Position numbers and translations under genes: made by a program. The notes below the pieces were generated by a model. That model was not told the DNA's origin. It ran no database searches and was given only the letters and a program-made list of their open reading frames with translations. A DNA stretch of 48,861 bases, the filler included, from Catajapyx aquilonaris (taxonomy: Eukaryota), in assembly GCA_000934665.2 (NCBI GenBank). It is 2 parts of 2 records of this genome, joined end to end, with 100 filler letters (N's around TTAATTAATTAA, not from the genome) between each part and the next. Parts side by side here need not be neighbours in the genome. Positions count along the whole stretch, not along the records: positions 1 to 24,383 come from JYFJ02005525.1; 1 more part is not named here. One strand, given 5' to 3'. Of this stretch, positions 1 to 48,861 are shown piece by piece. Position 1 is the stretch's first letter. Each line of letters starts with the position of its first letter.

Positions 1-457
1 CGTGGGAAGCCGGGTTGGAATGGTGCATGTACATTCAGATACAAAATAACATTCATCAAGTGGGGCACATAGTGAACATGGTCAAATTCGGTCACACATG
101 CAATGGCTATTATTAATTCTAAGGTAATCACAAGTGTGAATCCATTCACAATACTTTTCAAAGTGATCCAAAGTGCACACAACACCTTTATAATTACGTA
201 TATTTATAGATTAAAATTCACTGTTGAAATGAGCGTACCGAGTAATTGGACGTTATGATATAGTCGCAGGGAATAAAATGCTGTACGGCCGATTATTTTA
301 AACAGTCTGAAGTCAATACGAGAGATTTCCTAGACTGTTGCACCGCCATTCGTGGTCCTTTGTTATCCCTAGAATTCGTCTTAGAAGTTTTTTCGAATAA
401 TATGCGACAAGCCTTGCAACGAAATGCGTCATTTTATTTGGTGCAAAATGAATGAAG

Positions 458-2090
458 CTACTTGCTGGAGTCTATTCCGCCGTACTGACGGAAAAGTTTG
501 ACCACATCGTCGTACAGCAAAGGGACGACGTTTCTGGCCACGACGAAGTCAGCGTGGCTGAAGAGAGGCCACTTGACCTGGAATGACCCGACCAGGTTGG
601 GAAGCTGGTCAGCTAGAGTCTGCACGTCCTATATAGGAAATACGAAATATTTAAAAAAGGGAATTAAATGCAACACAAGAAGAGACTGACCTTCGGATGT
701 GCTAACCAGTCGTTGAGCCCCCAAAACATGGCCACAGGAGCCGTGATGTTCCCCAGGTTGTAAAGAGGTGGTGATGCAGAGTTGTACCGGCGGAGGTTCT
801 CCTCAGGTCCGAAGTCGTACTTGCGACACAGACCGCTCTCCCTCCACTGCATCAATTGTAGGAAGGTGCGAAACGAAACAGCCGATGGAAGGTTTGACAG
901 AAGTTCTTCAAATTTCTCCTATAGTGAATGAGTGATGTTGGCTCAAATTATGGGAACAGTCTGAGTTACACCATGTCAATGCACAGAATACAGAAATGCG
1001 TACTTGCCGTATCAACTTCGTCCACGTCGAATCCGACGGCCAATTGAAGGATACTAAAGCAAATGACCTTAGTGTAGCGGTTCTTCACACAAAATGACTG
1101 CAACATTTGTTGTAATTCGGGCAACGGGAATCCGAAGTACATTATTCCTAAGCTCGTAAACATATTCTGGAAAATTAGAATAAGGATACTTATATTGACC
1201 TTCAGGTGGGTTTTAACCAGTCGATTCATCTTGACTTGTTGCAACGGTGCATACTCACTGAGAGATCATTCAAAACCGACACTGGTGGCAAGAGTTGGAA
1301 TACAGGTGCATTGGAGTGGACAGGGGCTGCGGGTGATGCCATCATGATGCCAAGGAAGACCTTCGAGTTGTACTCGGGTCTTCCGGACAAGGATTCGTAC
1401 AGTAAGGCGCCTCCCAAGGAGTGTCCAATGTAGCCCAATTTCTCCTGACCAGTCTTGTCCAGTATGTAGTCCATCACAGCTGGTATGTCAAATGTGGACA
1501 TCTCGTCCGAGCTAAATTCCCAAAATCCGGGTTGCTGAGCAGTCATCTGCACGTGTCTTCTGGAGTGAGGTGTTCCTCTGTGGCTAAGCAACCAGAGGTC
1601 AAACCCAGCATCAGGCAAGATGTAACCTTTTCAAAAATGGGGGAAATAACCTACACTCTACACACTGTATTCATCTTGATCACTGATTATCCTAATGTGA
1701 TATTTTACCTAAACTTCTTGAAGGTGGTCCAATCAGGTAGCTCATTACCGAATCTCCCATTCCGTGTGTTAAGATGATTGGAGGTCTCCTGGTGTTGTTG
1801 GAGGGTGATGCACCGTGTGGTATGCGATAGAGTGACAGGATGTACCCATCGGGTGTTGTCACTTTGTGGTCTTCGCATTGGTATCCTTTAGCTCGTACAT
1901 ACCCGCACTTGTTGAAGTAAACACAGCAAGAAATCACATGCAAGAGTACCAACAACCACAGTTTCTTGGTGTAATCAGGTGTAATACTCACAATGTCGTT
2001 TCCTTCCCATGCAGGGAAATTAAACAATCTGGAGGAATCCGTCCCAAGTATGAGCGTCGCCGCAATTAGAAACGACTTCAGGACATCCAT
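458..2090 (-). CDS. Acid lipase (lipase 3/LIPA-like) copy 1, 6 exons, about 407 aa, signal peptide
   Basis: Exons 2090-1992, 1907-1709, 1626-1259, 1166-1008, 918-691 and 628-458 join in frame (1224 nt). Motifs: hydrophobic N-terminus, VTTPDGYILSLYRIP, THGM, GFDLWL..RG, GHSLGG nucleophile elbow, YDFGPEENLRRYN, NDWLA (Asp), FSHADF (His). Confidence 0.92.
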
Positions 2091-2809
2091 TTCCGTCAGA
2101 ATGTACCGTGTTTAAGCAATCATTAATGACTTATACTTTTAACATTAAAATGAGCCCATCCAGCCACACAACTTCTTCCCGCTGCTTCTAACCCAAGTTC
2201 TAAGCTATCTTGTTGTGTCACAATTGCACCAAGTGTCCACCAACCGGTTGAACTGTACAGATCATACCGGAAGCAAACACGGAAGTGGTTATATCGACCA
2301 TCTTGTGTGTATGCTTGGCTCATTGCATGACACGTAAGGGGAGAAAATAATATAAGGGTGTAATAAATAATCCATTTTATGATCAGTACGGCCTTCAAAT
2401 ACTGTCATAAATATATGCAGGTAGCTTTCATGCATTCAGTGACTAATATATTATTCAATCTACTACATAAGGCATTTCCAAAGGTGAATCAACTCTCATA
2501 TTTATGATGTTGAGCTCCGCATGATCGTTCGGGCTTTGGAGATCGTGGGCGAGCGTGCCTCTGAAGGCGAGGTCATGTCCGGGTCGAATCCGATTCTTGG
2601 TTTATAATAATCTTGTTCGTGGCAGTTTCTTGGGATTTTGGTGTGCAGGGTATAGGAGGTTTGGTCCCCCTGGGCGCTGGTAAATAGTGGTGTAATAATA
2701 ATCCAGTTTATGACCAGTGCGGCCGTCAAACATTGCCATAATTATAATTATGCTGAAGGAAGACATTTGCATTGTACTCGTGTCTTCCAGCCAATATCTC
2801 CAAGATCAA

Positions 2810-3095
2810 GGTTCCTCCCAAGGAGCGTCCAATGTAGATTCAATTCCATCTTAAAGCCTCCGTACCAATTATGACCGTCGCCGCAATTAGGGCACACCGA
2901 AGGAGGACCATGGCTATATAATTGCAGTGAAAACGCAATTGGCAATGCGTAATGCTGCAGTACACTTTGACTATACGTGTGAATCACAGAAATAAGGAAG
3001 AACAACTAATTAAAATGTCCGCTTCGTACGTTCCACTCCATCGGGTTTCTTCTCACGGCTGTTGCGCAATAATATTCAAGGGCAGCGGTCTACTA
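2810..3095 (-). pseudogene. Heavily deleted lipase remnant (upstream module, exon-1 piece, GHSLGG-region piece)
   Basis: 2812-2837 resembles the exon-3 sequence ctcccaaggagtgtccaatgtag. About 2870-2935 resembles exon 1 and the start context (atgaccgtcgccgcaattagg...catggct). 3050-3090 carries the conserved upstream motif ctcacg..ttgcgcaat..ttcaagggcagcgg. Confidence 0.55.
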
Positions 3096-3765
3096 ACAGA
3101 ATAGTTATGTAAATGACATTCACAATCCAAGGTAAATAATCAATGGATTGTGTATATACACAAGAGTGTTGTAATATGTTCAAGGTCGCATTTAATGGGG
3201 TCATCATCACGTACTACTAGGAAAAACAGAGGCAGGTTCGGATCAAGGCACGCTACACCTTATGAATTAAAATGAATAATTACATCAATAAATGAGAGGA
3301 TGGCCCTTGGCATGTCCCGGGCCAGACGTCTTAAATGCATAAGAATTGGAAAAACAAAGATCAGTAATTTTAAAAAATGCTACGCTGCCCTCGCATTATC
3401 TCACAACATTATTGCACCAAGTATCCACCAGCCAGTCACGTGAAGAGTTGGAACAAACGCGGAAGTTATTACTTGTACGTATATCAGCAGTACGGCAGTC
3501 GCATGTCATGAAATGGGAAAAACTTATAAAAATAATATATTCATTAAATGATCTGAAATTACGGCTGTCAGCAGTAACATATGAAGAGAGGAGGTAGCTA
3601 GCATGCAATGACTATTAATTCTAAGGTAATCACAAGTGTGAATTCATTCCCTATACTTGGTCCTTTGATGTTCCTCATATAATTCACCTTAGAAGTTTGT
3701 TCGAATAATATGTGACACGGCTTGCAAAGAAATGAGTCATTTTATTTGGTACAAAATGAATGAAG

Positions 3766-5416
3766 CTACTTGTTGGTGTCAGTTCCGCTGTACTGACGAA
3801 AGAGTTTGACCACATCGTCGTACAGCAAAGGGACGACGTTTCTGGCCAGGACGAAATCCCCGTGGGTGAAGAGAGGCCACTTGACCTGGAATGACCCAAC
3901 AAGGTTGGGAAGCTGGTCCGCGAGAGTCTGCACGTCCTGTAGGAAATAAGGAATATTTAAAAAATGGAATTAAGTCCAACGCAAGGAGAGACTGACCTTC
4001 GGATGTGCTACCCAGTCATTGAGCCCCCAAAACATGGCCACAGGAGCTGTTATGTTCCCCAGGTTGTAAAGAGGCGGTGATGCCGAGTTGTACCGGCGGA
4101 GGTTCTCCTCAGGTCCGAAGTCGTACTTGCGAACCACACCACTTTCCTTCCACTGGATGATTTGTAGGAAAGTGCGAAACGAAACAGCAGACGGAATATA
4201 CGACAGAGCTTCTTCAAATTTCTCCTATAGTGAATGAGTGATGTTGGGTCAAATTATGGAAACAGTTTCAGTTACACCATGTCAATACACAGAATACAGA
4301 AATGTGTACTTGCCGTATCAACTTCGTCCACGTCGAATCCGAAAGCCAATTGAAGGAGACTAAAGCAAATGACCTTAGTGTAGCGGTTCTTCAGACAAAA
4401 TGAGTGCACCATTTGATGTAATTCGGGGAACGGGAATCCGAAGTACATTATTCCTAAGCTCGTAAGCATATTCTGGAAAATGATGATAAGAATGCTTATT
4501 GAGCCTCAGGTGGGTTTTAACTAGTACATTCATCTTGACTTGTTGCAACGGTGCATACTCACTGAGAGATCATTCAAAACCGACACTGGTGGCAAGAGTT
4601 GGAATGCAGGTGCACCGGTGTGGACAGGAGCTGGGGGTGATGCCATCATGATGCCAAGGAAGATCTTCGAGTTGTACTCGGGTCTTCCGGACAAGGATTC
4701 GTACAGTAAGACGCCTCCCAAGGAGAGTCCAATGTAGCCCACCTTCTGCTGACCTGTCTTGTCCAGCACATAGTCTATCACAGCAGGTACGTCAACATTG
4801 GACATCTCGTCCTGGCTATATTCCCAAAACTCGGGTTGCTGTGCAGTCATCTGCACGTGTCTTCTGGAGTGAGGTGTTCCTCTGTGGCTAAACAGCCAGA
4901 GGTCGAATCCAGCATCAGGCAAGATGTAACCTTTCAAAAATGGTCGGAATAACTTACGTCCTACACTCTACACACTGTATTGATCTTGATCACTGATTAG
5001 TGATTACCATAATATGATATTTATATTATTTACCTAAACTTCTTGAAGGTGGGCCAATCAGGTAGCTCATCACCGAATCTCCCATTCCGTGTGTTAAGAT
5101 GACTGGTGGTCTCCTGGTGTTGTTGGTGGTTGATGCACCGTGTGGTATGCGATAGAGTGACAGGATATACCCATCGGGTGTTATCACTTTGTGGGCTTCG
5201 CATGGGTATCCTTTGGCTCGTACATACCCGCACTTGTTGAAGTAAACAGCAAGAAATCACATGTAAGAGTACCAACAACCACAGTTTCTTGGCGGTGTAA
5301 TAAGGTGTAATACTCACAATGTCGTTTCCTTCCCATACAGGAAAATTAAACAATCTCATAGAATCCGTCCCAAGTATGAGCGTCGCCGCAATTAGAAGCG
5401 ACATCAGTACATCCAT
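3766..5416 (-). CDS. Acid lipase copy 2, 6 exons, about 407 aa
   Basis: Exons 5416-5318, 5232-5034, 4930-4563, 4472-4314, 4224-3997 and 3936-3766 have the same sizes as in copy 1. Motifs GLSLGG, NDWVA, FTHGDF. Confidence 0.92.
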
Positions 5417-5979
5417 TGACTTACTTATAACATTAAAATGAGCAAGCACCACCTCTTCCGGCTGCTTCTAACCCAAGTTCTAAGCTACCTTGTTATGTCA
5501 CAACTGCATCAAGTGTCCACCAACCAGTTGCACTGTACAGATCATACCTGAAGCAAACACGGAAGTAAAGTTATCGACCATCTTGTGTGTATGCTTGGCT
5601 GCTTGCATGACACGTAAGTGGAGAAATAGAAGGGTGCCTGTAATTTGATGACCACTACGGCCTTCAAACACTGTCACAAATATATGCAGGTAGCATGTAC
5701 TGATTAATATATTATTCAATAAAGACATTTGCAAGGGTGGACCCCCTCTCGTCTTTTTAATAACCCCAGTAAGTGCCCCAAAGTGCACCCATCACCTATC
5801 AAGTGAGGTATTAGCAAAATTAGATAATTATATAAAATAATATGTAATATACAATCTATCTCGTTGTGCACCGTTGATAAGTGTGGTGCACCAAGAGTTC
5901 ACGTTAGAAGTTTCTATAAATCATTGTGAAACACCTTGCAGATAAATGCAGCCATTTATTTGGTTCGACATGTAGGAAG

Positions 5980-7600
5980 CTATTTGGTGGTATCAATTCC
6001 GCTGTACTGTCGCAAAAGCTTGACCACATCGTCGTACAGCAAGGGCACCACATTTCTGGCCACAACGTAGTCAGAGTGAGAGAAAAGAGGCCACTTGACC
6101 TGGAATGACCCGACCAGGTTGGGAAGCTGGTCCGCTATAGTCTTCACGTCCTATAGGAAACGATATATATTTAAAAAAGGGAATTAAATGTAACACATCA
6201 AGAAGAGACTGACCTTTGGATGTGCTAACCAATCGTTAAGAGACCAAAACATGGCCACAGGAGCTGTGACGTTCCCCAGGTTGTAAAGAGGCGGTGATGC
6301 CGAGTTGTACCGGCGGAGGTTCTCCTCAGGTCCGAAGTCGTACTTGCGAAACAAACCGCTCTCTATCCATTGCACGTATTGCAAGCCAGTGCGAAACGAA
6401 AATGAAGACGGAAAGTACGGCAGAATTTCTTCCATCTTCTCCTATAGGAGTGACAGAGTGTAAAATGTTGCTTCCAATTATGGAAAAACACACACTGTAT
6501 TACACCATTTCAATACACATAAATAATGTACTTGCCCTGTCAACTTCGTCCATGTCGAATCCGAGAACAAATCCAACCACAGATATGCAAATCACGTTTG
6601 TGTAGCGATTCATCAGACAAAGTGACGCCACAAAATTTTGTAATTCAGGAAGGGGGTATCCCAGGTACAGTATTCCTAAGCTCGTCAACAAATTCTGGAA
6701 AATAAGGGTAATGATGACTTGGATGGTTTTTCACCAGTCGATTCTCTTCATTTGATGCAACGGTGCGTACTCACTGACAGATCATTCAAAACCGAAAATG
6801 GTGGCAAAAGTTGGACTCCAGGTCCATTGGCATGGACAGGAGCTGTGGGGGTTGCCAGTGTGATGGCCAAGAAAACCTTTGAGTTGTACTCGGGTCTTCC
6901 GGACAAGGATTCGTACAGTAGAGTGCCTCCCATCGAGTGTCCAATGTAGCCCACCTTCTGCTGACCTGTCTTGTCCAGCACATAGTCTACGACCGCTGGT
7001 ATGTCAATTGTGGACATTTCATCCTGGCTATATCCCCAAAATTCAGGTTGCTGTGCGGTCATCGTCACGTGTCTTCTGGAGTGAGGAGTGCCTCTTTGGC
7101 TGAGCAGCCAGAGGTCAAACCCAACGTCAGGTAGTATGTAACCTTTTTAGCATCATGATAAGTTTGTCTGAATTATGATGAAACTATTTATGATCGCACC
7201 TCCTGTTGAAATCGTGATATTTACCTAAGCCTCTTGAAGGTGGTCCAATCAGGTAGCTCATTACCGAATCTCCCAGTCCATGAGTTACGATGACTGGTGG
7301 TCTCTTGGTGTTGTTGGAGGGTGTTGCACCGTGTGGTATGCGATGGAGCGACAGGATGTACCCATCGGGTGTTACTACTTTGTGGTCTTCACAGGGGTAT
7401 CCTTTGGCTCGGACATACCCGCACTTGTTGAAGTAAACAGCAATGAATCACATGTAAGCATTCCAGCAACCAGTCACTTATTAAATGTAATTATTACTCA
7501 CAATGTCATGGCCTTCATAAATAGGAAAATTGAACAATCTCATGGCGTCCGTTCCAAGTATGACCGTCGCAGCAATTAGGATCGACTTGAGAATGTCCAT
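5980..7600 (-). CDS. Acid lipase copy 3
   Basis: Starts MDILKSILIAATVILG at 7600. Motifs GHSMGG, NDWLA, FSHSDY; TAG at 5982-5980. Same exon layout (exon 4 is 6694-6536). Confidence 0.9.
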
Positions 7601-7713
7601 GGCCAATTACGGTGAAAACACTAGTGGAAATGCACAATGCTTCAGGAAACTTGTAGTACATGTGTGAAGCGAATAATTAATTAGATGTCCACTTCTTTCC
7701 ACAGGTTTTTTCT

Positions 7714-7750
7714 CTCACGATTCTTGCGCAATACTATTCAAGGGCAGCGG
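7714..7750. promoter_or_regulatory. Conserved upstream lipase motif (representative copy) with a TTGCGCAA C/EBP-like palindrome and TCAAGG
   Basis: ctcacga..ttgcgcaata..ttcaaggg recurs about 110-180 bp upstream of the ATG near 3052, 7714, 9743, 11918, 16164, 18131, 19997 and 21941, with variants. Confidence 0.5.
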
Positions 7751-8939
7751 ACTCCCAACAGAACGTTATGTAAATCGCATATATAATTAATGCACTGTGT
7801 ACACAGCATGCTAGTCTAATTGCAAGCGAAAATAGCTGAACAAAACGAATTCATATTTAAAAGACGTAATTAACAAGCTTCCTCTATGTCAATTAGACAC
7901 TATCACGTTAAAGTGAAACATAGAAATGTATAACACTGTAAGTAACCATTAATATTTAATAATGACTTACCGATAACACTAACATTATATAGAAAGCACC
8001 ATCACCTTTTCCCCGCTTCTTCCAAGCCTTCCGATTATCTCACAACTGATCTAAGTATCCAACGGTTATACACTGTACAGGGTGGTTTGTAACCTTCGTA
8101 TAAACACTTCAGGTAAGCCTGGCCAATCTAAACATTTTGACATTATTTTTCGACGCAGACTTAATTATGGTGTAAGAAAATTAAGTCATGATTTGGTTAA
8201 CTTTGGCAGAATATATAGGGAACATCCTGGACATCACACCACACTTGGGATGCTTATATATTAGGGAGATACTTACCACCTTGTATGGTGTGGCAGGTTG
8301 CATGTCTCACCGTGGGAGAACTAAATATAATTTTATTTTTTATCCTTCAAGTTTGTGGCCTTCAAATATTAGGAAACGGCCAAGTATATAGCTTGCATGA
8401 ATTGATTTATTACTGCAAATCAAGTAATAAGACTAATAACCATGCCCCAACAAATTTTTTTCCACACTGAGTCCTAACTGACAACATCATCACAATCATG
8501 CTGCTGTACATTGAAATTACGTAATATTAACTAATTGCCCCGAATTACTGAACATTGTGATGTGGCCATCGAAAGTTATGAACCGCTTATTCAACTTGAA
8601 TTAATTAGCTGTATAATTTCAAGGTTAAAATGTTAAATGGTACGTAATAAGTCAGGCTGCATTTTCGCACCACCAAATAAGAGGAAATAGAAGAAATGAA
8701 TGAAACAAAAAAATTAACATTATTTTAGCTCTTGTAATGTGCATTGTGCAGAGATTGTATTTTTTTAATCAAGTGGTATAGATCTCGAAACCGATAGGTT
8801 AAATAGTTTGAAAATTCTCAGGCTCATGCAAATAGTTCCATATAATTATACCTGCCTGCAGCACATCAGACAGCATCAGTACTGATAATATCGAGGGTCT
8901 ATAAATATGTTATATAAACATGTGACAACATGACTAAAG

Positions 8940-9624
8940 CTATTTGGTGGAATCGATTCCGCTGTATTGTCGCAAAAGCTTGGGGACGTCATTGTAAACC
9001 CAGTGGCCAGCGTTTTTGGCCATGACGAAGTCACCGTGGGTGAAGAGAGGCCACTTGACCTGGAATGACCCGACCAGGTTGGGAAGCTGGTCCGCTGTAA
9101 TCTTCACGTCCTATAGGAAGCAATAAATAAGGAATGAAATGCTTGTCATCCAAACACAAAGAAGAGACTGACCTTTGGATGTACCGTCCAGTCGTTGCGT
9201 CCCCAAAACATGGCCACAGGAGCTGTGATGTTTGAAATGTTGTACAGAGGCGGTGATGCAGAGTTGTACCGGCGGAGGTTCTCCTCAGGTCCTAAGTCGT
9301 ACTTGCGAAACAAACCGCTCTTTATCCACTGTAGAAATTGCACCGTGTGGTATGCGATGGAGTGACAGGATGTACCCATCGGGTGTTGTCACTGTGGTGT
9401 TCACATATGGGTATCGTTTGGCTCGGACATACCCGCACTAGTTGAAGGAAACAGCAATGAATCACAAATGTAACCGTTACAACCACCAGTGTATCTCATT
9501 AAAATGTAATACATGTACTCACAACGTCATTTCCTTCATGGATGGGATAATAAAACAATCTGATGGCGTCCGTTCCAAGTATGATCGTCTCCGCAATTAT
9601 CAGAAACCAGTGCACGACGACCAT
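8940..9624 (-). pseudogene. Acid lipase copy 4, internally deleted pseudogene
   Basis: Exon 1 (MVVVHWFLII) and part of exon 2 are fused directly to mid-exon 5 at tgca (9339-9342). Exons 3-4, including the catalytic Ser, are missing and the fusion is out of frame. Confidence 0.9.
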
Positions 9625-10187
9625 TTCAAATCACAGTCAAAACGAGACTGATATTATTACACAGTGTCGCTGGAGGTTTTGTTCCTGTGTGGATCGTATT
9701 AATAGTATTATCTCCACTTCGTTCCCCTGCATCAATTTTATTCTCACGAGTTTTGCTCAGCGGTACAATATTCAAGGGTACATTTCTACAATGATCAGTA
9801 ACTTCCGTAATGTAAATCATTTACTTATCTTACTCATTCCCTATAGTGTTTGTAGTCAAATGTGGTACGATACTGAGTATGGGAGTGTAATTATTTTCAT
9901 AATTATTAATTCTGAACTTATATGAACTTTCACCTTTTTTCTGCCCAAGGAAATTCATCTCCGTGTTCCTTATGTAGGTCACTTGTAAATGGTAAATCAT
10001 AACAACTACATCAGATCCATGGCCCAACGTCAAACCCTTTCTTATTACCCTTTGAGAACTACATGACACCTGGATATAGATGGATGCTGAGTTGCCCAAG
10101 AGTTTACCCTAGGAGTTAGAATTATTGCGAAACACCTTGCAGAAAATTGCACCAATATTATTTGGTACTTGTACAACAATCCCAAAG

Positions 10188-11797
10188 CTATTTGGTGGAG
10201 TCAATTCCGCTGTATTGTCGCAAAAGCTTGGCGACATCGGTGTAAAGGTAGTGGACGGCGTTTTTGCCCACTGCGAAGTCACCGTGGGTGAAGAGAGGCC
10301 ACTTGACCTGGAATGACCCGACCAGGCTGGGAATCTGATCCGCTGTAGTCTTCACGTCCTACGTAGGAAGCAATAAATAGGGAATGAAATGCTTGTCACC
10401 CAAACACAAGAAGAGACTGACCTTCGGATGTACCGTCCAGTCGTTGCGTCCCCAAAACATGGCCACAGGAGCTCTGATGTTCCCCAGGTTGTAAAGAGGC
10501 GGTGATGCCGAGTTGTACCGGCGGAGGTTCTCCTCAGGTCCGAAGTCGTACTTGCGACACAGACCGCTCTCCCTCCACTGTAGATATTGCAGCCCAGTGC
10601 GAAACGAACACGTAGATGGAAAGACCAACATAGTTCCCTCCATCTTTTCCTGGTGAAGGAATGGCAGGAAGTCATGTTATAATGGTGGTCACCAATCAGA
10701 TGTACAGTACTTGCCCTGTCAACTTCGTCCATGTCGAAACCAAGACCCAAGCCAGCCACAGTTACGCAAAGCACGAAGGTGTAGCGGTTCATCTTGCAGA
10801 GTTTCTGCACCATACTGTACAACTCTGGGTACGGGTAACCAACGTTCAGTATTCCTAAGCCCATCAACAGATTCTGAACAATCGTGAAAGTATACACAGA
10901 TATCATTAGAGCGATGTTGCGACTATTGAGCACCTATATAGTTGAGCATTTCCAGATGCTATTGTTAGGAACAACTTTCATTTCATACTTACAGATAGAC
11001 CATTCATAACCGAAAAAGATGGTGTAAGTTGGATCACAGGCCCATTGGAGTGGGCCAAAGAGGTGGCAGTTCCCATCGTGATGCCCAGGAAGACCTTCGA
11101 GTTGTACTCTGGTCTTCCAGACAAGGCCTCCAACAGCAGGTGGCCTCCCATCGAGTGTCCAACGTAACCCACCTTCTGCTGACCAGTCCTGCCCAGTATG
11201 TAGTCTATCACGGCTGGCAGGTCAATGGTGGACATCTCATCCTGACCGTACTGCCAAAATTCGGGTTGTTGTGCGGTCATCTTCACATGTCTTTTGGAGT
11301 GAGCAGTACCTCTTTGGCTAAATAGCCAGAGGTCGAATCCAGCATCGGGCAGGATGTAACCTTTTCCAAATATCAAATAAACATGCTTGGGGTCTACTGG
11401 GCAGCGATGATATTCTTTCGGTGATATTTACCTAAGCTTCTTGAAGGTTGTCCAAAGAGGAAGGTCATTACTGCATCAAACATTCCGTGTGTTAAGATGA
11501 CTGGTGGTCTCCTGGTGTTGTTGGAGGGTGATGCACCGTGTGGTATGCGATGGAGCGACAGGATGTACCCATCGGGTGTTATCACTCTGTGGTGTTCGCA
11601 TGGGTATCCTTTGGCTCGTACATACCCGCACTTGTTGAAGTAAACAGCAATGAATCACAGTGTATATCTCATTAAAATGTAATCCATGTACTCACAACGT
11701 CATTTCCTTCATAGATGGGAAAATAAAACAATCTGATGGCGTCCGTTCCAAGTATGAGCGTCGCCGTAATTATCAGAAACCAGTGCACGACGCCCAT
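10188..11797 (-). CDS. Acid lipase copy 5
   Basis: Starts MGVVHWFLII at 11797. Exon 3 11360-10993, exon 4 10873-10715, exon 5 10649-10422, exon 6 10358-10188. Motifs GHSMGG, NDWTV, FTHGDF. Confidence 0.9.
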
Positions 11798-12270
11798 TTC
11801 AAATCACAGCCTAAACGAGACTGACAATAATACACAGTGTCGCTGGAGGTTATTTGTTCATGTGTGGATCGTATTAATAGTATTATCTCCATTTCGTTCC
11901 CATGCATCAGTTTTATTCTCACGAGTTTTGCTCAGCGGTACAATATCCAAGGGTAGATTTCTGCAATGATCAGTAACTTCCGTAATGTATAATACCTATA
12001 ATGAACCCTGCATTTATAATTCAGTTCCTCCATATATGAATTATTTGAAGCACTTCGGCATATAGGGCCAAGGTAATTGGGCTTTATCGGTGATTGGGTT
12101 GTGCTGCAGTGTGCGTTGGCCGCTAATGACTGATGGAGCGCATGATTGGAAAGCTTTGGATGATGGCGACTACCACTTGGTGGAATATAATGAGGTTAAT
12201 TCATTATTAACCTAGCTAGTTAGGAGTGGTGAGGAGGCGCAATACTTGGGCCACAGTGCTTGGGTGAAAC

Positions 12271-14409
12271 ATGTTCGGGTTGCAAGTGCTGGTCGTTTGC
12301 TCCGTGGCCATGGCCATGTTTGGTAGCCACACATCATCATCATCATCGGGTGTTGGGAGGAACGCGTCTGGTGTGATGGGAGAGCAGGAGAAGAGGAAGG
12401 GTGGGGAGGAAGGAGAGTGGTGGGCAGTGTCCAGACTGGTGAGGGGCGTCCTGGACACGAGGGAGGACATGCGGGGATGCGGCCTGGTCCTGTCCACTGA
12501 TCTCGTCGGGTCATCGGGCGTCTGGGAGGGACTGTGGAGGCCTCTTCTCAAAGGTCACTCGGACAAGTACCTCCCGTCCTTCTCCCTCCGGACGACCTCC
12601 TTCCCACACTCCTTCACAGACTACCCCTGGCTCAAGGGTCAAGCTGACCTCTTGGACTTCACCACCGTCCCTCCTGACCTCCTCGTCACCTCCGCCTGGT
12701 CATCCTCCGTCTGCACCCTCCACCTCCTCCTCCCCTCCTCCCCGGCCTCCCTCCCACAACTGGTCATATCCACCGCCTTCAAGGTCAAGGTCAGTCCACT
12801 CGACGACCCTTTCCTCATCCACTTGTCTCGGAGGTCACCAGGGTCACTTGTGAAGGAGGGAGAGGTCCATCGAGTGCTGACCTCGCCCCCTGCCAGTGCC
12901 CTCAGGCTGAAGGTGGCCAGTCGGATGGAGGAAGGTGGACAGTTGAAGATGGAGACTGTCTGCTTCTTCTGCGCAGAATGGGGTCAACCTAAGGTCATCG
13001 ATCTCGGCCGGGTGAGCCAGACGGAATATCCGACAGTTGGCAGACTCTTCAGAAACTACGACACAAACAAGATGAACAAGAAGTCAGTTGTGATTGGAAT
13101 GTACTATGGGTCTGCTGATATGGAGGTTGTCCGAAGGAAAAAAGAAGAATTGGGAGAAGTTTTCCTCAGGATTTATGAACGAATTTACCTTTTGGTGGAG
13201 AAAAGTCTTAACTGTGTCATTTTGGAGATTTTTATGAAGGATCTGACTAGTGCCGACTTTGACCACAGGCTGGGCAATGGTACTTGGGAGGGACTGACGG
13301 GGGATCTTTTGTCAGGAAGGATTGATGGCGTAGGCCTCACAATTTACACGCAGGACACCTATCAACACACTCTCCTCACTCATCCTTTTCTTTACATACA
13401 CGCGACATTCCTCACAAGGAGACCCGGAGGAGTGGTCAGCTGGAGGGTGATCTACAGGCCCTACGTCCTCCCCTTCTGGGTGTCCTTGGGGGTCACCCTG
13501 GCCCTCCTCCCCATCGCGATGGGCAGACTCTCCCGCTGCGACCCATCTCGAGTCAGGTCAGAGGTCGAAGGGCAGCGACTGACCCTGCTGGGATCCCTCC
13601 ACGTCCTGGCCAGACACCTGATAGACCAGCCTGTTCCCTTCCCCACATCCCGCCGCTTTCTCTTCCTGGCCTTCTCCTTCCTCTTCTTCTCCACCGTGGT
13701 CATCACTGGCTACAAGGCCAAGATGGTCTCCTTCCTTACCTTTCCCACGAGGGAGTTTGTCCCGAGGAACTTCAGGGAAGCGGTGGAATCGGATTGGACA
13801 GGAGAAGCTGACATGATCAGTTTTCTTCTCTGGAAGAAATACCTTTCTTTTGTCGACGATCCTTTCTACCACTCACTAGATGCGAAACTGTCCATGGGTG
13901 AGAGTATATGGAGTTTCCTGCAGAGGATACAAAATCAGCAGCTGGCCTGCGCTGGTATCAATCTGATCTTGGATCAGAAGATTTACCTCCTTCGAGACAC
14001 TTCTGGGCAGCCAACATTCCGTTACTCCGATGACCACATACTTCCTAGTTACAGTGGGGCGAGTTTCCCCCGTGGTCAAACCATGGAATATCACATCGGA
14101 TCTAAATTCGTCAGATTTACAAATGAAAATGACCTGTTTTCAGTGTTCTTGCGTGACCTCATGTACCTTATGTTCCTCCGTTCCTTGGATGGAATCCGGG
14201 CCAGGGAGAGGGACAACCCCCAAAAGGCAGAGGAAGTGTTGACCAGGACAAAGCTCTCTGCCGTCTTCAACATGTGGTTGGTGGGACTGGGTGTTGCTCT
14301 GGGTGCATTGGCATTTGAAATCTCGAGTCGAAAGTGCAGCCAAAAGAGAAATGAAGGGAAGTGTAAAAACCAGAAGAGACACTTAGGAGCTTGCCAGCAA
14401 TTATTGTGA
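12271..14409 (+). CDS. Divergent, intronless ionotropic receptor (variant iGluR, chemosensory IR family), 712 aa
   Basis: Signal-like N-terminus; S1 motif NGTWEGLTGDLLSGRID; pre-M1/M1 WRVIYRPYVLPFWVSLGVTL; FFSTVVITGYKAKMVSFLTFP (SYTANLAAF-equivalent); last TM LSAVFNMWLVGLGVALGALAFE. Confidence 0.88.
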   Translation: MFGLQVLVVCSVAMAMFGSHTSSSSSGVGRNASGVMGEQEKRKGGEEGEWWAVSRLVRGVLDTREDMRGCGLVLSTDLVGSSGVWEGLWRPLLKGHSDKYLPSFSLRTTSFPHSFTDYPWLKGQADLLDFTTVPPDLLVTSAWSSSVCTLHLLLPSSPASLPQLVISTAFKVKVSPLDDPFLIHLSRRSPGSLVKEGEVHRVLTSPPASALRLKVASRMEEGGQLKMETVCFFCAEWGQPKVIDLGRVSQTEYPTVGRLFRNYDTNKMNKKSVVIGMYYGSADMEVVRRKKEELGEVFLRIYERIYLLVEKSLNCVILEIFMKDLTSADFDHRLGNGTWEGLTGDLLSGRIDGVGLTIYTQDTYQHTLLTHPFLYIHATFLTRRPGGVVSWRVIYRPYVLPFWVSLGVTLALLPIAMGRLSRCDPSRVRSEVEGQRLTLLGSLHVLARHLIDQPVPFPTSRRFLFLAFSFLFFSTVVITGYKAKMVSFLTFPTREFVPRNFREAVESDWTGEADMISFLLWKKYLSFVDDPFYHSLDAKLSMGESIWSFLQRIQNQQLACAGINLILDQKIYLLRDTSGQPTFRYSDDHILPSYSGASFPRGQTMEYHIGSKFVRFTNENDLFSVFLRDLMYLMFLRSLDGIRARERDNPQKAEEVLTRTKLSAVFNMWLVGLGVALGALAFEISSRKCSQKRNEGKCKNQKRHLGACQQLL

Positions 14410-14458
14410 AACATCTTGGAGAAATACCTTCAGTTTATTTCATACAACATGAATGAAG

Positions 14459-16013
14459 CTACTTGTTGGTGTCAATTCCGCTGTACTGACGAAAAAGTTT
14501 GACCACATCGTCGTACAGCAAGGGTACGACGTTTCTGGCCACGGCGAAGTCAGCGTGGGTGAAGAGAGGCCACTTGACCTGGAATGACCCAACCAGGCTG
14601 GGAATCTGATCCGCTGTAATCTTCACGTCCTAGGAAACAAGAAATTGTCTATTTAAAAATGGATAGAATCCAGGTAAAGATGAGATTGACCTTTGGGTGT
14701 GCCAACCAATCGTTGAGAGACCAAAACATGGCCACAGGAGCTCTGATGTTCCCCAGGTTGTAAAGAGGCGGTGATGACGAGTTGTACCGGCGGAGGTTCT
14801 CCTCAGGTCCGAAGTCGTACCGTCGAAACAAACCGCTTTCCTTCCACTGTAGAAATTGCAACCCAGTGCGAAAGGAATAACCAGACGGAACATACAGCAG
14901 AATTTCCTCCATTTTCTCCTGGTGAAGGAGTGACACAAAATTAGGTTGCAATAGAGTGGCACCAATAAGATGTACTTGCCCTGTCAACTTCGTCCATGTC
15001 GAAACCAAGACCCAAGCCAGCCACAGTTACGCAAAGTACGGAAGTATAGCGGTTCATCGTGCAGAGTGACTGCACTACAGTGTACAACTCTGGATGCGGG
15101 TAACCCATGTTCAATATTCCTAAGCTCCTCAACAGATTCTGGAGAGAAAAATAATACAGATCAGGTCAATGACTTAATGCAACCTTATGAACATGAGGAC
15201 TCACCGCCAGTTGATTCATAAGCGAAAACGGTGGCAATAGCTGGACCACAGGACCATTGGCGTGGACCAAACCAGTGGCAGTTCCCATCGTGATGCCAAG
15301 GAAGACCTTTGAGTTGTATTCAGGTCTTCCAGCCAATGCCTCCAACAGCAGGTGACCTCCCAAGGAGTGTCCAATGTAGCCCACCTTCTGCTGACCAGTC
15401 CTGTCCAGTATGTAGTCTACCACAGCTGGCAGGTCAATGGTGGACATCTCATCCTGACCGTACTGCCAAAATTCGGGTTGTTTCGGGCTCATCTTAACAT
15501 GTCTTTTGGAGTGAAGACTCCCTCTTTGACTGATCAGCCAGGCGTCGAATCCAACATCAGGCAGGATGTACCCTTTCAAATTACGACAAAAAAAATTATT
15601 GACGTTTCGCCTTGTGTTTTGGTTGGACTCTGTTAATATTTACCTAAACCTCTTGAAGGTGGGCCTACCAGGAAGCTCATTGCTGAAGCTGACAATCCGT
15701 GGCCTATGATGACTGGTGGTCTCCTCTTGACACTGCTGGTGTTGTTTGATGCACCTTGTGGTATGCGGTGGAGCGACAGGATGTACCCATCGGGTGTTGT
15801 CACTTTGTGGTCTTCGCATGGGTATCCTTTGGCTCGGACATACCCGCACTTGTTGAAGTAAACAGCAAATCACATGTAACTGTTCCAAACAGGGTCACTT
15901 ACTGTACTCACAATATAATTGCCTTCATATATGGGAGAATTAAACAGTCTGAAGGCGTCCGTCCCAATAAGAATGAGCATCGCAGAAATTAGGACCGACT
16001 TCAGGACGTCCAT
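14459..16013 (-). CDS. Acid lipase copy 6
   Basis: Starts MDVLKSVLISAMLILIG at 16013. Motifs GHSLGG, NDWLA, FTHADF; TAG at 14461-14459. Confidence 0.9.
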
Positions 16014-16485
16014 GGCTATAATTGATGCTAAATCACGATTGATAATGCACATTCGCGCTGGCAGATTTGCTCATGTGTGAATCGTACCATTCGTACGCGT
16101 TCGTACGACTATAAATAAATATACTTTAAGATGTCCGCTTCGTTCCCCTTGATAAGTTTTCTTCTCATCACTCTTGCGCAATACTATTCAAGGGTAGATT
16201 TTAACAATGTTAGGTAATTTTGTGCAGATTAGCAGCATAAGAAGATGTCAAGGTCGCATCATCACATATTGGGAACAACAGAATCGTCGACTTGCGATAT
16301 GTTACGAATTAAAAGGATTCTGTACACCTATTAATGTGCAAGCCTCGTTTTAATAATAATAAGGTTTGTAATATAATTCAATAACGTTTTCACAATGGCC
16401 TTCAACACAAGTGTTCGCAATGAATCTTTACAGTTACACGAATCATTATGAAACACCTTGCACAACAAGTTTATTTCAAATGAAG

Positions 16486-18024
16486 CTACTTGGTGGAATC
16501 AATGTCGCTGTACTGACGCAAAATCTTGACCACATCGTCGTATACCAAAGGGACGATATTTTTTGCACCGGCGAAGTCACCGTGAGAGAAAAGAGGCCAC
16601 TTGACCTGGAATGACCCAGCCAGGTTAGGAATCTGATCCGCAGCAATCTTCAAGTCCTAGGAAACAAAAAAATATTATAAAAGGAATACAATTCAGACAC
16701 TAGAAGAGACTGACCTTTGGATGTGCCAACCAGTCGTTGAGCCCCCAAAACATGGCCACAGGAGCTGTTATGTTCCCCAGGTTGTAAAGAGGCGGTGATG
16801 ACGAGTTGTACCGGCGGAGGTTCTCCTCAGGTCCGAAGTCGTACTTGCGAAACAAACCGCTTTCCTTCCACTGTGTGTAGTGCAGCCCAGTGCGAAACGA
16901 AAACCCAGATGGAACATACAACATACGTTCTTGTAATTTCTCCTGAAGGAATTGACAGACAATCAGGTTACAATATTTGGCACCAACACTGACAGTACTT
17001 GCCGGGTCCACTTCGTCCATGTCGAAACCAAGAGCCAAACCAACCATGGTCAAGCAAATGACTCTGGTGTAACGGTTCATCAAACATAATGACTGCACCA
17101 TTGTATGCAACTGAGGAAACGGGAAACCTACGTTCAGTATGCCTAGGCTGGTAAGAAATTCCTGAAAAATCAAGGTGTTATGTGTACACATGACATTTAA
17201 ACTTGGTGCGGTTAAAAATACAAACCGCGAAAGAATTCGCAAGCGCAAATGGTGGCATAAGTTGCATTCCAGGAGCATTGGCGTGGTCGAAGGTGGTGGC
17301 CGATCCAAAAGTGATGCCCAGAAAGACCTTTGGGTTTATGTCAGCCGCCCTTCCAGACAAAGCTTCCAATATTAGGGTGCCGCCCAAAGACTGACCAATG
17401 CAGCCAACCTTCTGCTGACCAGTCTTGTCCAGTACGTAGTGGATGACCGCTGGTATGTCAATACTGGACATCTCATCCTGACCATACTGCCAAAATTCAG
17501 GTTGTTGTGCAGTCATCTTAACATGTCTTTTGGAGTGAAGAGTCCCTCTTTGACTATACAACCATACGTCGAATCCATAATCGGGCAGGATGTAACCTTT
17601 TCAAAAATATTACAATATATTATCGATGCTTGACTCTTGATGTCATATTTACCTAAACCTCGTGAAGGTGGGCCAATCAGGAAGGTCATTACTGATGCTC
17701 CCAATCCATGAGTTAAGATGACTGGTGGTCTCCTCGTGTTGTTGGAGGGTGATGCGCCGTGTGGTATGCGATGGAGTGACAGGATGTACCCATCGGGTGT
17801 TGTCACTTTGTGGTCTTCGCATGGGTATCCTTTGGCTCGGACATACCCGCACTTGTTGAAGTAAACAGCAATGAATCACATGTAAGCATTCCAGCAACCA
17901 GTCACTTATTAAATGTAATACTCACAATGTCATGGCCTTCATAAATGGGAAAATTAAACAGCCTTAAAGCCTCCGTCCCAAGTATGAGCGTCGCAGCAAT
18001 TACGACCGACTTCAGGACGTCCAT
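16486..18024 (-). CDS. Acid lipase copy 7
   Basis: Starts MDVLKSVVIAATLILG at 18024. Motifs GQSLGG, NDWLA, FSHGDF; TAG at 16488-16486. Confidence 0.88.
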
Positions 18025-18324
18025 ATGCGGCTAATTGCAGCTGAAACAAGACTAAACAATGTTGCAGGAAGTACACATAGGTACATCGATAAATTATTGA
18101 GAAATCGGCTTCCATTGCATCAATCTTCTTCTCACGAGTCTTGCGCAATACAATTCAAGGTTAGATCTTAACAATGTTAGGTAAATTGTGCATATCAGAT
18201 GGACGGAACGTAATGATTTCTTTGCGCACCAAAGTCGTAGAAAAAAAAATGTCAAGGTCATATCATCACATATTGGGAACAACACCTTGAAGAGAAATGC
18301 AGTTTATTTGGTACACCCGTGAAG

Positions 18325-19879
18325 CTATTTGGTGGTGTCAATTCCGCTGTACTGTCGCAAAAGCTTGACCACATCATTATAAACCAAGGAGACTATGTTT
18401 CTGGAAATGGTGAAGTCACCGTGAGAGAAAAGAGGCCACTTGACCTGGAATGACCCAGCCAGGTTGGGAAGCAGACCCGCTGTAATATTCACGTCCTATA
18501 GGAAGCAATAATAGAATGAAACGAAAATAATTCTTTTCATCCAAACACAAGAAGAGACTGACCTTTGGATGTGCTAACCAATCGTTGAGCCCCCAAAACA
18601 TGGCCACAGGAGCTGTGATGTTCCCCCGGTTGTAAAGAGGCGGTGATGACGAGTTGTACCGGCGGAGGTTCTCCTCAGGTCCGAAGTCGTACCGTCGAAA
18701 CAAACCGCTCTCCTTCCACTGTATGTATTGTAATAAAGTGCGAAACGAAATAGCAGATGGAAGGTACGGCATAACTTCGATTGATTTCTCCTGGTGAAAG
18801 AGTGAGAGTGACAGAGAGGGGAAAAAAGCTAAAATATTCAATATTGCACACGTATGTACTTGCCAGGTCCCTTTCGTCCTGGTCAAAACCAATAAACAAA
18901 TCCATGAAAGTATTGCAAAGTACGTCGGTGTAGCGGTTCATTGTGCAGGCAGACTGCGCCATATCATACATCGCAGGATACGGGTATCCAATGTTCATTA
19001 TTCCTAAGCTCGTCAACAACTCCTGAATAATGACAGTACATACTCATCAAAGACTAATTAACACCGATCTGAACATTTTTAGTATTGCACTCACAGTCAG
19101 GGGTTTCATAACCGAAAACGGTGGCATCAGCTGGACAGCAGGTCCATTGGAGTAGGCGAAGTTGGTGGCCGATGCAAAAGTGATGCCCAAAAATACCTTC
19201 GAGTTGTACTCGGGTCTTCCGGACAATGTTTCCAACAGTAGAGTGCCTCCCATCGAGTGTCCAATGTAGCCCAATTTCTGCTGACCTGTCTGGTCCAGTA
19301 TGTAGTCTATTACCTCTGGAAGGTCAAACGTGGACATCTCATCCTGGCTATATTCCCAAAATTCAGGTTGCTGTGCAGTCATCTTCACGTGTCTTCTGGA
19401 GTGAGGAGTTCCTCTTTGGCTAAACAGCCAGAGGTCAAACCCAGCATCAGGCAGGATGTGACCTTTAAAATGACCAAAAACATTTAAATCATCATCGCTG
19501 ATGCTACACGCTACTTACCTAATGATTTTGAAGGTGATCCAACTAGGAAGGCCATTACTGATGATAGCATTGCGTGTGTTAAGATGACTGGTGGTCTCCT
19601 ATTGACACTGGTGTTGTTTGATGCACCATATGGTATGCGATGGAGTGACAGGATGTACCCATCGGGTGTTGTCACTTTGTGGTCTTCGCATGGGTATCCT
19701 TTTCGTCGTACATACCCGCACTTGTTGAAGCAAACAAGAAATCACATAACAAGACTTCCACTTGTAACTGTAATACTCACAAGGTCATGGCCTTCATACA
19801 CTGGAAAATTAAACAGTCGGATGGAATCCGTCCCAAGTATGACCGTCGCAGAAATTATGACCGACTTCATGATATCCAT
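18325..19879 (-). CDS. Acid lipase copy 8
   Basis: Starts MDIMKSVIISATVILG at 19879. Motifs GHSMGG, NDWLA, FSHGDF; TAG at 18327-18325. Confidence 0.9.
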
Positions 19880-20267
19880 GGCTAATTGCAGCGAAAACAA
19901 GACGGGTAATGCACAATTTGGCAGGGGGCTGTGTGGCTCGCAAAGTGTATAAACAATACATCGATACAAAAAAATATGTCGTTCCACTGCATTCTACTCA
20001 CGAGTCTTCAAGGGCACTACCTTAATGGGATCTGGGTGTAATTTTTAAAAATACATGCTACCGCCCGCATGATAAACAAATCGACAAGGTCGTCTCTTGC
20101 AGGATCAAAATAATAAACTTCCCTGAACGATTTTCGTTTCATTTTTTTAAAAAAATCTGATTGCATTTTTAAAAAAATTTGATGCTACAGTAGTGTTCGT
20201 AGAATCGTTGTGAAACACCTTGTATATGAATACATCAGTTTATTTGGTATACAATATATGATTGAAG

Positions 20268-21808
20268 CTATTTTGCGGAGTCCATTCCGCTGTATTGTCG
20301 CAAAAGCTTGACGACATCGTTGTACACCAATGGTACGACGTTTTTGGCCATGACGAAGTCCGAGTGAGAGAAAAGAGGCCACTTGACCTGGAATGACCCA
20401 ACAAGGTTGGGAAGCTGATCCGATGTAATCTTCACGTCCTATAGGAAGCAATAAATAGGGAATAAAATGCTTGTCATCCAAACACAAGAAGAGACTGACC
20501 TTCGGATGTGCCAACCAATCGTTGAGCCCCCAAAACATGGCCACAGGAGCTGTTACGTTCCCCAGGTTGTAAAGAGGCGGTGATGCAGAGTTGTACCGGC
20601 GGAGGTTCTCCTCAGGTCCGAAGTCGTACTTGCGAAACAAACCGCTCTCTATCCATTGCACGTATTGCAAGCCAGTGCGAAACGAAACAGCAGACGGAAT
20701 GTACGGCAGAACTTCAACTTTTTTCTCCTGGTTGTGGCATAAAATTTGGTTATAGAAGTTTTTGCAAATCGGAAATGTTTCTATAGCTTACCAGATCGAA
20801 TTCATCCTGGTCAAATCCAAGAACCAAACCTGCCACAGTATTGCAAACGACGAAAGTATAGCGGTTAAACATGCAAAATGACTTCACCACATCATTCATC
20901 GCAGGAAAAGGATATCCTATGTTCATTATTCCTACGAGTGTCAACAGATCCTGGAAAATCATCAGATTTATTCAAGTGACCTTTGCAAAAGAGGAACTTT
21001 TGAGAATCATTTTCATACGAACCGTCAGAGGTTTCATAACCGAAAAAGGCGGTATAAGTTGGACCAAAGGACCATTGGCGTGGACAGGACATTCTGACGA
21101 TCCCATGGTGATGCCAAGGAACATCTTCGAGTTGTACTCGGGTCTTCCGGACAATGTTTGCAACAGTAAGATGCCTCCCAAAGAGTGTCCAATGTAGCCC
21201 ACCTTCTGCTGACCAGTCTTGTCCAGTGTGTAGTCCATCACAGCTGGTATGTCCACATTGGACATCTCGTCCTGACCGTACTGCCAAAATTCGGGTTGCT
21301 GTGCGGTCATCTTCACGTGTCTGGTGGAGTGAGGTGTTCCTCTAAGACTGAACAGCCAGAGGTCGAATCCAGCATCTGGCAGGACGTAACCTTTTCACAT
21401 ACAAATAGAAGTTTGGCTGAATCCTTTGTGATGCTGTTACATGACACTTACCTAAAGCATTTGAAGGTGGGCCAATCAGGAAGACCATTGCTGAACTTGA
21501 CATTCCGTGTGTTACGATGACTGGTGGTCTTCTGGTGTTGTTGGAGGGTGATGCACCGTGTGGTATGCGATGGAGTGACAGGATGTACCCATCCGGTGTT
21601 GTCACTTTGTGGTGTTCACATGGGTATCCTTTGGCTCGGACATACCCGCACTTGATGAAGTAAACAGCAATGAATCACATGTAATCACTTCTTAGGATGT
21701 AATACTCACAATGTCATTGCCTTCATGGACTGGAAAATTAAACAATCTCATAGCGTCCGTCCCAAGTATGAGCTTGGTCGCAATTAGGACATACTTCAGT
21801 ACGTCCAT
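20268..21808 (-). CDS. Acid lipase copy 9
   Basis: Starts MDVLKYVLIA at 21808. Motifs GHSLGG, NDWLA, FSHSDF; TAG at 20270-20268. Confidence 0.9.
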
Positions 21809-21966
21809 GGCTAATTGCAGCTAAAACAAGACTGATAATGAACAAACCTTTCAGGAAAAGATTTGCGCATATGTGCAGCATCGCATTACGAGATAAATAA
21901 TATGAATATGTCCGCTTCGTTCCACTGCATCAATCTTCTTCTCACGAGTCTTGAGGCAATTACATT

Positions 21967-22635
21967 AATTATCACAAAAAACAATTCCTATGGAATTGTA
22001 AAAAAAGGAAAGTAAGATCCAAGTGACGGATAGAAATTACTGAAACAAGACTGGGCTGCGTAAGATCTTCACCATATGGGTAAATGTAACCCGGAGATCT
22101 TACTTCCGCATTTAACGTTTTACAAGATGGTGTTGATCAAGTCATCTTTGTGCTGGGTGTTAGCTGGGTGCTGGTGTTAGTATTAGTGATTGTAGGGCTG
22201 AGAATAGTATTCCCAAGGGTTTATAGGCTGGTTTTTTGAATGATGATTGGTTAAATACTTATGACTTGCTAACAGTAAGTGATTACTTGTCTGGTTGGTT
22301 GGAGATTGGTTGTTCGGAAGGTTGATTTTTCTTGGTTGTTCCATTGATTAAATGAGGTCCTGGTTGGTTGATTGATTTATTGGTTAATCGATTAGTTGGG
22401 GGGCTAGGATGTTAATTGGTTAACAGAATGGTTTATTAGACTCTGGATCTTTTAGACAATTTCTAACCTGACATCTTGTAAAACGTTAAATGCGGAAGTA
22501 AGATCTCTGGGTTACATTTACCCATATGGTGAAGATCTTACGCAGCCCAGTCTTGTTTCAGTAATTTCTATCCGTCACTTAGATCTTACTTTCCTTTTTT
22601 TTACAATTCCATAGGAATTGTTTTTTGTGATAATT
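21967..22635. mobile_element. Foldback/MITE with about 163-bp near-perfect terminal inverted repeats
   Basis: 21967-22129 is the reverse complement of 22472-22635, with few mismatches; G/T-skewed spacer. Confidence 0.8.
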
Positions 22636-22829
22636 GCAGTTATTTTTTGACAAAGCAATATGAACAAGTAGTTATACTCATTAATGTATTCATGTTTAGA
22701 AGAGATGCAAATTGCATTCGTTGTGTATGATTTTAAAAAATTTATAATGTTTTGAAAATGGGAATAAATAATTTGCTTACGTATCACATATTTTATTTGG
22801 AAACTAAGAAGGATGGGTTGTCTCAGCCT

Positions 22830-24383
22830 TCAGAGAGGTAGGAGAAATATGCAGACTGCGTCCCTAATCATTCTCCTCGGATCCGAAGTAGTGGTCATCT
22901 GCTGGTCGTTAAAGTGTAGCCAACTACCTTCACCCTTCACTAAAGCAGTGTAGTGGTTGTAATTCATTGAGACTCCATGGTCTAATAGGATTGCACTGCT
23001 TTTGAATTGCTTGAATCCAACTGATATAATATGGTCACTTAGGTCGAAATCTGTTATGCTGGCGTCCGACCTTTCCCCTCCACTTTCATCGTGACATTCA
23101 AGGTGCAGGATGAGGCAACCTTGTACGTTACTTAAAATGCAAGTCTTGGCAGCAACCCCAGTGCGCTTACAAGACGGGCATGGTACTCCTTCGTCCCTCT
23201 GCTGCAACAGGACGAAGAGAGACACACACTCTCTCGGCACGATCAGAGAGAGATACAGCCGAGTTTCCTCTGCCCCTTCCCATCTGGCGTGGCAGAAGGA
23301 ACACTCATATTCATCGTGGCATCGGTGAGTGCCCCAGTCTCTTAGGTGTAGGTACAGGCAAATCTTCGAACAGGAATTCGATGAACTCTAAAGAGTCTTG
23401 CTGTTTCTCCCCGTCGAATCCTCTACCCAGAGCTCTTCTGACCCCGAATGACGAGGGAGCGACGACGTCATTAGTGGCCGGTGCCGTTGTGTTGGACACT
23501 CTCCTCTTCGCAGGGGGACGCTGAGAAGGTCGGTGTTGTGCGAGAGCTGTTTTAGGGCCTTTAAAACGCTGCTGCTTCCCTTCGAGGCCGAGATTCTTGT
23601 CCTGAGGTCTGGCTGCGCGAAGAGACATACCAAGGCAGCGTTGGCATAGCAAGAAACATTTGGACTTGGATTGTCGAACCCCCTAAGTGATATTTCTGAT
23701 GCGGAGGAGACTGCATGTGGCCGCTTCGTTGTTTTCTTGTGTAAGAGCAATGGAGGCATTGATCGGGTCTCCCGGAGTCTATTGTATTCCCTCACTTTGT
23801 CACGCAGCTCACGTTGGCCTTGATGCAGCGTTCATCTAGGTGAAGGATGTATAGTCTGTCCAGCGCCTGGACCCTCGAGAGCGCGACGTACGCCATTCCT
23901 CTTGCGAACACGGACTTGCTGAGGTCCACCAAAGCGGAATCCAGAGTCAGCTCCTGAGATTTTGTGGATGGTGATGGCGTATGCTAGTATCAGTGGGAAC
24001 TGTTTCCTCTCCGCGTATATGTTGGAGCCGAGCTCGAACTTGACAAACACACCTGCAGATATCGACTTTTCGTCGTTTGGGATGTTGTCAAAGTTGATCT
24101 TGACTGACGACGAGATGCGGCGGTTATTCTCCATCCTCCAGCCAGACACGGTGCACATTGCGCCGTTCACCAGTCCTTCCTGCACGTCGATGTTGCGTCG
24201 CAGCATGACGCGGCAACAACCAACTCCCAGGATGAGGACAGTCTCGAGGCCGGCCGTACGCGAGGCGTCCTCTCGCAGTCTAGACTGTGCTTGCTTCCCC
24301 TCTTCCAGCCAGCCTTGTTGCCTGCTGTGAGCTTGTCCTCTGCCTCCAGAAGGACAGTTGTATCCAGGCACGACGCACGAAGC
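22830..24383 (-). pseudogene. Helitron-like PIF1 helicase C-terminus followed by a ubiquitin-specific protease (peptidase C19) domain; frameshifted, 5' end lost in the gap
   Basis: PIF1 motifs: RVMLRRNIDVQEGLVNGA, RKQFPLILAYAITIHK/SQELTLD, GMAYVALSRV. USP motifs: GFDNPSPNVSCYANAAL (Cys box), QQDSLEF, CSFC..CPSC, HGVSMNYNHYTALVK..WLHFND (His/Asp box). Confidence 0.8.
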
Positions 24384-24483
24384 NNNNNNNNNNNNNNNNN
24401 NNNNNNNNNNNNNNNNNNNNNNNNNNNTTAATTAATTAANNNNNNNNNNNNNNNNNNNNNNNNNNNNNNNNNNNNNNNNNNNN
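24384..24483. other. Assembly gap/artificial linker N44-TTAATTAATTAA-N44
   Basis: Exactly 100 bp and symmetric, with a central 12-mer that puts stops in all six frames. Confidence 0.95.
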
Positions 24484-25214
24484 CTCTCTATCCTCCCTCT
24501 CTCTCCCCTCCTCCTCCTCCTCCCCCCCCCGCGCGAGACAGGTGGAAGCTACACAGTCCTAAACATGCCACGGCCGAAGTCTCAGTATATTCCCGATGAT
24601 TTTGACCAGCGCGTGTATTACTCGAGAATCCTCGTATACCCCAGGGATTTGCATAATTTTGCGTCATCCCAAACCCGTACATAGTAGTCATGCGGGCTCC
24701 TCCGTCTAATCGACTCTCCGATAATTGCTTTAATTTTTTTTATATATATTTTTTGAGAAAATGGGCTGTATAATTAAGTGGAGTCGACTGTACATGCACG
24801 TATGCAAGGCGGGAATTCGTCATGGCGAATCATGGAATCTGGAAGAATGTTACCTTCACCCACTATTGCTGCATCCTCCTCCATAATCGAGAATGGAACT
24901 ACCCAGTAGGGAAGCTTTGACAGACTCATGTGTGGTGCAGTATACAGACATCTTGAAATGAGGCGCCTTCTTCCAAAACCCGATAAATCCAAGATAAATG
25001 GTTCCGAGATAATTGAGAAAAAGCTGTGGTGCCGAAGCTAATTAATATTACTAGACCGGCCCAAGTCCATCTGCTACATATGTGGATGCTGCATATGATG
25101 AGCTTTTACAAGAAAATGATCAACATCGTCAAGTCGTAGTTTCAGGAATAGTCGTTGTGGATATATCGATTTTTGCTGCAAAGAGAGTGGATTTGGCGGT
25201 TTTTGCAACATTGA

Positions 25215-25785
25215 GGATGAGGCACAAATATATGGGCGAGTGGCCTTCCGTTCGATTTGCCTGAAATTCGGATATGTTGTAGCCCAGACCATCCTGATCA
25301 ATGTTAGATAGGGACATTTCGAGGTAGGACCTACAGGGAGCGTGCTATTGACCTCCGAAGGTCATATGGGATATGATCTAGTTTTCCATTCGATTTGGCT
25401 GAAAATGGGATATGTTGCAGCCCAGACCATCCTGATCAATGTTGAATAGGGACATTTCGAAGTAGGACCTCCAGGGAGCATGCTAATTGCTATTCATCGA
25501 AGAGGCTAGAAGACTGCTGTGGGAGAAACCTCGCTTCCTAATACATTGGCCCAATGAATGTTGAAGTGCAGCTGGAGGAATGCAATAACCATTGAGTTCC
25601 TGAGTCTTATTGTAGTCTACTACTCCCCCTATTACCTTCGGAGGTCATTAGCATGCTCCCTGTAGGTCCTACCTCGAAATGTCCCTATCCAACATTGATC
25701 AGGATGGTCTGGGCTACAACATATCCCATTTTCAGGCAAATCGAACGGAAGGCCACTCGCCCATATATTTGGTGCCTGATCCTTT
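25215..25785. repeat. Cluster of about 110-130-bp repeat units: two direct copies and one inverted copy
   Basis: ttcgatttg.ctgaaa..ggatatgttg.agcccagaccatcctgatcaatgtt..atagggacatttcga.gtaggacct occurs at about 25250 and 25390; its reverse complement is at about 25635-25785. Confidence 0.7.
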
Positions 25786-27515
25786 GAAAACCCAGTGGTG
25801 ACTCCATTACAGGAACATCAGCTTCAGGGTCGTGGCTGAAAGTGGTGTGAAGCAGAGTCGGAGTGATTATGATAATCATTGTGAATATTTCAGTCAAGTA
25901 TCATAACAGCATTACCAGCATAACTGGTATTTTTATGTATAGAGTCTTCATTTACCTGGGTCCCGCCACGGGTTCATCCGGCACGTACATCTTGGAGCAG
26001 GAACCTATGTAGTCTGACTGCCAGACGACTGCCTTGACAAAGAACGCGTACGGGAGGAAGCACGACTCACTGTGGTGCCATGTGTAGCTTAGAGATGGAT
26101 TTGTCTGAGTACGAAAGATATCCCAGGCCAACTAGAGCTGTTCACGCTGGATTTGTCGGGTTATGGATGATTCGGTGGATTTGTCGGTTTTAGAAACATA
26201 GAATATGAACTTCCTGCCTGCATTTGTCGGGTTTTGCATGATCGGCCTCTTTTCTTCAGGCCATTACAGCCGCATTTGTCGATGTTTGCTGAATATTTTG
26301 TCGTTACGTGATGAAACACATCTTGAAGAACATATTTCCACCCTTAACTCATTTTTTTTGGAAATTGGATTTGTCGGGTTTTGGAAGAAGGTGCCTCAAA
26401 TAATTGTCACCACCCCATGGATTGCATATGCTATGACTCATGAATATGATGTGCCATACACAGAAAGCGTTAAGTGTTGGCAGCTGACAACTCCGTTCTC
26501 GTATGTTTCTAGGCGGAATTATAATAAATGAAGGCACATTGTCTGTTGGTGAGGGTGGCAGGGGACATCGAAAGTTGCATACTTCCGATTTTGGTACGAT
26601 TGGCTCTGTAGAGTGGATTACAAGCAGGCAAAGACTGAAGTGTAGCAAGGTAAAATTATGTATGGGTGCAGAAATATACTGGTACTCGAATCGAAACAAA
26701 ACAGTTACTGACATTCCACTGACAAGATCAGTCTGAATGGGTCTTTCAAACAATTAGTGATAATTTTGATGTGGTGATTCCATGAATGGTGTACTTTAAT
26801 CCATAATAATGATGGTTATAGTTACCTTGTGATCTGATGGCCCCTTAGGGATCCTATTTTATCCTCCAAATTTATTATACTACAGTGTGGATGAATTTTT
26901 GAGAGTGGGAGGAAGCGTTCATCCTAAATTAATTACCAGAGATAATATCATTACTTCAGACTTTAGCCCTTGTTCTATTGGGTCATTCAATTGTTTGCTA
27001 AGATGGGCGTGGTAATATGACGAGCCATGCATCCTACATGTAATGGGTGAACAAGTTTGATAAATTCTTATGGAGTTACAAGACAGCGTGTTTGTTGGCC
27101 AAGGACTATAAATGATTTAAACAGATTCCTTACAAATACGTGGAGAGGGCTCTAACTGAAAATAAGAAGAAGATGCTTGGTCAGGCGGTATTTTGAAAAG
27201 AGATCTTTGTGAGATAACCAGGCCATGATTGAGAGTGAATGCCTCTGTATAGGAGGCACTCATTCATTTGGGTCTGTTGTAATGAGAGGGGTGGATTGGA
27301 GACCCTTCTGCGGGAACATCCTCTTTCAACTTAGTATGTGTAGGAGTTGCGAGTGACTTAAGGTAGTAATCAGCTAGTTGACTTGATGAAGTAAAGGCAT
27401 CAGGGTAGTTGTTATTACCAAAAGAGAATGTGTATTTAAGAGCAGATGAGTAATTTTCGTATTTTAATGTGATAAAAGTGAGCAAATGAGTGTTGTTGTT
27501 CTCATTCATAAGTGT

Positions 27516-27575
27516 AATCAGCATGTTTGTCATTTATGCCAGTAATTACTGGCATAAATGACAAACATGCTGATT
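27516..27575. repeat. Perfect 60-bp palindrome with no spacer
   Basis: aatcagcatgtttgtcatttatgccagtaa|ttactggcataaatgacaaacatgctgatt. Confidence 0.95.
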
Positions 27576-27754
27576 TGGCTCAGAATTCTATTTACAAATG
27601 AAAAGCCTACGTGTAGGGGAGGATGCACAGTTCTTTTAAATACCAATCCCAATACATGACATTTCTCTATAACAGGGGTGGTCAGAAATGAATGAGACTC
27701 AAGTCAATTAACAAAAGATAAGACTTCACAAGGTGAAGTGATAAAATCTAACTC

Positions 27755-28334
27755 ACAAGGGAAGGTCACAGGGTGATAATGACGGATCTTGATGAAATTT
27801 AACATGCTAATACAGGACAATATATGATACCCAAAAATGAAATATTTCGTGCGGAGGCCGATATTTGCAAAAGTTATGACGTCTTAAAGTTCCAAAAAAA
27901 CCCATTTTCATTAAGTTCATAATGGGATTACATTAGCGACCACATATAAGACCACATTGAAGTGTGTAATCAGTTTCTACACTTTGTCTCATCGGAAAAA
28001 AGTCCTACATAACGGCTCTGTATCTCTTACGGTTTAGGCCTTGATACCTGTCCACAGACGGACGGACGGACAGACAGAGCTGTTCTGTAGGACTTTTTTC
28101 CTATGAGAAAAAGTGTAGAAACTGATTACACACTTCAATGTCATTATATGTGGTCCCTAATGTAATACCATTATGAATGAAAATGTATTATTTTTGGAAC
28201 TTTAAGCCGTCATAACTTTTGCAAATATGGGCCTCCGCACGAAATATTTCATTTTTGGGTATCATATATTGTCCTGTATTAGCATGTTAAATTTCATCAA
28301 GATCCGTCATTATCACCCCGCGACCTTCCCTTGT
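27755..28334. mobile_element. Foldback element with about 250-bp inverted arms and a central (GACR)n microsatellite
   Basis: Termini acaagggaaggtc... and ...gaccttcccttgt; arms about 27755-28009 and 28086-28334; centre acagacggacggacggacagacag. Confidence 0.75.
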
Positions 28335-29045
28335 CAGTATAAACAATAAAGAGCAACTTGGAAAATTCAAATCAGCCCCAATCTATAACACTAGCCTATC
28401 AACAGAACAGCACATATGTAAATTGGCTCACATGATCCTATCAGGTCAGTGCTCAATATGAAACAAATTCATTTTCTATTTATATATTTTAATGTATTAT
28501 TATTTTTACCCTGTAACAACACTTCTGCCTTGAATGGCCAATATTATGTGCATATAATCAGGGTCATAAATTGCATTGAATTTTCACTGGACACTTTTAC
28601 CCATTGGCGGCAGAATTAATAAATATCAGTAAATAACACATTCAGGATAGAATAATATGGAAATCCAGGTAACTGAGACTATACTGTACCTCATTTGAAT
28701 GGGTATCACAGTGCAAGCAGTAGTAAGCAGTCATCGTGTTAAATGTCAGTTGTAGTAAACAATATGCAACTAAATAGGCTGCCACGTGTTCGTGAGAGTT
28801 TTGTTGCCGTTCATTGGTAGCCTCTCGCAATCAAAAGCCACCATCAGTGCAGTGATTGAATAAAGTCAGTGGAGTTAAAAGAACATACCATAAAAAGCTA
28901 TAGTCTACCTATCACAGGGTATCTTATCATCATCATCATCATTGGGGTGCCACATACCATTCCTGTAAAAATAGAATCACCCTGTAGAATGTAATTCATG
29001 ATGATTTGTGAGGCATGTAACAACACTACATTGTTTCTCTTGCAG

Positions 29046-30793
29046 AGTCCCTACTGTCTCCCCTTGGTGCAACACCAGACAATCGAGATGAGGCCTTATC
29101 TGCCCAAGATCAAAGGATTCTGTCTTTGGAGAAACAGCTCAACATTGAGCTTAAAGTAAGACTGGGTGACCAGAGAGTATCCTATTTGCTTTCATAGTTT
29201 CATAAAAGATGAGTGTATACTATTCAGAATGCTCCAATTGTCTTCAACAGTTATACAGAGTGTTCAAACAGAATTATCCATAGTGGTTATATAGTCATTC
29301 TTCACAATAAGCTACTTCTTTTAAGTTACTTTGAACAGTTACTACGTATACAGTTGAATCAGGATATAATAGCCTCAGCTATAACAGACTTTTGGATATA
29401 ACAGACTCTAAAGCCTGGTCCCTGCATACGTCCATATATGGTTTGTGTATTCGGCTATAACAGACCTTGGTTATAACGGACTGATCTCCGCTGTCCCTTG
29501 AAGTCTGTTATATCCTGATTCAACTGTAATAGCAATGTATTAGCTACTGTATTAGGTTGAATGGAAGCATTCAGATCCAGAATTGTGATAAATTTTTAAC
29601 CTCAAGATATTGTAAGTGACCTTGTCTGACCCACTGGCCTTTGAGGTCTGTGGTTGGACCCATTAGTCCCTCCTGCATTAGTTTAAAAGCATGCTCCAAT
29701 TTGAACAAATATTAAAAGCTAATATTTGAGATAACCTGTAAAAGTCGCTGTATGAAAGCAGCTCCTTAAAAAGTAGCAACTTGGTACTCAGGACAACTCA
29801 GTTGGCACACACGTTATATACCACTCTTCAAAAGTAAGCATCACATAACTGTCTAAGCAGATTTTGTAAGCCTGTGTAGAACATTCTCATTGACTTTCTC
29901 CATTTCTTGGTCACTCACTAGTTTCTTGCACGCCAAAGATTCTCTGGAGGTTGCAAAACATGTGAATGTCACTTGATGCAAGATCTGGATCATAGTCTCG
30001 ACTGAGTGGATGCTCAGAGATATCCAAAACCAGTATATGGAAGTGAAGGTCATATTGCTCTAGGATGCCTGGTTAGGGCTCACGAGGTCTCCAAAGTTTG
30101 GACCAAATCATGATGTCACATCCACCCGCGAAATTCAAACATTACCATATCGCTACAGTACACGGTTTGTTGTCAGGCGTTGCCATGTTGACACCCCCCA
30201 CATTTTCACCAGACAATGGAACCGTATAAACTGGCGGGGACGTTGCCATACAGTCGTCGCCGTGTGCCTGGCAACGTCCCTGCGAGTTTATACGGTTTCA
30301 TTGTTTGGTGAAAATGTGGGGGATATCAACATGGCAACGCCTAGCAACACACCGCGTACGGTAGCGATACGGTAGTGTGTGACGTCATGATTTGGTCCAA
30401 ACTTTGGAGGCCTCGTGAGTTCTAACCAGGCCTCGTAGAGCAATATGACCTTCACTTCCATATACTGGTTTTTCACAAGGAATCTCGCTACCTGAAGCTT
30501 GTGCGCCATTTACCGACCACCCTGTATATTTTTGCCCTTACTTTTGGTGGAGAAAATAATGTAGGCTTCTAATTCCTTCTAATGTCCTTTCAGGCTCTAA
30601 ATTGAAATAATATTTCACAAATTAGGTGTAGGGAACAATATTGGCATCTGAGTCTCAGAGTAGAAGTCCTTCCTTCCAGTAGCCCCTGCCCTTCAGCGTG
30701 TAACTAAATATTTTAAATTAGTTTATCAGATAGAACATGGCGATGTCATGTAATTTCTTAGTAGTGTACTTGTGTGTAATTGGGCACAATAGG

Positions 30794-30871
<78 letters not shown>

Positions 30872-33800
30872 TGGCAACTGTGCTGAATGTGATTGAACAT
30901 ATGCAATAGGATAATCAATAGGGCTCTTCATAGATTGACCGTGGTTTAGCACCAGTGCAGTGTAAGCACTGCATCAGGTGTAAGCCTGGTATTGCACCAG
31001 TGCAATGCTGGCTGCATGCTTGATTTTGATCGATTTAGGTCGATTTTGACCGTTTGATGTCATTACACTACACTCGGGCTTCACTGCACTGCCCATTACA
31101 CTACACTTCCCAATAAATGAATTGACTTAATGCAGTTCACATTCACAGACATCAAAAAACTCTAGCTGTTAACAAATTAAGCATGTATCAGCGTATTTGG
31201 TTGCAAGAGAATGGTTTCACTATGATATTTATGGAACACAACTATTCTGCAGTAGAAAAATAAGGGTTGGTCAGGTTCATTTAGTGGCGTGTTAGTATGT
31301 GCCTTTCAAAACTTTATGGTGTTTACATTTGCTGTTCTAGGTGAAACAAGGCGCGGAGAATATGATACAGAGCTACAGCAGTGGCCATTCACGTGACAAG
31401 AAGCTGTTAGCTGAGGCACAACAAATGTTGGCCGATTCAAAAGCCAAGATTGAGTACCTCAAGATGCGAATTGTGAAGGCAAAGCAGAGCAAGCAAGATG
31501 GGCACCATGCCCGAGCGGACAACAAATTTAAAGGCAATTATTGCTCATTGCTAAGTTCACCATTATTTTATGAATGTGTTGTAACAAGTGATTTACAATA
31601 TTTCAGAGAGGTCTTTTGAACCAGGCCTTACTACTCCACTAGAAGTGAGGGTGGAGGAGCTCAGACATCATCTAAGGATTGAATCAGCTGTGGTCGAGGG
31701 AGCAAAGAATGTAATTCGCCTACTACAGAGCAATAAGGTTGCAGACAAGAAGGCACTTCAAGAGGTGAGTCCTTCAGTTTTTAAAATAATCATTGAGTAA
31801 GTATCAGTTGGGAGTGTATGGTTTAAGGTGTTTTTATGACAGGCGATCTGCATAGATATCAGCAGGTGTGGAAATATTCGGATGCAAAGGTGCAATTTGA
31901 ACTCCAACATTGTCATCTGCACTCCAAACTGAGCCTTGGAGTGCAAAGTTTGCACTCCAATGGGTTCTGCTTTTAAACATTGGCTATACCCAATAATTAA
32001 AAATTAACCACTCCAAGTAAGCGATTTGCACTCCAGATTAAAGTCTGGAGTGCAAACTCTGCATCTGGACAAAACTTTTAAAATTCGACCCCTGATATCA
32101 GTGTTGATGGAAATCATTGAATATTTCTTAGGTGTTTGAAACACACTTTAGAGAATGCAGTCCGTATTCATATGTAAACATAGCAATGTGACAACTCTGC
32201 TAAGTATCTCAGCATTAATACTGATGATAATTACCATTTGTTGTTGGTGACGCTGTTGTTCAAAATACCTGATCTTGTATATTGATATCACATCTCAATG
32301 GAAAACAAGTTTATTTTGTAAGTATTCAACCAAAAAGGATCTCAGTATGTTGAAGTCATCACTTTTATATGATGCTTCACTCTCATGCAAGCAATTGCTT
32401 ATTCATCCTTTAATGTAATGTTATTTTTCCTGCTGATTATTTTTGGAGTTGCAATATTATGCCCTGGTGTTTCATACTGGAAGCACCAATGTAACATGGT
32501 TCTCAGGGTTCCCTTCAGTCAGATTGGCCAGACAGAATTTTTGCAAGTTTATCATGTCAAGTGATGTACACAGTAGGCCTATATTTGAAACAGATTTGTT
32601 ATTTTCACTGCTCATGTAACATGGGGCTATTTTCTAGAAGTGAATGTTATCACAGGCAGGTTAAAAAAATGTAATGGAAGTGTTGAAATACCCAAAATGT
32701 TACTTCCTGGCATGCACGCTACGTAGTGCATTCAGATGCAGCCCTTTGACTGGAGATGAGGGATTAGTTGAAGGAGGGGCTAGGAGTAGTAAATGTGGCT
32801 GCGACTACAAAGTTACAAACACTCGCCTTTAATAGATGGATGGCATGCAGTATTGAGAGATTGCATGATGTGAGATAGGGAATACTTTCCCAGGAGTACC
32901 GTACATGTACCTCAATTCAGCATACTTGCGTACATGATTGTAGAACTTGACTATGTGAAACTAGTCTTTCAGCTCAATTTTTATAGTGGCAGCTTGCATT
33001 GACAGGTATTCGTGTTGCAATGGTACAAACGTGGTTAGTGAAGTGTGTGTTTATTGCCAATTTATTATTCTTTGGCACTGGAATTATATATAGTGCCTCT
33101 TAGTAACCTACTATGCAGCCTTACTTAGCATGACTAGGTGTGACATGGGATGGGAGTGGGGGATGTTGAAAAGGGCAAAGGTCAGTGGGGGACCTGCCTT
33201 ATGGACTACCCCTTATTGGAGGAAATGATTGTGCAGTAGTTGGGAGAGGAGTGGTACTGAACAGAAAAAGGCCTGAAAATGTGGGAAAGATGGAGTGAGA
33301 GACCAGCTCTGGTCACATGTGATACAAATCTCCGCTGACAAATCTTGGCCAAATCACCTGTGATGTCACAAGGGACAATATGCAACTGCCTGTGACAAAT
33401 GAGGGGTGTGGTGGGAAAAGGTGATAACCCACAAAAGTGTAATTTTTCAGGAGAGCGAATTTAAGTTTGCACTCTCTTCACCAATAATAAGGAATGCTGG
33501 TTTTGATCTAGTCAGTGTTGCCATCTCGTGCATGATACGTGAAATTTATTTCACCATAGCCTTAAGTAACTCTTCTAGTTTCTATGTTGGTGAGTATTTA
33601 TGCCACTCGCATAGGCCAAAGGTCTCATTCATTGTAAACAAACGCTTACTGCACAAATTTAAATACACATAGCTCCCTGCCGCATATTTCCCGGTAAGTG
33701 GACGTGCAGCTGAAAACCATTTAAAAATTACAGAAATTCTGCTACTTTTCGCCCGGGGAAAAATCAGAACGATCTGTCAAGGGTACGCAAACTACCCCGC

Positions 33801-36800
33801 CGCCATTACAGTCGTAAGAAGGGTCCTCGCTCCTAATTGGCCAGGCAGACTGCTCCGAGCACTAGGCAGTGGCTGCGTGCCACCTGAGCCGCCTTTTGTA
33901 GCACCTGGTAGCTCACATTACCTCATTTTAAACCGGACCTTTAAAATTTTTTTAACTGACAGTTTATGTTTTCATAATTAATCAGAGGGATTGGGCAATC
34001 ATATAGAATTATCTTGGATTATTACGAAGGGTGTAAGCCGCCTTTAAAAAACCGTGTAGATGTCGCAATAGGATGACATCACCTTCTCGTGCACAGCATA
34101 TGAGGCGGTATATGGCTCTCTCAAGATGCAACTCAGGTTTGTAGGTCTCGGATGCTTCAGCCCCATTTGTGCATGAATCGAGAGCGAAAGCAATGGTGCC
34201 AGATCTAGTGAATTTCACCTGGGGGCGCTATTTTTAAACCCCCACCCAAACAGTGCAGAATCCAGTGGGGGAGAAAGGGTTAATAACAGTTTGACTCAAT
34301 AACGTAAAGTGGCAATGGTCTCAGGTCCTTATTGTAGAAGCAGGTACCTTCTATTAACAAATTACTAGTGTCTGCCTTTCAAACTTACAATTCTTGGACT
34401 CTGGTACGCGTTAACTTGACCTAACAGTTACAATCTTCTTCTGACGGCAGATAAATTATTATTTTTACTTGAATATGAGCAAGAATTGCGACGGTTTACT
34501 TTGTAAACATATTTGTGAACGGAAATATTTTCACTTCCTTATTGGCTGACAGTAGCAGGATTTATATCATTTCTCGTCTGTTAAGGAACATTTAGTGGTC
34601 CTAAAGTCAAGAAGAAATGTAGTGACTTGAGATGGAATCGTAAAATGTAAATTCTATGGTCAGGAAGTGCAAATCATTCTAAAAGGGCACTGGGTGTGCC
34701 TAACTAAATTTACAGAAAGCACATGTGCGGCCTAGGTTAGTGCCAAGAGAAGATAGGGATACTTGCTCTCAGCATCTGCCAATAATGCTTTTGTCATTTT
34801 GGACCGTTGAAGAGCTTTTGAATGCATTTTGTTGCACTGGGGTGTCCATTAAGCTGAAGTCCTTTTAAAATATTGCAAATATGTTTGGTCTCATGTGTAG
34901 TTGCAGATGATGAAAACAAAAACTTGATCAACTAGTTGAAGTTTGATTATCATGTACCAAATAATAATAAAACATGACTGGGCATTTTTGTTTGAATATG
35001 GCTAGTGTTCAAGTTCAGGTGCAGCTGAAGGTGTGAGAAGCACAAAACATTATGATGATAAGTGGTAGTGGGAGGAGCAGCTAGGGTGGTGTTAGGTGGT
35101 GGGGGCAGGCAAGTTGGCAATGGGAGGCAAGGAACGCAGGGCGCCAAATTTAGCCACCCGGCGGTTATTGGCTCCTTGCCTGAGAGACGTTGGTGGTGCA
35201 CAAGAGAAGAGGAAAGAGCCAGGATTCCACAGCCAGCAAACCCAAGTCCCCAAAAATTTTCTTGTCCAAACCTTGCTGTCTCTCAGCATGAGAAGGTGGC
35301 CCTATCTTTAGTGCGGTGTTGGTGTGGAGCTTAGTGCTGGACAGTGATGTTGTGCCGGCTAGGGACTTTTTAAATGCATACTTGAAGGAGGAAGTCCAGG
35401 GCTCAAGGAAAGGGAGTGTAATTTTGGGGTTTTGAAGGCCAGGGTGATCATCACTGGAAAAGTAATTGGGAATTATAGTGCAGCCTTTTTGGGACACTGT
35501 GGAGCACTTGTGCCACCTTTTGGAGTGGTGAATGCATACCCAGGATCAGTACCTAGTGTTCACTGAAATGTCATCTGATTTGCAGTGGCATTAATCTTAA
35601 ACTCTGTTTTGTTTAAGTGCTAGATGTACTTTAAAATAATGGTGATGATGATGGACATGAGACTCAAGTTTGGGCAAGCTGGATTTTATCAATGCAAGAG
35701 GGAGGAAGAGATAATTACATTGGCAATAATTTTTTGCTCAAAATAGTTCAATGCATACAGCAATTAGTGCACATGACTCGGCATTTGCAAGTTCATGCCT
35801 CCAGTGTTGAATATGTGTTTTGAACACCAGGTACCTTGGCTCAAGAATGGCATTAGAGCTGCCAAGGAAGAGGCGGGAAGGTCATGTTATTTTCCTCGCA
35901 GGTTATATTGCTGTGGCAGATTGAGTCTTGCATTATATTTATTTCTGCAAGAGTAGTTTGGCCTCCCACAAGTACACTTGAGGTGACATGATGCTGAAAG
36001 TTTTTGACTTCACTGCAGTCTTTGGATGGAACCCTGCAGGCAGGTGCAGAAAGGGCTTTACAACTTCCTGTTGTAAATGGCTGGGATGGAACAGGGAGCA
36101 AAGGAATAAATGGCATTAATAGAGTCTCTGTGAAGTTATCCGTCAATGAGCATGTAATACTAGACCAACTAGAAATATTAATCCTATGGCCATCTATTAT
36201 AAATGAGCATTGCCATTTTTTTCCACTGTGCTTGTTTTCATAGTACCCTTCACAGGCCAAGGGATTTTCTGTTTTAAAATAACACACTTTTACTAAGTTC
36301 TGCAGCATCTTCTGTACCTCACGATCCTTGTAAGCACGATGTCAGTGTTATTAATTGCTCTGACAGGTTTTGGATGTTGTTCTAGAGATGCACTGCCAAT
36401 AGCTGGGTGAGCCTTCTGGTGTTTTGGCACCCACCAAGGGCATTTGGATTATGGTACAATGTGTTGCCAGGTCCTACATAGGCTGCAAAACTATTGCATT
36501 ACATTAGGGTAATTGTGTCAATGAGGCATACTCCCGGGAATGAAAGATCAGTTGTTGAATTTGGAATTACTCCTTGAGATTTGGGCTTATTTCAGTATGC
36601 CTCGCACTTATGCAGTGTTACATTTGTGTTACCATTTTGAAGACCAAGTTTGAATGACTCCTTTTTCTGATCAGGATTTGTACATCATGAGGAAGGTTGC
36701 TGATATAACACAGGGAATGCATCCACTTGTGAAAGTGTTTGATGTCTAGTGGTGCAATTTAGTTCAGTGTTGTGACACATGACGGCCATGTATAGTACAC

Positions 36801-39800
36801 CTGCAATGTCTCAAGAATGGTCAGTGCATGCCCAGCTGACCCTATCCCATAGCACTCCCACAACTGTCCAACCTGTGACACAAACATTTACAACTCAGGC
36901 TGGAACTCCTACTAGTGGAGCAAAACCTAAAGTACCAGAAATGTATACCACTAGCAGTACCTCTGGCCCTCGAGATGAATCATGTCGCATAACGGGATTT
37001 GGTGACGGTGGTGTTCACATGGAGTATTCATGGAAAGGAGGGAATGGAGAGGATCCTCAAGAAGAACAGCCAAGAGAGGTTAGGTTGGGGCCAATTCCAT
37101 TGAGGAATGTTGCACCAACTTATGCCAGTGAGTTGAGATCACCTGTTGGAGGTGCTCCTGTTGGAGGGCTAACCATATCAGGAGTTGGACATCCGCAAGG
37201 AACACCTGCATCCTCATCTTTCCAGTTTCATCGAGGGAACATAACTTTTATGGCTGTGGATCCCAGAGCCTCACAAGCCCATGCCACAGACTCAGGGCCA
37301 ACGGCAGAGCAATTTGAAGGCACTGGTAATCGTAGGAGTCGATCATTTCAAGCACCAAACACAGCACAGAGGCATGTGCCCACTCGTAGTGACAGCGCTA
37401 GTCTGCCAACCAGACCAACTAAGTGGGAACCAAGCAGTGGCACTAAGGACCAGTGGTATTCCACAATGCCGCCAAGGAGGACACCACAACCATACGACAG
37501 GAGGTGCAAAAGTACCTGCAGTATTATCTTAACAAATAACACCGGCACAGGTGATCTGGCAGAAGACTTCCCTGCCCGTCACTCTCCGGTCAGAAAGAAC
37601 TCTGTTGGTAATCCAGTAACACAAAGACCACCTGCATCATTTTTTCCTGGATGTGAAATATGTGAAGAGTGCAGTGGATTAGCAAGGCACAGCTTTGCTG
37701 AAGGAGATTTCTCACCAAGATACACCACCCACTTCTGCACTCATGTGCGTGGGAAGCTGAATGGGTTTGCAGCTGCAGGAAAGCCTGCACCATTGTCCAG
37801 GGAAGTGAAGGATGCTGAGGCACAAACAACAGACATTGAGAAGTCAGCATCATCTGTGTCTAACATGAACCAGTTGACTCGGAAAGCAGCTGTGATATCC
37901 AAGTCTGGGAAGATTGATACCTCTGGTTATAAATCAACTGTTGCAAGCAGAGAGATAGTTGATTCTGAGGATAAATCCAAGGGTGCAAAGGTAATTTCTT
38001 GCTGGCTACTTGGCATGTGCAGAAATTCTAATAAAATTTGCTGTTGCTGAAATGACTAACATTATATTTGTCAAATGAATTGGGTGTCTTGACTTCAATT
38101 TCTTTGTTCTCAGCCACGGAGAAAGGTGACAAGGTCTCCAGCAAGAGTGAGGGGACGGTCACCTTTGTTGCCAAAGCATCATCCACGCACCATCCACATT
38201 GATGTTTATTGTACTGGTTCTGATGCAGATGCCAGTGTTTCAGGTGATACAGACAGCTCATCATCATCAGAGAGTGATGCTGTGTCATCTCCACAAACTG
38301 TATTTGAGTCAGAACAGTACAAAGTTACACATACACAAAAAAAGAAGCAGTTGCCTGTGGCACTCCAATACAAAGGCAGTGAAAAACCATCTGGCAAGCC
38401 TATTGCTGAAAAGAGTGACAGTTTTCAGTTTTCCAAGGGACCTCCTGTGGAAAAGGAAGATCTAGATTATGGAGTGTGGCAACGGGAAAGTCATGGGGAC
38501 TTGAGTACTTGCAGTTCTACTTACGCTAGGAGTTCGTTTGACACAATTCGTAACTTCTTGGAATCAGGCTTTGATACTGGGCCTGTTCGAGACACCTCGC
38601 TCTCAGCTATTTCCACATCCACTTTCTTAAGTGAAGCTAGAGGAATGGATGACTGTGAATCAACTACCTCTTGGAAGGACACAGATTTGGAGTCATTAGT
38701 TAGGAGTAGTGCAAGTTTGGCTCAGAGTGACAGCTTTGATTATGAAGACTGGTTTGACAAAATGCGGATTGTAGAGAAAGAGAAAAAGTGGCAGGGTTCC
38801 AAAACATGGCGTTCACCACAATTAGAAAGGAAGCAGTACTTGAAGAAGCAGGATGAGGAACCTGATTTGGATGACGACGACGATGATGGTGATGGGGCCA
38901 ATGTGGAAAGAAAGGAAGCATCAATTTCTCACCAAACTAACGTCAAGAGGGAGGAAAGAATAATCCCAGCATCTGGTGCTAGACTGAAAACCAGCATTCC
39001 TAGTGATGAAAAGAAGATGCAGTCATCCAGTGCAAAAGAAAGACAAGGTCCCCTACAAAGAGTGCATCCAGAATGTGACTCGGGGAGTCTCAGTGATTCA
39101 GGTGGCTCACCCCTATTAAAGAAACTGTCACAACACATCCGCCCTGAGGCTGCTTTGTTGATTTCAGGAAAAGCTGAATCGAGTGTTAATGCTCCATTTT
39201 GTATTGAACCTGGAGTCACTACTGACCAGTTTACCAAAGCTTCCATATTTGGAAATATTGTTGCTGCCTTTCGGAAACCAGGTCATCACATAGGACCTTC
39301 AAAAAATCCACATTGCAGTTGTGAACACTGCCGAAGTTTTTTTGATGGCGAAAAATACCGTGAAAGGACAAAATCTGTTGGTGACCTCCCTAACACAAGT
39401 CGAAAGCGGTTGTTACTTGCAGTGCGCAAAATCACTTCCCCTTTACCCCTCACATCTGGTGAACCAGGCGTTTTGTGTGCTAGTGAACAGAGCAGTTTAG
39501 GTGATGTGATTAAAGACTACGATAAAATTAGTGGCATGGAGAGTAGCAGGGAATTGGACCAAGGTGAAGAAGCAACAGACTTTGTCAGCCATGTAGGTAA
39601 GCCAGTGTTGACACATTGCTATGAAGCTCAGTGGAAAACAGAAAGGTTTGAATGCTGAAAAATGTGTAATCAGGCATGGGTTTTGAGTACATGAAGGCAT
39701 ATTCAATGTATCACGTGGCATTTCATAATATTTAAAAATATTTTTCTAGGCCCACGCAAACCTCTGTGAATCAAGCCAAAAATTGGACCTCATCCGCTAC

Positions 39801-42800
39801 TCCCTTGATTTGAGGCGACAGGAGCTCCCATGTGATTCTCCAAAAGTGGCAGAGCTGAAGCAGGAACTGGAGTCAGCCCAAGCAACTAGCCCTAGTCCAG
39901 TCACTTACACCAGCTTACAACCTTTTCGGCGGAAAGATGAATCTAAGCCGTCTTCCTCCTATACCTCTTCATCCCTTAGCAAATGTGCTGCCGTTACCGG
40001 AAAGCTTGAAGTCCGGTGAGTTTTATCTTGCTACTTCAATGGCAATATGCATTGTCACACTGTCAAGGTCCAATTGTTGCAAAATCATGAGTCAGGAAGT
40101 CATTTGCATGTGAGAGCCTGTTAAAGATGATGTTAACCTGTCTTTGACGTTACTCGCATGCTGAAAGGAAACATCACACTGTCTACATGGTAGGTTAATG
40201 GGGTGCCAAGACCTCCTGGAAGACGTTCCAGGGCGCTCACGGAGAGACAACACCCATGCCATATCCAGCCCAGGGGACCTCAAGTCTTTTGTCAAAGGCG
40301 TCACGGGGCGAAGCTCGAGTAAAACCTACAACATTAAGGATGAGACAAGCAGTAAGTAGCACTTGTTATTGTCTTCTTGCATTGGAAATCACAGGAATTG
40401 GGTTCATTTTCCTTGCTACACTACATGATGCTTGCTTGAATGAGTATTTGGATTAGCGCTGGTGTTGCTGGAGTGCAGTTACTGGTTGCAAACTCGCAGT
40501 ATGTAGCGGGATTCCAGTGCAGTCCAGGTTTAATGCTGACCGTTGATCTAAGGGTGCCGCTTAAAACTTACTTGAAGTTTGTTCAATGCGCTAACATGCA
40601 TGGAACAATGTTGTTGTCAAGGTTTAAGCACACTATTTTGAGGTATTTTGGCACCTTTCTAACCACATCAAAGGACTTTGCATGCCAGTTCTGCTAAAGT
40701 CCATATCACCATAATGTCCTTGACAGGAGTAAATTGCCAGGTATGGTCTGGAAAGGTGATGTTTGGTCCAGATGAAGCGCACTTGAGTTACACTTGGTCT
40801 CAGACTAGAAACCAAGCTTGGGATTGATGAATGCTTCTCTATATTTCATTTTGGTTTGAAGGATCTGCACAGTTGGGACTTGGTGCAGGATGTCTAAAGT
40901 CAGGTGATGAGAAATCTAATGGACTGCGACGTAAGTTTGCTTCATTTTCCACGTGTGTAATTAGCTTTTTAATTTTTCATGTATATATTTTGTCCAATAC
41001 TAGCTTTACTTGCTTTCACTGCATTGCACTGAAAGAGCATAGATAAAGCTGATTACCTTGACTTAATTTGCATCAGCACGTGCTTTTGGGTTTTTCTTTT
41101 TTTTATTGCATCTTGAACTGCACTTAATCTTGAACAAGTTCATAGTCTACTGCAAGGGGCAATTACCATGATCACAGTTATTTTGGTGGCAGTGGTGGTG
41201 GTACCTATGCAGGACAAAGTGTAATAGTTGAGTGTATTTGTTGTGCTGTAACCACTTCAAAGCAACAATATTATGTGTCTGCCACATGTGCTCTAATTTT
41301 ATTTTCTTCTTATTTGCTTTGCAGATGAAATAATGGCAGTCCTTAAGCTTGACAATCAGACAGTTGCTCAAACCAACTGGAGACCATGCTCACAGCAAGC
41401 ATGGGATCAAAGGTAACATTTCTGCAAACTAATTATGGTGTTTCCCAGTTTGATAAAATCATAAGGTATGGCATAGGGAAACTAGATGATAGCATTTTTT
41501 GATGTCTTCTCACATTTGACTGCACCTCAAGTATTCAGGTGGAAAAAAGTAACGGAAGTGACCAATAAATGCACTTGACACAAATGATCGAACAGATGTC
41601 GTCAATAATGTATTGAATTTTCTCTATTTTCTTATATATTTCTCAAAGATAATGTGATAATTGCAAGTGCATCAAGACTTTCAAGACATTGTATTTAAAA
41701 CCTTAATTAACAGTAAAAACATTTTTGTCATTTATTAGCATTACTTAGAAAATGCAGTGGACTCTGGATATAACAGACTTCTGTTTTAGCAGACTGATTT
41801 TCGCAATCTCTGGAAGTCTGTTATATCTGGAGTCATCAGTTACGTTAATCTGAATTTCTCCTGAAAACATGAACATGAATAGGTGTGGTCTAAAATAATC
41901 ACAAAATTGCTCCTCCAGTGTAGATCACATATCAGTTGTAACATTACTTCTAAACACATTCAGCGCACAGGGTTTCACGTCACTGCAGCACCCCCCAAAG
42001 AGCTTGTCTTTTTCATGTTGCGTCAGTTACATTACATTAATATTTTACAGAGTACATTCAAGTTACTGTTGCGAAATAATAAAACTATGGCAGTAAGCTA
42101 CCAGGAGGCAGCCACATGGGAATAATTTTAAATTCCTTTTCCATTAACATTTGCCATTGTAATAAATATAAGTACAGCATGAATCCTGTCCAGGTGTTGC
42201 GTCAGTTATGGTGGAATTGCCCTTTACTAAAAAGTGAAACTGTATTGCAAAACAGGCTTCTTGAAGTCGAGGAAAGTGATCAGAATGTTGTGTATTAGGA
42301 ATTCTTTGAAGTTTATAATGGCCAGGAAAGGCAGTAGTATCTGGCATTCAATTTTATTTCAATTTTTATGACATTGCTAGCTGACTATATTTTTTGGGTC
42401 ACACATTGTTCACTAAAACTGACATTTGATGAACTTGGTTGTACAATAGAGTAAGTACCATTTTATGCCTCTTCATTTCATTCCATTTCACATTAGCACC
42501 AGGTTGAAAATTAGCCTACATTTACAAAAAATGTAATAAAAAAATTATTAAAAAATTGAAGATAACTACGCATTGCAAAACATCATTGCAAAACTTCTGA
42601 GTCCAAACATACAACCATAAATGCTCTTTTTTTGGTTTTTCATGGTGTCTTGTGGCGGGGTCTATCAATAAACATAGCACTGTAATGTTGGTATTAGTGA
42701 AACTAGCAAAATGTGTGTCCTACCTTACTTAGCAATATCCTTTCATGTAATGAGTTGTTCATAGTTTATCTTGTGGTGTTGCCATATTAGTTGAATGCTG

Positions 42801-45800
42801 GTGTATTGCAACATACAAGAACAGATGTTCAGACCTTGAGGATACATTTTTGTTCTGCAGATTCAGTGTGGAATTAGACCGGTCGAGAGAACTAGAGATC
42901 GACGTATACTGGAGAGATTGGCGCTCTCTATGTGCTGTCAAATTCCTGCGGCTTGAAGATTTTATTGACGATGTGCGGCATGGAATGGCCCTTGAGCTGG
43001 AGCCACAAGGACTTTTGTTTGCTGAAGTGAGTTAAACCAAGTGATCATTTTATAAGGTGGTGGATTGCCCAAGTTGACAGTCCAAGAGGCAGGTTGGTGG
43101 AAGGTCAGAATGTTATGGATTACTCACTCCAGTTGTGACTGGCAATGTTAACAGAGTTTTTGTGAGTTTGGAGCATTTTTTGATGTCCTGGGTGATTTTT
43201 GCAAGTTGGTAGGAAACCTGATGGTAAGCAGTAAGTGTGATCTATCACAAGCCATTTACAAAAGTATAATGCTTGCAAAGATTTATCCAGCCCTCCGCAA
43301 CTCCCTATCTAGCCTTATATGGGGAAGGCCGTGCACTTTTGAGTCCCCTATCCCCAGATGTGGAGCACTGTACCAAATCGCATTTGGGTGGACGACATCT
43401 GAATCGTTCTGATCCTACCTAAATTGTCAACTCCCATTCAGTTCCTGTTTGCAGTTCCATGCACCAGCCACCCGAATGCGATTTGGAACATTCCAAATCG
43501 CATTCGGGTGGCTGGTACAGTTGATCTGTGGATGGAGGCTGAATGGGAATTGAAAATTTAGGTAGGTTCAGAACGGTTCATAAGTCGTCTGCCCGAATGC
43601 GATTTGGTACAGTTCTCCACATCCGGGGATAGGGGAGTTTCAGGGGACTGGATTCATCACATGTTTGGCACCCTAAACATGCTACCTTTTGTTCGGGGGG
43701 CCAAAACAGAGTGCTCACAAATGATTTGATTTTCACACCAAGTTTTAAAAAAATAGTTGCAAACAGAAAGGACCATTGGCTATATTCAGTCCTTCCATAG
43801 GCGTGCATAAATATTTACTGTTGGAAAGAAAGGCCCAAATACACACAGAGTATGTGTAACACACACACACACACACATTGGCTTAAATTTTCAATTTTCA
43901 TGTTATGCACATCATAAGAAAATATTTTTTTAACTTTTGGAATCACACCTCTGTAATAGTCTTGATTGGGATATGTTCTCTTTCAGATCAAGTTCTTGAA
44001 TCCTATGATTACCAGAAAGCCAAAGCTCCAACGTCAGCGCAAGATATTTAAGCAGCAAGGAAAGAACTTCCCTCGACCCACTCAGATGAACATCAATGTG
44101 GCAACTTGGGGCCGTCTCATCAAGCGATCAATTCCTGCTATGCAACAATGCCAGGATCCACCAAGTGTTGCCAATCCACCACAAAGTAAGACTTAATTAG
44201 CTTAAAATATTGCAATTTTTAATACTTCCACACCTCCTCCAAATATCTATAATTTTAAAATCCTATTCAAAGTGTTTGACCAATCCCTCTGATTGGCCTG
44301 CCACATATTGTTGCTGCCACCTTCCGATTGGCCCCCATTTATTGTTATCTCGACGTATTGTTACTATGACACCTCCGATTGGCCCCCGTTCTGAGCATGC
44401 GTAATGCGGGGGAGTAACCCCTCAGTTGGCAGCTAACTGCTGATGAGTTAACAACACAGTTCATCTTTCCCATCACTTCAATCCTTTCCCCTGTTCCATC
44501 CACACTTGTTCCCCATCTACCCATGCAGTGTTCTAATCACGGTGACCTCACAACAGGGGAGTAGGAGTGAGGGGAGGGGGCGGGAGGAGGAAGGAATGGA
44601 ACGCCATAAACAAACTGAACATACAGGCTACCTGTTGTTCATCAGTGGTGCCAACTCCAAGGCCATTTATAAACAAAGTAAAATAATTTCAGTTTTTAAA
44701 ACTGGCATCCCCTTGCCGGAAGAGTGGGTAAGCAGGATTGGGTGCATTATTTTCAACACTGAACCCGGGGATAGGCTGAGCACGTCAAAAGAACGGATTG
44801 GGAAGAATGAAACAGTCAGATTTTGATCATCTAATACAAACACTGCGGAGTTCCATGGAAGTTTATAATGAAGGGGAGTTATGAACAGCTAGAAAAACGT
44901 GGTTGGAAAGTGCAAGATAATTTAAGTGTTTTAAAGTGCTGATAATTTAGATACATATGCGAGTGCATGCCCGTAGATGCGGTAGAGGTTGTGACTTTCC
45001 GTTCATACAATAATTGGGGTAAAACAAAATTCAAAAGGTATGGGTATGTTGGGGTGGGCATATGCACATTTCCCAGCCAATGCAAAGGTGGGATTTCAGA
45101 TGTGTGAATGCACGGAGGAACAGGTGGGGGTGGGGAGTACATATGACTGGGGGATGGGCATCATAAATCTCTATAAGGGCCGGTTGTATCAACGCCTGTT
45201 AAATTATGAGAAAATCAGAGGTTTTCAGAAACTCTGACATGCGTTGTATCAACACATCTCTGGTTAACTTAACCTGTGGTTTGAAAACTCGCGTGATTAC
45301 CTCGGGCCATTCCAAATCCATCCACTGCGGTAGCCCAGTCATTGGCTGGAAATGTCATGCGACGTGTACGTCACACAACCAAATGTCATGGGACCCAGCA
45401 AACATTGTGGCCCTCCTAGAGAGCCGCCATCATTAATTCGAAGTGAATGTTTTTCTAATCAGGGATCTATGCCTAATAAGCTTGTTCTGTTCGACCTCAC
45501 TCTTGTGAGATGTAGAAACATAATCACCTCCTGTGTGTGGCACCTCCCTACCCCCGCCTCCTCTGCAGCCACTAGATGGGGTTGTTGGCAAGTTGGGATG
45601 TCACTGGTAGATGGTATGGATGCAGTGAGTGTTGGGAGGCAAATCTAGGGTGTAAGCATTCCTGTATCAGCTGTAGTTCAGGCTACCCAGAATAGGCTAC
45701 TATAATACCCACACCACCCTGAATAAACAGGTTGTTTGCCAATTTATTAGTTCTGACTTCCTAGGTCATCATCTCCTAACCCTGCAGGGTCACTTGGGGT

Positions 45801-47054
45801 CATGATCATGCTCCTAGTAGACACTGGTTACAGACAACCTGTTTATTTAGACTACCCTCAACTAAGGCTACCACAATACTATTTTCACAGCTTGAAACCT
45901 CCCCCAGGTCCACCTCCCAATACCCCCACATCCATGCCAACTACTGATGAAACTCCCTGCTAATTCGGTGAAACTCCCATCCAGTGGATGTGGCAGGTTT
46001 CACACTTGATAGTCCTCTGTGATATTCATCTTCTGGTGGTCATGCCTTGACATATTATTGTGCTTATAGTTATGTCCATCCTGTCATACTAATCTCATAG
46101 AAGCATTCCATACTTATTGTTGCACCCTGTTATATTATTAGCCCCGTAAGGCATGACTCTGTTTTAGGGACAAAAGGGAATAATCTGTGGCATATAGTGG
46201 TGATGTAAATCAAGTTTACAAGCAGGGGCTTTTAATTGTAAGACAATTAGTGGGTGATTGATTGATTGAGTGGGAAGAAGCCAAAGCAACAAAGACTCAA
46301 AGCTATAGGAGCATGAGGCAGAGAACGAAGATGAGAAAGATGACGCTTCTCTTGCTCTGACTCCTACCTGTGAAGACCTGTCTGGCTTGGGAGACTTGAC
46401 TAGTAGTCAAAGTTTAGCATGGGGAGACAGAACAGCCCTCTGCTCTGCCATCCTAAGGAAAAAAGCCCTATCTACAAAACCAGTAAGGACAAAAGTCATA
46501 TTTATGCTCTGCATCCATTGCCCTTGGGCCAGGGGGGAGGGGGGGGGAGGGTGCAGGGTCTGCATGAGACTTTCATCCTTACCAGTTTTGTAGGCAGGGC
46601 CTTTTCCTTGGGATGGAAGTGCTGGTACTGCCACATTGATGTGGTTGGGGGCCTTGTGTGCTCTGATGACCCTGAGAGATACTCTGGCAATAGCTTTGAT
46701 TGTAGGAAAATGAATATTAAAAGGCAGATCCCATCCACCACCACATCTGAATTCGACCCACAACAATGCTGTACAGGAAATAAGTTGTGAAACTATTTGT
46801 TATCACTGAAAATTAACTTGATGACCCACATTGTTTCAGGTACAATATCCCGACCACTGAAGCTGGAATTTGAGTCACCTCTCCCTGAGAAATTGGAAGC
46901 CACAGGGAAAAGGTCAGATGTGCAAGGATTGGGATTGGCTGGCATGCGACCACTTGGACTGCATCAACCTACTACACCACCCACCCCTCCCAACAAGCAA
47001 GCACCTCTTGCCTTCCCACCATCAGCTTCATCGCCAATGTGTGTGGAGATCCAG
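29046..47054 (+). CDS. Pkn: Serine/threonine protein kinase N (PKN/PRK), partial: nine internal exons encoding HR1b, HR1c, C2-like domain and linker
   Basis: Phase-compatible exons 29046-29155 ([10 protein letters not shown]), 31341-~31533 ([21 protein letters not shown]), 31607-31764 ([19 protein letters not shown]), 39750-40015 ([15 protein letters not shown]), 40194-40351 ([14 protein letters not shown]), 41325-41412 (AVLKLDN..WDQR), 42861-43026 ([30 protein letters not shown]), 43987-44185 ([21 protein letters not shown]), 46840-47054. Confidence 0.93.
29349..29528. mobile_element. Tc1/mariner(pogo)-type MITE with TA target duplication
   Basis: TA-cagttgaatcaggatataa ... ttatatcctgattcaactg-TA (19-bp TIR); internal tataacagac repeats; a degenerate relative lies at about 41756-41836. 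Confidence 0.8.
30026..30528. mobile_element. Foldback/MITE with about 200-bp inverted arms and a Tc1-like right end
   Basis: 30026-30232 pairs with about 30285-30472; ends caccctgta at about 30518-30526. Confidence 0.65.
30798..30871. repeat. (ATT)n microsatellite
   Basis: About 24 uninterrupted units. Confidence 0.95.
31863..32094. mobile_element. Small MITE with CAGG..CCTG ends and a 7-8 bp target duplication
   Basis: Flanked by atatcag at 31856-31862 and 32095-32101; internal tgcactcca/tggagtgca hairpins. Confidence 0.55.
36779..39658 (+). CDS. Two-exon uncharacterised S/T/P-rich ORF (about 918 aa) inside a PKN intron; nested gene or alternative PKN 5' region
   Basis: Exon A 36779-37990 ends AAG|GTAATT. 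The acceptor ttctcag|CCA at 38114 continues in phase 0 to TGA at 39658. Open frames of 1.2 and 1.5 kb in AT-rich intron sequence. Confidence 0.8.
43345..43635. mobile_element. Nested foldback element
   Basis: Arms cccctatcccc..ccattcag and ctgaatggg..ggggatagggg; inner hairpin accagccacccgaatgcgatttggaa/ttccaaatcgcattcgggtggctggt. Confidence 0.7.
43859..43877. repeat. (AC)n microsatellite
   Basis: acacacacacacacacaca. Confidence 0.85.
46454..46610. repeat. Short imperfect inverted repeat (MITE-like)
   Basis: aaggaaaaaagccctatctacaaaaccagtaagga versus tccttaccagttttgtaggcagggccttttcctt. Confidence 0.5.
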
Positions 47055-47475
47055 GTAGGACTCCTGTTTATAATTCTATGTGGTGCCTTTCCAGTCATGG
47101 AAAAGGTGGTTATATAGGTTCTCAATGTGTGGCATCCAGAGAGCCTTAACATATTACTGTAGTAAATTTTGTCAGAGGAGAACAAGAATTTCTTTCTATT
47201 GCGGTGTTGCAAGCAGGACATGGTAACCGACACTGTGTCATTTGGCTGGGAGTCACAGGCAGTTCACTTTGTCTTCATAAAAATAGTCCACATAGTACAG
47301 TGCTGGACATTAATGGCGTAAAGGTGGCGCCACCAGCCACTGGGGGCAAAAGAGCGAATCGATGTGATGTATTGGTTGCTATTTCATTACTTCGATTCAC
47401 TCGTTTGCCACCAGTATGTCCACCATTGATGTCCAGCACCACTGTCCTCAAATGTGCTTGAAAGACATTAGAGGC

Positions 47476-47794
47476 CTTTTTTTATTATTATTATTTTTTT
47501 TTTTGGTAATGCCCCTTGCCACCCCTTATGGGGTATTCGGAGCCATGTTAGAAGCGCCCGGGCCTACGGGCAGGGGGACTGGGAGGGGATGTGCTAGGTG
47601 CAGTGCATCGACTAGTAAGGTCATTTTGTGAGATCCCCTGGGTGGCTTAGTTTGTCGGAAATACCACCCGAAACGAAGCCAGAGATGACCCGAGAACTCT
47701 GCACGAGATGAATGGGGTATCCCTGGGTTGGGTTCGAACCCAGGACCTTAACATCCTTGGGCGCGTACATTACCGCAGCGCCACTCCATCTCCA
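47476..47794 (-). mobile_element. tRNA-derived SINE with A-rich tail and target-site duplication
   Basis: Minus strand: A-box TGGCGCTGCGG, B-box GGTTCGAACCC; (A)n/(TAA)n tail at about 47477-47504; attagaggc flanks both ends (47467-47475, 47795-47803). Confidence 0.8.
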
Positions 47795-48489
47795 ATTAGA
47801 GGCTATTTTTTCAATAGAGAAAAATTTGCAGTTTGGGATTATGTGATTTGAGTTGAGCCTTTGAAATCAAGGCACAAAGATTTAAAAAGTGAAATGTATA
47901 CCCCTATTTGTTGATTCAGACAGGGGGTTGAACATGGGATCAGTTTATGTTGAGGTTGTCATTTGGTCTCTTCAGCCTCCTTACTGACATGAGATTCAAA
48001 TGCACACATTGTAAATATCCTGGACGTACACATTCTTCCAGGTGACCATGCCTTTTACGTTTAAATTGTAGGTGTTACCATGAAATTTGATTTGATCCGC
48101 AATCTCGTTAGGTGCAGCAGGCAGTTGCTGAGGCAATGGAAGTATTTCAGGGTGTAACCATTATGTAGAAAATGGTATAAAGCACCCTTTTCTTACCGAT
48201 GATCTCAGTAATGAATCTGTGAAGCCCTAATGGCCCTTCTGCATGAAGTCATGGTCTGGTGCCCAGGCATTCACTCCAGATGTCTCTGAGTCATTTTGAA
48301 CTACACTGTGTAAGCATTTTCCGGGTGGGGGGCTGGAGGGGTGTCGGTGTCTGGAAAGCATGCAGCAGTCCAAAGCATCAGATTGCAACTGACTTTTTCC
48401 TTAATTACGTAAGACTCAAGTCTTAGTTGTGACATTTTAAAAAGGTTTTTCCAATCCCATTTGCCTTCCATTTATAATAAAGAAAGTAA

Positions 48490-48680
48490 CCGAAGCAGGT
48501 TGGTGTAGTGGATTTGGAGTCCGCCTGCTAATCGGGAGTTCCTGGGTTCGAATCCCGGGGCCGGTGACCCTGACCGTGGTTTTCTGTGGTTTCCCATGGT
48601 CCCCCCAGGATAATTCCGGGGTCGTTTCCGTAAAATATAGGCCACAGCCGCTTCCTTACGTCCCTATCCTATCCCAAAAA
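48490..48680 (+). mobile_element. tRNA-derived SINE (second family)
   Basis: A-box TGGTGTAGTGG, B-box GGTTCGAATCC, followed by a non-tRNA body (gttttctgtggtttccc..aggccacagccgcttcctt) and a short A run. Confidence 0.7.
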
Positions 48681-48861
48681 GCAATGTAAAATGAAAGCGA
48701 AGAGTTCCAGTCAAAACAAAATTGGTATGAACTCCCCCCCTAAATAGTGCAGGAGGTACTCCAAAAAAAGCGGCAAATCGTGATAAAAGCAAGCCGCTTT
48801 GCAGGATTGTAGTTAAGACCAAAATAAGCGATTTTGCCCGTGGCGCCATCTTTTTCGTCCC

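Follow-up and report, generated by a model that had tools for sequence, protein, structure and literature searches.

A dead HLE2 rolling-circle transposon copy in Catajapyx aquilonaris and the ubiquitin-specific protease fused to RepHel in its lineage

The minus strand at positions 22830–24383 of the 48,861-nucleotide stretch of Catajapyx aquilonaris DNA analysed here (the window; assembly GCA_000934665.2) lies in what is almost certainly a dead copy of an HLE2 rolling-circle transposon, from a lineage in which a ubiquitin-specific protease (USP, peptidase C19) is fused to the C-terminus of the RepHel protein. A first-pass annotation had proposed a rolling-circle lineage of this kind, and its unbroken relatives, with helicase and USP in one ORF, bear the proposal out. 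The explanation that probably best accounts for the data as a whole is that the window copy is a deletion derivative of such an element, and that the USP of its relatives would guard their own transposase.

The window copy and its family

Six-frame translation recovered all the minus-strand motifs that the annotation had named: the PIF1 motifs QFPLILAYAITIHK and AYVALSRV, then EYNRLR (23789–23772), a short linker and an intronless USP domain with its triad. The C-terminal half of the PIF1 helicase (2B domain and last two helicase motifs, frameshifted) spans 23790–24383 (-), as placed by Pfam Pif1_2B and by alignment to the sister-family ORF L070; the helicase end, from EYNRLR, and a basic linker (~27 aa in the sister family) occupy 23691–23789 (-). 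The minimal USP, defined by Pfam, alignment and HMM, follows at 22830–23690 (-) with two internal frameshifts. It comprises a Cys box (NPSPNVSCYAN, 23672–23640), a QQD box (QQDSLEF, 23403–23383), a four-Cys zinc ribbon with CxxC pairs at 23303 and 23180, and a His/Asp box (NHYTAL, 22958–22941; WLHFND, 22922–22905), and closes with a stop codon at 22830–22832; the Cys, His and Asp positions of C19 are all present. Frameshift-aware alignment to the stop-free ORF L070:7212–9236 gave 256 identities in 500 positions (51%) and confirmed that the frame is broken, with five frameshifts (near 24288, 23960, 23790, 23548 and 23334) and one stop (23792) in place of the roughly four frameshifts first estimated; the helicase–USP junction is itself interrupted by the stop and one of the frameshifts. 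The USP part scored 455 in comparison with 27–48 for 15 shuffles and, with X placed at the breaks, matched a USP HMM made from 14 public fused proteins only at E = 1.6e-33, so a chance likeness is excluded. This agrees with the expected C19 assignment, as does Pfam UCH on the sister-family ORFs described below. Among five raw window pieces submitted to Pfam, one matched Pif1_2B above the cut-off (E = 1.7e-5), one matched UCH slightly under it (E = 1.3e-4, 22.1 bits; cut-off 23.9) and three gave nothing relevant.

The element occupies 21969–24383 (-); this is the downstream 2.4 kb of a non-autonomous HLE2 element that lacks Rep and measures ~3.1 kb when complete, as delimited by genome matches with common boundaries and differing flanks. 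The contig ends at 24383 and truncates the element there, with loss of the upstream ~0.7 kb; DNA past the assembly gap (24384–24483, N's and a stop-codon linker) lies outside this contig, and continuity of the element beyond 24483 was therefore rejected. That further DNA holds nested MITE-like inverted-repeat elements at 24959–26398 and 27751–28338 (arms of 146, 148 and 34 bp). On the other side, lipase-like (alpha/beta hydrolase) genes are arrayed in tandem through 1200–21808 (-), each unit measuring about 1.9–2.2 kb; the end of the element lies ~160 bp 5' of the start codon (ATG, 21808) of the contig's last lipase copy, whose upstream region it may have replaced. Antisense inside the array lies an intronless 713-aa ORF (12268–14409, +) that is arthropod ionotropic-receptor-like, with a weak Lig_chan match under the cut-off (E = 4e-4).

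A DNA search of the genome yielded at least 47 matches to the element at 88–100% identity, a lower bound, as 40 of 67 candidates were scored. Complete copies measure ~3.1 kb and have fixed termini and unrelated flanks (30 distinct flanks at one end, 20 at the other), and nine aligned copies diverge pairwise by 1.5–4.2%. Their layout is ~0.45 kb of upstream sequence, N-terminal coding scraps, the PIF1 C-terminal half, the USP and a 0.85 kb tail; Rep is missing from the family, and 1.8 kb of dead coding sequence is retained. At least one break was found in each of the 30 family loci examined. A frameshift near residue 303, in the helicase, occurs in 24 of the 26 loci covering that site and another at 505/506, in the USP, in 20 of 25; these two lesions, common to most copies, predate the spread of the family, and sequencing error is ruled out as their source. 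Eight of 25 copies read without a break between the last helicase motif and the catalytic Cys; the window copy is not one of them. USP dN/dS within the family is 0.77–1.42 (five copies). The common frameshifts and the drift of the USP at dN/dS about 1 establish that the window copy and its family are dead, and both are Rep-less and non-coding. The annotation's picture of an element carrying its own deubiquitinase (DUB) thus holds for intact relatives but not for this copy or its family. Among the loci examined in a non-exhaustive search for a Rep-bearing partner of the family, we found solely longer deletion derivatives (L038; L087–L089), which have no Rep core.

The upstream end of the element is a hairpin with a 10-bp stem, followed by a 10-bp subterminal repeat 22 bp from the end. 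At the other end the inverted partner of this repeat lies ~41 bp in, accompanied by a hairpin with a 7-bp stem and a ~162-bp internal inverted duplicate of that end. The terminal arm of the long repeat spans 21969–22129 in the window and holds the 10-bp repeat (22010–22019) and the 7-bp-stem hairpin near the end, and the internal arm spans 22472–22633. Similar long inverted pairs are present at the same end of sister families, on which ground an independent MITE was rejected as their origin. The terminal sequences read TT... and ...GATAA/GATA and the junctions are consistent with A^T insertion; of two mirror arms usable as empty sites, the one in L089 is clean, with a single AT, and the one in L048 is ambiguous. 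Three of 20 downstream ends are one base shorter and do not have the AT, as a variable terminal base would explain more readily than duplication of AT. Joined flanks of 10 copies matched no empty site among the loci examined, and the window lipase paralogue is too diverged to serve as one. The short asymmetric or subterminal inverted repeats and the terminal hairpins are as in HLE2, at a spacing unlike published examples; the A^T target departs from the HLE2 habit, which according to the HELIANO survey (PMC11417382) is usually T^T, and insertion at T^T without duplication was not seen here. The 5'-TC and CTRR-3' ends of canonical Helitrons (HLE1) are absent, and the A^T target is the sole feature in common with them.

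Unbroken relatives and the post-helicase slot

In three sister-family loci of the same genome, L070, L074 and L075, the helicase C-terminus and a full-length UCH domain lie in one stop-free frame (675, 473 and 436 aa, respectively). These ORFs match Pfam UCH over the whole domain at E = 5e-17 to 3e-16 (L070, 3e-16) and 60–63 bits, well past the cut-off of 23.9, and the L070 domain covers UCH 4–253 of 254. Upstream, L070 and L074 carry DUF6570 (E = 3.6e-14 and 2.3e-14), Helitron_like_N and PIF1. DUF6570 is described as an HLE2 marker (HELIANO, PMC11417382); it and an HUH Rep upstream of PIF1 occur in both loci and in public homologues, and the window copy has neither. HUH and Walker A motifs were found in L070 and in three public proteins. 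Genome copies with an upstream Rep and a PIF1–USP frame, which the first-pass annotation had thought worth seeking, are thus represented by L070 and L074, though an insertion or stops interrupt them; an uninterrupted autonomous copy was not present among the loci examined, L070 being split by a ~0.78 kb insertion and L072 and L074 having stops or frameshifts. The L070 insertion (6467–7241, ~775 bp) is solo-LTR-like, with TG...CA ends and a 4-bp target duplication, and divides an otherwise long RepHel–USP frame. At L075:838–4449 (-), an L070-family helicase C-terminus and USP lie downstream of a Rep-helicase from another HLE2 family (L099-like), either nested or chimeric. The ORF stops after the USP, and Exo_endo_phos is not among the Pfam matches; the C-terminal AP endonuclease of Helentrons sensu stricto is therefore lacking. 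A related HLE2 locus of this genome, L096, ends ~60 aa past the helicase, and no DUB was found in the 4.6 kb downstream, which indicates that the DUB domain is not universal in HLE2.

The six best-preserved loci (L070, L072, L074, L075, L078 and L086) have dN/dS values of 0.13–0.52 for the USP and 0.05–0.49 for the helicase, and two sister-family USP pairs gave Fisher p values of about 1e-7 and 3e-6 (site counts are approximate). Between the window family and L082, USP dN/dS is about 0.2–0.3. The sister-family USP is under purifying selection. For L070:7300–9236, no RNA data set was listed with the sequence, which speaks neither way.

A USP-only search of 1.84 billion representatives returned 268 matches at E ≤ 0.001, and the helicase C-terminus is also present in at least 18 among the 150 USP matches listed (phmmer). 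The complete order DUF6570–Rep–PIF1–UCH is found in single proteins, among them P0019 (2245 aa, on a 7.9 kb contig), P0009 (2998 aa, Bemisia), P0160, P0172 (Rhodnius), P0168 (Cardiocondyla) and P0179 (Acipenser). A search seeded with P0019 collected 81 long proteins, whose named sources include a sponge, a psyllid, two ants, Rhodnius, a sturgeon and a nematode. The L070 USP region alone matched none of 2415 candidate long proteins, a blank that reflects limited sensitivity, since the P0019-seeded search of the same kind succeeded. NCBI gene models could be spliced over breaks; the short-contig proteins, which nearly fill their contigs, are probably plain ORFs. The helicase–USP linker is mostly 27–80 aa in relatives. 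The PIF1–USP fusion is genuine and widespread in animals.

The slot behind the helicase is not reserved for the USP. Local HMMs placed a USP there in 31 of the 81 proteins, an OTU in 37 and both in none, in a sample biased by query choice and relatedness; of the remainder, one has an N-terminal OTU and 12 have neither USP nor OTU, including two with a C-terminal Ulp1 and several with very short tails. The Ulp1/C48 domain occupies the slot in P0234 and P0235. On an unrooted helicase tree from a quick search (88 rows, with six isoform or cluster rows and short fragments excluded, and no labelled HLE2 c/d members), two OTU-bearing groups fall among USP-bearing lineages; the tree does not give the direction of the swap. 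This alternation of USP, OTU and Ulp1 in one slot suggests selection for an activity rather than for one particular enzyme. Other arrangements were also observed. Tandem USP pairs in P0009, P0173, P0161 and P0167 have Ser for the catalytic Cys in the first copy and an intact second copy, and on the USP tree these pairs look like products of two separate duplications, one of Bemisia type and one of sponge type; OTUs are likewise paired in P0185, P0187, P0189 and P0221. Of P0092 and P0055, one has its UCH ahead of DUF6570 and the other has UCH linked to Ulp1/C48, and P0186, a parasitoid wasp HLE2 RepHel, has an N-terminal NYN domain and no C-terminal DUB.

Across 49 fused USP domains the catalytic Cys is kept in 44, the His in 45 and the Asp in 46 (three truncated), and each zinc Cys in 48–49. 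Five domains have Ser for Cys, four of which are the first copy of a tandem pair. An AlphaFold model of the L070 domain (pLDDT 89.4) has the palm–thumb–fingers fold and Cys-His-Asp/Asn triad of peptidase C19, and its top PDB matches by Foldseek are USP2, USP46 and USP35 (E = 2e-18 to 2e-17, TM about 0.67; USP2–Ub, 2.2e-18). Giant-virus USPs match this fold as well as human USP2 does, so the fold does not single out a USP donor. The domain resembles the catalytic domains of USP2, USP46 and USP21 in fold, triad, QQD box and four-Cys zinc ribbon, and differs in sharing only 16–22% identity with them, in having no accessory domains and a longer pre-Cys loop, and in being fused to a transposase. 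In canonical USPs the spacing from Asn to Cys is 5; in most fused domains the Asn lies 6 residues ahead of the catalytic Cys, and the loop usually exceeds the canonical length by at least one residue, which may alter activity or specificity relative to usual USPs. In a FastTree phylogeny of 165 USP domains, 47 of the 49 fused domains fall in one group of 92 rows (support 81); with many long branches and no named host USPs, this group does not settle a single origin or a donor. From the conserved residues and the model, the USP of the autonomous relatives is quite likely an active DUB.

Possible roles of the fused USP

We propose that the autonomous ancestor encoded a single polypeptide of ~2,000–2,300 aa with DUF6570, HUH Rep, PIF1 helicase, a short linker and a minimal C19 USP, the architecture seen in relatives. 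The derivative in the window would have lost Rep and most of the helicase and acquired frameshifts before spreading. Without coding for any protein itself, it would have been copied in trans by way of its intact ends. In the relatives, where selection and fold point to a maintained and probably active isopeptidase, the USP may strip ubiquitin off the transposase it belongs to, or off the transposition complex, which would delay clearance by the proteasome, plausibly during the covalent attachment of Rep to DNA. Published work offers analogies: HUH Reps are described as making a covalent 5'-phosphotyrosine link to DNA (PMC5876387), DNA–protein crosslinks as being cleared via ubiquitin, SPRTN, SUMO–RNF4 and proteasome routes (PMC8441304), Helitron VTDs as cleaving K48 and K63 chains and as proposed guards of transposition proteins (PMC9741609), and the symbiont protein Spaid as stabilising itself through its OTU (10.1101/2023.02.08.527603). 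By these analogies self-protection of the transposase could well be the main role of the USP, a view we hold tentatively. The first-pass annotation had suggested a function against ubiquitin-mediated silencing or degradation; a role against degradation would be plausible, and nothing in the present results supports counter-silencing. A more speculative and rather doubtful extension is that, in one HLE2 branch, the post-helicase site is a swappable anti-ubiquitin module (USP, OTU or Ulp1, one class each, sometimes as a dead-plus-live USP pair) that would strip ubiquitin or SUMO from the DNA-bound transposase and shield the rolling-circle intermediate from host DNA–protein-crosslink proteolysis.

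Alternatively, host proteins of chromatin or defence (H2A or H2B ubiquitin, PCNA, silencing factors, for example) may be the trans substrates of the USP at donor or target sites, with the fusion to a DNA-binding transposase delivering it to DNA. The nearest solved folds do include the chromatin and repair USPs USP46, USP12, USP1, USP21 and Ubp8, but these are generic matches at 16–22% identity; the domain is minimal (~280 aa) with no targeting domain or partner seen, and its exchange for OTU or Ulp1 in other proteins points to a role that is general and unspecific, which makes this reading unlikely. Still less probable is that the domain removes a ubiquitin-like modifier (SUMO or NEDD8) or processes the RepHel polyprotein instead of cleaving ubiquitin chains. 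The Ulp1/C48 domains in the same slot of P0234 and P0235, weak Pfam C98 (USPL1-like) matches on P0012 and P0020, the non-canonical loop ahead of the Cys and the reported cleavage of NEDD8 by Helitron VTDs (PMC9741609) would suit such an activity, but the best Pfam and fold matches are ubiquitin-specific USPs and the QQD and His boxes are conserved.

A neutral passenger, either a captured host retrocopy without benefit or a chance neighbour, is very improbable and largely refuted by the selection and conservation data: Helitrons are known to capture genes (PMC11417382) and some HLE2 relatives do not have a C-terminal DUB, but in most relatives, sponge, insect and fish alike, a fixed 27–80 aa separates the in-frame USP from the helicase, sister-family dN/dS is well below 1, and triad and zinc site are kept at about 25–30% overall identity. 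It is scarcely credible that the helicase and USP belong to an endogenous viral fragment or to a TIR transposon of the cut-and-paste type. In favour of this, giant-virus USPs and human USP2 fit the fold about equally, the long inverted repeat is MITE-like and the junctions are formally readable as an AT duplication of 2 bp. Against it, HUH Rep and DUF6570 are present in relatives, whose Pfam matches include neither DDE nor capsid nor any further viral gene, three of 20 ends are without the AT, the long inverted pair sits wholly at one end, and a viral-contig scan, which finds close relatives only, gave one pattern match and zero confirmed relatives. The reading we prefer remains a dead HLE2 derivative whose relatives may use the USP on behalf of their own transposase.

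Relation to known elements and significance

The idea of a transposon-borne DUB is not new, since Helentron VTDs are already reported to be active (Erven et al. 2022, PMC9741609). Nor is the pairing itself: the HELIANO survey (Li et al. 2024, PMC11417382) lists UCH (PF00443) as one of 20 stably carried domains, nearly confined to HLE2, where subgroups c and d are enriched for it. That survey, with which its preprint agrees, places UCH among 17 domains "encoded in different ORFs", that is, separate from RepHel, so the annotation's view that PIF1–USP is not a standard architecture is contradicted in part. The present lineage is like HLE2 c/d by domain content, in having a RepHel with DUF6570, no AP endonuclease and UCH; it is unlike them, with their separate ORF and with lungfish and axolotl as main hosts, in that the USP is in frame at the helicase C-terminus and occurs also in arthropods. 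OTU, which HELIANO places upstream of RepHel, takes the same C-terminal slot as the USP in the relatives studied here. The lineage shares with VTD/OTU Helentrons (PMC9741609) a DUB within the RepHel ORF, retained catalytic residues and the same proposed protective role, whereas in VTD Helentrons the DUB is of herpesviral tegument type with demonstrated activity and an AP endonuclease is C-terminal; the activity of the USP here is predicted. The non-autonomous family recalls HINE/DINE-1 (PMC4067079) and Helitron2 (PMC3627910) as described, with deletion derivatives that outnumber their partner, short subterminal inverted repeats, terminal hairpins, an extra internal inverted repeat, a variable terminal base and no clear target duplication, and differs from them in its A^T target, repeats 22 and ~41 bp from the ends, ~162-bp internal repeat and 1.8 kb of dead coding sequence.

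With the UCH–HLE2 pairing already catalogued (PMC11417382), our additions are modest, namely the in-frame fusion and the either-or DUB slot. A PIF1–USP fusion in frame, described or tested, was not found in the literature searched, a scope outside which most subscription journals and Repbase lie; the same search found no description of host restriction of Helitrons by crosslink proteolysis combined with a protein-level transposon counter-defence, and PMC10318531 mentions neither Helitron nor transposon. The locus itself is a pseudogenised repeat, and its significance, which is modest, lies in its lineage. UCH can belong to the RepHel polypeptide, against the "separate ORF" of the published survey (PMC11417382), and the USP becomes the third DUB class carried in frame by Helitron-like elements, after OTU and VTD. 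In genome annotations, RepHel–USP proteins raise the apparent number of host USP and PIF1 genes. The function of the USP can be tested directly on naturally stop-free domains, those of L070 (8340–9236) and P0019 (about residues 1960–2245), and activity, if confirmed, could bear on improving Helitron-based gene-transfer tools. Should the shielding of crosslinked transposase prove true, it would represent a protein-level counter-defence by a transposon and a route by which hosts restrict Helitrons.
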